A stretch of DNA of 64,000 bases from Sphagnum compactum (Eukaryota). This document shows positions 1 through 64,000 of the stretch, in pieces. A program made the translations under genes and the position numbers. The notes below the pieces were generated by a model. It had not been told where the DNA came from. It saw only the letters and a list, made by a program, of their open reading frames with translations, and searched no databases. The stretch covers positions 21,380,213-21,444,212 of the forward strand of contig OZ234493.1 of NCBI GenBank assembly GCA_965153455.1. Reading direction: 5' to 3'. Position 1 is the first letter of the stretch. Every line of letters starts with the position of its first letter.

Positions 1-345
1 TTTTCACTGAATCAAAAAAGCAAATCATCTCTTTAGGTCCAATGAAAGAGTGGGAGGAGGATCACTAACACACCAATGGACATTGAGGCCTCCTGTTAGC
101 TCCCAAGGGGGGGGGGGAGACAGAGAGTTGAAAAGGTCCACCAATTCACCTTCGCACATTTCTACACGAGTTGCTTCCTTGGAAAGAGGGGCATGGGGTG
201 GTGACCAATGACCACCCATCCTAGCCTCTAGTACTACCCCCCCAAATTTCTACGCCTACTAAAAAAAAAGGGGGCAAAGGGAAAAAGTACAAAGTACCAA
301 AGCACCTAGAAAGGTCAATGTGTAAATGAGAAATATCATATGAAC

Positions 346-1522
346 CTTGGTCTTTTGTAAGATCCTGAACACAACTTGCAAGGTATACTTTTCGAATAAA
401 TGAACAAGTCTTTTCTGTTTTTTCTCAAGGTAGACGGTACAGCGCCTTGTACCACTTGCAATCTGCAGGTTGCAGTCAAGACAACACAGAAATGAAAGTC
501 GCGATTTTGTGAAGACCAACAAAGTTGGCAAACGTTTGTTTAATTCCTAAACTCATTATAAGCCAAAAATGACTCCTTTTCAGAATTTTAAATTTGGGCC
601 ATGTGGAGGATGGTCATAAGCTACAAATGGCACATTGTCCCACACAGTCAATGTCAATTTAGCTGGGGACTTTGATGAAAATAATGCATGCAGTGACCTG
701 GAGGGAGGGAGTGTGGGCGGGTGGGCGGGGGTGCAGTGTCTGGCCAAGGCTGCCCAGAGCACCATGGTGCCAGGCTTGTGAAGGACAGTTGAAGGGGATT
801 GTAGTTATATTAGGGGGGAGGGCAGGTGAGCATTACTTATTATATCTTATCCACCAAAAATCTGGTGATTTTTGTATCTGATGCAGCCTTGAGGACATTC
901 AAAATATTTTCACAATGTGATCACTTGTATTGTGAGTCCGGCAGTAAAAGGTGCCAAATGTATAATAAGGTTTGAATGTGTTAGAATATCAGAGTGCTAG
1001 AAAAGCTCTAAGTATTAGAGATTCTCTTCCTTTCAAGAGATTCTCACACATACAAATAGTCATGTACTAGGGAATGGGCCATCATCCTTTGCGGTTTCAG
1101 GGTCCTAGCAAGTGTCAGGGGCAAGCCCAGGCCGTGCTAGGGCTCAGAACTCACAGGGGATGGCATGTTCCATGCAGTTTAAAAGTTAGGGAACCTCAAT
1201 AGTCGCACAGAATCTACCTTGGTGTTCAAATCAAACGACACAAGCAGATTCTGCATAACTAGCAAATTAATAAAGCACACACATGGAAGAGCCCAAGCCC
1301 TTTCGGGTTTGATGTTGTACCTTATTATCCTCTGCAAGCCTAATGTTTTTCATCATATCTTCTGCCTTGCCACCCCCCACTATGGGAAATTATAAACAAT
1401 ATCCAGATCTTCCATATCACTTTGTTTCTAAGATGCCTTCTGGTGTTCCCTTCATCAGACGCTGCAGAGTGCTATATGGGTCCCATATGGGTTGTGCTAG
1501 GAACATGGACTGGTCACTGGGA
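346..1522 (-). pseudogene. Unidentified intron-containing gene remnant
   Basis: Exon-like blocks with AG/GT borders on the minus strand: 1522-1321 (ends ...GGKAEDMMKNIRLAEDNK|gtac, internal stops), 1250-1218 (33 nt, NLLVSFDLNTK), a block near 960-850 (WHLLLPDSQYK*SHCENILNVLKAASD) and 462-346 (117 nt, open). Family not recognised. Confidence 0.45.
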
Positions 1523-1879
1523 CTGCAAGTGTTGTTTGACTTGTTTACTATGACACTTTGGGGAGATTGAAAAAGTGCTCCCAGGTGTCATATTTTTAAT
1601 GTTTTTAATAATTGTCACAAGTTACAAGTGCAATATTAACTGGGCATGAAATGAGAAACTGAGGTCCAAACTGGTGCCCAAACTGGTGTCCAACAAGATA
1701 TACTTTATATATATGTTCGTATGAAGATTTGAAAAATCAGCAAATTAAATTTATCTCACAGTTCCAGACTAAAATACATAAAGCACAAATAGCAATTATA
1801 TAAAAGTAATTTGGTAGAGTGTTGATATCCAACATGGCCATTCAATGATTGGCTCAACAAATTATCAAGCTATGCCCTT

Positions 1880-4800
1880 AATCACACTCATCACCCATTG
1901 GAAATGCTCATGCTTTTTAGCAAAAAAAATCCTTTGGTCAAAATATTTACAATCATGTTTTCTATGTTGTAATACACCAACACAATAAATCCTGTCTTAA
2001 TTTTGTCATTAAATGTTGAACTCGTGACCTGCCTTGTGCAAGTAAGACATGCTGGACTCATGTATAGAGATATACAACATTGATTGTTCTCATATATGAT
2101 AAGGGGTTTCATCATATGCATGCGGATAACCAATGTTCCTAAAAAAAATGATGAAAGTCACTTTGTTGCCTTGTGGCTTGGGAAGTTATTGTATACTCGT
2201 GAGCATCTATTGATGGCATGACAATAAAGGTCTACTTTTTGCTACTCCAACTAACAGTTCCATTTCTAATTAAGAATTCCTAACCTAATTTGTACCACCA
2301 TCAAAATTTCTAGCCCAATCTGCATCACAATATACATACATTTTTGTGTTTTCATAAACAATAATACATTTCCCATTGAAGTAGTGGTTTTGGTAGGCAT
2401 TCCTTTCAAAAAATTAATGGTTTGCATTGTTTCCATTGGAACCTTGGGTACGGTAAGCACCACTTTTGGAGCACACAAAATATTGGACCATTGTAACCTT
2501 GAATATTGTAGGCATCCCATTTGGTGCAAACAAGGCCCAAAATGTTATCATCAAAACCTTGCCTATGGTAGGCACTCGTTTTAAAGTGAACCATCCCATA
2601 ATGTGCTATTAGAACCTTGGCTAAAGCACACCTTTCAAAACATGCACATCTTGTGGGAATCTTTGTTATGTTAGGCACCCTTTTCAATGTGCACATGACT
2701 CATATAGTTTCTGTCAAAACCTTGGCTATGGTGAACACTAAACAACCCTTTGTGAGTGCACTTAGTACATAAAAGTATCATCAATACTTCCTTCAATTTC
2801 AACCAAAACAAAAACACAAAATGCTTTGAATAGGTAATGAAATAGATGTTACACTATAATCCAATAAATCGGATCATGACCATCATAGCACGAAAGCTAT
2901 TAAGTCATGTGCATATCATTGCATACATGAGAATTCCAATAGTATTTTGAAAATGGGTTTAGCTTTTTTACTTGTAAGGTTACTTTGAAAAGATTTTGAA
3001 TTTACTTTCATGTGTTTATGTTCAAAAGTATCTTATTTTTAAACTAGATTTTGGTGTGCCACCGTTTTTGTGTTTTTTTACCATGCTTTCACTTAGGACA
3101 CATATTTTGAAAGTTTATAATTAATAATAAAAGAGATTTGCATTGGCTTCTTTTCAACCATATTGAAACATCTCAATATATCTTTAAAGTATTACTTTGG
3201 TTCAAGTATATCATTAGTTTTGTCAAATTTGTTTCACTTGTATCCTTGAGCAATATTGAATCTCACTTAAATCCACTGAATCTCAAAATTCTTCAAGAAA
3301 TTAACATTTGTGTTTTTCAACAAAGTGAAGTCATTAGAAGTTGAAATAATATTATCAACATATAAAGTATGTTTTTTTTTCAAAACTCTTTCAAAATAAA
3401 CAATATGGTTAACACCTTTTTTTTTCTAATGTCATTTAGAAATTTCCTTGGTAAGAATTTGATTCTAAACATATGTTGTAATTGTCAATAGTTTTGCCCA
3501 AAATATATGGTTCAATTTCATGTGTTTTTAACATGCATTACATACTTTGATAACCATTCAATTATTTTTCTCAACTACTCAATTTTGCTCTAGTGCGTAC
3601 ATAGTCATTGTTTATTTCACAATGACATTATGCTTGCAAAACACGTTGAAACTTTTGGAGTTATATTCCTCACCTCTATCACATTTAATTTTTTAATATA
3701 TTTTTAGTTTGATTTTTCACCAAAACTTTTAAACCTTGAACTTGTTAAGCACATTAAATTTAATCTTCACAGTGTAAAGGAATGTTGAAAAATCATCAAT
3801 GAAGGTTTTTTTTTTTTTTTTTTTTTTCCATGGGACCACCACATGGATTTATGTGCATAAATTTTATATTTTTCTATGCATTTGAAAATCCTCAATCAAA
3901 GGGAATGGGGTAGATGATGTTTACCACACACACATCCATCATAAGACCTCAAGTCATGATCTCAAAATTGTGGTCCATATCTTCAACATGTTTAATTTTG
4001 GACATGGTTGTTAGGCCTTACATAGAGATTGTATGCTTGAGTCTTTGATGCCACAAATTACACATAATATTTATGTGACATTACAATTTGCAACCAAAAT
4101 GTAAACAACTCCAACCAACATGTATAACCTTTCTTTTATCATAGCCTTAACAATCACCTTACTTGGTTCATACGACTTCAATTATAACATTTAGTTAGAA
4201 TAAAATTCCACCTTGAAACCTTGTTATAAGAATTGACTAAATAATAATAGATTCTTTGGCAACTTTGAAACATAAAATACATTTTCAATGCATTTAGTTC
4301 CATTTAATAGTTTGAAAGCAATAATGCCTTTCATTCACACATCAAACTTGTACTACTGTCTCCAAGATATAGTTTGTGACCCAAAGCAAGTCCCCAAGGG
4401 TTGAAAATGTTTCTTTTTGGAAGGTGAAAAATTGTGAAGCTCAAGATTCAACAAATAAAAGTATACTTGCAAACCTCAAAGATAGACAAAACAATCATGA
4501 ATTGTTCACTATTGCTTGTTGTAGTTGTTTGTGAAGTATCTTGCTAACTTATTTTTTCAATATTGCTTCTTTTTATGAAATTCTTTCACAAAATGATCTC
4601 TTAATGCCACAATAATAACAAGATCCCTTCTTCTTTGGCTTCTCATTCCTTAATTTTTTTCAATTTACACCCATTTTCAACTTCTTAGAAATCCTTATAC
4701 TAATAGTGTTTGTTATTTTGTACCATGGTTAAGCTCAAGATTCTTGCTTGGACCACAATTATTCCAAGAGAAGTTATTTCCATTTTTTCCCAAATGACGG
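1880..4800 (-). mobile_element. Degenerate Ty1/copia LTR retrotransposon internal region (integrase-RT-RNaseH)
   Basis: Minus-strand motifs in copia order: integrase TFIDDFS (~3790), RT LYVDNII (YVDD-like, ~3350-3368), QNTIGILMYAMICT (~2905-2948), RNase H YCDADW (~2315-2333), VSWSSKK (~2240), ENMIVNILTK (~1935-1965). Many stops and frameshifts. Ends approximate. Confidence 0.85.
2385..2762. repeat. Degenerate ~55-60 bp tandem repeat (6-7 units) inside copia RT-RNaseH linker
   Basis: Core AACCTTGGCTATGGTAGGCACCCTTT..GTGCAC recurs at ~2440, 2495, 2556, 2613, 2658 and 2718 with variable intervening sequence. Confidence 0.75.
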
Positions 4801-6999
4801 GGAAAAAAAAGAAAAGTGCAAGTTACTCAAAAAAAAAGTAATAGTTTATTTATATGTAAATAGGGTGCTTATAATTGGATCATAAAAATTTACCTCATAC
4901 AAGTTAAGATTGGAATTTCTTTCATAATTACAAACTTAAATGCATTAAGCACAAATACCAAAGATGCAAAAATAACTTGGTAGGATGTTGATATCCAACA
5001 TTTTGAAAGTTTAGCATTTTTGTAAAGCATTTGGTGAAATTAAAAAGTGTGTTAAGGGAATAATTTTGAACTAACTTTCAATCCCTAAGGTGAAAGACAC
5101 TTTTGGAGTTCATGAGAGGAGTAACATTGTGGGGGTTCACCCTTTCAATAGCCCATGGGTTATGTGAAAAGCCAAATCCCACCTAATATTCATTTTTTTT
5201 GTTGGTATTAGTTGTTATCAGATGTTGCATAATGCATAGTAGCGTGAGATGGGTATTTAAATTTTTTAATAACAATTTAGTTATGGGTTTAAAAATATAT
5301 ATATTTTGAAAGAATAGATGGGGTTTGGGTTTATTCAAATTTCAAAGAACAAATTAGTTTTGGGTTCTTAAAATTCCAATGATAAGTAGGTATAAAGGAG
5401 GGTTAAGGGTTGGATCCATTTCAAGGTGAGTATTACATTCTAGGGCCTTTAATATGAACTTTAATTGATATCCTATTTTGTTCCTTAAAACATCTCAATC
5501 CTTTGGGAGGAATTTCTATTATAGTTGACAATTTTTTACCTAGGTTTTTAAATGCAAGGTTGAAAATGCCTTGTATGAAATATTGCAAAATGGGGAAACC
5601 AACAACAAAACATGCAAAGTTTCATAACTAAATCTAAAATCACAAGTTTTTCTTCTTAACTTTTAAACTATAAACCTAATTGAAAGGAGCTAATGTCAAT
5701 ATGAATAAGAATGATAGTCTTTTTTATTAGATTGGTTATATTATAGGCCATTTTACATGTTCATGTTCCATATATAATTTTAGATGGGCCCTTAAAAACA
5801 TATTCATATATGGATTCCCAACTCAATGATGGATATACAAACTACAAACCTCAAAAGACAAACATACACTTCATAATATAAACATACCTAGAAAACAAAT
5901 AAACCTAAAAAAGATCGACTTGAAACAAACAAACTTTAAAAAACAAACATTTCAAAAATTTAGATAGATTTCAAAAAATCTAAATATACATTAAAAATTT
6001 AACCAAACCTTCATATTAAAAATGATAGACACAAAAATAAAAAATGATGATATAGGATTTCATAATTAAAGTGTTAAACATTCAAAAACATAAAAAACCT
6101 CATAATTAAAAAAATAGATGCTTCAAAACAAAAAAAATTGTCAAAGAAAGACTTTCTTCAAATACTAACCATCAAAATCTTAGACTTCCCATCAATCTTT
6201 AATTCCCTTCAAAGATAGATAGACAAGCCTTCAAAAAAACTTAATAGAATTTGGATTCACCAAAAACATTCCACAATTTGGAAACGCATAAAAGTTTTTT
6301 ATATAAGAACCTTAACATAAAATTCATTTCATTATCTTCATGGACACTTGGTGGGTGAAAGCATGGTAAAGTATACACAAAAAATAGTGTAAACAATAAA
6401 ATATTGGGGTCTCTATATAAAAGGATTAACAAGTAGATGATTTTTATGGGGATACTAATATTATTTTTGGGTATATTATTTCTTAACTTTTGTTTGCATG
6501 AACTTCAAAAACTAAATTGTTATAATCATGGTTTTTTACACTACTCGCAAGTACTTGAATTGGACCTAAAATTTGTGGTAGTTTGAAAAATAAAGTTCAA
6601 GTAGTTGAAAGTAGGTGAAATTTTTTGCAAATATTTGGGTTTTTTTCCTACACTTTAATATTGATGTGGTGAACATTCCAATATAAGTTTTTGGGTTAAT
6701 GAGTTTGTTTTCATAACTAAAATGATTTTTAACCTTTGAAAAATGACAAAATTTTTGGAGATACTTTTGGGTACTTTTTCAAGTCCAAATGATATGACAC
6801 AAATTGCTTTGAGAAGCTAGGCGGCTAAAGATGCCCATGAAAAAAAAAAAAAGTGTCATTTGTGTTGAAATGCTAAATGAAGGTTAGAAGTTTTTAAAAA
6901 ATGTTTTTGGGGGGTTTTTAAGTAGAAAACAAGGTATCAAGTATGTACAAAATACCTTGCTTGCACCCTGGTATGTACAAAGATTTATACATCTGGTTA

Positions 7000-9900
7000 A
7001 CTTCCATGTAGGAAAAAAAAAAAGTTCAAACACCTACACATTCCAAAACAAATTCACAAAATGTCACATCATTATATAAAATGTATTGTGGACATTTGAA
7101 AATTCTTCACATTCAACCTCATTCGCAAATCCAACATCCAACTCTTTTGTCAAATTAAATTCAACCTCATATATATGCCAAATCTATAGGTTTCAAGCAA
7201 CTAGCACAAGGATTAGCTAGCCAATTTTTGTTCACAAAAATAAGATTGTCCAAGTTGACAATTTGCGGCCAACATCTCCAAAGTGTTGTGACAATTCTAT
7301 AAATATAATATATTCTTTTTATTTTGATATGGTAGGTTGGTTGGGATGCTCAATTTTTTTCATGATAATATAGCCACAGTGGGAAATTTTTGCTTTTCTA
7401 TTTGCCACCATGACAAAACACATTTGCAAATTTCTAGATCAATAGGATAACAATGTAATGATTAAAACTTTCTTGCCACAATGTCCTTATATGCGCATTT
7501 ATATATGTGTTAGACTACCAAAATAGATCATGACAGTCTATAAGTGAGGTAGATTCATTAAGGCCTTAAACCCTATTGGGCATCAATAACTTGAAAGCAT
7601 TCAACATTAGAGGCAACAACAATTGTCATAATCAACAACTAAGGTGGCATCAATTTCATGACCTAGATTAATCATCACCAACTGCATACTTTTATATTTG
7701 AAATCCAACATCAATACCAACATGTTGTGCCTTTTTTTTTTATCAACAAAATGCAAAAAAGAAAGGAAGGCCGTAAAGACCGTCAACACATGGTGCTTCC
7801 TATAAAAGAAGAGTTCATCCAATTCAAAATAAAAAACATTTGCCTCTTCTTTAACAAGTTGGCTGTCAAGGACCCTCTAGTCGGAAATCTCTTCACAAAG
7901 TTGTGACATTTAGATATGACAAAATGGAAGGCATCCCCAAGGAGCTAGTTCCTTTGAACATTGAGTGACAAAACTTTCACAACAACTTTGCAAACAACCC
8001 ATGTTGTGGTGAAGGAATGTGACTTTGTAATGTTATAATTTGATGGTTGTAGTTCACAATGCAATGGGAATTCAAAAAGTCAAAGTGTTTTAGAATAACG
8101 AAACTTGACTTGCAAACCTATAATCAACAACAAACGCAATTACACCACATTAGTGGAAATAATAAAGACCTAACAAAATTTTTGGACTCCTGTTAATTAA
8201 AACTTAATGATAAAAAAATGAAATAAAAATCACATTCACCTTGTCTTGACATGTGTGTTCAATTTTCTGGGTTTCAAGCCAGAATCTACGCAAGCTTTTT
8301 CCCATGTTTGCCTCCCCTTCCTAAACTTATGTGGCCAAGTAAATACACTTTTAGATATGAACTTGAACTATCCTTATGGATGCCTATGCCATGGGCCACT
8401 TTTTCATATGTAGTTGTATATTTGCACACCTTTGATAGGTCGTGCCAAAAGCATCATCCATCAAATGGATCCAACATACCTAAGCTTGCACATGAAACAA
8501 CAAATTCAAAGTATAATTGACACAAGTTTATAGATTTGATTCATCATTTTTGATGCAAGTAAGGATCTTATGAATAAGGAAAGACTTGTCAAGAAGTTAT
8601 AATTTTGGAACCATAATTGCACCACTAATGTCACTCATTTCAAACATTAACGCAATTGTAATCATGTGTTTATCCTCCCACATACTAGACAAAAATTAAC
8701 AACCATAGCAAAGACGTACGTGCCCCTTTTGACATCCATAAATTAAGTGTGCATGTAGTTGATAGACATTTTACCAGTGTTGGTTGACATAAGTAACCAT
8801 AGTCCTTTCCACCAATCCAAGTAAAATTTCATCCACCAAAACCTTTTTGCTAAGGAAGATCACCCTTGGGCATAACTTATATGCAAATCCTTGGAGCTAG
8901 ATGGATTCAATAATCCTCATGGGCAAGTGTTCCTTTCATCATAAAGAACATCAAATCCTCCAAGGAACCAACTTGTGTTTCATTATCCTTCTTGAATTTG
9001 TTAACATATGAAAAGACTCAAAAATGGCCAATGGTGTCACATGTGTCCTTTTTTTGGCTAGCCCATGGGCAAGTGGAGTAATAATTGCATTAGTTATATC
9101 GTTAAGGAATTTTTTAAGTACGACATTATATTCAATCTTGACATGCTTCTTCATGCTTGTAATTCCATTTGATTTATGGTAAGCAATGAAACCTTTCCAT
9201 AACTTAATGCATAATGCCAAAACTTTAAGACCCATGACTTCACTACGACAAACTATGCATTGCATTATTTGGTTTGGAAAAGGTAAATTGGTTGGTTGTT
9301 GTTCACCTTTGAAAACCCACGTTGGTGAATCTGATTATGAGGCTTCTAACGAACTGCTTGCTTTTTCAAATTTGTCATGTGCAAATTTAAAACATATGAA
9401 TCATCACTAGGAATAGGAATAACTTCGGCAAGATGAAGCTTTCCATTTGTTTCCGATAGGTTGTCAACATTAATGCTATTATCATGGCCTACAAATATTT
9501 GTACCATCTCCTCATTAGGTGACAAAACTCTTCATGACAAGACTTGAGGAACCCATACAAAACTTGTTGAAAGTTCACAACTTTTCACCCCCAAAAAATG
9601 CAAACAAAGGGGGTTCGGTGGGAGGTGAAAAAACAAAAGCTCACAAAGTCACCAAAAGAAAGACAAATGGGATTTGGTGAAAGGTTAAAAAATAGAGAAA
9701 TGGGAAAGAGATTGAAGGCCAAAGCTCAATGACAGTTGATAGAGCTTGCAATTTGCAACTCAACCCCAATTTTGCCCTCCTTCTTGGTATTTGCATTTTT
9801 TCCACCTTCCTTCCACATAATTGCTTCAGAGTCGAGGCAACAAGGTGATAGAAGTCATAAGGTGAAAGCTTCAAAGCTTTCACAAACCCTAAACCCTCAA

Positions 9901-10040
9901 ACATTGCTACGGAAGGCAATGGTCTTGGAATGGAGGACACAAAAAACAATTTTGTGTTAAAGGGTGGGTATGAGGTGACTGCAGCTCTTTGGGAATTTTA
10001 CACCTGCCGGTTTCGCATGGGTATACCGTGGTTGACACCC
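7000..10040 (-). mobile_element. Degenerate hAT-like DNA transposon
   Basis: BED-like zinc finger MQCIVC...YHKSNGITSMKKHV (ORF 8951-9265) and downstream transposase-like fragment FVDKKKRHNMLVLMLDFKYKSMQLV (7607-7822). Many stops; TIRs not resolved. Confidence 0.7.
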
Positions 10041-11739
10041 AGCAGGGGTTTGGAGAAAATTTTGGTACCCACCTCATGCTGGTGCATACCTATATGAGAG
10101 ATGAAGTTCCAAGACTCTGCCTCAGCATCCACATCCAGTTTCGAGATGCCATTTTTAAAAATCAAAAGTGGGTGCAAGAACTAGCTTAGTGTTGATGATA
10201 AAAATCAATATGAATTTTTCAAAACAAAATGTTCACTGGTTCTCTAATTGGTTGCAAGTTTCAATGTTGAAATGCCCAACAACCAAGTGATCTATAAAGC
10301 TGAACCCATCAACCCCACTTTTTAGCCTCCAAATAGTTCCAATAAGAATGTTCTCTATGGTGCACACAGGCCAATCACTCAACCTAGCCAAACGTTCTGT
10401 CCCCACAGATGAGTAGAGCAGATTTTGTGGTGTACTATTATTGTTTCCCCCCCCCCTTTGTTGTGTGCCCTAAACCAGGACTCAAGTCCAAACTAGTGTC
10501 ATTGGATTCTTTTTCCCAAGCCCCCCACCCCCCCCCCCCCCCCCCCCCACCGCCCTCAATTTTGGTGGCATTGGTGAATTAAAAAGCCACCAATCCACAA
10601 AGATGTAGTTGAAGGAGTGCAATGCAACTACCTCCACATTTTGTTGAATGGGCAAATTTAATTGCACTCCAAGGTCTTCATGTTTGCTCATGGGATCATT
10701 CTACATTCCAAATCACATAGAACTTGTTGCCAAGACGAGAATGACTTGAAGGTTTGACAACCAAGCATGATTTGGTAATATAAGGTTCTCCCAAAACCTT
10801 AAAAGAATTTAGACACCCAATTGGGCAATGGACAAAAATAAAGATAAAATAAAGATAACTTCTCTTCCCACTTGGGAAAACATATAGAGACTTCTACCGC
10901 ACATTCCCAACCACTTTGACCATTGCAAGAGCCTCCTCATCCTTGGTACTTTTTGATGGCTGAACCCCACCTCCAAAAGTGTTTCAGGATGTGGCAATTT
11001 CTTGGCCATGCTTGCAAAATCTCTAACTGAAAAAGGGCAAGTGAGCATTATGTATGTGTGTGGGAAGTGACTGGCTATTCTTGCCCAGCCAAAAAAAAAC
11101 ACTATCTAACAGAAAAAGGGCAAAAGTGGGCGGGATGTGTATGAGAAGTGGCACCACAAATTTTGTACAAAATGCCACCCTAACCCTAAACCCCTACTCA
11201 ACTTGGACCAAGTGTGGCGCCTATTTTTCACCCCTTCCTTTGGAATAGGACTTTCCACTTATATATATATATATACCAAAAGGTCAAAATGATATTAATG
11301 AATTCAGCTTGATTGTTGGGAATTTCATGCCCCTGGACCCCCTTGGTGAATCAGTGACGTTTTGCTGGTGCTGGACTATAAAGTTCTGCTTTTTGTCTTT
11401 AGAAATATTCATGGTTCCCAGATATGTCTGCAATCACTTAAAATAAGTCCATAGGTATATATGTTAAGGTGGGACTTGTTTAGTATTTTGGAAGTTTTTT
11501 CTTGGTGGTCCCCAATTTCCCTTTTGCCCTTTTTATGTTGTGCTTTATAGAGGTGGCATGTAAAATGGAGGAACCCCAAGTATATAAAAATCAAGGACAG
11601 GAACCCATCCATCAAAAGTACAAGGCAAATGAAAGCATGAGTAGACACAATCCAAAGAAAAAACAAAAGCAAACAATCAACAAAAAATAAGGAAAAAACC
11701 CTATGCAAATAGGACCCATGGCAACGAAATGACGATCAA

Positions 11740-14700
11740 CAATAACAAAGAAGACCTAAGATGAGAAAGTTGTCGTCTGTCACAAATCGACTAGTGACAA
11801 TGGTACATTAGCTATGATGTGTGGAAGAGATGAGGAACCTCGACCAAGTGCAGCAACTCGTTGAAGAATTGCTATGACTTACGCATGTTGCAGGGCTATG
11901 GACACATGCTATTGATAGTGAGAAACAAACATCGAGGGGACTAAAGAAGACCATTGATGACATTTGATAGTGGTATGTGCACAAGCGATCAAAAATAAAA
12001 ACATTCATATGTCTCAATAGCAAAGGGAATGAAATCATTGTTTGGTGTTCGTTCAGCGTAGGATTGAGTTTTTTTAAAAGCAACCATCATCATTGCATGT
12101 GCTATCATTGTCGATGTTCACTACGACATATATGTGTAAGTCAAGTCAATAATGACAATGTCAATCAAAATTTGGAAGTCATCTTTGGTGATAAGGATAT
12201 GCATTCATTGTTCAATGTGGCGAGGGAAAAGGTGGGAGACCTCCCTTTAAACATGTGCTCCACTTTTCAAAGCAATAGCTGCAACAACATCTTGAAGTGT
12301 GTCGTGGGCTATTGTACGCTCACTCTCGCAAGGACACCAAAGTAAATGGGTATTTAGATTGTCAATGTTATGACCACACTAACACTATGAAAGGTGGGCA
12401 ACTATAGGATGTGACAAGCCAAGACGAATACATTGTGCTGTAAGAAAGTGGGCTGATGATAAACGAAATGCTGGTGTGGTAAGACGAACTAATAACCAAG
12501 TGCCTACCCTTGGACCCGCATATGAACAAAAACATGCTTGCACGATATCTAAAGTAGCATATACTAAAAGAGAAACAAACTCCTACTCATGTAAGCGATC
12601 TGCCAAAGAACTCTACAATTGGGGATAAGACTGAACCATTAGGTTCTCAAAGGGTGGGACCTAAAAACGAGCAACCTAGGGAAAGATGGCTCGGACATCT
12701 TGTAGTGCCATTTAGAATGGGGAAAGGTTGGTTTCAACATCTGTTATTGCATCTAAAAAAATAAGGCGATCATCCTGTTGGAAATGAGTGACAAGTGTAA
12801 AAGCAATTAGTGCCCAACACCCCAAGAATGCAAGGGCATTAGTCTGAACCATAAAAGGAAGGCCGAAAAAGTAGGAAGAGTGGTATGATGACGAGCTAGG
12901 CAACTGATATAACCACCAAAAGATCCCACACCAAGTAACTTTTCCAACATAGTTATAGTACGAGTATTGAATTCAACATAATGTTATAAAATACCTACAA
13001 ATGGGAACATTATATGAAGCAAGTAGTTCGAGCGTTGGGCGTAGCACAATGAAAACATCATAAAAGCTACCAAAGGATTTGCAAGCATAGGGAGATTAAA
13101 TATCATCCCAAGATTTTCATGAAGAACCATAAACGATTCAACAAATGATGTGGATCGCAACAATGTGCCCAAAATACAAAAACCCAAATCGGAAATAAAA
13201 AAGCCAGGACGAAATGCTATAAAGTGTTCCAACCCCTAGGTGTTTGCACATTACAATAACCTTATATGGACGTCACAATGGCAGTTTTTCTTATATTTTT
13301 TTAGATGCAAAAAAATAAATAAAATAAAATTCATTGAAATAATAAAATGGATTCATGTATTTAAAACTATTAATCAACCTTCCAAAAATGAAAAAATCAA
13401 ATCAAAATCGTGGATAGCCAATAAGTAATGGACTTTTGAATTTTGCCCACATTTTTTGTCACACTTGCAAAACTCATGGATATGGATTTTTATCTTACAA
13501 TATCCCAAAGTTTCAAATACATAAGATAAAATTATGTTTAAAAAATATTTAAAAAACTAAAGATTCATTAAATGAATGAAATGTGATTTTAATTTATTAT
13601 GTTATATATTTCTTAAAATCCTTAAAATTGTAATTATTAAAAAACCCTTTTAAACATTTAAAAATTATTATTTTTTAAAAAAATTCTTTTTTTAAAATTT
13701 TTTATATGTCTTATAACATCATGATTTGAATTGGAAATGAAAAAAAATGTTACTTTCAATATCATCTAAATATTCATATTTTAAGCCAGTTTTCAACTAC
13801 ACTAGTAAAGGACTTTGAAAAAGGACTCTAATCTGTTGAAATTGTGACACCTTAATGTGTTTTCGCCCCTCTAAGGAGACCAAGCTACACATTTCGTTGG
13901 CTGCACTGAAAACGTTAATGTTAATAATTCCTCTTATAATCGTAAAAATGAAGGAACCACATCTTGTCGCAACCCCACTTTGTTCGAGTGTGGGGGTGAA
14001 GCCCAACACTTGGAAAAGTTGGAGGTTTGGAGCCCTCCGGGACTCCCGAATGTTCAGAGCTCGACAGCAAGGCCCAAAACACCTCGCATTAGGGTGTTCT
14101 TGGTGTCATTGGAAAGGTCTTGAAACGTAGATATCGAAAATGGCCTCGCATTGGCCATTTGGACATCTGCAGCCCAAGTTATGGGCAAAAGAAAGGCCGG
14201 GAGTCAAACTGGCAGTTTGACTCCCGACCACTAAAACTCGGGAATCGACCCTTTCCCGACGTCGCCTGATGGAGTGCGACATGGCGTTGGAAAGATCTCG
14301 ACGAGGGCTATAACTTTGGTTTAGACCTCGTTGCGATCTGACTCCGGAGTCAGGAGTTATGGCAGCTCAAAGTTCCGGGAGTCCCGCCGGGACAGTTTCG
14401 GGACTCCATTTCGGGAGTCCCAACAAAATGTGCCATTTGGATGTAGCCTCCGTGGTGAGCTGCAGAGATAACTATATGGGGGAAGGTGGTGGCTTCCCCC
14501 GAGTCCGGGCCGTGGTGAGTCTTGTGTGTCAAAGTGCCCGTGGCTTGTCCCAACACCCAAGGGTGTGCCGAATGCTAAACTAACCTCTTTGAGTTGGTTT
14601 TTGGATGTAGATACACACAAGCTAAGTTAGTCCCTCTTCCTAGTCTAATCCCTGGGCTCCCAACTCGACCCTCTACCCCTTTCTAGAGTTGGAAGCCGGG

Positions 14701-16560
14701 AGCGTGCCCTTCAGTCCCAACTTTCCGCAACTTCACATTGGTGAACCCTCAAGTGGGTTCCCCCCGGGACCAAGGAGCGCGTCACATCTGATGCAGTTCT
14801 TACTATATGCATATGATTCGTCAAGGAAGGGAAAATGCAAGTAAGGTGGGTTGTTGCTATAAGGCGAAGATCGCGAAGGTGAGCCAGAATAAATAACGCT
14901 CTTCCCAATGGGTCCTCCTATTGTGTACCTATTTTCAACGAAATGATTATGAAATCCCCATGTTGGGAAACCTGAGAAAAAAACAATGAGGATGGGCGTG
15001 TGTAGAATTGTTGAACAAATGGGAAAAGTTAATTTAGAAAATCGGGCAAAAACTGTAACTTTTGAAAAATGGCCAACCATGACATGGAATTGAAGGCGTT
15101 AGAAACATCCTCCTATAACACCACCCAATTTGGGTGTAAATTTAACATCATTCGAATGCTATAAACCATTGCTTCACACTCGGCACGAGTCGCTACACCA
15201 AACTGATGAGGACTAAAATGCTTTGCAAGAATATCCCTTAACTGAATAGTTAAAATGCGGGCAACTAAGTGATAGGTCATCTCACTGATCATGATGGGAC
15301 ATATGTCTCTAAACTGTTTTTCCAATGTTAAAAGTCGATATGCAAAAAGTAAACGTGATATTGAAGGTGGAACTTGACCTCGAGCAATGTGCCCACATAT
15401 TTTGAAAAAGAGGTCAAAGCCACTTGCAGAATCATTTGGGACAAAATAGTCTCGTAAAAGTTCATACACCATACCCAAGGGGCCACTGGAAAAAAGATGT
15501 GGTGAATGAACCAAGGTAAAGACAAATGCCTTTCGATTTAAAGTAACCTCCGTTTCAGGATGGAAATCATCAATGAATGGAGGGAGATCAACCTCAACAA
15601 ATGGGTGGAGAAAGCAAAGGATTCCCGTGGTTTCATTAAATGGGGCTATAGGTGTGCTTAAAGTTAATGTGCGTATTGTTCGAACATATTCCCCTACATG
15701 AGCAAGGGCTCATGTGTGACGAATTTGTGCTAATGGAGGTGGGGTAGGATCTGGAGTCAACTCTAAACATTTGCGAGAAGCTAAAGCAAATGTTTTAATC
15801 ATGTGTTCCTCCTATAATGCCTCCCAGTCACCACCCATGTATTGACATAAATGAATGCGAATCTCTTGGTGGCCTTTCTCACCACCTTATGAAGGAAAGG
15901 ACAAACACCAATAATGGTATAACAAAAAAACATGTCTTGTTGTAACATCATAAGGATTAGATGTTAATCGAAAGAAAGGGGTATGCAAAGCCCACTGAAC
16001 ATCAACTCGAAGCGCATATGGGATATGATGGTAAGAACGAGGACGTGGTAAACCCAAATGAAAAACATCAATGATGTCTATGGATGTAATCTATGTCCAT
16101 GCTAAAAAGGGAGGAGAACATGGCAAAGTTGGGGGCAACACTTCGCTTGAGACAAACAACTATCTATGAGCAATGCATGAAAGTTGGTGTCATGCTAACC
16201 CCCCCCACCGAATAGATGACCGCAAGAAGGACAAGGAACACGAGGTCATGGAGGAGAACATCACATGACAAATACGGGAGAAGCCCTTAGTGGGTGTGGT
16301 GAGTGAAACGAAAAGGGGCTCAACAAACCCAGAGAGGGTGAAGGGATTGGTTGAAGTAAACTAAGAGATGGGAATGATGGGCATATGGATGGAAGCTAGA
16401 GTACATCTAAGCATAGGGGTAAAGCTAACTATTGACTTTATTGGGTGCTTAATTGGGAGGGTTGTGAGAATTGGGATGTTCAACACGCTTCGGGGATGGA
16501 TAACCCACCGAGTTTGCCATGCCTATCCCCGGCTTAGCATATATGGTTTGAAACCAAGAC
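11740..16560 (-). mobile_element. CRE-clade-like non-LTR retrotransposon (RT + zinc finger + restriction-like endonuclease), degenerate and interrupted
   Basis: RT motifs HFSPHQFGVATRAECE...HPNWVVL*EDVSNAFNS (15080-15514). C-terminal Cys/His knuckle (~12300-12420) and RLE-type tail ...DFIPFAIET (~12010-12040). Broken by ~1.8 kb of unrelated sequence at ~13260-15065. Confidence 0.7.
13965..14784 (+). mobile_element. Solo LTR (Ty3/gypsy family), 820 bp, 5-bp TSD CATCT
   Basis: Begins TGTCGCAACC and ends GCGCGTCA. CATCT at 13960-13964 and 14785-14789. GC/CpG-rich relative to flanks. Shares motifs in order with the LTR at 25877. Confidence 0.92.
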
Positions 16561-17789
16561 TTAAACCTCAATCTTGAAAAACCCCCTTTAATCCCTTCAA
16601 ACCCTAAACTATTGCTTCAAAAGAAGTGTACTTACAAACAAAACGAAAAAACAAGAAGACACATTGCAACAAATTCACAAAAACCCAAAGAATGGGTGGG
16701 AATAGCAAGTGGACCTAACTATGGATTCGCCATTGCTCGTGTGTTGCTGCTCAAGGGCCCTACTCGATTGCGTGTTTGCTTTGCCTTGCTCCTATTTCAC
16801 TTTACCTCACACTGTCTACTCAACCTTGCCCTACCCTAAACAATAGTACCACTAGTAATATTGCCACTATTCCTACACTCTCAAACCCTAATAATTCCAC
16901 TAACTACTATTTTCTCAATTGTTGCTACTCCTCTCTCAAACCCTAATAATTCCATTGGCTAGCCAAAGCCTAGGTCTGGGGTCTTGGAAACTGCAGCTTT
17001 CTTCTTCTTCCAAAGCAGCCAACAGCAACTGCAACAGCCAGCAGCAGTCCCTGGAGGACATAGAGAAAAGAAGAAACAAGAACCTCCCAAGGCCAAGCAA
17101 AAAGAGAAAATGTCATCATCGTCTGACTGGCTTCCCAAAAGCCTATCTACTTCTGCTACCCAGCAGCTCATGTGTAGATTGGAGCGCTAAACTTTGCCCC
17201 CGCAGCATAACGGAAGGAAGGAAGGATCCTTTTGATCCTTTTGGTCATGCCAGAAACGTTTCTATCAGTGAACTCCACGTGACTCTAGAATGTAGGGATA
17301 CCAAACTTTGGCCCCATTTCTTTTGTTGTGGCTGAATCACAATGGGCCCAAAAGAGAATTTGTGTCAGCAAGTTAGGCCGAGTCTTTGTGCCATCTACTT
17401 TGAACTTTTAAAACTCCCGAGTCAATGCATGGCAGCAATGAGAGAGAGGGAAAGAAGCACCTTGAGTACCAAACATACACAAAATGCATAAATCAAAGGG
17501 GCTGATGTCCAACTATCATATACTTCACCTTTTGCACTTTAGTTTTAGTAGGGGAGAAACTCACAACAATTTTTTTTTGTCCTCACAGTTTGACTTGGTG
17601 TATGTGGGGGAAGATGTTAAAATCAGCCACATGTCTTTATTGGCCTTGCCTACCAAGGCAAGGATATTGTGTTTTGGTTCACTAGAGAGTATAGTAGCTT
17701 AAGGGATTTTGGCCCCCTAGGTAATAAAAGGTCTCTTTTTATATGAGGATTTTTGAAAGACGATATTTTGGCTTGTGTTGAGTTATGAT

Positions 17790-17936
17790 ATCTTGAAGGA
17801 TTTTGGTTTCTTTTTTTAGACGATTTTTTGAAGATTATAATTTTTGCATGGTGGAATTATATTTGGGTTTTCATAATTCTTCTTCTTTTGCCTTAAGATA
17901 CTTTTTAATGTAAATGGCAAGGCCACAGTGTGACAC
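17790..17936 (+). repeat. Dispersed ~150 bp repeat, copy 1
   Basis: Near-identical to 47918-48069 (tcttgaaggattttggtttc...ttcataattcttcttcttttgccttaagatacttt...aaggccac..tgtgacac). Confidence 0.85.
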
Positions 17937-18292
17937 ACCCCTTGTTTGCAAAGTACTGCCTCCTTCTTTTTTCTCCCTGACTGCCCATTTACCTGAACAA
18001 GATGTGTCTTCTGCTGCTGCTGCTGCCGCCCAAACACATCTTGATGCTTCTCATACACACTTTTGGGGTCCCCTTATGCACTTTTTAGGTCTGCAATGGA
18101 CACCTAGATGTCCACATCTATCTCTTTTGAGAAAAAGTTGAGTTGGGCCAAGGGCAAACAAGGAAAAGAAGAAGCAGGCAGTACTTTTATATTGCTTACA
18201 ATAGAGACATGTCACTGATATAATGTCTTCTAAGTACGTGGTCATCACACTCCCCACACAACCTGCCTTGCACTTTATTATACCTTGTTTTC

Positions 18293-18642
18293 AGGGCTGC
18301 CCCACATAAACAATTGACGCGATCATCTCGCTCACCTGATTGGCTGAGAGGACACGGGTCAGAACCCAAAATCTGTGACCTTCTAGTCATTTCCCACCTA
18401 CTAATCTCTAGAACCCCGCCCTCGTGGATGATATCTGAAAACCCTCTTGCTCTTGGATGACGAATAGGAAATTTCAAAATCAAGCCCTGCCCTCATGGAT
18501 GATATCTCAAAACAAGGTGCAAACATAACAACTAATTGATATGACACTTCACAATAACAAGAGAGTAAACAGGTTGGATGCAAGAATCAACCGGATGATC
18601 ACGTCAATTGTTTATGTCCAGTAACTGGCTTGAGGCCGCCCT
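18293..18642. mobile_element. MITE-like element with terminal inverted repeats
   Basis: AGGGC...CATAAACAATTGACGCGATCATC at left is the reverse complement (1 mismatch) of GATGATCACGTCAATTGTTTATG...GCCCT at right. Internal direct repeat gccctcRtggatgatatct. Confidence 0.75.
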
Positions 18643-19627
18643 AGTCCAAAACCTACCTTGCAAAACCCTCCCCCCGGCCCTCCCCAAAATCTTTTGTAGG
18701 GATAGGAGTGCCTCATATGGAACCAAACATAAAAGACCCTATGCATCCCCAATCTAGCCTTGTGGGTGTTAATGTGACACCTGCATGGTTGTGTTCTAAC
18801 TGAAGATTAACCCCTAAATGCCTCATAAGCCAAAAATGGTTTTTTCTGGAATTTTAAATTAATGCAACTAGCAAAAAGAAAAGGAAATAATTAAATTATG
18901 AAAATTTGGGTCATTTGTAGGGTGATCATAGGCTTCAAATGTCATGCTGACCAAGGAAATTCATGTCAATTTAGGGGGGATTTGTGATGAACATAAAGGA
19001 TGCAACAACCCTTAAGTGGGGGTGGGGTGGGGAAGCACTTATCACAGCTAATCCACCTTATATTCATTATAATTCATGTTTGATGACATTGAATTATGAG
19101 TTGTCCTTCAAAAGTTGCCAAGTGTTTAGGGTTTAACAAACAATTGGAGAATAATGTATCGAACTACGCTAATATTAGTGATTTGTTCCTCTAGCTACGA
19201 GGTTATTAGGTTCAAATATGGTTACATTCATCATATGAAATGTGACACAAATGTTTTTTGGGCTAAATAAAACAGATGAGAACACGTACCATGTAATGCA
19301 ATTTGCACAAAATCATGCAAGGCATTGCATAAGAGTTCAATGAACGGTGTATAACAACCTCCCAACCAAGGAAGAGGGTGCATAAACTTCATGCCAGTGC
19401 ACAAGAGTTCGATTGGAGGTGTCCTGGTTCTCTTTTCATTGATAACAACGGGTCATATGTTGTTAGTTCTTTAAGTTACTAAAAATAAATGAGAGGCAAA
19501 GAGCTGATTTTAAACATGACTAGTGGACCTTTGTGTTGTTGGTTGAAGTGGATCATCTTCAAGGCTCTAAGGGATACACTGTTCAAGAAAACCTCTTCAA
19601 GACTTTAAGGTACATAAGTTATGAAAG

Positions 19628-19898
19628 AATCTTATCGAGTCGATGGTGAATTCAAATGTCATTGGGTCAAGTGTTAAGGTTTGAAATATGAAAGAACAGA
19701 TAAAAGGGTCAATATGATGAAAAAATATTGATTGGTTGCAATGGACCAAGTGTTAATTGCAAAGATGTGAAACAAGTGTGAACAAGACCTCTTATCAACG
19801 CAAGTGTGAACTCAAGCGTCATTGATTCAAGTATTCAAGTTTGGGATGTCAAAGGCCAATTAAAAGGGTCAATATGATTAAGAGGCATTGATTGGTTG
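19628..19898 (+). repeat. Diverged tandem duplication, ~160 bp period
   Basis: tcttatc...gtgaaYtcaa..gtcattg...taaaagggtcaatatgat...attgattggttg occurs twice. Confidence 0.7.
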
Positions 19899-22800
19899 AA
19901 AAAATAATTTCTTAATTTTTAGTTATTTTTTAATTATTAAAATCACTCTAAATTCAAAAAAAAATTTGTTGGTCTAAAAATTGCAAAATGATCATTGGGC
20001 ACACTATTTCATCCAAGGCTTTCCAAAGGTACCCAAAAGTGCAACAAGGAACCCCACAATTTGGGAAGGATAAGGTGTGGTCACAAAACAAACATAATAT
20101 AAATTAATATATAAATTATAGACTTGTGTTGTCAAAATTGTTCATTTTCAAACTTTAAAAACCTGGTGACACATTTTTCAAAAAAGAATGGGGAGTGGTT
20201 GCTACCTTCCACCTCCCAAAACATTAAAAAAACAAAAAAATATTCAAATTTTTTTAAAAAGAAACATAAGATTTAGTAAGGAGCTAGTTCTTGCCTTTCA
20301 CCTCCCAAACATTTAAATAATATTATAATTAAAGTTAAGAATTGCCACTTAACTTTTGGTGGTTGTCTTGAAGCATATTTTGTTCTAACATGGTTATGTG
20401 AAAATCCAACTTTTACACTTGCTAAAGCTTCTACAACATGATAATTAACATGAATCAAATGTACATTTTTTTATGCTTCCATTAAAAAATATGGGTAATC
20501 CGAAATGTGTACATGATTGGAGATATACAAGTGCTAAAAAATTCTTGTAAAAACACGAAATTTTGAATTAAAAATGGAATACTAAAACTCAAGATATTTC
20601 AATTTTCAACTATAAATTCAAATTTTTTCGTAAGGAAAGATTCAATAAATCTTATTGTTAAACACCTCATTTGATGTTTTACTATTTTCTCAAAACATAT
20701 ATCGTATTATGTCAGACTATTTGAATCCATCTCAATTTTTACTCTATAATTAGGATAATGTCTAATTTCAAAAGTTTTTTATTTTTTAAAAAATAATTCA
20801 TGCATATTTTTCAATATAAATCTCATTAAATTCTTTTACAACATGAATAATTAAAATTTTGACAATGATAATGTTGAATATGTTTTAACATTTTAAGTTC
20901 ATTTATAATCTAGAAAAATTATGATTGTGACAATCCAAACTATTTAGTTAATTGTCCTTTCACCCAATGTTCATTGGTTCTTTCAATTGCCAATTTTTTA
21001 TGTAACTAAGACATGTCAATTTTTTTCAAAAACACTAACTTGAACTCATGAACAATTTTGAACATGATTTCTGCAATTAATGTTTTTGATAATGTATGGA
21101 CATCACATGTTGAATTATTTTTGCTTGTTTTAAGTATATTAGATTAGCTTTAAACTTCATCTAATCAATTATTTTTAAAAATTCAATAAACACTAAAGGT
21201 GAGCCATCATTTCCCTAAACCTTTACTTGATGGGTAAATAAATTGGAAACTTTTATATATCCTTATTTGAGGATATATCAAAAAGAACATACCCACTTCA
21301 TGACCTTCTTTTTTCAAGTTGGGACTAAGTTTTCCAAATAATAAGTTTATTTGATAGGTAAATGTATTTCTAACTTTTCATACATGCGGGGTTCAAATTA
21401 GTTTTGACCTTTCAATTGATAGGTCAGTTTAGTTTTCACATTTCTCATAGTATCATTAGTGAAATGGTTTTTGGGTTTGGGGAGTGTTATAAATTTGTTG
21501 AGGCATGCATCTAGCTAGAGGTGTGCATTTGTAGTTTGGTGAACATAATGTGTGTACAACATATGATTGCACATGTTTGAATTTTGCACATTACATAAAA
21601 TTTGTGTGAATGTGTGTTGTATGTGTGAGAGGATGCTTGCGAATCCATGTTGGTTGTTTGAATTTGTTGGCCTTAGTATGTTTGCAATGGTGCACTTGTT
21701 AGTAATATTATTTCTAGCCCATTTTGTTTAGAGTTTTTAATTGAACATTTTGTTTTCTCTTAGTAGTTGATCTATTAAATAACCCTTCCCATTTTTATTA
21801 GTGTTTTTCATTATTGGAGTGCCTTGCCATTGAAGCTTGAGCCCATTGAACCTTTAATGCTCATTTTTGTATGGAAGTAGTTTGGAGTCTATACATTTCA
21901 ATATAAGGTTCATGTAGGGTTCATGTGTTGTGCAATGTGATAGGGTTATGCGTGTGTGTTTTGGGGTGGAACTTGGATCATGAAATATTTGTTTTGTGTT
22001 GATAGAACTAATTTCCTGTTGTGATTGGGAAACTACTCAAAAGAACATTTTTAATGTTAATGGCAATGGAATGCTATGGGTAGGAAGATCATCACAACTC
22101 AATAATTCCTATTACACCTAAAATCTTTTGATCCACATTTATAGACTTTGATTTTGTAAGAGGCCAAAACATTTTCACCTACACTGTCATGTGTTCCATT
22201 TTTTTCACTTATGTTTAGACCTTGCAATGTGCACTTTGGATTCTATGATACTAGTTGTCTTTTGCAACTAGTCTTGTGATTGTATGATTGTGTCCTTCAC
22301 CTATTTAATGGTGCCTTTACAAATGTTTCAAGTTTCATTTGTTTTTCAATGAATTTGGTCAAACATTTTTAAATCACAATCCTCAATGCCTTCCCTTCAT
22401 ATCCCATCTCATTCCCAAGCTAGTTTAAATGCTTAAGTGAAAAAAAGTCTTCATTGAACAAACCTAAGAGGTTTTATTAGAAGTTTAATATGTTTTAAGA
22501 CACTTGGGTGGAAAAATTCTCTTAGGCTAAATTAGTTTGGTCTTACTCTCAAATTATGCAATATTTGTGCATGAATCAATGGAAAAAAAAACTATCATCA
22601 CCCAATTGGTTGGGTACATTACAAAACACATTGGTCATTGGAAGGCCACTATTTCCACTTTTAAATAGTGATTACAAGGGATCGGTACTAACACAACCAT
22701 TCCATCCAGAACAAGAATTCCATCTGTCCAATTTCCACCATTTGGCTTGTGGTTCGGAATTCCTAATTTCAATTTGATGTAATGATTTTGTGTTTCAAAG

Positions 22801-23619
22801 GCATTGCATTCTAGCCCAAAAGTAAAAGAAAATATTTATTCTTACTTGATTGACACATTAAATTGATTTGGCAATGTATTAAAACTTTGAGCAAATAAAG
22901 AATACAAGGATTACAACATGGTTTTAATGTGAAAATAATGGCATGTTTAGACCTTATTTACCCCGAACCATTTTTTCTTTTAGGTAAATGGGCAAACATT
23001 TTCAGGTAGATGCAAGTTAGGGTGTTTCAAAAGTGGCAAGAATCCCAATCCCAAAAGTCCATATTTTAACACTAGAATGGAAAAAATAATTTAAAATTAA
23101 ACCAATGTTGAATGGGCCTTATGTGGTGATTAATCAATTAATAAAATCCATAGGAAAGGATGCCCATTGAGACAATTTTTTGACATACATGTTATGGGGG
23201 GAAAAATATCAATCCAACAAAAAATGACCAAGATAGGGGCTTTTGAAAATAAGGTCCAAAACTGATCATACAAAAGTCCGTTGTTATTTGTTGGTTAAAG
23301 TTTTTGTTGTAATTTTTTTCAATCCATATATTTTTCCCATCATGTATTATATATTGAATCCCTATAAAAAATATTGAGAGAAATCATAATAAAAAATGCC
23401 TTTGAATGTTAATGCAAAACCCAAATTATATTCCATATGTCAACTTTAAAAGTTCATTACTATCTGATTGGTGTATGTTTATTGAATTTCACCTTTGAGT
23501 AAATATTTTTATTCATGTTGGAAATCTTAATCCATAAATATTTTTGTCAAATTAATGATTTTACAATGTGTTTAAGGCATTTGAATAGAGTACATTTTGC
23601 AAAAAGTCCATAAAGACGT

Positions 23620-25040
23620 AAAAGATGAACCACCATAACTTGCATCTACCCTTCATAATGATGATGAAGCAATCAATGGAGGACTTGTGGAAAAAAGTCA
23701 AGTCACATTTCCAATTCAAGGACTACTTTGGTACAAATAAAATTGGTCATATGCTTTGAAGGGAGATAAACTTTTGAAGGAGTATCACAATGGATTACTT
23801 GTGGGAAATGGTGATGCAAAGTGCATCACAACACTTTTAAAAAAGAATTATTATTGGCTTAACTTGAAGGATAATGCCAAAAGAGTATGTCAAAACTTAT
23901 TTGACATGGCAACAAAATTGAACAATTTTTAGGAAGCAAGCAAGATTATTGTAAGTTCCTCTTATTCCAAATAGGCCTTGGGAAAGCGTGTCCATGGACT
24001 TCATGGTGAGCCTCCCACCTTCAAAGGGATTTAATGCATGATAATGGTCATAGTGAATAGCTTGAAGAAGATGGCTCATTTCATTCCAATTGTGGAGTAC
24101 TTTGGCTTAGGAAATGAGAGGAATTTTTTTTGCATGTGTTTAAACACCATGGCCCTCCAAAGGATATTATTTTTGATCATGATTCACAACTCACAAATAA
24201 GTTTTTGGCATGTTTTGTGGAAAAGGGTGAGGACTCAAAATTAATACATATTTTTGACCCCAAAATAATGGGGAACTGAGAGGGTGAATTTAGTCATCCA
24301 ATGAGTTATGTTATAGCATTCCAATAAAATTGGGTATATCACCTTAACATGGTTGAAATAACTTGAAACACTTTGCAATTGGGACATGAACACTTTTCCA
24401 AATGGTGACCACCTAATCACCAAATGTTTTTTGTGACTTGTGTTGTGAATCGATGGCCTCCTAACGATGTGTGTGAGGAAGTTCCAGTGACGATTCAATT
24501 CAATGAGGACAAGAAGTGGTTGTGGGAGTTGGCAAGGCCAACTTTCAAAAGGCACAAATGCAATATAAAGGTTATGCAGACAAATCCCATGCATCACAAA
24601 ATGACCTTTTGAGGAGAGAAACAAAATGTGGTTGAACATAATCATTTTCACTTGCTTCAAAACTTAAATCATAAACTTTTAGGGCCTCATGTAAGATTAT
24701 TCAAACTGTTAAAAAAATAAAATCTTACATTTGTAAATTAGAATTGTTGAAAATTTTAGAACTTCACCCCATATTTCACGTTTTTTCCTTTGAAGCTAGT
24801 CACTTATGATCCCTTTAGGCACAATCGAAAACATGAGTCAAAGCCTCCTTTCAATTAATTCATTGATAATGAATTGAAATTTGAAGTAGAAGTCGTGTTC
24901 AAGTCAAAGCAATTGTTGGGGTATGAATGGGAGTATTTGGTTAAGTAAAAAGGTTACCATGTGATAGAGGTTTCTTGGGTGAACAAGTTTGATTTGGATC
25001 ATGCCCAAGAAGCCATAGAAGCTTTCCACAATTGATTGGC
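23620..25040 (+). mobile_element. Degenerate Ty3/gypsy chromovirus integrase + chromodomain
   Basis: RPWESVSMDFMVSLPPSKGFNA...MVIVNSLKKMAHFIP (~23975-24090), HPIFHV motif (~24765), chromodomain FEVEVVFKSK...EYLVK*KGY...SWV (~24880-24985). Confidence 0.88.
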
Positions 25041-25876
25041 AAAAAAAATAGGAAACTTTAATTGGATCACCTCTCTTTTAAAGTGGAGGAGAAGTTTGCA
25101 TAATCCAAAGGAATTGTACCAAGTTTGAGTTGCATGTAAATAAATCTATGAACTTATAGGAAAATGTTATGATAAACATTTTGAATGCATGCTATAATAA
25201 AGGTTGTAGAAATGACATCAATGAGTTGAAATATTTTGCATATGCTCAAATCAAAATTTGGTTTGTCTTTCAAAACAAGGGGAAACCTTGTTTCTATGAG
25301 AAAAAACAAGAAAGGTGAGCTATGGCAACACAAGTGTATTTCAAATTGCATCCCAAAGGGTAATTGGTTAGTAATAATGCCCATCACAAAACATCATGAC
25401 CTTGTTCATGTACTATGATTACAAGATTAAAGATTACCAAAACTTGGGCATCATTCCTCGTACCTGGATAGGAAAAACCTTTTGGTAGGTTTGATTGGTT
25501 GAGAAGCCACAAAGTAATGAAATGAATCATATCAAATAGATTAGGTCAAGAGCAAGCTTGACTTGAGTTTTCATTTGGGAGGGATTTGAAGTATCTCCTT
25601 CTAAGTGAGGGCTTCATTCATTAAAATATTTTAGGACTTTTAATAAAGCCATGGGAAAGGGTTTTTGAAAGGCCCTTTTTGACCTCGTTGAAAGTTTTTG
25701 GAAACTTGAGGATGCCTAATTTAGTTTGATGCATAGTTCAAATTACAAAAGTCAACATGAGATGGCCATGTGATAAAATGATTCCAATTGGACTTGTGAA
25801 GTCCAAAGGGGATCCGAGTTTCTAAAAAATTTAAGTGTCAATGAGGACATTTACTTCTTTTTCTAGTGGGGGAAAA

Positions 25877-26750
25877 TGTTGCAACCCTAATTTTGGGTTC
25901 AAAACAAAAGCTAAAACATAAGAAACAAAATGGACTAAGAAAGTGGGATGAGACTAAACACACTTTCATAAGTGTGGGAAAATGAGTTTCAATGCTCCCA
26001 AATAGTTTTCCCACTTTGGGAATTAAAGTCCCATGGATCTTGAATATTTGGGAAAACAATGCAAGTAGTATTGAGCCCCCAATAAAATGCTAGAAAGGTC
26101 TTGAAAGACATATTTCAAAAAGGTTTGTATTTTCCATTTGGAGTTGTGGGCTACAAATTATGGTCAATGGTCATATTGGAAGGTTAATTCTTGACCATTA
26201 CAACCCACGAAACAAGGGTCAAATGACTTTCAAATTGAACATGTGATGTGATAATGAAAAGGTCTCTTCAAGGGTCACATAATTGCATTAAAGAGCTCTT
26301 CAATTAGAACTTGTACCTCGGAGTTATGAATTCACAAATCAACAAACTTCATAACTTGATAAAATTAAAAAAAGTTAAGACTCCCTTTTCAAAATCTTGA
26401 ATCCTAGGAGTTTTTGGCAATTTGAAACAACCCCTATTGTTGGTCACAATATATACTATAAGGAGACGAGACATACTAACTCTTCTCCAAGTTTGGGCCA
26501 TGGTGTGTTTTGTGAATTTGGTTCACTCAAGGTTCATCCATGCACCATTTTGGCTCCAACTTCCACTAACCACCTTTTTTGTTGGTTTGTGTAGGTTAAT
26601 TTGACTTTGAATTTTTGCTTATGAGTTTGTCCTAATCCCATCCCGAAGCTCACACCTTAATTTCTCTCTTGGGAGCTAAGAAATCTGCCTTTGATTTATA
26701 TTTTGTTACAAAGGTGGGAATTCAAAGACTTTTTTAACCTTTGAAACATC
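25877..26750 (+). mobile_element. Degenerate 3' LTR of the gypsy element
   Basis: Polypurine tract AGTGGGGGAAAA immediately before TGTTGCAACCCT. Colinear similarity to the solo LTR at 13965-14784. Right end approximate. Confidence 0.75.
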
Positions 26751-27384
26751 TTGCCAAATTTAACTACTACAAATAAAGTGGGTTTAATTCACCACATGTT
26801 TCATTAAACCTTATAGTGAAATCACACCCATTTCATGGGACCAAATTTAACCCCTTGCTTAATGATTGGCAACTAGTTGGTAAACATTTGGTTGGTGAAA
26901 TCACTAACATTTGAACAAACAAGATGACATAAAATATTATTGGTCATATTTTTTATATATTTTCAATTAATAATTTTTAGACATGTTATTAAAATGATAT
27001 ATATACAATGGGTCAATGATGTACATTTAATACATACAATTTTTTTTCTTTATAGACTATAATACAAATTTACATGTTAAAAGTTATTTGATTTTACATA
27101 ATCATGATCTCATCTTCTCTTGTTTCTTAAAAATTCTTTTCATTTTATTGAATGAAAAGGCCTACACAATAAATAAGAATTGGTTTTTAAAAATTATATG
27201 TAAGACTTTTTTTATTTAGTATGGTAGTTTATGTAATTTTCATATTGTAATTAATATATTATCATTTTTTTAGTTTATAATATTTAAAATTAAATATTTT
27301 ATTGTAAACTAAAAATATGTATATAGTTTAAATATTTATAATTATAGGTATTATCAAGTTTCTTGTTTTCTTAATTTTTTCAAA

Positions 27385-27630
27385 TAGGTGGACTAACAAT
27401 TATTAACAAGAGGAGTGAGCCAAATTTGGCCACATGTTAAACAAGAAAGTAGGTCTTTTCAAATTTCTATTTTATATTGACTACTTCCATGAATGCAATG
27501 TCTAAATGTGGCCACTTATCACAATTTTCCCTCAAAATATGGCGAATTTGCAAAAATATTCCCAAAAAAACCCTTTTATTCACATGTGACTTTTTTTGGT
27601 CACCATAATGCAAAAACTCCCCCCAAAATA
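27385..27630 (+). repeat. Short interspersed repeat, copy 1 (related to 59915-60170)
   Basis: acaagaggaRtgagccaaatttggc...caagaaagtag...aaatatggYga shared with the ~59930 copy. Confidence 0.7.
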
Positions 27631-27939
27631 AAGGTTTTGGTTATTATAGTTTGTAGTTTTAATGTAATCACCTTAGAAGGTTATAATAAATAATTAATAG
27701 CTTTGTACATATCAAAATTATAATATATGGATTAATGGTTAATTATAAACTTTTATCCATGATTAAAATAATAATTTCAATAAATTAAAAATTATTACTA
27801 GTGAATTACTTTGATTCAAGTTAGACATGATTGCAATAAAGTGATTGAAATTTCACCCAAGGTGAAATCGCACATCTTGATTCACTTTGAAGACACTTAG
27901 TGAATTTGGTTAGTGAAATGGACGAACCTTTTGTAATAG

Positions 27940-28560
27940 TGTTGGGGTGTGTCACAAAGGTTGCCCAAAACTTTGATTATTGAAATACATTGCCAATTTC
28001 CAAAACATGGGACCATGATAGTCATGGGCATGATTTACATGCAATTGTTTTGGCAACTAAGGTTGGAAAAAGGTCATTCCCACTTCATTAAATTGGTTGT
28101 TATCAAGGCAAAAAAATTAATCCAAGGAAGACCAAAGGAGTTGTGTGCTAACATTGTTGAGCTTTTGACCGTTTGAAAATTTGATGGGTAATCTTTCATT
28201 TTTAGATTTCGTATGGATCATAATGTTGAGCATTTGTGACATGAACATTTTAACCTAAACCTTGTTACCAAAATGTGGTCAAAGATTAATGTTATTTCCA
28301 TCCTGTCACATAAGTTAAGCAAATGTACATGAATTTGGTTGAGATTATCACAATTTATGTTTCAAATTTGTTGAAGATGACAAACATTTGACAATTTCAA
28401 ATTGATGAAGAGCAAGCTATGAAATTGATTGACTAGAAATTTGGATTTTCGTGTTCACATGCTTACATAAAACTCCTCACCTTGTTTAATTCATATTGTA
28501 GTGCAATTACAATATGAAAGAAATTGAAGTTGTTATATCAAGTATATTGGTAGTAGTTAG
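27940..28560 (+). mobile_element. hAT transposase C-terminal (dimerisation) remnant
   Basis: Fragments LVTKMWSKI, LSHKLS, VEDD...F..MKSKL*N*LT resembling the S-V-E-D-E-R-x-F-S...KSKLRNRL motif. Stops and frameshifts. Confidence 0.6.
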
Positions 28561-28776
28561 GTGTGAATATTTTTGATTTGGTGTAGTGTAGTCTTTTGTT
28601 TCTCAAATTCTACTCAACCCTTATATGAGGGGAATTTTTTTGTTTTTATATGGAATTTTTTTTCAAATTTAAGATTAAATATGTTTTCTTACAAATTTGA
28701 AATTAAGTTTATATATGTCAATGTGGTGTCACAATTAATATTAGTAAATTGTTGTTCAAGTGATAAGGGGGTTTGG

Positions 28777-29040
28777 GTTGGATGTTTCAAAGTTGAGTGT
28801 TGCTTCTAAACATTATGTGAGGTGCAAGGTTCTCATGTTGAAGTGGGCAAGACTATTGTTTGGGTGTTAAGGTTGGATGCTTCAAAGTTGGGTGTTGCTT
28901 TTGACCATTATGTGAGGTGCAACATTCCCATATTGTAATGGGCAAGAGTAATAGCTTGGTATTGAGGTTGGATGTTTCAAAGTTGACTGTTGTTTTTAAC
29001 CATTATGTGAGGTGAAAGACTCCCATGTTGAAGTGGGCAA
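28777..29040 (+). repeat. Tandem repeat, ~95 bp x 3
   Basis: ggttggatgYttcaaagttg..tgttg...cattatgtgaggtg...tgggcaa at ~28777, 28871 and 28966. Confidence 0.9.
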
Positions 29041-30899
29041 TTATCAAGATTCAAATCACATAGGTCATTCTTATAATTTAGGTAGTTTAATAATTTATGG
29101 TTGAATTTGACGTTGTGCTTAGAACATGCAACGACAAATTCAACCATCTATCTATTCACGAAGGTAGTTTCTTTTGTTTTGTTTCTCACATTGAGATCTC
29201 ATAAACCACAGCTAGTTGGTCCAAATCTCCTATTCCTAGTTGACTTTGTTTTGGTCACCATAAATGCAAAAATTCCCCCCTTCAAATAAAGTTTTTGGTT
29301 ATTATAGTTTGTACTTTTAATGTAATCACCTTAAAAGGTTATTATAAATAATTAGTAGACTTTTACAAACAAAATTATAATATATGGATTAATGGCTAAT
29401 TATAAACTTTTATCCATGGTTAAAATAATAATTTCAATAAACTAAAAAATTATCAAATCCAAGGGTGGGGTCATTTCCAATATCCAAGATTCATAGGCCC
29501 CTCCTTTAGAAAATGTACCCACCCTATAACCTTAGGAATAACACACACATATGGCCAACCAGAACCAACACCCACAAACGCACCATTTGGATGGACAATC
29601 CAGTGGATGTGCTAAAATTTTATCCTTTCCTATCCCTGTGCTAACCACCTTGGTCCAAGCTTATTCGCACGATTTTATTTTGTTTTTTTGCCTTCTCAAC
29701 CCTTGGACTTCCCAAAAAGAAATGTTGTGATTCTTTTTTGGACCCACTTGACCACATCAAAACCCCATTCTCCCACCCACTGACCCCCTTAGCCTACTAT
29801 TTTTCTCAACTATGTTTTCACCTGCATATTTCAAATGACCTAATCTCATCCCCACCTACCTACTTGCCCACCCATCTACTTACCAAGTGGCATTCATATG
29901 CTTACCGACCTACCCATCTACCCTTACACACCTACCAACGTCCTACACACCACACAAGTGTAGAAAAATGTTGATGAAATTAGATGTGGGTATTGCAATC
30001 CATGAGGTGTCACTAAATGACGAAATCTGATGAAAGTATTGCATTTCATCATGTAAATGATTGCGCCATCCTTTCACTTTCATACCTACAAGACTTAAAG
30101 GTAGGTACTTACCAAACACCACCTAGCCATACCTACCTACCTGGTCATTAGTATGACCAACCCCCCATTTGGTGATTGTGATGTTTGAATGAAAAAAATG
30201 CAAGTATTACATGTCCATTGGATTTGTTCACACAAGCCACTTATAATGCCCAAATGAAGATAATTGCAGCTACCTGGACAAAGGTATTGCACTAAAGGAG
30301 TATTCTACTTAAGGCATGGACAATTGATCATATATTGCATTAAAATCATGAAGGAAGGTGGGGTGGGGGGGGGGGGTTTTAAAACATTATTGTTCACCAG
30401 ATTGGTCATCTTGAAGAGGGACAAAAAATTAAAAATAAATGAAATGAAAAATTGTAATGTAGCTTAATGCAAAAATAATTGGTCACCTTTAACAACTTGA
30501 CCCTCAACCACCGTAGTTGGTGGTTTGATTACTACATTCGCAATGGATTTGTCAACTTCTGCACTTTGAAAATCTTCACCTTTAGCCATTAATCTTGAAA
30601 GGTCAATTAATGCATTAAGCAGCATTACTTCACTTGGAATATTTTGACCTTCAACCACCACAATCAATGTAGTTATTGAATCATCGACCGTGTTACTAAC
30701 ATCAATGGCTAAGGTTCAATGCATGGACTTTGCATCCTTTTCAACCTTGTGAAAAACACCATCTTCAACTAAACAACCCAATGCACCGAATAATAACCCA
30801 AAAAATTTAACACCACACAAAAGCAAAAAGCAACAGAAGGAGAAAAATGAAGACCAAAAAAAAAAAGGGTAGAAAACAGTAGTAGAAAAAAGTGCTACT

Positions 30900-31900
30900 A
30901 AGATGGTTTTAGGGTTTAGGGTGATGGTAACATTAAGAAAGAGGGAGGTGCTGCCAAAGGGTTTAGGGTGATGGTAACACAAGGAGAGAAAGAAGGCAAT
31001 GGTAGCAAGACCAGGAGAAAAGGAGGTGTTACCAAGAAGATGATGGCAGTAGAACTAAAAAAGAAGGGGGGCAATGGTAGAACAAGGAAAGAAAGGGGGG
31101 CGATGGCAGAACAAAAAAAGAGGGGGGCGATGGCACAACTAGGAACATTAAGAGCAAGAACCACAAATGAAGAATGAGGAGCCACAACCAAGAACACCAA
31201 AAGCGAAAGCAAGGAGCACCAAGAACAAAAACACCAAGAACGAGAGCCAGGAACACCAAGAGCAAGAGCACCAAGAGTAAGAGCATCAAGAGTGAGAATG
31301 AAGAGCAACAGGAGCAGGGGCACCAAGAACAAAAGCCAAGAATGAGAACCAAGAACACTAAGAGCAGGAGTTAAGAGCACCAAGAGTGAAAATAAAAAAC
31401 CAAAAACACTAAAAGCGAGAGCTAGGAACACCAAGATTGAAAGCGAAAACATTAAGAATGAAAACAAAGAACACCAAGAATAGGAACACCAAGAACGAGA
31501 ATTCAAGAACACCAAGAACAAGAGCACCCAAAAAAAGAACCAAAAGCACGTAAAGCAAAAGCGAGGAACACCAAGAGCAAGAACAAAAACACCATGTGTA
31601 GAAGCACCAAAAGCGAGAACGAGAAGCATTAGGAGCGAAAACGAGAAGCACTAGGAGTGAAAACAAGGAGCAAAAACATCAAAAGTGAGAATCAAGTGTG
31701 AAAACATAAAACACCAAGAACAAGAACACCCAAAACGAAACAAAAAAATAGCAAGAATGAAATTGAAAAACACAAGCAAGAACGAAAACGAAGAACACCA
31801 AGAATAGAAAAACAAAGAGCGAAAGCCAAGAGTGAAAGCCAAAAGCACCATAAGAAGAGCAACATGGAAATGAAGAATGAGAGCACGAGACAAAAGTGAG
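30900..31900. repeat. Low-complexity A/G-rich degenerate minisatellite (aagaacaccaagagc-like)
   Basis: Many caccaa(g/a)a units with strong strand asymmetry. Flanked by acctacctac/gtaggtagg tracts in opposite orientation (~29850-30140 and ~31960-32040). Confidence 0.8.
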
Positions 31901-33833
31901 GAGTGAAAGCACATTGACGATGATGACAACGCGATGAAGGTGCCAAGAGGGCGAGAATGGGTAGGTAGGAGGGAAGGAGGTAGGAGGGAGGTAGTTAGAC
32001 ACAAGAGGATAGGTAGGTAGGGGGGTGGCAGGTAGGTCAGAGGAAAGGGCCAAAGATTTTTTTTTTAAAAGCCTCTCGGAGGTAGGAAGAGGGGGAAGGA
32101 GAAAAATCCTTAACTCACCCCAAACTCACCCACCCTCAGGTTCCCATCCAAAAAATCCAGAATGGGGTTTATTGGATGGTGCGTTAGTGGGTGCTGGGTC
32201 ACTAAAGCCCACAGATATAAGGGGTGAAGACCAACAAACGGATATCCCTAACAAACCCCCAAAAAATTATAGGGCTAAGCGATACAGAGTAAAAGACCTA
32301 TACTATATTACATGTACCAAATGATACAAAGAAATTCATGTTTAAAAGAAATTTGAGGACCTTACAGATCCCCCCCCCTCTCTGCTTATGGGAGAAAGAA
32401 AGGTCAAGAGCTTTTACCACCACCACCCAGTGAGCAATTCGATCGAAGCACGAAGCAGTTATTGGTGGGCTCCAGTGATTTTCTTGCGAAAGCGAGCACC
32501 ACTAGCTCGGGCGCTCTCGCACATCTTATCTAAATCATAAGCGGCATAAATGATGTTGATGATGATGATGAGGGTGCGTGCTGATGATGATGATGTGAAG
32601 CTTGAAGAAACAATTAGCTGTGTCCGATTTAAGCGGCTCGTCCAATTTAGTAACAGGCCAGCACTGACAGATCTCAGAATCAGTCGCCGCTACAGCCCAT
32701 CCACGCCACATGCATCGCCACATGGGTAAGATCTAAAATCCAGGCGGTTGCAGAAAAAAGAGCTGCTAGCTAGCGAGCGCAAACAAAATCTTGTTACCTG
32801 GCGAAAGTCCGAAATTAAAAAAAAAATGGGCAAGCTTGACGCTGCATTTGATGATCTGAAGATGATGATGATGACTATGATGATAATTGATGCATTTTTC
32901 TTTCTTTGGGTGTGAATTTAGACCTACTTTTGGGTTTTCTTCATATTTCGACGTTGGAAAGGGCATTTTTCTCCTGGACCTTTTGCAGCCTGGAAAAGAC
33001 AAAGTGAGTTTACCGGAGGATTTTTCAGAGAGATTTTTCAGCAGGTTTGGAGCTGGGTGGTTGGAGACGAGGCTAGCTGCCAGGGTTTTGGAAAAGGGCG
33101 GGCAACGGCAAGAAGAAGAAGACTTTGCTTAGTCCGTCGTCGTAATTAGGTGCACATACTTGTCCTACACTTGCGGGAAATTTTGCCGATCGGAGGGGAA
33201 AAGGGCAAGACTGTCGTGGTAATACAGCTGGTGTACTGACGTTGCTTTTTCGACTACTCCAGGAGCCACGACAACAGCCGCGCCCTAGTGCGCAGTTGGT
33301 GAAGATATTGGGGGAGGAGAGGGAAGTACGATTTTTCCATTTTGGGATTTAATCAGCAAAACAAATATATTTCTGGACCGCAAATGCTAGAACTCGCGGT
33401 TGGATTGATGTGGGTGCATTGATACCTATACATCAGAACTTGCGACATAAGTTGTACATCATGTTTCAGGCAGAGGCTCCAGTCAGCTAGCATGGGTTTG
33501 AAACTCGAGCTTCCGTAGCTCTTGTATAGTTTAATGGGCATGATCTTTAAGAGCTTGCTTTTTAGCAGGTTGTAACCAATAAGAAAAGAATCGATAGTAC
33601 TTTTCCATCTCTGTGGATCTGATACAAGAATTATTCTAGGAACAATGTATCCGATTTCCATTCTCCTAATCTGGTCAGGGTGCAGAAGACTTTTTTTTCC
33701 CCCTCTTTTCCTGTTGTTGTGTGTTTCAGGGAAACATACGCTGAATCTTCCTGACGGAAGGATGAGCGTAAAATCATAGTTCCGAACCTTTTCATTTGCA
33801 TCCTTCAATCTCTACAGTGTCGCAGTTTCCTGC

Positions 33834-33841
33834 TATAAGTA
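33834..33841 (+). promoter_or_regulatory. Candidate TATA box for the miRNA cluster transcript
   Basis: cTATAAGTA ~170 bp upstream of the first hairpin in a CpG-retaining region. Positional inference only. Confidence 0.4.
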
Positions 33842-34004
33842 GCCAGTTGTGTGAAACGATCGATCATACTTGCCTCGAGTTTCTTCTAGTGCGTCTATTG
33901 TGTAAGGCCGCGGTGCGATCAGTAGTTTGTGTAGGTGTGAAGCAATCGTTCCTGCTAATCACGTAGGAGGAATGTGTTTCACATTTGTTTTAGTGCTTTC
34001 GTCG

Positions 34005-34097
34005 ACGCTTCTACAGTTTGTCTAGTGTGACATTCTTCATATTCGTAGCTGCACACGAACGAATGATCTGCACCATAGCCAAGATGACTTGGAAATC
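34005..34097 (+). ncRNA. Degenerate miR902-like hairpin (unit 1)
   Basis: 3' arm tgcacacgaacgaatgatctgcaccatagccaag...ggaaat is homologous to units 2 and 4. 5' arm gtctagtgtgacattcttcat is diverged. Confidence 0.5.
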
Positions 34098-34187
34098 TGC
34101 AACAAGCAAAGCTCATTTAGATTCGTCAAAGCATGTCAACTAGATGTCCACGACATATAGTAAGCTAGGGAGACCGCTCGATAGCTC

Positions 34188-34286
34188 ATTTCCTCCAACT
34201 GGTCTATGATGCAGATTCTTCATCTGCAGACTCGATGCAGATCTTGCACACGAAGGATCTGCATCATAGCCAAGATGCAAGGAAAT
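34188..34286 (+). ncRNA. MIR902: miRNA precursor hairpin, miR902 family (unit 2)
   Basis: 5p TATGATGCAGATTCTTCAT (34205-34223) pairs with 3p ACGAAGGATCTGCATCATAGC (34250-34270). Basal ATTTCCT/AGGAAAT stem. Matches my recollection of Physcomitrium miR902-5p/3p. Confidence 0.8.
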
Positions 34287-34380
34287 TTCCAACATTCAAG
34301 CGACCTTAAATGTTAAGAGTCCTAGTTAGATCGACATCTCAAGTTACAGATATCTCGTGTGCAGTTAACGGCGAAGCTGA

Positions 34381-34495
34381 GTTTTTGTTCAGCTCGTCGA
34401 TGGTGCAGATCCTTCTCTTCAATACTGCAGTCCCTAGATGGGTTCGAGATTCTTGTAAAAGACAGATCTGCAGAATAGCCAAGATACAGAAGCGC
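34381..34495 (+). ncRNA. Divergent miR902-like hairpin (unit 3)
   Basis: 5' arm gtcgatggtgcagatccttctctt and 3' arm aagacagatctgcagaatagccaag retain the TGCAGATC/GATCTGCA core. Confidence 0.5.
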
Positions 34496-34579
34496 GAAAA
34501 GCAGCCAAGCATAAACGTCTAGTCCTCAGATATCAAGTCGCAACGGATCATATGTTAGAGGGATGCTCCCGATCGACAC

Positions 34580-34674
34580 ATTTCCTCCAGCTAGTCTATG
34601 ATGCAGATTCTTCATCTGCAAACTCGATATAGTTGCACACGAAGAATCTGCATCATAGTCAAGGTGAAGGAAAT
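34580..34674 (+). ncRNA. MIR902: miRNA precursor hairpin, miR902 family (unit 4)
   Basis: 5p TATGATGCAGATTCTTCAT (34597-34615) is identical to unit 2. 3p ACGAAGAATCTGCATCATAGT (34639-34659). Basal ATTTCCT/AGGAAAT stem. Confidence 0.8.
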
Positions 34675-37600
34675 CTTTGACACAATCACACGGCAGAATG
34701 TGGCACTTGACCACACAGACGTTCATGCCAAGGCATGACACTCATAGGCACTGCTGGAGTAGAGCTCTTGATTTCTACAACTCTCTCTCTCAAGTAGAAA
34801 AGGATTTTTAAAGTTCTAGATCAGTCGTTAATGTGATCGTCTTCATTCTTCATACCTTCATATTCAAATTAGAGTAGTATTGTAGCATAGTTCTGATTCC
34901 CAGCCCCAGCCCCAGCTTTCCACTCAGATTAAATGTCGAACTCCTCCTCGAAACAGACAGAGTGACCAACGATCTCAGCAGAAAAAATTAAACAAGCTGT
35001 AGATGTTAAAAACCAGTACGAATCCAGACTTGATGGGAAACAACACATTTGAATGCCCGTTGCTCATAATACGCTAGTTGGACCCATTCTTCAGATCTGT
35101 TTCCAAAGGCATTCAGAAACTCTAGTCTAGAGATCTCTTGCCTAGTCCAGGAGCTCCATCTCCTGTTGTATATCTATCTCTGCAATCAGTAATGAAACCA
35201 AGGTCAATAGTCACTACCCCTTTCTTAGCTGCTTAGAGATGCTTCACACTCTTGCTAGCTACTCTCATGTTGTAAATCTATCTGATCTGCAATCATGCGT
35301 GAAACCATGAAGGTCACTCTGGTTTCTTAGCTGCTTAGAAATTCTTCACATATACAGAAACTCCTTGGTATATATATATATGTCTACTTCCAGGATCCAA
35401 CCAAAAGATACTCTCCATAATGAACTTCATGCAAACACTTGTACTAACAACAACCTTGTATCAAATGAGTACAACCACATGGTTACTTCATTTCATACAA
35501 GTGGTTGCACAAAGATCATCATTGCGAGCATCTTGGGCACCATTTTTTTCACAAAATACTTTGCACAAAAAATCATATTTTTCAGGTTGAAAAAATGCAA
35601 ATTTTCACCCCACAAAAAAACCCTTGTCAAAATCGGCCCCAAACCAGTGTTGGGCATGTATATGGTTTTTGATATATAAGTCAAGTGTATTTTAAAATAT
35701 ATTCACATGTAAATGTAGAATGGTGTAATTATAAAATCATAGAATACACACACATCTTGCTTTACACACCGTGTGAAACTGTAGAAAACAACATAAACTA
35801 ATAAATGAAAAAGTGCATGCCCTCACCTTGTGACCTAGCCCCTTTCTCTTGTTTGTTTTCCGTCCCTTTCTTCTTGTTGAACACTTGGAAGCTCCATTGC
35901 CTTTCATTCCATTTGTCCTCTTTTCAATCTTGTTCGGAGAGAGCCTTGAGAAAATCAAATAGAACTTCAAATTGGATGCATTTACAAGGCCACTCGTTCT
36001 ATTTGTTGAGTAGCCCTTCTATTTCTAGCATATTATTCTATTGCTATTGATAAATGAGATTAATATCTTTATCTTTTGATGAATATGGTAAGTTTTGATA
36101 ATTGATTAATAGCTAAGTTATATTTATAAATGAAGAAAACATCTTCAATTTGACCATTTTCTCTCTTCATAAATGATTATAAAAAAGTAAAATGTACAAA
36201 GATTAGAAATGTGTGTCCATGATATTGAATAGGCTACCATTAGTTCCATTGCAGAACAATATAGTACCTTGTAATTGGTGTGACCTGGCTCCAGAGGCTT
36301 CCCCAGATGTTGAATTGAACGTGTGTGTGTGTGTGTGTGTGTGTTGTGGAGGCTTGGAAGTAGATCCTCATTGTGTTGTCCAAGGATCTAATTTTGACAA
36401 CTTGACTAAGGTGGTTGCTGGCGCTTTTTTGCATTGTATGCTGTTGTGGCTATAGCAGATGATTACCCTACCAACACAGATATGAAGTTGATAAACATTC
36501 TCAATGAGAAATCCTTGTCATTTTGAAAAAAATTATAAATGAAAACAAACATAGAAGCGAAGCTAATATTCAACTCAAAAAATATACAGAGGAGCAAATC
36601 CAAATTTAATGACAACAAGAAATGAGAAATTGTATGCTAATGCATGAAAGGAATAGTGAGTTTTAATAAAGGGTCTTCTGATGCTTCAGAAATGACAGTA
36701 AACTGCATTTCTAAGCAATTCTTGTTCCCACTTCAATCTATGATTGTTGCAGGTCACAACAACTTTTGCACAGAAATACACACAACAAGATCTAAGTGTG
36801 TCCTCAGACCCTCGAAACAGTGTCCATAGTAAGGAACTTTTGAACAGAATGTGTCAAGTTTTACAGGGACACGCACATTACAAGTTCCAAGTATGTCATC
36901 AGAGCACGGTAATGTTTCCATGTTAAAGAAGTTTTGCACATTTATACACAACAAGATATAAGTGTCCTTAGCCTGTTTCTGGGTTTCCTCCTCATGAAGT
37001 TCAATGTTGAGAAAAGTTTTTGTTCATCTCTGGCCACGCACTTGTCCGCACAGTAGTTTGCAAAGGGTAGGACTTCTGTGGATATCAATAGTCTTAAACT
37101 TCCATCCCCTTTGCCTACATAAATCGAACTTGCGACGTGCTTCGCAGGGCATGCTCAGACGATTTGAGAGTGGAATGAATACTTCTTTTTCGGGTAGGGT
37201 TCTGATTCACACCAAAGAATGAACTGTTTTTTTACTTGTTAACCGCTTGATATTTTTTTCCCGCTTGCTGGGGAGGAGGAAGGGAACACAGAAACGGTGA
37301 AGGTGTGACGGAATGAAACAGCAGACGAAGATTGTTGTGGAAACAAAGCATTAGCAAAATTGTTGCTTTGGATACTGAGAATTGCGCACCTATTCTCCGC
37401 CCTGTGAATTTGAAATCTATTGAAGAAGATGCAACAGGGCTCCAATATGATCAATGAGAGATCATAAAGAGATCTCCTTCATGGAACTCTGCAGTCAGAC
37501 AAGGTGCAAGTGATTTGCAGTTTCTAGGGTTTATAAACAAAAGAGAGTTACAAAAGAAAAGATTTTATATAGTTCCCTGATTATAATTTCAATCTTCATG

Positions 37601-37844
37601 TGATTTGCAATTATAAAACTGGCTCTCCAATTTTCTTGCAGAAGTTCATGTGATATTTGAATTCTGGGCGTGGGTCTGAATACCTAAACGGATCTCTGCA
37701 CACGAATTTATATATTCACAGGACCAACTTTGCAGACTTGGCAATGGATTCAAGAGTTGAATAGCTGCAGAGATACAGGAGACTCCATAGGGATGAAGGC
37801 TGATGGAAACAGCATAGAAGATTTCCGACTTAAAAATGGCTACA

Positions 37845-37997
37845 AAATGTGCATGCGATGACAGCTTCCAGATCGAGAAATGCACAAAGCAAGTGATCAT
37901 CAAATACACTACTACTACAAAAATCTTTGCAGATTTCTTCACTGTGGACTTAAAAGTCATCGGTCGACTGGAATATACCTGCACTTAAAGACACTTG
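37845..37997 (-). ncRNA. Possible H/ACA snoRNA
   Basis: Two hairpins (tcttt..tgcagg/tctgcaaaga; gtgta..gatga/tcatc..tgcac) ending in ACAttt. The hinge AGTAGTA is not a canonical ANANNA. Confidence 0.35.
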
Positions 37998-38142
37998 CGA
38001 TGTGGAAAAGAAAGCACAAGGCAAGTAACACGGAGCAGGAGGTTTCTCTAGCACATGCTTAGGGCCTACTCTTCCTTAGAGATCAGAGCTGCCCGGGGAG
38101 CATTGTGCAGCATTCATAATGTTTACTGCTCCAGCCAAGGAA
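37998..38142 (-). ncRNA. Possible H/ACA snoRNA
   Basis: Hairpin ttccttgg..ggagca/tgctcc..ctaaggaa followed by H box AGAGTA (38067-38072), a weak second hairpin and ACA at 38001-38003. Confidence 0.35.
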
Positions 38143-38203
38143 CCCATAGAAGATAAACACCAAAAGGGCGTAGAAGAGAGTTACAGGAGACGAAAGTAGC
38201 AAA

Positions 38204-38287
38204 GCCTCAGAGAGAAGATCAGTTCTTTCTTCACAGTCCCACTGGACTCGAAGCACACACATCGATACGATTCTTTTCCTCATAGGC
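38204..38287 (-). ncRNA. Box C/D snoRNA predicted to guide U6 snRNA 2'-O-methylation (mgU6-47/SNORD7-like)
   Basis: gcct-ATGAGGA(C)...GTGAAGA(C')...CTGATCTTCTCT-CTGA(D)-ggc. The guide pairs with U6 AGAGAAGAUUAG (one G:U). The D+5 rule targets the A right after ACAGAG. Confidence 0.72.
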
Positions 38288-38368
38288 AGCTATTTCATAG
38301 CCCAGTTTTTGTGGCACAACAAGAAGAGTCAGATCAACACAGAAACCGAAAGAAGACCAACACAATAA

Positions 38369-38461
38369 GGCCTCATCGATCTTAGTGGTATTGTGTCTAA
38401 TCAGCTGGTGACAAAAAACGTGCACCATCAAGAGTAGCAAATACTGGTATAATCATCGGCC
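38369..38461 (-). ncRNA. U24: Box C/D snoRNA U24 (snR24/SNORD24-like)
   Basis: GGCC terminal stem and C box CGATGA. Guide TATTTGCTACT before D' TTGA is complementary to LSU rRNA AGUAGCAAAUA. C' CTGATTA. Guide ACCACTAAGATC before D-variant ATGA is complementary to LSU GAUCUUGGUGGU. Same dual-guide layout as yeast U24. Confidence 0.85.
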
Positions 38462-38864
38462 AACCCGATCTATCTACACTTTCTCTGCATCCTTGAAAAG
38501 ACGTACCCTCAAGCAGAAACTGAAAAAACCCTTAGAAAACTTCTAGAAACAATCAGAGCCACAGCAAGAAAACCCACAGACGAACGTAATATGGTGAGAG
38601 ATACGATAGAACACAGAATCCGAACATCAGAAACCCAAGGTAAGAAATCCACATCTGAAAGCAAGTTACGAGAACTGATTCATATCTAAGTCTGCAACTA
38701 GGAAAGTGGCATGCAAAGCATCCTCAGTCCTCAACAAACCAAACGCCAAGAGGAGCAAAACGATGAACACAGGCTTTCGATGTAGCCACAGTACAAAACC
38801 ATTTAAAGAGAAGTGCTGCAAGGATGTGTAGTTCAAGATATTGCTCTGCATCGGCCGGGAGCCG

Positions 38865-38944
38865 TTCATATACGCAAGAAAAATCTTAGGTCGGCTGCGC
38901 AAGTTTTGAAGGAGTGAAATTAGGGTTTGGGGAAATTAGGGTTT
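38865..38944 (-). promoter_or_regulatory. Telo-box x2 plus TATA-like box upstream of snoRNA cluster
   Basis: AAACCCTAAT twice on minus (38919-38928, 38935-38944) and TATATGAA at 38865-38872. Telo-box + TATA is typical of plant snoRNA and ribosome-biogenesis promoters. Confidence 0.6.
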
Positions 38945-40253
38945 CGTGGACGAAGATTCTCGCGCGCGATGTTTTGGTATCTGCGTTTGTTGCTGCTAAG
39001 TTACAAGCGATCTCCTCTACTCGATATGCCGGCCACCATGTTGGTAGGCAAGAACGAGCGAAGCTCAAAGGGCAGGCAAGAAGGGTGGTAAGTAAGATGA
39101 AGATGTCAGTAGAAATTCGCTCGCTGGGGGTGCTGCCCTTGCCCCCGCTGGAAGTGTCTCACCTCTGCGCATCGGGAACAAAACAAATCCGAGAAATAGA
39201 TCGGGTATGTAGTTTTGGAGCGTACTATTCTTCTACTTATAAGAAATTCCAGAGACTCAGCGATCGATACTACACATGAAGAAGAAGAAGAAGAAGAAAG
39301 ATAGATGGATCGTGGTGTTGATCCTTCACATTTAGTAGAAACCATGACTCTCTGATGACATGCATGCAAGTTGATTCAGCAAGGAGGCAGTCCGGTTTGT
39401 CATCGAAGCCTCCTTGGTTTTCCAGCTTCTTTCAAGAGGCGAGTTCAGACCATTAAACAGCAAAGTGACCATTTCTTGCTGCTGGTCCGGTGCCTGGAGA
39501 CTACAGTGAAGGTTTCGGTATGACGATTGAACATGTTGGAAATATAGTTGATGAGGAGGAGCCAGAAATCCCTGGTGCTTAAAACTGTCTTACAAACAAC
39601 TAGACTGTCACAAGTTGTCAAGGAACTCTGGCCACCGCAGCCGCTTTGTGTAAATAGCTGCTTAGTTTTTTGTCATCTTGCATCTGCAAATATTTGTGGA
39701 ATTGCCAAAATGTTCTAAGTACCACATTTGTGGTGAAGATTCATAAGATAACAGTAGAAGCAGTTTCAATGTTTGAACACAAATGGTGCAGTCCTGCATC
39801 AATGCTGTAGACATGGTATCAAGTCTGCCACTTTGGATGTAATTGTCAACTCAGATAAAGAAGAAGAAGTAAAGGACCGAATCCACAGTAAGTGTGAGAT
39901 TCCAATGTTATGAGATGGACATAGACTGATGCAGATTCACTGATGGAACTGTTGTTGACAAATAATTGTCCCCATGAAAACCTTTGTGGACACTGAAATT
40001 GATTTCTTCCAAAGACTAAGCTCTGTTCCAAGTACCAACCTAAGTACTACTCTGTTCCACTGCTAATGGGCATTTGCTAACTGAGCTTGGATAGTTAACT
40101 TCTCTATGGTTTTTTCTCACTCAGATATCAGGTTCAGGTTTCAGCTGTCTACAGTAGCATAGCTCAGAGTCTAGTTGTTGAGTGATGCACACCACCATGC
40201 CACTTCCATCAACACTCCAGGAATGGAACAAAACAAACAGTGCATCATCATTG

Positions 40254-40564
40254 CAGTGTATCATCATTGTGCATGATGATGCTTTGTCAACAACAAAGTG
40301 CATTGAATTTCCACATGATCAAGGGAATATGAATTCAGGAAGCTATTCTGAATTTCACACTGAGCTTTATCAACTTGTTGCTTGTCACCTCCCACATACT
40401 GTATTGGATTTTCAACACCAATACAGTGCATCATCATTGTGCATGATGATGCTTTGTCAACAACAAAGCGCATTGAATTTCTACATGATCCGGGGAATAG
40501 GAATTCAGGAAGCTATTCTGCATTTCACACTGAGCTTTATCAACTTGTTGCTTGTCACCTCCCA
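40254..40564 (+). repeat. Recent tandem duplication, 170 bp period
   Basis: cagtgYatcatcattgtgcatgatgatgc...cttgtcacctccca at 40254-40394 and 40424-40564, with few mismatches. Confidence 0.92.
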
Positions 40565-40867
40565 ACTATCAGAATCGAACCTTATGTAGTGTCTCTGGTT
40601 TTTTGCCATCATCCAGATACTGGTGGCAATTTTTCTGAGGCAAGAGTCAATTCCTGCAAAACAGAATCATGTTCACAATCAGTATCTCTTCCTCCCACAC
40701 AATTCAAGACACAAGCAAGGCAGTGTGCAATACAAAAAGATGTATAGAACCACAGACTGGTTTTGCACCAGTCCCATTCACAAGTCTGAAAGAATCAGCC
40801 ATGTCAACTGACGACAGTTAGCAAACCTCTTGAAACGTTATTAGGGAAAGTTGTAGCAGCAGGTCAC

Positions 40868-43380
40868 CTTCTCCTTGTGCTTGAAAAGAGTCTCCATCTT
40901 CTCAATGTACTTATCAGTAAGTTTCAGAAACATTGGTGGATAGACAAAGAATTCAAGGTATAGTCTAATTTTGGGCATGAAACAAACCTATTTTCTTAAC
41001 CACCTCAGAACACTCAATACGCATAATAGATTGTATAAATGATGATTGGAATGTATCTAGTGCAACTCTGTGTCACTAGCATGACCATCCTCAAACCAAA
41101 TTACATATAATTTACTTAATCCTCATTGAATATTAATATGAAAAAGCTTGGTAATCGTACCTGGATATCCTCAGACAAGTCCTTCACATTGTCAGCAGAG
41201 AGCTTCTTTTCCTATTGACGACAATTCTGTCATGTTCATGGAAGAGTACTGGGCATGTATATCCAACAACATGGTCCTGTGGTGCAAGCAGCATGTCTGT
41301 AAGCTCGCCACAAATGAATTATCAAAGAAGCTAGCTACCCAACAAATAGAAGCCAGCACAAAAGTATGTGCACTGATGCAGTGCAAACTGGCAGAAAAAT
41401 GACAGAGAAGCAAAACAACCTTTTCAAGTTTGTCATATACTTTGATTGCATCTCCTCACATTTGACAATGCCCCACCTGCCATCCCATTACTCCCAAATT
41501 TCCACAACTCAGGAAATTCAACAGAGAGTAACATAAGGATCTTTCAGATGAGGAGAGTGGTTATCCATCCATGCTAAACAGTGGCACAGTCCTTCACACA
41601 TGTAACAGATATTCAATATTCTTTACTGTTTCCTGCATTGTGATATACAACCTAAAGAGGACAAGACTCACCAGTTTCAGGTTGCAAAATCTGTTCACAG
41701 CATTTTGATGCTCCAATCAATTGAAGCATCAGCAGCCCACAGTAAGTGTATATTCCTTGCACAGAAGCTATTGGATCATTTACCATGGCAGTGCATCAAA
41801 TGGTCCCAACAAAGAAACTACTTTGTCCCGGAAGGCAGCAAACCTTGCCATCTTCTGTAAGTTTTGAGACCAGTTTCAAAAGTTCCTGCAAAATAGAAAT
41901 CATGCAGCCTTAATGGCAGTTCCCAACAATTCATATGGCCCCCAATTCAACCTGCATTGCATACTGTGCAGCAGATTATAAACTGCCTGCTTCCATGATC
42001 CATCAAAGGGTTATTCCATCTGGGTTACAATAGTGTACAGTTGGTTATCTAGCATCTACACCTGAGTGTGTGAAACTCATCACAAAACACTTTCATTTAT
42101 TTCCTCCTCAAATGTTCTATCGACAACATGTCCATTCCTTCTGAGTCTAAAATGATTATCTGCACAGAAAGATTAGCACTTCATTGTGCTGTGAAGAAAA
42201 ACAAACATTCCTCCTATCTGCACTGAGTTGTCGGACATTGAGTCTGATCACATTTCCATCATTGCTTGGTGTGAGGCCCAAGTCAGACTTCATAAGAGCT
42301 TTCTCTATTGCTGCAAGACTGCATAACAAAGACTCCAAACACTCAAAAAAAGCACAGAAATCTCAAACCATCCAAAGATGGAGTACACTACTCTATTACA
42401 TTTCATCTCCAGATTCACTCATCTCTGTGTACCAATTTGTCTCATTATCTATTCTAAAATATATGCTTCTGTGTCCATGAAAACGTTGCTAAACCCAGCA
42501 TAGATGCCAGGGAAAGTCCTTCAAGCCAGAGTGCCTCTTCCGTGGAGATCAGAGAGCTCATAACAGGAAGACAAAGTCACCTTGATTTGTGAAAGGGTTG
42601 GATGAGGAGTGTGCTACTATCTGGTGTGCTGACTTGGGCAATGCTTTTGAGGATGACCAGAATGCCATAGTATTCCACCTTCCAATTGGCAAAAGAACTC
42701 AATCCCTCAAAAACCTGTGACCAGTATTATTGTGCTTCTGGTCTGAAACAGAAAATGGAATTTTCATAAAAAATCATGTGAGTTCCAACACACCTCAACA
42801 TGGTCCAACAATGAAGGGCTTGCTCTGCCTGTGCACACAGTATTAAAATTTGATCTTGTAACCTCCCATGTCTTCTCCATCCTCTCCGTCTATGATCTCA
42901 AACCTAGTGCATATTAGTGTTAATCCCAACAGAGGTCATGGCTCTCAGTACATCTATCAAGGCGTGTTTGCGTTGTGTGCAAGCCAAAAAACATTAGGAA
43001 AATTGGGAACTTCTCAAGGCTTACAATCGAAGTTCACTTTGAATAGAAATCATGAGATGATGACATGATAAACCATGCCTAAGAAAGCCAGAAAGCAATC
43101 ATCAATTTCCACAAGATCTATCGTTGAGTGAAAGAAGATTCACTGCACCTAGTTCAATCATGTCCTTCTCTGCTTCAACATCTTCAGTACTTGCTCCACA
43201 GATAAGAAGAGACTTGCTAATATCATGCAAACACTGACATATGCCAAATATTGAAGAAGTAGCAAATCTATCGTACCTTTCAGATCTTTGGGAGTCCTTG
43301 ATGCTCAAAGGGAAAAGAATGGAAACTGGATTCCTTCCAAGCTCAGATGTCTTTGAGTCAATGTGGAGACACCATGGCAT
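40868..43380 (-). pseudogene. RRF: Plastid ribosome recycling factor (RRF) pseudogene, intron-containing
   Basis: Eight exons in order: ..EDVEAEKDMIELGA | TERMEKTWEVTRSNFNTVCTGRASPSLLDHVE | VEYYG..LKSIAQVSTPDSSTLLIQPFHKS | [28 protein letters not shown] | ELLKLVSKLTEDGK | exon ~41420-41476 with shifted frame and TGA | EKKLSADNVKDLSEDIQ | KLTDKYIEKMETLFKHKEK (acceptor mutated to CTG). Confidence 0.88.
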
Positions 43381-46300
43381 TCTCCCCTAGACACCATTTG
43401 CAATGTGCTTGCCATGGCTGCTGGTTGGCCACTACCTACATTTTATGCCTTTCCATAAACTTAGTAACATAATTCTGTGTGTCTCAGATATTGAGTCTCT
43501 CAACATAGATCTCATCCTTTTTGTAGGATTGAACAGAAATAATCATTCAAGATGGTTGTCGAAAATGCACAATAAGTTTCCAACTGATGAAATTATGCTG
43601 CCACCACCATGAAGCAACAAGACAAAAAGGCAGAGAAACCAAATCAATAATGACACCTGACTCTTGTATTGTGACAAATGATTCTATTTCATGAGACATG
43701 CAACCTTGAGGCATGCAACCTTGCAATGTGCAATGAAAATTTTACAACAAAAATCTTCCCTTCCTACTGTTAGAACATTTGTATTTCTCCCTAATGCATA
43801 ATTCTTGGCTATTTCCTTTTGCTTGCCATTGTCTGTAGCAAAGACAACTGCAATTGCAAAAATACTCCACTAAAATCCTTGTTGTAATCTGCACTTTGAC
43901 AATGCAGATTACAACAAAAAAAGAAGGCTTCCCTCCCTACTCTTAAAATTCTAAACCCCTAATTATTGGCTACTTCCTTTCACCTGTCATTGTCTTTTAG
44001 CAAGGGAGATATTCCCCTAAAATCCTTTGATTAAAGGATCTTACTATTTTGCAACATGAATGTGCAACACAAAACACAAAAAACCCTAATACCAAATGGA
44101 TTCCATCTTCTACCACCAACAAGCTTGTCTTGAGATTCCCTATCTTTTCACCCTTACTATGACCACAAGTGCATCTTCCTTCTAAAGATGCACATCTTCA
44201 CTAATAGTAATGATTGAGTCAACATCATCTCAACAATCTCCTTTCCACCAAATGTCAAGCTGGGAAATCTCTTTTAAGTTCCAACTTTCTCAACAATCAA
44301 ACCATTGCAAATTTACAACCAACATCTAACAAATAGATCTGCAACAAATAAACAATGGGCCTTGAAAAATCACAAATGTTGGGTTATTCTATTTCATGCT
44401 TCAAGCCCAAATGGAAGAATCCGGCTAGAAACACAAAGAAAGAAGAAAAAATCAGAGTAATATCGATGATGACATGGTGACTTTTAAGCAAATCCATCCT
44501 TGGGCGGTATCACTAAGAATGTTACACCCCAAAATTTTGAAATGCACCCAACTTCAAACTTTATTTATTTATTTATTTGTTTATTCAAAATAACATAAGA
44601 ATCACATAAGGAAAAAATTTCATTTGAAATTTTATTTCAAAAGATTACCTTTGGTCATGTAAAACTAGAAAATTCAATTGAATTTGAAAAATCAACTCTA
44701 ATATTTCAAATGAGTGGTTAAAAAAAGTTTCAAGAAATTGACATTTGGAGTTCCTTTGTTCAAAAATTTTAAAGGATTTTTTTTTATTGCATTTAATTTT
44801 AGGAAGTCTCAAATAGTTCTTTTTATTTGTTTAATAAATAGTGGATTGAGTCAACCATATTTTTTTGAATAATATTTTAAGGTCAAGATTAAAAGGTTTT
44901 GAAAGGTCATTGCATTCATGCTTACAAATTTGTAATAATTCTCTTTTTTTTTTCAATCAAAAAATTTTGTCATATTTTAGTGACTATAATTGATAAATCA
45001 AAAATAATAATAATAATAATGGTGCAACTTAACATTTAATGATAAGAAATTAAAAATCTTAAGAACACATGCCAAAAACATTTTAGGAACATAAATCTTT
45101 TATTTGTGTAACTTATGTAAATGTTTACAATATTTTCATAATGCATACATAGATTGGGAACACAAAGCCCATGTGATAAGGCAATAGTAAAAATCACAAT
45201 TTAAAAAATTAAATTATTTAATTAAATTTAAATGGGTCCACCTTTCCTTGAATTTTGGCAAGGTGATTCCTAATGGTACCACCCAAGCATGGGTTTGCCC
45301 TCCTATCATGGTTGTTTTCATCTTGAAAACACAAAGGATGTAATTCAAACAATTCCAATATTGCAAAAACACACACCATCACCCATCCTACCATCTCTCT
45401 TGTTTTTTTTTGGTACACACCCACATGCAAATCTATCTCTAATTTTCAAGGATTTTCTAATCCCCAAACAAGATCACATATTGGTTTTGAGTAGAAACAA
45501 AAGCCACGAAGAAGGCAATTCAAACCTATATTGTTTTTGTGGATGGAATCTTGAATCAATCTAAGTTTATGTGTTGCATTGATTCATCAAAAACCCAAAA
45601 CAAGGTTATAACAAAACTATCATAGTTGTTGTTGACCTAATTTACATACATAATTGAAACTTTATGCAAAAATTGTCTTTTGTTTCTTGTGACTCCCTTA
45701 AAATCATTGGACTTAATGAACTTCACAATTTTCTTATTCCCAAAACACAATTGTCTCTTCAAATTATAAATAGATCAACCATTTTTTGGAAGCACACCAT
45801 TGTTTTATGATTATTGAAGACAAGCTGCATTTTTTAAGGTTATGTTTGCATCAAGCTATTGTTGAACCAAATCAATACCATGAGCAACAAATTGAAATGA
45901 GGGCAAATTGATGGTTGTGCAACTTTGGTACCATAATACATGAAGGAAAACCCTTGAATTAAGATGTAGTATTTACATTATAGGATGTGACAACAACACA
46001 ATAAGGTGAACATGAAACGAAAAACAAATTGGATACCATATGTTACTTAAAGTTCAAGGAAGAAAAAAATGTTCATGGTGGGGCCCACATGTTTTCCAAG
46101 GGGTATCAATAAGTTTCTTTCGACGTATTACATGTCTCCATAACAATGTATTAGAGATGTTTCATAAATCTTGGACACAACATGCATATGAATATTTGAA
46201 AGCAGTAGGTGTTACCATCATCTTCAACTAGTGCCCTCATTTAACAATTTCCTCTAAAAAATTGGGTTAGATTTGCACAAGTTCTATGTAAATTTTTTGC

Positions 46301-47917
46301 TACATGTTTAGAATTTTGCTACATTTTGCTAATAAGGATCTCTCAAAGACTTACACAACTATGAATTGATCATAGAAAATTAAGACTCTTCAATCTATCA
46401 AATGAACAAATTTACAAAAAGGTTCAAAGATTTTAACAATTTGTGGCACATTTTCCAAGGTTTGTTATTAGTCCTTAGTATTGTTGTGATGATTAGATTC
46501 TCCATTTGTGCTTGGCAACTTCCTTTTTAACTTGGTTTTAGCAAAAAAATGTTTGCAATATCAAGAACTAAGAATGTTCTTGTTTGAATCGGCTTGATTC
46601 TACTATGTGAGTTGAAATCATGTCTAGTATTGGGTTCAATTACATATAAAGTTGCTTCTATGACCTTAACAAAGTCTCTACACATGGATTTTCCTCGGAG
46701 GAAAGAATAGGAGAAAGCAAATTGGAAATCATCTAGAGTTTTAGGTGGTGTGAAAGATAGGAATAACATGGATTTCTCAAAGGATTTGATCACAAATCCA
46801 AGATTTATGTTGGGATTTAATAATGGCTAACAATCCTTATGTTACTCACTCTCCATATACAACATGCCTCCTCTTTGTGACCTACCTCTTCATGGCCACC
46901 AAGTTTATTGTGTTATTCACAATCACACACAAGCATGGAAAGAAATTTCCCAAGAGTTTACTAGAAAAATCAAGGTAATGTTAACTATCTTGAATATGAA
47001 AAGACAACATCATACTTATGCTTGTTTATGGCATTGAAATGTCCATTATAGGCATTAACATGCATTTCATCCTACATCAACATATGTGAATGTTGTTCCT
47101 GCAAATAGACTTCAACCAAAGGTTTTTATAATTGTGTTAGCCTAATCTAATGTCTGTTTCTTAGTGTCTTTTTCACAAACTATATACACTTAATGACATA
47201 CTAAAAATGAGGTATATCAACCTTTAAAGCATATCCATTTCCTTTGCAAGTTGGGAAATACTAACCCATTGCTTTTCACTTATGATTCACCTTCAAGTTT
47301 TTCTTTTAAATCCTACTTTAGTACAAAGATTTTTTTTTGAATTCTATGGTGTGGATACAATTATATATCATTAATGGTATCCTATATATAAAAGCTAACA
47401 TGGTGTCTGTGTGTCACAAGACGTTCTGCGTTTTAACATTACGCCGGAACCGGCGGCAGTTAGGGCAGTTGGGAAACATCTTTGAAAAGCAAATTTTTAG
47501 AAATTGCCATGATGTCTCGGGGGGGGGCCAGCAGGGGGGGGTGGGCAGCACGGGGGGGGGGGGGGGGGGGGCCAGCACGGGCGGATTTAATTTGATTTTG
47601 GAAAAAATTGGATGCTTAGTGGCAATTTTTTTTTCTTTTTTTAAAAAATATTGTTAATGTGACAATTTTTGACATCCTTTTTTTTGTGGGAAAAAAACAC
47701 ATCTAAAACTGAAAAAGACAATTTTCCAAGTCTTTTCTCCTTTTTTTTGTGTGTGCAAAATAGCAAAATTTGCCACAAAAAAAAGGTCAGATTTTTGTGC
47801 CTAGCTTGGTTGGGCATCAAGGTGCCTAATAATAATAAAAAAATTTGGGACACTTATGTTTGGCAGTCAAAATAGTATTATTTTACAATTCAACATTTTA
47901 ATAATAGAGTTATAATT

Positions 47918-48069
47918 ATATGTCTTGAAGGATTTTGGTTTCTTTTAGAGGGATTTTTTGAAGATTAGGTATTGTTTTGCTATGGTGAAATAGATTTGAG
48001 TTTTCATAATTCTTCTTCTTTTGCCTTAAGATACTTTTAAATGTAAATGGAAAGGCCACCATGTGACAC
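47918..48069 (+). repeat. Dispersed ~150 bp repeat, copy 2
   Basis: Near-identical to 17790-17936. Confidence 0.85.
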
Positions 48070-51000
48070 CATGGAAAATGCGAAGGACGGGGGAGGGTCG
48101 ACGGGGTAAAGAACCGGAGTGGGCAATGGGAAGGACCGGGCGGGGGGGTGCTCAACGGGTGCATTATGCACCGGGTTCACACTAGTTGCATTAGAAAAGA
48201 ACATCATTTGGGCCAATGTTGGTATCCACTATGTACCTTCCTTTCTTTAGGGCAATTGGTTCATCACAAGGCACTTATAGTGGTTGTGGCAATTTCATTT
48301 TATGTTGTCTATGTGGTAACAACTTATAACTCCAAGTTTTTTAGTTTCTTGGGGTGCAAATGGGATATCATGAGCCACACATGCCCCCTTGTGTGAATGT
48401 TTATTAGGTGTTTATTCTAGAATTTTTTGAAATATTTTGAACAAAATTCTTTAAAAAAATCATCACACTATTATGTTATGGTTTATATCAAAATTTTGCT
48501 TAAAATATGTCATTGTCAAAAAAATTCAAATCCATTTACAAGTCCTTTTACTATTTAAAAACATTGGTTACAATGTTTTTAAAATGCTTTTGGGTATTTT
48601 TCATTCATTACATAAATTTCAAACTTTTATAATGTAGATACCAATACATTGAAAATAACATTTTGTGAAAATAATTCCATTTGAATTCTTTATTTTTTTT
48701 CTAAAATGTTAGATACACAAAACCAAGCATTAGTTACAATTGCTTGTGTACACGTTATTGTGATTGCACCCCTTGTTCATTTAATGTAGACATGAAGGTT
48801 TGGAATTGATCTGTTTATGGTTCATTCAGCATGTCTCTTGTTTAAGGACAAACATAAACTCCCATCCATGGTAAATCCAATGTTTTAAGGGCAATTTGTC
48901 GAGACATAACAATGATATAACTTGGAAAAGATTAAGAAATTTGATCCAAAAAAAATTTAACAATGAACAAAAACTAGAAAACTTTAGTATTTGAACAAAA
49001 CATGATGCAAGTTAAGCATGAAATGAAATAAGAGTACAAAGGCCACAACTTGCATTAGCAAGATTGAAGGGGTGCCCTTCAAACCTTTTCTTATATTATC
49101 TAATGGGACCTTTTAAAATATCATCTATTTTGTGGAAAATTTCACCAACTAAACTTCTAATAAGTTTTTACCTAATAGCATCTTAAAAAATTCACTAATA
49201 GCATCTTTTAGAAGAAGTTTAATTTAACTACATATTTTATTAACTTTTTTCAATTATTCTTTATGAAAAGTTTTTTAAAAAAATTTAAGGATATTTCTTT
49301 AACAATTTAAGCATATTTCTTGAAGATCTTTCTAAAAACTTTTTAAAACTTCCAAACATATTTTTCATGGATGCTCTTTTTGGAAACTTCTAAAAAAATT
49401 TAGACATATTTCTCAAAGATCTTTCTAAAAACTTTTACAAATTTCCACTATAGTTTATTTTCCATGACACAATTTCCCACATGCCAAGTGTTTACCAAAC
49501 AAAAGTTGTGACTACCATGTACTTACAAGAATAGATTACCACACACCCATTAATTGGAAATATTGTAAATCCACTCAAGTATTTAATGTCACAATAGTGT
49601 GATCTTAATGTGCACCCAATTAGTAGTTGTAAAATGGGACCATCCACACCATTTCAAGAGAAGTGAGAAAAAAAGGTGATTGCAAGGTTAAGTCATGGTG
49701 CCATTAAAAAATGTGGAAGAAGAAAAGGAGGTTTTCATTCACCAACATTGCATCCATTAATTTCTATTGGTGCACAACCAAAGGATAGTTTGCCTAATTT
49801 TAAATCTATCAATGGTGGCTTCCATCTAAGATGGCATTAAGATTATAAATTGAGAAGGAAAAAATAATTACAAGTCAATGCTATAAATATGAAGGGCCCC
49901 AACACATCCCCAACAACTCTGAATTTTTTTAAAAAGAAACACCAAAATAGGTTGTTCATGTCATTGAACATGAATTGGCTCTTGCAAAAACAAGAATATG
50001 GGGAAAATTTTAATGGAAAAAACGAGGGGTACCAACCAAGTAATGGGTGATGGGTATAATGCAAGTTTTGGGCAAATGGAAAAGGCCATGTGAGTGAACT
50101 AGCCAGATCACAACTTGTGAAATTCAATGTGTAAACATGCATAAACATCCTTGGGGGGACCCACTAGTAATGTCACCCTAGGCATTCATTTTATTGGACC
50201 TATCAAAAATTTAAAAATCATAAGAAACAATTATATGAAAGGTTTTGTTAGAATTTTTTTGTGATTACATTAACTAGGTTGTATAGAAAAAATCTTTAAT
50301 TAAATTTTAAAAAATTGTATTTTGATGTTCTTAATTATTGTAGTTAGAAAAAGTTTCAAGAATGTCATAGGGTTTCCATTTCTTGAACTTTTTGGTTAGG
50401 AACACGAGTTTGAAACATGTTTTGGTTTTTTTATTTTGAGATAATTTTGATAGGTCCCTTAGAAGGCATTCTATTTGAATATATGATTTATTGAATAGGT
50501 ATAATTTCATTATGAATTTCTAAAGTTTAAGAGGATTTTTAAAAAGGCCATTGCAATTAAGAAATAAATTTTTTAATAATTCTCACTTTTTAAATCTTAT
50601 TGATCATTTAAGATCATATATCTTGGCATGCAATGGATAAACATTAGAAAAAATAAATTTATGACTATGACAACATTTTTTTAAAAAAGACTAAAAATAT
50701 TATATTGACAATTTTCCTAGTTTTACCATTCCTTGAAGTGGTTCCTAATGGGTCCACCCAAGGATGCTTATAACCATACATAGTTTTGTTGTTTACTTTG
50801 CAATGATTGTACAATATTTGGTTAAACATCAAGTTGTTGGCCACATTTACATTGAATGCCCAAGATGAGGATTGAGAATTTTAACATGGATGTGACAATG
50901 CATCTAAATAGCCATATTTCAAGAAACTTATGGCATAAAGGTTAATAGAAATATAGAATGCCATGTGTTCATGTTTTATGACCATTGTCAAGAATGCACA

Positions 51001-53439
51001 TGGCAGCATACAACATATTGTGCACCTTGGAGATAGTTGAGAAGTGAAGATCATGGGACATATGTATAAGAATTTTTTTTTAACAAGCTTTACAAATTCA
51101 TTTTCAACCTCATATGCAATGGGTGTGCAATATAATTTAAGAACTTAGGTGCTTCCACCTAGTTGAAGCCTAGATCTATCATATTTGGCCATTTTTTTCT
51201 TGTCACTTGCACAATTGGTTTTCTCTCTAAATCAACATACAAGCCCCAAGAAAACTATGCACATTTAGTGCAACGACAATCTCATAGTTGATAGCATTTA
51301 TTTTTGCTCTTGTTACCAATTAAGCAAAAATCATTAATTTTGGTCCTGTCTCCTTCATGATTTATAACCTTAAGATTAAAATAGGTTTTATTGGCTTTGC
51401 CCAAAGGGAAAATACTTCACATGCAAACTACAATTGAATTTGAAGGTGATAACTAGAAACCAACTAACACTCTCTAGTTTTTTTTTTTTTTTTTTATCAA
51501 ATTCATTTTGCATTCAAAATTGAATAATGATGTTACACATCCATTATTGTGCAAACTAAACTACCTTTTGAAATTATTTTACCTTATAATCAAGTTGAAC
51601 TCGTCATTAGGTGAAAGGTTTTTTTTTTTTAAATGATTTTCAATGCAAATTTATAAATAACAAAATTATAAGTTTTTTGAATTTTCTTTCATAATTGTTG
51701 TAGGTGGTGGTTTTTCAAATCAATTCTGGTGTCTAATTAGTGATATTGAAGGGGTTTTTTTTTCCATTAGCAATTCCAAGTTTGTCAACAATTTACGTTT
51801 TTTTTTTCTTGCTAGAATTTGTTGTTTTAATTGTGCTTGTGAATGGGCTGACTAAAAGTATTGAATTCTTAATCAACAAAGGGGCAAAATGTCAACCCTA
51901 CAAATGTATGCATACTTGTGTTTGGAGTTGATAGATTTCTTTTTATTTAACATATTTGTGTAGATTGTTATATGGTCTTGTGAATTACAAATCCATCAAA
52001 TAGTAATTGTGAGCAAAACACATTTGGGCTTATATCCAACACTTACTATCATTATACATGTTGTAATTGATGTGGACCATATGGTAGTCAACAACACTAG
52101 GTTGTTTTACTTTATATGTATGGCTTGTTAAAACCTTGGTTTGGAAATGCTTTCAATATTGTTTGTACTAGCTTGGACTACATTATCCAACATTGTGGAC
52201 ATGGGCAACAATGGATATTGGAGTGTGTAAGTGCTAAATGGTGCACCAAATCCACTTTTCAATGGTTAAAAAGAAAGCTAACTATGACACTTTATATTTG
52301 ATTACTATATTTAGAATCTCATCTTTATTAAAACCCAAGAAATTATGTCTTACTTGGCTTATAAAGATACATGTTGAGATCACATGTTCCTTGTTCACAT
52401 GCACAAGGAAAGTATCAAATAACAATTTGGCTTGGATTAAAGTATTTGTGAAAGAACTATTCACCAAAGATTTGACATATGAAGGATTGTAAGTATTTTC
52501 CTAATTATTGTTTGTCTTATTATTTTTGAACTAATGCAGACAAGTGGAGCTAAAGTTGGCATTTTCCAATGGATTATAGGTAGTTGAGCTACCCAAATAA
52601 GATTTGTAGATGGGGATTAAAGAATCGGTATGCAATTTGAGGTGAACAAGGAGACCACAAATTCAACATGAACCATGACAAAGAGGAAAAAACTTGAGAA
52701 TGTTTTATCTTTTTTTTTTCCAATAGGTGTGAAGTTGATATGTAGGTGTTGAAGATATAATAATCTTATGACCTATAAGAAACAATTTAGAAGTGGGTCA
52801 TACCTTTTACAAAAGCTAAAACATGCCAATGTGGTCTAATTTCTTGGAATTGTGATTTGAAATGCCATTGAATTTTCACCTAAATTGTGTTGTACCCATT
52901 GAAACCATTTCAACTAGACTTAAATATCATTTTTAGTTTTTTCATGAATGTTGAAATGTCACAAGGTACCTTATTTTTAAAAGGTAGGAGGAGGGAGAAA
53001 TTTGCAATCATTGAAAGACAATGTCATTGACATTGGAAGAGTTGATAGTTGGATCTTGCCAAACATTTAAAGGAAAAGATGCATCAAGACCTAAAAAAGG
53101 TAATAGTTTATGGTCGAGGGGGACATTAGTAATTTTTTAAAAAAAATTATGTGAATAGAAATTTAGGATGCAATTTATTGGTTGTTGGGTAAAAATTATA
53201 ATTTAATTAGTTAAAAAATAGGGTACATTTTATTCAAATAATCAGTTTAATTATAATATAGGGTATGTAATAATCTGAAATAATGGATTATAATTAATAT
53301 AGGGTGGTTTTAATATGTATATATTAAAATTTTAGATAATAATAGAGTGATAAAAAATAGGTTGGACAATTATTTAATAACCCCCTTAAAAATGGTCGTT
53401 TGATGCATGTAAATCCCAAACTTTACACTAAGTGTCCCC

Positions 53440-54740
53440 TTGTGAGCTTATGCATTTGATATTGCTAACATGGGTACTCCAATATCTTTCTCAGAAAATT
53501 TTGGATAGCTAGTAGCTTGTTTCATTTTTGGACAATCATTTGTTCCCTTGGCACTCCTTGGCAAAATGTAAGTGATTTGTGAATTATGGTTCCTTTATGT
53601 TTTGCCTTTACCTCACATTTTAAAATCATATATTTTGTTTTGTTTTCATTTTCAAATGTGAAGTACTACTAGTTATTTTCATAGACAAGACACAAACACA
53701 AGGGAATGAACTATCTACATGAGTACAAATCAAAAGCCATTATTCATTGCGACCTTAAACCTAGGTGAAGGCTGACATCAATTGCTTGTGATTTCCATGT
53801 CAATGATGTGAAATCAACTCTAATGTGGTATGGAGATCGATTCAAATTAGTTCTCATAATGATCATTTTTACAATTGTTGATCAAGTATTGGGCACATTT
53901 AAGGGGTCTCCCACAAACAAAAAACATTGAAATAAAACATCTTGGCCTTCACACATGTTTAAAAGAATCAAATGATAGTTCTTGGAATTGACAATTTTTT
54001 GTGTTTGATTGGATGGACTTGGAATATATTCAACAATGTGCTCATGTTTGTATATTTGATTTGGTTGCTAAAGTTGAGGTATGGGAAGGGATTGGCTTGA
54101 TTTTGAGAGTTGTCATGATTCTATAGAGAGGTCTAACAATCTATTGAGGGATGTTAAGCACTTGAAGATGGTTGATTTTGGGCTCAACCTTTCCACCCTT
54201 GACCTAGACACCAATGATTACAAAATATTCAAACAAAAGGTTGCCTCTTGTAAGTAACTTCCAATGTTGCAGAAAACCAAGTTACAATGTACCACCACAT
54301 ACACCTATGTTATATTTCATGTCAATAATAACATTGTGGCATTGGTGGTTACGTTGTGTGCCTCAATTACAAATTTTGAATGGATGGTTAGGTGGTGGTG
54401 AATTAAATGTGAGGAGAACCTCACCTTGTAGGTTACTATGTGACACCAGAGCTTATCAAGATTGCCCATACAATAAGTGTGTTGATGTATTCTCCTTTGC
54501 TTTGATTGTTCAAGAGGTCTTATTCTTGCACTTCTATCTATATATCTTGTTTAGTAATATGTAGCAACTTTCTCTAGCATAAGTTTTATGTTGGTGTCAT
54601 CTTTGTAAATTGGTGGCATTCACAAATCTACCCAAGTTTGGTGTTGATGCAAGCTTGTACTTTAAACTCACAATATTAAATAGTAGTTTTTAAAACTTGA
54701 TAGATGCAATTTATAAATGATGGAAGGATTTGCCCATTTG
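53440..54740 (+). pseudogene. ILK/VIK-type Raf-like protein kinase pseudogene fragment
   Basis: Exon remnants: YAFDIA (~53450); GMNYLHEYKSKAIIHCDLKP|gt (53703-53764); NLLRDVKHLKMVDFGL (~54138-54186); frameshifted YVTPE...PYNKCVDVFSFALIVQE|gt (~54432-54516); MMEG (~54717). Confidence 0.8.
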
Positions 54741-55739
54741 AATCACAAAAATTTGAATCAATTGAATCATATACTCAATAGTTATCATGATATTATTAAA
54801 TGTTCTATTATATGTGCTATGATTGGTTGTTTTATGTGATAAAACCAAGACAAAGTTATTGTAAACTTAGTTCTTTTTCATCTTTGATGCAACATTGTTA
54901 CCTTAAAAGGTTTGTTTGAATATACAAGAAATTGTTCAGGTGCAAATCCAAATATGAAGGTTATCATTTTGGTCATTCTCAATGTGGAAAATATTGAATG
55001 TCTTGAACTTCTTGGTTACTTGAACATTTTAACTAGTACTAAGGTAAGTTGAATTTGTTCTGTCCGTTAGAACCTTGACCCTTTCCTTTAAAGGAAAATT
55101 GTAGTTAGGCCGGTATGGGTTAAATGGGGTAAAATGTATCAAGTAACAAATGTATCATCCATCTTGCATGGTGCACTGGTTCACTCTGACCCCACAATTG
55201 GATATACTTGGCACTCCAAAGAAGTGAAAAGTTTGCTATACTCTCATGAAAACCCCACCATGAAGACCTCTGGTTAGCAGCACATTAAGATACTCTTGCA
55301 CTTTGACCTACAAGACCCACCAATGAAAATACAAATTGAAGAATGTAACAATTTCTTAAGCTCAGTATCCACAACCTCCTTGATAAGCTCAAGATAAGTG
55401 AGTCACATATTCTTCTTCAAAGCTTGTTAATGGGAATAGTTTACAGACTAAAGACACAGAATGGCAGTATATTTAGAGAATATAGAATGATATAATTGCA
55501 ATGATTACGTGTCCTAAATGCTGCCATGTTCTCTCTTAAGAAATGACATATGGGGTACACATGAATGTTGCCTTCAAAGAGGTCAGGTAAGAGATTGCCG
55601 ATTATGCAGGATGCAACATGGTTGATAGAATGTGATGAAAACATGGCACCTTGGTTGTTTAGGACCATCCCAAGCTTCTGGACATCTTTCCAAGACCAAT
55701 GCACTGGTACTGAATCTGAGAGATGGCAGGATTAAGTAA

Positions 55740-56210
55740 GAAAATAACTCACAAGCTTATACAGTTCCATTTAATGAAATAGAAGAGTCTGACTTCAGAA
55801 TATGTCTCCATTGTTCACTGTAATCCATCCTGTCCTAATAATACCGCCAAACTTCTGTTATTTGACCTCATGACAATTCCAGGAAAGATGATCTTATGAG
55901 AAAAAAAACCTCTGATGTGCAGACAGAAAGAGAGAGGAACATAGCTGAGTCAAAATTAGATCTGGTAACCAAAAGAGCACATCAAGAGCAGAGTATGATC
56001 AGTGTTATACCTGAGCATCTTCATCAATGAGTCTGCCTCATCCAGAATTATAATCTTGAGAGGGGGGACTTGGATATCCACTCCACAGAGATCCACAAAC
56101 AATATCTGTGTTTGAGAGATAAACCACAATAGCTGCAAAGTCTGATCTTCATTTGCAGAACAATAATACCACAATCACCACTGGCGATTTTCTACCCTTG
56201 TAAGCTCTGG
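55740..56210 (-). pseudogene. Replication factor C small subunit (RFC4-like) pseudogene fragment
   Basis: PPLKIIILDEADSL (Walker B, ~56025-56070), LQ*TMETYSEVR (ALRRTMETYS motif, ~55790-55825), PEL..R (~56195-56212). Stops and frameshifts; may extend 55340-56520. Confidence 0.75.
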
Positions 56211-56986
56211 ACTGTTCATGAAAAGACCATTGAAGCATTGTGAACCCACATCAAAATTCATTCAGTAAAGCACTGCAAACTATGAATGCAGTAATCTCTT
56301 CTCAGACATTATCAAATCCACTCTTACAAGCACACATCAGGGGCCATGTCTCCTGCTGTCATCAATCTTCTTGCGTATCATGGAGCTCACTTTTACTTCA
56401 AAATACCAAGCCTCATCTGCTCCCAGAAGCTTTCACCACATATGTCAAGTGTGTATCCACAGTCTTCGACATCTTTAAATTTGCACATGATCTAAACTGG
56501 GTGTTGAAGTGCTGGTCAGTTCAGTTGTGAGAATTTCACACAAGTCAAAGCAAAATAGCATTGGCTAAATCAGAAACTAAAATTGGGTTACTAGTTGTTC
56601 GAAACAGCATCATACACAAGTAGATGGGGCAGACCAGTTGCTTTTCATGCACAAATGAGGGTATGTGCACAACCATGGAATACTGTCTCTCGTTAATTGA
56701 GAGCTAGACTACCTCCTAGGTTGAAACATATATTCCAATCCTTCAATAGAAAAGAAACAATGTTACCCTGGGCCTGAACACATTTTGAATATGAAAATGT
56801 GCACACAAAGTAATGCACAACAAAATTGCATATTGTGACTTCTTTTCAGCTTCAGATTCTACTCAGGAGTCAGCCCTTGCAGCAAGTAACTTGGGAAGTC
56901 AGGGCATCCAGCCTTAATTCCAACAGAACCATAAATTCTAACTGAAGCTTGTTTGTTAGAACCTGTAAGAACCATTTATGTCCCCC

Positions 56987-59413
<2,427 letters not shown>

Positions 59414-59914
59414 TTTGGTTCCTTCACCACACCAAAATAAAAACCACAAAAAAATTTCCTCGACCACCAAAAAAAGAAATCTGAATCTCCGTCAAACCCA
59501 AGATCTCCTTCTCGACACAATTTGATCAAAGTGATCGGTGAACAAGACGCACAAAAAACGACCGCGCGCGCACGCACACGCACTACACTCTTCTGTCGCT
59601 CGCACTCGTAAATGGCCACTCGAGGGCCTTTGATGTGCCACTTTTGGGATATTAAATAGCCACTTCCGTGGTTCTTTAACAAAAGGGTTAGATTCAGTGT
59701 TTTTATTTTCTGACTAATTTCGTAGTTTTTTTTCTGACAAAACAAATTGGGAATTTTTTGGAACTCTTTGTTTTTTCTGGTGTAAATTCGATGAATTTTG
59801 CTAATTATTGGAAAATTGGCCAAATTTTCGATATCAAAGTTTTTTGGGGGAAAACCATAGTTAGATTGTCTAAACCTGATGCCTGAGCAGGGTTAATTCC
59901 CCCAGTTTTGTGAG

Positions 59915-60170
59915 GTAGGCGGACTTGCAAATCATCCACAAGAGGAATGAGCCAAATTTGGCTACAAGTCAGACAAGAAAGTAGAAAACAATTAGAATCC
60001 TCCTTAGTTTTGGCGACCTCTAGGAATGTGCCGTCTAAATATGGTGACTTCAGACTTTTTTTTCCTCAAAATACGGCGCAATTGCCGTATTTTTCTAAAA
60101 AGAATCCTTTTGTAGCATTCGCACTGGAGTCTTTTTTGTCGCCTATGGTGCCAAAATTCGCCACAAAGAA
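59915..60170 (+). repeat. Short interspersed repeat, copy 2
   Basis: atcatccacaagaggaatgagccaaatttggctac...; homologous to 27385-27630. Confidence 0.7.
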
Positions 60171-60815
60171 AACACATTCCTCAGACAGTAGACATTTTAT
60201 TTACAAATAAAAATTTATAATTTTGTTTAAATTTCTTCTAACTATTATAAATATCCAATGTTCATGGTGCGAAAATTCATCACAAGAAAAAAACACAGTC
60301 CTGAGACAGTAAAAAATTTATATACAAATAAAAAATTTATAATTTTATTTAAATTTCTTCTAAAGATTATAAATATCCAATGTTCATGGTGCCAAAGTTC
60401 GCCACAAATAAAACACAGTCCTCAGAGAGTAAAATTTTTATTTACAAATAAAATTTTATAAATATACTTTTATTGGCTTTTGTCCAGAGTGAGGAGAGCC
60501 TTGGCTGAACCAGAACCTACACTGGTTACTAGTACCATGGTAAAAACCCCAAAATACATTTAAATTTCTTCTAAATAATATAAATATCCCATGTTCATGG
60601 TGCGAAAATTCACCACACACAAAAATACAGTCCTGAGACAGCCAAAAAAAAATTTACAAATTTTTTTTTATAAATTTTTTTTTATCAGCTTTTTCTAGAG
60701 GGAAGAGCCTTGGGTGAACCAGAACCTACAATGGTTGGTTACTGGTACCATGGTAAAAACTAAAAACCCCAATATTCATTTAAATTGCTTCTAAATATTA
60801 TAAACATCCCATGTT
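60148..60815 (+). repeat. Compound tandem repeat (~120 bp units, then ~210 bp units)
   Basis: gtgcSaaa.ttc.Ycaca...acagtcctSagacag unit at ~60148, 60267, 60389 and 60600. gagccttgg.tgaaccagaacctaca..ggtt...gtaccatggtaaaaac at ~60496 and ~60705. Confidence 0.85.
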
Positions 60816-62769
60816 TAGAGTTTAGACTAAATCAGCACCTTTGGGTTCAAATCTAACATTTCTGAAGTTAATATGGTCACTAAAAGAGGCCTCACTGAAG
60901 AAGGTGAACATACCAGTGTAGGTGCCCTAGGCCTCATTTAGTATCATAATGTGGTTACACCTGATAATATGGACTGGAATATTTTAGTAGTAATAGTCAT
61001 GAATCCTGAAGCTATAGGGTACTTGGAACTCTAAATGAAACACCAAATAGGACACTATTGCATTAGTTGTACAAGAGATGGTGGTCACAAACATAATTTG
61101 GTTGGTTGAATGAAGAGAGAGAAGATCATGATGCAACTGTAGTCCAGAATTGTTTCTGGCTTTTTTTTTTTTAGGGTTTGTTGTGTGTAAAGGGTGTTGC
61201 CTATTCATATTCGAGCGATAGAAAACAGAACCGTAATTTGTATTGTATGTCCTTCAACTTAGGTGAAGCTGATTTGTGGAGCTTGACCACGATGTTGCAA
61301 GTTATGAAAGAGGGAAAGTCTAATGATATGCTCGGGTGTTTGTTGTTTGCTTGTGTGTGTGGTTGTAGATGCGCTGATGATGGAGTTGGAGGAGTTGCGG
61401 ATGGGAACAAAATGCAAATTCTTCTACTAGCTAAGTACCACTTTTTGCTACTACAATAGTTGTGATTTTCTCTACTCATTTTAGCTATAAGATTTGCCTT
61501 AATGATGGTCAATTATGTTTTGGTGTGGGATGAATGCCCAAAATTTGTGTTGTGCAAATACTGTTCATTTTAGAAATCTCCGTTACACATTTGAGGAAGT
61601 GAATGAGTATTTACATTTTTTAGTGTCTTTAGTTGCATCTCAATGGGAAGGATGACAAGTTGAAGGGGTCATTAGGCTAATCTAGATGTTGTTTTTCGGC
61701 CATGTTTGGTATACATGGTCAATGAGGTGCATTGTTTTACATGAAGGGAGGATTGAGTACCTAAGAGATTGGGAGCTTTGAGTTATATACCTATTTCCAA
61801 GGGAGGGAATTTTGGGTTAAGAAGGGAAAATCTGTGACTACCATGGATTTGGTTTTAAGCTTGTTGGTATCATCATGGGATGTTGTTCAATGCTAGTTTC
61901 GGAATTCAATTTGACGTTTGGGATGGATCTATAATGGGAAAGTGTGGACTCTTTTGTCAAGAGAAACACATCAAAAGATAATGATAGCCTACAAGAGAGG
62001 TGATCCGGAGTGAACTAATCCAATTGAATGCTTAATTGTTGTCTGATTAGAATTATGAAGAACATCATGAAGTAGTAAATCATGATTGTAAGTTATGTGT
62101 ACTCATGTGGGTAATAGTTAAATTCTGAAAAACTTTGGATCATTTATTTGTTGCGGTTGCACCATTTTTTTGGTTACACAACAAGATGTGGTGCCACTCA
62201 TGGCATTTTTGTTCATAACAAGCCTTTCTTTTTTGAAGTTGTGGTGTTTATGGACTTGTCATTGCCTTTGCCATTCACATTTGTGCAACATCATTGACAA
62301 ATCTGTTGCATATTGAAACATTTTGTTAAACATGTTTTGAAGAAACTAAGAAGGTTTGTAAGTAAGTTAAATATGCAAGACATGGTAGCATAGATGGTAG
62401 CAAGCCTTTAACTAAAAAGTTTTTTTAGTGCAAATGGTTGTAGCACATGAAATATTTTCATATTTTGACAAAGTCTACTTGGACCGATAGCTATTCTATA
62501 CGTTGTTTTAACCATACTAGCACCTTGAAAAGCCATGGAGACTAGTTTGTTGTTGACTAACCTTAGATTGTGGGTGCTTGCAAGATCAAACGAATGATTT
62601 CTCCACTTGGGTAGGTTTCAAATGACCATTTATGGGGGAGAAATGAAGGGCATCTAAATTTTCTCCAAGATAAAAGTTTTTTTTGGTAGTTTTTCATTCC
62701 TATGAGAGGAATGTTCATGGTTGTGGCCTTTAGTGTTTGGTTCCTAAATTTCCAAAAACTTTTGTTGCA

Positions 62770-62933
62770 TTGGAAATTGGGTGTAAGGATTCATGGGTTC
62801 ACTAAAGTAATATTAGGGTAGAAACGAATGATGGAGATGATGAAGATTCATAAGGGATTTTAAAAGTTGGAAATTGGGTGTAAGGATTCAAGGGTTCACT
62901 GAAATAATATTAGGGTAAAAACAAATGATGGAG
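62770..62933 (+). repeat. Tandem repeat, ~97 bp x 2
   Basis: ttggaaattgggtgtaaggattca.gggttcact.aa.taatattagggta.aaac.aatgatggag occurs twice. Confidence 0.9.
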
Positions 62934-63440
62934 CTACTAAAAGGATTTGAAATGATGTTATATTTTAGAATGAAATAACTAGGGCATAGAAACGTGTTAT
63001 GTTTCGTTTTCCCTAGTTTGTCATTCCTTATCCTTGTATTAACTAGTATGATCTAAGAATAGATCTTCCAATCAAAAATGCTAAAATATCCCTTGGACTA
63101 TTGGTAAGATATTTCCTTACAAATTTGAATACTTTTCATTTCCTTGATAGTGTGGAACCTCCTTAGCACATCATGGTCCAATAATCATCTCTAATGAACA
63201 ATTCAGGATTTCAAGGTATGTTGTGTTTTGTCACTAAGTTGAAACATTATCTTGTTTGAAGACATTAATAAAAATTCCTATACCACAAATCCAACCAGCA
63301 TGTGTTGGTTTTACCCCTACACATGGATCTATGCAGTTGTAGGAGTGATTTTGTTGGTCCCCAAGTCAATTGCAATAACTTGTCCAAAATAATCAATGTA
63401 TATATAATATTGACCTAATATTAATGAAAATTTCACAAGA

Positions 63441-63895
63441 TTCAATGTGGAGATAGTTGAATACAAAAACATCAATTTCATTTTATAGGATGTAGGATTT
63501 CAGAACAAGGTGCTTACACCATTCATTAATTTTTCTAACATCTCTCACTCATCTATAGTAGTTTTTTTGTCATGGATTTGAGTAGTGTTCAATGGTGAGG
63601 TAGCATTGAACATGAGTATTTGTAATTTTGTAATTGTGGATAACCATGCAAATCTCAGTTAATACAGGAGGCTATCACTTGTCTAAGTGTATGAGTTTTT
63701 AAAGGTGTAGATATTTTGATGGAAAGGGTATTGTCTCTTAGCTTAGCATTCATAACCAAAACACCTTGCTTATATGATGAAATTGTGTGATGTTATCCTC
63801 CTTGTATTTGCCAACAAGCAAGATTTATCAAATGTTATGAATGATGCAAAGATCATTCATAAGTTTGGGTTGGATTCACTATGTTAAACCCACTT
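63441..63895 (+). pseudogene. ADP-ribosylation factor (ARF1-like GTPase) pseudogene fragment
   Basis: FNVEIVEYKNINFIL*DVGFQNK|gt (63441-63509; cf. [23 protein letters not shown]) and [34 protein letters not shown] (~63783-63887; cf. [35 protein letters not shown]). Not in the ORF track. Confidence 0.88.
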
Positions 63896-64000
63896 GTAAA
63901 TTTCCTTCTATAAATTTTCTTAACACTAATCTATCCTTATGGTGTTGCTTGATGTTTATGGTGCTCAAAAATTTCCTAAGGTTGTCAAGTAGGTCCAAAA

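Follow-up and report, generated by a model that had tools for sequence, protein, structure and literature searches.

A putative miR902 gene in a moss, with two intact hairpins alternating with two decayed copies

In those parts of the literature that could be consulted, the miR902 family is described as moss-specific and from Physcomitrium alone. According to the accessible part of PMC4615586, ppt-miR902g is located in the 3' arm of its precursor, DCL1 cuts from base to loop, the degradome shows defined DCL1 cuts, and the 20-nt length of Physcomitrium miR902 follows from an 18-bp duplex; the supplement of that paper gives the ppt-miR902a/b-3p precursor stretch as ACGAAGGUCUGCAUCAUAGCCAAG, with c/e alike but for the ending AGUCAAG. 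The expressed miRNAs tabulated in the supplement of PMC9135061 come from the 3p arm for ppt-MIR902d, f, g, h and j and from the 5p arm for i, and as far as these two supplements go they contain members a to j between them, with k and l in neither. The chromosome comparison that PMC9135061 allows covers d, f, g, h, i and j, and places them on Chr01, 02, 18 (twice, 4.4 Mb apart), 13 and 21. With regard to targets, the available portions of the printed reports disagree: bHLH transcription factor mRNAs are given in PMC3565333, miR902-5p has PpbHLH as a validated target in PMC4957126, AGO1 is named in PMC5426797, and a protein kinase in PMC9135061. Outside the mosses, the accessible part of PMC5869255 describes rice miR166k-166h, in which two members of the same family are carried on one primary transcript.

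The locus compared with these systems here lies in a window of 64 kb (the whole stretch of DNA analysed, 64,000 nucleotides), and the host is a moss, with the runs that contain the stretch being labelled as moss metagenome or plant metagenome, and plant snoRNA families being located 3.3 kb from the locus. We consider it very likely that the locus is a non-coding miR902 gene on the + strand, with two intact precursors and two relics on its primary transcript. Like the rice miR166k-166h locus it would thus carry two same-family members on one transcript, but unlike what the accessible part of the rice report describes, the family is moss-specific and the intact hairpins alternate with decayed copies. 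Compared with the six ppt-MIR902 loci placed above, one difference is that the units form tandem arrays with a period of about 200 bp which include decayed copies. The features of the locus are as follows:

33834-33839, + strand: candidate TATA box TATAAG (letters read directly, putative promoter)
33879-35218, presumed + strand: transcribed region, the putative primary miRNA transcript (metatranscriptome X15, related moss)
33998-34100, + strand: unit 1, decayed relic with recognisable 3' arm, 5' arm gone (covariance model, fold and orthologues)
34188-34286, + strand: unit 2, intact MIR902-type hairpin (MFE -46.6 kcal/mol, z -6.91, covariance model 112.3 bits)
34205-34225, + strand: predicted miR902-5p of unit 2, UAUGAUGCAGAUUCUUCAUCU (register with 2-nt overhangs, predicted ends)
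34250-34270, + strand: predicted miR902-3p of unit 2, ACGAAGGAUCUGCAUCAUAGC (ppt-miR902a/b-3p match, 2-nt 3' overhang)
34374-34500, + strand: unit 3, decayed relic, its loop long and its arms eroded (covariance model, fold and orthologues)
34580-34674, + strand: unit 4, intact MIR902-type hairpin (MFE -48.6 kcal/mol, z -8.83, covariance model 125.8 bits)
34597-34617, + strand: predicted miR902-5p of unit 4, the same as that of unit 2 (miR902i-5p match and overhang register)
34639-34659, + strand: predicted miR902-3p of unit 4, ACGAAGAAUCUGCAUCAUAGU (ppt-miR902c/e-type pattern, 2-nt 3' overhang)

Repeat analysis resolved the region from 33998 to 34680 into four homologous units. A 41-nt 3' segment is present as direct-repeat copies starting at 34053, 34244, 34453 and 34633 (71, 100, 68 and 85% identical to the unit 2 copy for units 1 to 4), and the spacings of 191, 209 and 180 bp agree with those reported for the 3' anchors in an earlier note on this DNA, which was made from the letters alone. 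A 50-nt 5' segment has three copies, at 34187, 34381 and 34579 (identities of 100, 62 and 94%), and a 24-nt 5p string has four matches at up to three mismatches in the 64 kb, with 0.00 expected from shuffles. Units 2 and 4 have a 27-nt run in common (34202-34228 and 34594-34620), which is longer than the identical 19-nt 5p arm initially claimed for them, and each is an inverted repeat whose arms, 40-42 nt long, show 78 or 86% complementarity. The four units had been read as four fold-backs, but only units 2 and 4 fold: none of 200 shuffles was as good for either hairpin, and the ATTTCCT/AGGAAAT basal stems seen previously are present and pair in the folds. The folds of unit 1 (z -0.65, or +0.03 when framed more tightly) and unit 3 (z +0.37, or +0.67 when framed more tightly) are no better than those of shuffled sequence. 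A covariance model was trained on 18 intact hairpins, and while the high scores of units 2 and 4 listed above are those of training members, unit 1 reached 20.6 bits (E 0.004) and unit 3 18.1 bits on the + strand and 24.2 bits on the - strand; beyond the four units the best match over the 64-kb window had just 14.9 bits, and no further copy was found there.

Based on the shuffle-like folds and low covariance model scores, units 1 and 3 are homologous decayed relics and not hairpins, with the 3' arm of unit 1 still within two mismatches of the family 3p core. They are equally unfoldable in two orthologous lineages of related mosses, with z-scores for units 1 and 3 of -0.62 and +0.61 in L006, and of +0.76 and +0.40 in L004, which indicates that their decay predates the split of these mosses; the loop of unit 3 differs by a 5-nt indel in the L006- and L004-type orthologues. 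The relics would be leftovers of a tandem duplication with subsequent loss. That a two-unit block was duplicated was also considered, and found little backing in the comparison of the spacer between units 1 and 2 with that between units 3 and 4 (z 2.97, with other spacer pairs at z 1.4-1.7).

The assignment of units 2 and 4 to the miR902 family is well supported by the sequence of their arms, which makes the locus a source of new members of an already known family, and the identity given in the earlier note is matched by the printed Physcomitrium sequences. Unit 2 reads ACGAAGGAUCUGCAUCAUAGCCAAG at 34250-34274, which is identical to the ppt-miR902a/b precursor stretch at 24 of 24 positions (3p arm plus flank) with one inserted A, and the gapped pattern ACGAAGR N{0,1} TCTGCATCATAGYCAAG matches only at 34250-34274 and 34639-34663, both on the + strand (0.00 expected), with the unit 4 site fitting the gapped ppt-miR902c/e-type pattern. 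The alternatives at the variable position of the ATAG(C/T)CAAG anchor are also those by which a/b and c/e differ in Physcomitrium. On the other arm, ppt-miR902i-5p has two-mismatch matches on the + strand alone, at 34204-34224 and 34596-34616 (0.01 expected), and the U:G wobble AGAUUCUUC/GAAGGAUCU is common to the moss hairpins studied here and ppt-MIR902. The match of ppt-miR902j-3p at 34251-34270 has three mismatches, and ppt-miR902f-3p gave no ungapped match at up to three mismatches.

These miR902 sequences were taken from paper supplements, since Rfam was uninformative: no family reached its gathering score at the locus, none of the matches up to E 10 was named for miR902, and the best one, mir-4679 (32.1 bits versus a threshold of 88), was put down to generic hairpin likeness, the best Rfam matches being animal families. 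The first, indirect hint had come from a table on jute (PMC4378336), where a look-alike of ppt-miR902j-5p has GCAGAUUCUUCAU in common with the locus. In searches confined to the main texts of papers, exact 20-mers of the arms were not found, 13-mers of the arms gave norovirus primer papers only, and further arm strings gave only the jute table and unrelated papers, while a literature search pairing miR902 with Sphagnum returned no text relating the two. The tobacco 'nov-miR902' was rejected as it is a serial number without relation to miR902, and the parts of PMC4319853 and PMC7366715 that were available added nothing.

In the chosen register, each intact hairpin gives a predicted 21/21-nt duplex with 2-nt 3' overhangs at both ends, a geometry that assumes stacking through a conserved A.C mismatch, and a register that was picked to give such overhangs. 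Such a mismatch occupies alignment columns 46/80 in 11 of the 16 rows. Relative to ppt-MIR902 there is an extra A in the 3p arm (GAAGGAUCUG here, GAAGGUCUG in Physcomitrium), and for this reason a canonical 21-nt species is predicted, in a symmetric duplex, versus the 20-nt species of Physcomitrium. This would provide a 21-nt variant for comparison with the Physcomitrium form. Below the duplex is a lower stem of approximately 17 nt (in unit 2, 14 of the 17 positions are paired), which like that of ppt-MIR902g (as presented in the accessible part of PMC4615586) is suited to base-to-loop processing. By analogy with that precursor, DCL1 may cut the intact hairpins from base to loop, measured from the lower stem, and would release the predicted 5p strand paired with the 3p strand of either unit 2 or unit 4. 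The strand or strands loaded would then guide mRNA cleavage; in Physcomitrium, the targets reported for the 5p strand in the portions of the literature available include bHLH transcription factor mRNAs. The bHLH target given in the earlier note is thus in print, alongside the other targets mentioned above.

The hairpin structure is kept among relatives. In a structure alignment of 18 hairpins, 16 of them distinct, the 22 consensus pairs are paired in 97.7% of 352 cells in the distinct hairpins, compared with 31-47% in slid controls. One pair occurs as AU, CG and GU, and another as UG, CG and UA, and the covariation score was 0.101 versus 0.079, with 4 of 500 shuffles as high. Covariation is nevertheless thin, as a two-sided change is seen in only one of the 22 pairs, a count which is reached by 180 of the 500 shuffles. 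The 3p arms of units 2 and 4 had been thought to differ by a single G:U to A:U change that bore the mark of selection on a miRNA duplex. The change itself exists (G at 34256 in unit 2, A at 34645 in unit 4), but is not the sole difference, as 34270 is a C and 34659 a T. The reading as a signature of selection does not stand either: the A at 34645 is private to the source species, and G stands at this position in the relatives (organism B, X11, X15 and every orthologue locus), as it does in unit 2.

Runs that contain the stretch come from the source species, from organism B (a second species), from moss metagenomes, and from moss or plant metatranscriptomes, and four runs were mapped over 33300-35500; contigs were assembled from 31-letter words, so that 21-nt reads are excluded from them. 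In the X15 metatranscriptome of a related moss, a 1049-nt RNA contig covers 33879-34906 with all four units at even depth, and a second contig covers 34937-35218 and continues beyond, although such contigs prove neither the strand nor a single molecule. X15 has an RNA depth of 0 over 33596-33817 and of 15.8 between 33892 and 35218, whereas the DNA run X11, which has the same variants as X15, covers the whole region at about 23; this silent upstream stretch in X15 argues against DNA carry-over. Immediately before 33879 the X15 contig contains 20 adapter letters, which shows that many fragments ended exactly at this position, 45 nt downstream of the TATAAG sequence at 33834-33839. We take these letters to be the end of the Illumina read-2 adapter, which in a dUTP-stranded library (the library type is unrecorded) would presumably place the 5' end of a + strand RNA at this point.

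Taken together, a single transcript from a TATA promoter is probable, which RNA polymerase II would start near 33865-33879, downstream of TATAAG, and which would be well over 1.3 kb in length. The earlier proposal of one pri-miRNA from the TATA near 33834 therefore agrees with an RNA contig that spans all four units from 33879 on, but describes a gene with two hairpins rather than four. Outside a 467-bp indel, no + strand ATG ORF of the transcript exceeds 70 aa. Pfam detected no family in three ORFs nor in 49 of 56 open frames of at least 90 aa (seven overlapping frames being omitted). The intact hairpins are two likely miRNA genes beyond the reach of protein-based annotation. The 467-bp indel, specific to the source species and organism B, is flanked by neither terminal inverted repeats nor a target-site duplication, and a second hairpin noted alongside it had no match in the Physcomitrium miRNA list.

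As the hairpins are nearly palindromic, functional precursors could in principle be read antisense, from the - strand, with the + strand features being coincidental. The folds of the - strand are the more stable (-50.9 and -56.1 kcal/mol, z -6.5 and -9.1, compared with -46.6 and -48.6 kcal/mol on the + strand), and as the - strand is at least as stable, fold energy cannot settle the strand; thermodynamics was set aside as a strand test, although it favours the - strand. Also on the - strand, the arms are within three mismatches of ppt-miR902j-3p and the covariance model gives 66.8 and 79.5 bits. The remaining observations point to the + strand: the helix of the duplex is paired in 344 of 352 cells on the + strand versus 326 of 352 on the - strand, it contains 23 G:U pairs versus 5, and the arm substitutions in orthologues at 34262 (C>T) and 34645 (A>G) give G:U on the + strand and A.C on the - strand. 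Moreover, ppt-miR902i-5p and the 24-nt pattern of 3p arm plus flank match the + strand only, and both the position of TATAAG upstream of the RNA contig end and the adapter, if it is the read-2 end of a dUTP-stranded library, are as expected for a + strand transcript. While the + strand is thus favoured by pairing and G:U counts, substitutions, miR902 matches and the TATA box with its RNA start, precursors on the - strand seem very unlikely.

The miR902 gene proposed here for the + strand has relatives in other moss genomes. When metagenome contigs were scanned with a 20-nt 5p pattern, 14 loci came up, of which L002 and L005, consisting of the 21-mer without a hairpin, were dropped from all counts; they were considered as target sites and rejected, as the match sits in bacterial or phage-like ORFs. 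The 12 retained moss loci, on 11 contigs, fall into three types. The first comprises the orthologues, of which L001/L009, L006 and L014 are 96.3-96.6% identical and L004 93.8% identical, all with the unit order decayed-intact-decayed-intact. The other two types are paralogous arrays, one (L003, L007) with a relic and four intact hairpins each, spaced by 391, 212 and 200 bp, and the other (L008, L010-L013) with two intact hairpins each, 209 bp apart, plus relics. All three types, with at least eight intact hairpins, are present in the metagenome with contig prefix Ga0209208. Here the family thus takes the form of tandem arrays that gain and lose copies, and it is present in another moss lineage with its 3p arm and flank almost unchanged. 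Figures suggesting that the 5p arm is more conserved than the 3p arm (5/21 versus 11/21 variable columns) were discarded because the loci were fetched by an exact 5p pattern, and the hairpins L003_B, C and D, not selected by that pattern, have 5 and 6 arm changes.

With a family present at several places in related genomes, the question arises whether the units are MITE-like inverted repeats, or a young inverted duplication, which yield heterogeneous siRNAs and no miRNA. Hairpin loci derived from MITEs or inverted repeats are a class known from plants, and the units resemble them in being long, near-perfectly paired fold-backs (up to 42 nt and 86% complementary) at several loci. They differ from them by their low copy number, tandem units and identity to an accepted miRNA family. 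Over the arms, DNA run X9 has depths of 83.5 and 166.3, where single-copy sequence has about 35-40, and X11 has 67.3 and 91.7, where single-copy sequence has 23.3, with the extra contigs matching the arms only. This depth of 2-5x single copy in two DNA runs fits a few paralogous arrays, in agreement with the three locus types of the metagenome scan. The unit family is therefore small and not the high-copy MITE that the earlier note had named as what would speak against a miRNA locus, and there is no other copy in the window. The copies are arranged head to tail in local arrays with none dispersed, mismatch positions such as the A.C pair are conserved, and the arms match a family with defined DCL1 cuts in the Physcomitrium degradome (PMC4615586, in its accessible part), all of which makes an siRNA-producing inverted repeat extremely unlikely.

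For the miR902 precursors themselves, divergence from the L006-type orthologue is low. One of 97 positions has changed in unit 2 and one of 95 in unit 4, the latter at 34645, giving 2 of 192 for the hairpins versus 24 of 730 for the rest of the transcript; this lower substitution rate is suggestive only and not significant (one-sided Fisher p 0.067). The fastest-evolving part is unit 1, where 5 of 76 positions have changed, and the upstream region 33780-33878, which contains TATAAG, shows 2 differences in 99 positions relative to the L006-type orthologue and 4 in 99 relative to the L004 type.

These comparisons bear on whether the cluster has fallen out of use in the source species, and is silent or weakly transcribed despite its intact-looking hairpins. 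A polyA RNA-seq run of the source species (X24, about 12 million records) showed no real coverage of the locus, with two partial reads of 90-95% likeness only, two of the four units are already decayed, and the indel common to the source species and organism B lies within the transcribed region. Primary miRNA transcripts are, however, rapidly processed and often scarce in polyA libraries, and X24 represents a single sample, with about 12% of the reads. Set against disuse are also the single changes in units 2 and 4, when relatives are up to 6% diverged, and the near-identity of the upstream region. Disuse of the cluster in the source species is hence an improbable explanation, and transcription and processing of two intact precursors is the reading we prefer.

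The locus leaves the general understanding of miRNAs unchanged, but with intact and decayed precursors on one transcript it would offer a natural series for probing the requirements of DCL1. Each of the decayed units has kept one arm able to pair with a predicted product of units 2 and 4. Positions 3-18 of the predicted 3p miRNA pair with 34397-34417, the 5' arm of unit 3, at -28.4 kcal/mol, compared with -37.8 kcal/mol for a perfect site (z -8.6), and the predicted 5p miRNA pairs with the unit 1 3' arm at -16.9 kcal/mol (z -5.0). If the decayed units had been kept for this pairing, to which we assign only a slim chance, the primary transcript would serve its own miRNAs as target or decoy, which would build a feedback into the cluster.

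The moss metagenome loci include both orthologues and paralogues of the miRNA cluster. A paralogous array with four intact miR902-type hairpins is located at positions 1176-2089 of L003, with spacings of 391, 212 and 200 bp, and the same four-hairpin array was obtained from another sample as L007. This array includes a compensatory A:U to C:G change in hairpin B, as well as a G:U intermediate in hairpin D. In the more distant orthologue L004 the spacer between units 2 and 3 carries an 18-nt deletion, equivalent to 34322-34339 of the window, and the hairpins flanking this deletion are not affected by it.

Further features of the window, within and around the transcribed region of the cluster, are as follows:

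30900-31850: degenerate purine-rich tandem repeat whose periods range from 13 to 52 bp, its units resembling CACCAAGAAC
34899-34916: (CCCAGC)3 microsatellite within the transcribed region
35219-35685: 467-bp stretch containing a second hairpin, compared with relatives for presence or absence
35400-35540, - strand: second long hairpin
37971-38110, - strand: snoR134, H/ACA plant snoRNA (Rfam 58.7 bits, above the gathering score)
38369-38461, - strand: SNORD24, C/D plant snoRNA (Rfam 46.2 bits, above the gathering score)

At the microsatellite, the contigs of relatives vary in length or break, with a loose end at 34899. The 467-bp stretch is present in the window, and contigs of organism B, a second species whose sequencing runs contain this DNA, cover its part up to 35500, where the comparison ended, whereas it is absent from the orthologous L006- and L004-type relatives, in which the sequence picks up again at approximately 35686-35695. 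Its ends have neither terminal inverted repeats nor a target-site duplication, and when mapped onto a relative its place would fall within the transcribed region.

The second hairpin is unrelated to the miR902 units and has a strong strand asymmetry, with the - strand fold (-54.3 kcal/mol, z -6.96) more stable than that of the + strand (-36.7 kcal/mol, z -4.40). Rfam gave weak matches to the miRNA models MIR807 (20.4 bits) and mir-218 (19.1 bits). Six 12-nt segments taken from the arms were all absent from the Physcomitrium miRNA list. The hairpin may be another miRNA-like gene.

Long coding exons look scarce in the window, and no Pfam family was detected in the 49 open frames searched, out of 56 frames of at least 90 aa over its whole length. 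A 237-aa frame on the - strand (30916-31629) also lacks a Pfam family and is spurious, being explained by the purine-rich tandem repeat; the same repeat accounts for an AT skew that reaches 0.43 in the interval 30001-32000. Finally, snoR134 and SNORD24, located downstream of the miRNA cluster at a distance of approximately 3.3 kb, probably constitute a snoRNA gene cluster.

Follow-up and report, generated by a model that had tools for sequence, protein, structure and literature searches.

A probable nuclear snoRNA gene cluster of a moss-like land plant, with U24, a putative U6-directed C/D guide and snoR134 behind telo-boxes

Cluster composition and conservation

The minus strand of the region 37845..38944 very probably carries an ordinary nuclear snoRNA gene cluster of plant type, belonging to a moss-like land plant. 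Its members are U24, a C/D methylation guide probably directed at U6, and snoR134, all located on the minus strand behind a telo-box promoter (Table 1). According to Rfam at gathering thresholds, the window (the whole 64-kb stretch of DNA that was analysed) contains exactly two matches, SNORD24 and snoR134, which share the strand and both lie in the cluster. The relaxed Rfam search (E<=10, positions 36000-40000) reports 11 matches. The mature RNAs would be about 93, 86, and 140 nt long, with predicted ends; no such discrete RNAs are seen in the raw reads, which come from one shallow poly(A)-selected run of the same species.

Among the four RNAs named in a preliminary description of this DNA, U24, the second C/D RNA, and one H/ACA RNA are retained, while the second H/ACA RNA (37845-37965) is dropped. 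The absence of a credible ORF, noted there as well, agrees with Pfam, which finds a family in none of the 17 ORFs scanned, including the 4 that overlap the cluster. The spacers, described as pyrimidine-rich, turn out to be mildly so, with fractions of 0.60 and 0.64 against a window mean of 0.51 and a 95th percentile of 0.647 for 85-nt windows. The novelty suggested for the arrangement was overrated: mixed clusters are usual, and only the cluster composition and the stand-alone carrier of the U6 guide are new, since the U6 site already has a plant guide in print (Arabidopsis U27-2; PMC2685112 Table 2).

Table 1. Positions of the cluster members, their elements, the predicted transcript and the promoter boxes
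Feature	Position	Strand	Remark
Telo-box 1, AAACCCTAA	38936..38944	-	exact match; identical in L051 and L054
Telo-box 2, AAACCCTAA	38920..38928	-	exact match; kept in L051
TATA-like box TATATG	38867..38872	-	read directly; box and flanks invariant in L051 and L054
Precursor leader	38462..38840	-	~379 nt; predicted 5' end near 38840
U24 box C/D snoRNA	38369..38461	-	Rfam SNORD24 (RF00069)
U24 C box AUGAUUA	38456-38450	-	non-consensus
U24 D' guide	38445-38433	-	13-bp LSU antisense
U24 D' box UUGA	38431-38428	-	
U24 C' box UGAUUA	38403-38398	-	
U24 D guide	38390-38378	-	13-bp LSU antisense
U24 D box AUGA	38376-38373	-	non-consensus
Spacer 1	38289..38368	-	80 nt; 0.60 pyrimidine, 0.43 T; unalignable with L055
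Box C/D RNA with putative U6-directed D guide	38203..38288	-	80 nt downstream of U24
U6 guide RNA C box AUGAGGA	38283-38277	-	non-consensus
U6 guide RNA C'-like GUGAAGA	38234-38228	-	
U6 guide RNA guide ACUGAUCUUCUCU	38223-38211	-	
U6 guide RNA D box CUGA	38210-38207	-	canonical
Spacer 2	38111..38202	-	92 nt; 0.64 pyrimidine; 0.80-0.93 identity in close relatives
snoR134 box H/ACA snoRNA	37971..38110	-	Rfam RF01430
snoR134 H box AGAGAA	38049-38044	-	
snoR134 P2 pocket strands	38034-38027, 37992-37990	-	
snoR134 3' box AUA	37976-37974	-	3 nt from end
Trailer	37396..37970	-	poly(A) read coverage continuous down to the 37396-37482 bin; contains the rejected candidate 37845-37965

Metagenome scanning gives 13 loci, 6 of which belong to relatives; the other 7 are chance matches in unrelated coding-like DNA and were left out of all comparisons. 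Rfam recovers SNORD24 and snoR134 in 6 of 6 relative loci, with 7 copies each. BLAST against L055, the most distant relative, recovers the three RNA blocks only, which keep the same order, and the spacers are unalignable. Among the relatives the guides are invariant while the spacers diverge, and the promoter elements (telo-boxes and TATA-like box) hardly change. That the locus is instead a decaying copy with snoRNA pseudogenes, functional copies residing elsewhere in the genome, is very improbable: the non-consensus boxes (AUGA and AUGAUUA in U24, AUA in snoR134) and a 3' strand of the snoR134 P2 pocket weaker than in L055 would fit such decay, but every lineage examined has the same variant boxes (for U24 including the distant L055), the stem changes are compensatory, the guides resist change where the spacers do not, and the locus is transcribed from a nearly unchanged promoter.

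As targets for the guides we used reference SSU and LSU rRNAs of another, non-plant eukaryote rather than this plant's own rRNAs. Antisense scans of 36700-39000 against rRNAs report 8-12 rows when no boxes are required (shuffle range 3-11) and 20 rows when anchored on boxes (shuffle range 5-21), and contain nothing meaningful besides the U24 guides.

U24

The U24-type C/D RNA proposed earlier, for which an Rfam search had been named as the check, is confirmed by a SNORD24 score of 46.2 bits against a gathering threshold of 41, with the full-length model (1-76) matched. The RNA is closed by a terminal stem GGCC/GGCC and has a fold z of -2.90. Its boxes AUGAUUA and AUGA are identical in all 5 distinct aligned sequences, and boxes and guides together are invariant; 2 of the 27 predicted pairs are changed on both sides, both of them in the D'/C' internal stem.

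The D guide forms 13 bp, including one G.U pair, and in each of two eukaryotic LSU rRNAs the base at D+5 is a C. The D' guide also forms 13 bp and, if UUGA is taken as the D' box, places an A at D'+5, located 12 nt downstream of that C. In the reference LSU the two positions are C1474 and A1486, respectively. Moreover, the reverse complements of the two guides abut without a gap in at least 49 database loci; Rfam applied to 4 of these loci identifies eukaryotic LSU rRNA in 3, and the remaining one (L026) has no rRNA match.

U24 is reported to target C1437 and A1449/G1450 in yeast and C1447 and A1459/G1460 in Arabidopsis (PMC8053127, in the passages available). Judged by the identical 12-nt spacing and the sequence context, the positions found here are equivalent to those of yeast and Arabidopsis. 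The RNA would assemble with C/D proteins of fibrillarin type, its D guide would direct 2'-O-methylation of the 25S C equivalent to yeast C1437 and Arabidopsis C1447, and its D' guide would direct methylation of the A, and probably of the next G, equivalent to A1449/G1450 and A1459/G1460. Complementarity to LSU rRNA is read directly, and methylation is the predicted outcome.

In comparison with known U24/snR24/SNORD24 RNAs, the moss-like RNA also scores above gathering, and its guides are complementary to the two neighbouring 25S sites that U24 targets in yeast and Arabidopsis. It differs from them, however, by an 18-nt insertion, which forms the D'/C' internal hairpin, and by AUGAUUA and AUGA standing in place of the consensus C and D boxes.

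snoR134 and a rejected H/ACA candidate

Two RNAs with paired hairpins and an ACA had been suggested at the downstream end of the cluster. The first of them stands as snoR134, with 58.7 bits against a gathering threshold of 40 and model positions 1-149 matched; the second, at 37845-37965, does not. The fold z of snoR134 is -2.31, and 4 of its 38 predicted pairs are changed on both sides (compensatory changes). At the 3' box, the window, L051, and L054 read AUA, and the two L055 copies read ACA; we assume that AUA is tolerated in H/ACA RNAs and take it to be the 3' box here.

The P2 pocket pairs by 8+3 bp around the UC of SSU 'uuugacUCaacacggg', at U1157 of the reference SSU. This site is the best of 5 rows, the other 4, with 9-10 bp, being unrelated. 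In L055 the strands of the pocket differ yet fit the same site, and the two L055 copies reach 8+6 bp as read from the alignment. As for the P1 pocket, which is directed to At 18S-1104 in Arabidopsis, no site was found in the non-plant reference SSU or LSU. The fit of the P2 pocket is seen in the sequence, and the 3' pocket would accordingly be predicted to guide pseudouridylation of the uridine in the 18S helix-31 loop.

The P2 pocket of AtsnoR134 is assigned to 18S-1192, equivalent to the site of snR35 and ACA13 (PMC2875012, PMC2685112). Similarly to AtsnoR134, yeast snR35, and human ACA13, the RNA described here is a two-hairpin H/ACA RNA, in this case above gathering, and its 3' pocket fits the uridine of the 18S helix-31 loop. 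Unlike these, it has AUA for ACA, only 3 bp on the 3' pocket strand, and no P1 target among the reference rRNAs.

The proposed fourth RNA at 37845-37965 is not a gene. None of the 11 relaxed Rfam matches falls on this region, its fold z equals +0.59, and 141 of 200 shuffles fold at least equally well. Furthermore, its 5' stem arm is lost in L051 through a 19-nt deletion, the ACA of the window is GCA in L054, and the distant L055 has no counterpart.

Promoter

The two telo-boxes reported on the minus strand are indeed exact copies of AAACCCTAA, and the TATA-like box reported downstream of them reads TATATG. Telo-box 2 has one change in L054, where it reads GAACCCTAA. The 64-kb window contains 11 telo-boxes against 1.09 expected, a count reached by 0 of 100 shuffles. 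With respect to the TeloSII promoter, its telo-box element AAACCCTA is present here in two conserved copies, 48-72 nt upstream of TATATG. Site II (TGGGCY) is found neither in the promoter interval nor anywhere between 38305 and 41733; the nearest copy, 38299-38304, lies within the transcribed cluster, and the 44 copies in the window correspond to the chance level (47.3). Since telo-boxes are present but Site II is absent from the promoter interval, the complete published 'TeloSII' combination is not shown at this promoter. TATATG is also absent from the TATA hexamers given in the available part of PMC4660826.

The same source describes telo-boxes as a hallmark of plant polycistronic snoRNA promoters. 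Together with PMC2875012, it presents mixed polycistronic clusters as the rule in plants (both in the passages available), which agrees with the earlier statement that plant snoRNAs are often telo-box polycistrons. By analogy with the published Arabidopsis model, on which the promoter and processing steps are based, the two telo-boxes and the TATA-like box would most likely drive RNA polymerase II over ~1.4 kb of the minus strand, from ~38840 to 37400. The T-rich precursor would then be cut and trimmed into the three guide RNAs.

The telo-box region might mainly or additionally act as the promoter of a divergent plus-strand transcript starting at ~39029, with the cluster sharing a bidirectional promoter or using it secondarily. 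We regard this as a tentative possibility, and it is compatible with the main reading. The block 39029-39500 just upstream is 0.87-1.0 identical in relatives, which is above the snoRNA leader, and a 525-nt metatranscriptome contig of a relative starts at 39029 and extends past 39267. Promoters of genes for ribosomal proteins and translation are marked by telo-boxes as well (PMC4660826, in the passages available). However, no coding exon is evident there: Pfam matches nothing in the ORF 38950-39276, and the ORFs of the plus strand do not look like coding sequence. In addition, the same-species run has zero depth in 38875-39300, and the contig shows neither strand nor start. The conserved and transcribed block 39029-39500 may share the promoter of the snoRNA cluster.

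U6-directed C/D guide

The second C/D RNA, described earlier as lying 80 nt downstream of U24, is found at exactly this distance, with boxes AUGAGGA and CUGA and a terminal stem UGCC/GGCU. Its boxes, guide, and conservation are evident: it is 0.95-1.0 identical in close relatives, and boxes, stem, and the guide core AUCUUCUCU are kept in L055, where the flanks are unalignable. In line with the U6 guide named in the preliminary description, a putative U6-antisense element stands before CUGA. Because UCUCU stands directly upstream of CUGA, the last A of the U6 ACAGAGA box falls at D+5. The 12-nt D guide at 38223-38211 would presumably pair with the ACAGAGA region of U6 snRNA in a 12-bp duplex. 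In the predicted duplex, 9 bp are followed by a G.U pair in the window versus a U.U mismatch in L055.

According to Rfam, the closest family is snoZ30a, a weak match with 17.4 bits against a gathering threshold of 80 (E 2.3) and with the 3' guide and D box aligned; no other U6-guide family matches 38203..38288 at E<=10. As for rRNA targets, all 4 rRNAs tested (SSU, 5.8S, and two LSU) lack a sequence complementary to the guide core, and the inner region has 2 rRNA hits of >=9 bp versus 1-9 in 20 shuffles. An 18S 5'-end guide would pair within the initial 60 nt of the reference SSU, and there the best match is 6 nt long.

A47 of human U6 is 2'-O-methylated under the guidance of mgU6-47 (PMC5855946, in the passages available), and PMC2685112 Table 2 gives 'Am42/U6 (D)' for Arabidopsis U27-2, with human Am47/mgU6-47 as the homologue. 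Judged by this analogy, the second C/D RNA is a putative stand-alone functional counterpart of mgU6-47, with a pairing predicted from the general U6 sequence and the published passages. It resembles mgU6-47/Z30/SNORD7 of human and S. pombe in the D guide ending with UCUCU before CUGA and in the last ACAGAGA A at D+5; in contrast to them, it misses the family threshold and has AUGAGGA as C box. With Arabidopsis U27-2 it shares a D guide on the same U6 site (Am42), whereas the 18S-A28 D' guide of U27-2 is absent from the moss RNA. The identity with U27 was rejected, as the RNA has no 18S D' guide and no Rfam SNORD27 hit.

The middle RNA could also be a genuine C/D RNA that is an orphan or has another target, its ACAGAGA match being fortuitous, which we consider unlikely. 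Only 9 bp of the duplex are both uninterrupted and conserved, the Rfam score does not rise above noise, the C box departs from the consensus, the duplex itself is a predicted one, and in the contig of one relative (organism A) the letters following the antisense element are unlike the expected D box. On the other hand, a canonical CUGA follows the element directly, no other part of the RNA is conserved so well between lineages, and Rfam snoZ30a is defined by the same element in the same position. The site itself is guided by both the D guide of Arabidopsis U27-2 and human mgU6-47 (PMC2685112, PMC5855946, in the passages available), and no rRNA target was found for this RNA in the scans above.

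With U6 as the preferred target, it can be suggested, albeit doubtfully, that the middle RNA is the bryophyte orthologue of the stand-alone mgU6-47 guide of animals and fission yeast. If so, a dedicated single-target guide for the U6 ACAGAGA box would go back to the ancestor shared by plants, fungi, and animals, and the angiosperm U27 arrangement, in which this guide sits beside an 18S guide, would have arisen later via guide capture or fusion.

Transcription

Same-species poly(A) reads (n=17, 15 of them at >=99% identity) cover 17 contiguous bins, 37396-38874, with no splice joints. These reads come from 12% of one run of a poly(A)-selected library, and their depth is low. Read pairs switch orientation at 38527-38874, so that the coverage is ambiguous as to strand for both precursor and leader. 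A single precursor across all genes is consistent with the continuous coverage and the lack of joints, at mixed pair orientation and low depth. Regarding the polycistronic nature proposed earlier, the continuous low-depth reads speak for it and the read strand is ambiguous.

The extent of the leader is based on the poly(A) reads reaching into the 38788-38874 bin and on an RNA contig of a relative that ends at 38837. The leader is T-rich (0.40 T, 0.59 pyrimidine) and its conservation, 0.72-0.97 per 30 nt, is lower than that of the RNA genes. No supported RNA gene was found within 38462..38840. One candidate there, a conserved CUGA after UUCUUACCUUGGGUUU near 38650-38627, was rejected: neither a C box nor a terminal stem is conserved with it, its fold z is +0.12, L055 has no counterpart, and its rRNA matches are <=8 bp with two G.U pairs, while 152 of 200 shuffled guides reach >=9 bp. 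The trailer has no RNA family match on the minus strand (Rfam, E<=10).

The three RNAs could be real without forming an independent unit, if they were embedded as intronic or exonic sequence in a longer non-coding host transcript that is polyadenylated and possibly spliced. The flanks are indeed long for a pre-snoRNA (leader 379 nt, trailer >=575 nt), the library behind the covering reads was poly(A)-selected, and intronic snoRNA clusters are known in plants (PMC4660826, in the passages available). Such a host is nevertheless quite improbable, given that the 17 reads contain no joint across 17 continuous bins (a comparison of low power), that the TATA-like box and telo-boxes lie 30-100 nt upstream of the coverage start, and that 38875-39300 has no reads.

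Among the 4 read runs compared, X18 has no match, and X5 and X12 match short conserved pieces only, at 90-95% identity. Runs X1-X23 contain only 0.08-0.10 of the sampled words and, considering also the results for X18, X5, and X12, are uninformative on habitat and expression level.

Comparison with known plant clusters

An independent unit with its own promoter, the reading preferred here, has close parallels in the Telo-box/Site II clusters of Arabidopsis and rice (PMC4660826, PMC2875012, in the passages available), where C/D and H/ACA guides are mixed head to tail on one strand. Here too the genes are 80-92 nt apart with no ORF, the telo-boxes lie upstream of a TATA-like box, and the whole unit is covered by reads. 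The present cluster, however, has no promoter Site II (TGGGCY), a long leader of ~379 nt, and a moss-like host, which suggests that the design of telo-boxes plus polycistron reaches beyond seed plants. Knowledge of how snoRNAs work is unchanged by the cluster. It adds a documented snoRNA gene cluster of bryophyte grade; among the titles listed in the literature searches, none concerns moss snoRNA gene clusters. It also offers a handle on 2'-O-methylation of the catalytic U6 ACAGAGA box in an organism that may lend itself to gene targeting.

The membership differs as well. In angiosperms U24 is clustered with snoR12 (PMC5122169) and snoR134 with U36a/U38/snoR6/snoR97 (PMC2875012), according to the available passages of both sources. 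Cluster membership has been reshuffled: U24, the U6 guide, and snoR134, which stand together here, are distributed over three clusters or carriers in Arabidopsis.

Cluster organization

The snoRNA cluster on the minus strand is real, and the preliminary description was right about all but one of its four RNAs. The telo-boxes and TATA-like box that it placed ahead of the RNA blocks are present, both telo-boxes being exact, and are followed by a T-rich stretch of ~379 nt and three RNA-sized blocks separated by gaps of 80 and 92 nt. The Rfam search proposed there returned U24 (SNORD24) above gathering; SNORD24 and snoR134 are the sole families above this threshold in the 64-kb window, both within the cluster and on the same strand. 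A permissive Rfam scan of 36000-40000 (E<=10) gave 11 matches, the only further one of interest being the snoZ30a alignment at the second C/D RNA, which had been described 80 nt past U24 and where boxes, stem, and a U6 antisense element are present.

Features of the snoRNA cluster in the window
Feature	Position	Strand	Evidence
Telo-box 1 AAACCCTAA	38944-38936	-	exact match
Telo-box 2 AAACCCTAA	38928-38920	-	exact match
TATA-like box TATATG	38872-38867	-	direct reading
SNORD24 (U24)	38369-38461	-	Rfam 46.2 bits, gathering 41
Predicted U6 guide	38203-38288	-	weak snoZ30a alignment, 17.4 bits, E 2.3; common 3' guide and D box
snoR134, H/ACA family	37971-38110	-	Rfam 58.7 bits, gathering 40

As for the two H/ACA candidates of that description, one stands as snoR134, and the other, at 37845-37965, was not kept: it matches no Rfam family, its fold (z = +0.59) is no better than shuffles, and among relatives L051 lacks the stem arm owing to a 19-nt deletion, L054 reads GCA for ACA, and L055 has no counterpart.

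Mixed polycistronic snoRNA clusters are described as standard in plants (PMC2875012, PMC4660826). Membership is where the window cluster departs from the angiosperm groupings reported in the papers cited, namely U24 with snoR12 (PMC5122169), snoR134 with U36a/U38/snoR6/snoR97 (PMC2875012), and the U6-A42 guide carried within U27 (PMC2685112). No paper title on moss snoRNA clusters was found in a limited literature set, which does not prove absence.

Conservation

A metagenome scan with a 20-nt U24 stretch gave 13 loci, 7 of which are chance matches in unrelated DNA and were left out of comparisons. The other 6 are relatives from three lineages: L051/L060/L062 (~86% identity to the window over 3 kb), L054/L063 (~83%), and L055, where similarity is left in the RNA blocks only. 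Rfam detects U24 and snoR134 in 6/6 relatives, with 7 copies apiece. The L055 cluster is tandemly amplified, in the order U24, U6 guide, snoR134, snoR134, U24. This short contig, 1-1092 (-), belongs to a relative more distant than the others, and a third U24-like gene starts at its end. According to the alignment of relatives, U24 boxes and guides are unchanged, the U6 guide retains its boxes, stem, and guide core, and the telo-boxes and TATA-like box are nearly invariant.

Predicted guide targets

Both U24 guides are antisense to LSU rRNA, each forming 13 bp. The fifth position from AUGA of the D guide (38390-38378) is C1474 of the reference LSU, and the fifth from UUGA of the D' guide (38445-38433) is A1486, 12 nt apart. 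This placement agrees exactly with the U24 rule as given in PMC8053127 for yeast (D guide to C1437, D' guide to A1449/G1450) and Arabidopsis (C1447, A1459, and G1460). When genome contigs were scanned with a pattern made by reverse-complementing both guides, the complements adjoined without a gap in at least 49 loci; 3 of the 4 tested with Rfam are eukaryotic LSU rRNA (L023 also with 5.8S), and L026 has no Rfam match. The U24 fold beats shuffles (z = -2.90), and 2/27 predicted pairs, both in its D'/C' stem, show compensatory changes among aligned relatives. The remaining antisense matches to rRNAs around the cluster are all within shuffle background, and a conserved patch in the leader has no supported target.

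Some of these loci lie in bacterial assemblies: complete eukaryotic rDNA (SSU, 5.8S, LSU; L023/L050) sits in a 532-kb contig (G001, contig 10) labelled as an Actinomycetota MAG, and short eukaryotic LSU contigs occur in dozens of assemblies (among L001-L049). This looks like contamination or mis-binning of public genomes.

Regarding snoR134, the 3' pocket strands form 8+3 bp flanking an unpaired UC in SSU uuugacUCaacacggg, the reference SSU having been taken from DNA adjoining the LSU in the same record. The tables of PMC2875012 and PMC2685112 give 18S-1192 as P2 of Arabidopsis snoR134, with yeast snR35 and human ACA13 as equivalents. The pocket strands of L055 diverge yet suit the same SSU site (8+6 bp, read off the alignment). 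Compensatory changes affect 4/38 predicted pairs, and the 3' box is AUA in the window's lineage versus ACA in L055. The 5' pocket has no site in the reference rRNAs, which belong to another eukaryote and not to this plant.

The predicted U6 guide has a UGCC/GGCU stem, a C box AUGAGGA, and an internal C'-like GUGAAGA, with ACUGAUCUUCUCU immediately preceding the D box CUGA. With UCUCU ahead of the D box, D+5 falls on the final A of ACAGAGA in U6, and against what we take to be the U6 sequence the predicted duplex is 12 bp in full with one G.U pair. The complement of the guide core was not found in SSU, 5.8S, or two LSU sequences. According to a review (PMC5855946), the ACAGAGA box is perfectly conserved, human A47 is 2'-O-methylated, and the conservation of its guide mgU6-47 extends to S. 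pombe. For plants, a guide to this site has been published before: Table 2 of PMC2685112 assigns to Arabidopsis U27-2 both "Am42/U6 (D)", the homologue of human Am47 (mgU6-47), and "Am28/18S (D')"; the later PMC8053127 numbers the U6 site A43. Identity with U27 is rejected: antisense complementarity to the 18S 5' end is missing from the window RNA, and its 5' half yielded no rRNA target. This lack argues that the RNA would work like mgU6-47; the likeness lies in the U6 site addressed, and family membership cannot be established by sequence.

Transcription and proposed promoter

RNA runs containing parts of the window carry moss or plant metatranscriptome labels, and the source was accordingly taken to be a moss-like land plant. 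Four RNA runs were compared with the cluster region. The same-species poly(A) run (~12% of it) gave 17 raw reads, 15 at >=99% identity, spanning 17 contiguous bins (37396-38874) without joints. Across 37396-38700 the first mates of the read pairs map to the plus strand, as most stranded libraries would show for a minus-strand RNA. Over 38527-38874 the orientation is reversed, and the RNA strand and start are therefore ambiguous. In a relative, organism A, one 966-nt contig carries U24 and, at a distance of 100 nt (133 in the window), the U6 antisense element; the 23 nt of this element are identical to window 38211-38233 (-), but the next 19 letters do not resemble the D box and stem found in the window, and the cause may be a chimeric end of the contig, a paralogous copy, or divergence between lineages. 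Run X18 gave no match to the cluster region.

According to PMC4660826, the TATA box of plant snoRNA-cluster promoters is preceded by a Telo-box together with Site II. The window differs in having telo-boxes without Site II (TGGGCY) in the promoter interval: none occurs from 38305 to 41733, and the window-wide count is at chance level. Telo-boxes number 11 versus 1.09 expected, ten times chance, a value reached by 0/100 shuffles. Nine further exact copies lie elsewhere (9884, 19126, 30909, 44081, 58663, 61171, and a trio within 350 nt at 16599-16946 (+)); these may mark further promoters of translation-related genes.

Upstream of the telo-boxes, a relative's 525-nt metatranscriptome contig starts at 39029. 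The block 39029-39500 has 0.87-1.0 identity among relatives, exceeding the snoRNA leader. It matches no Pfam family and shows no evident coding exon, and may correspond to a divergent non-coding transcript with the same promoter as the cluster.

Neighbouring sequences

A C/D-like candidate lies ~1 kb downstream of the cluster at 36797-36905 (-), with C box CUGAUGA (CUGAGGA in relatives), D box CUGA, an almost invariant D-guide region, and a partly kept stem; no rRNA target was found for it, and a relative's 151-nt contig contains a 90-95% identical stretch. Upstream of it, a degenerate tandem copy (~36960-37040 (-)) has lost the D box and weakly matches Rfam snoR126 (24 bits, E 0.34). Units of roughly 160 nt are repeated in tandem at ~40180-40750 (+), visible as recurring peptide strings in ORF translations.
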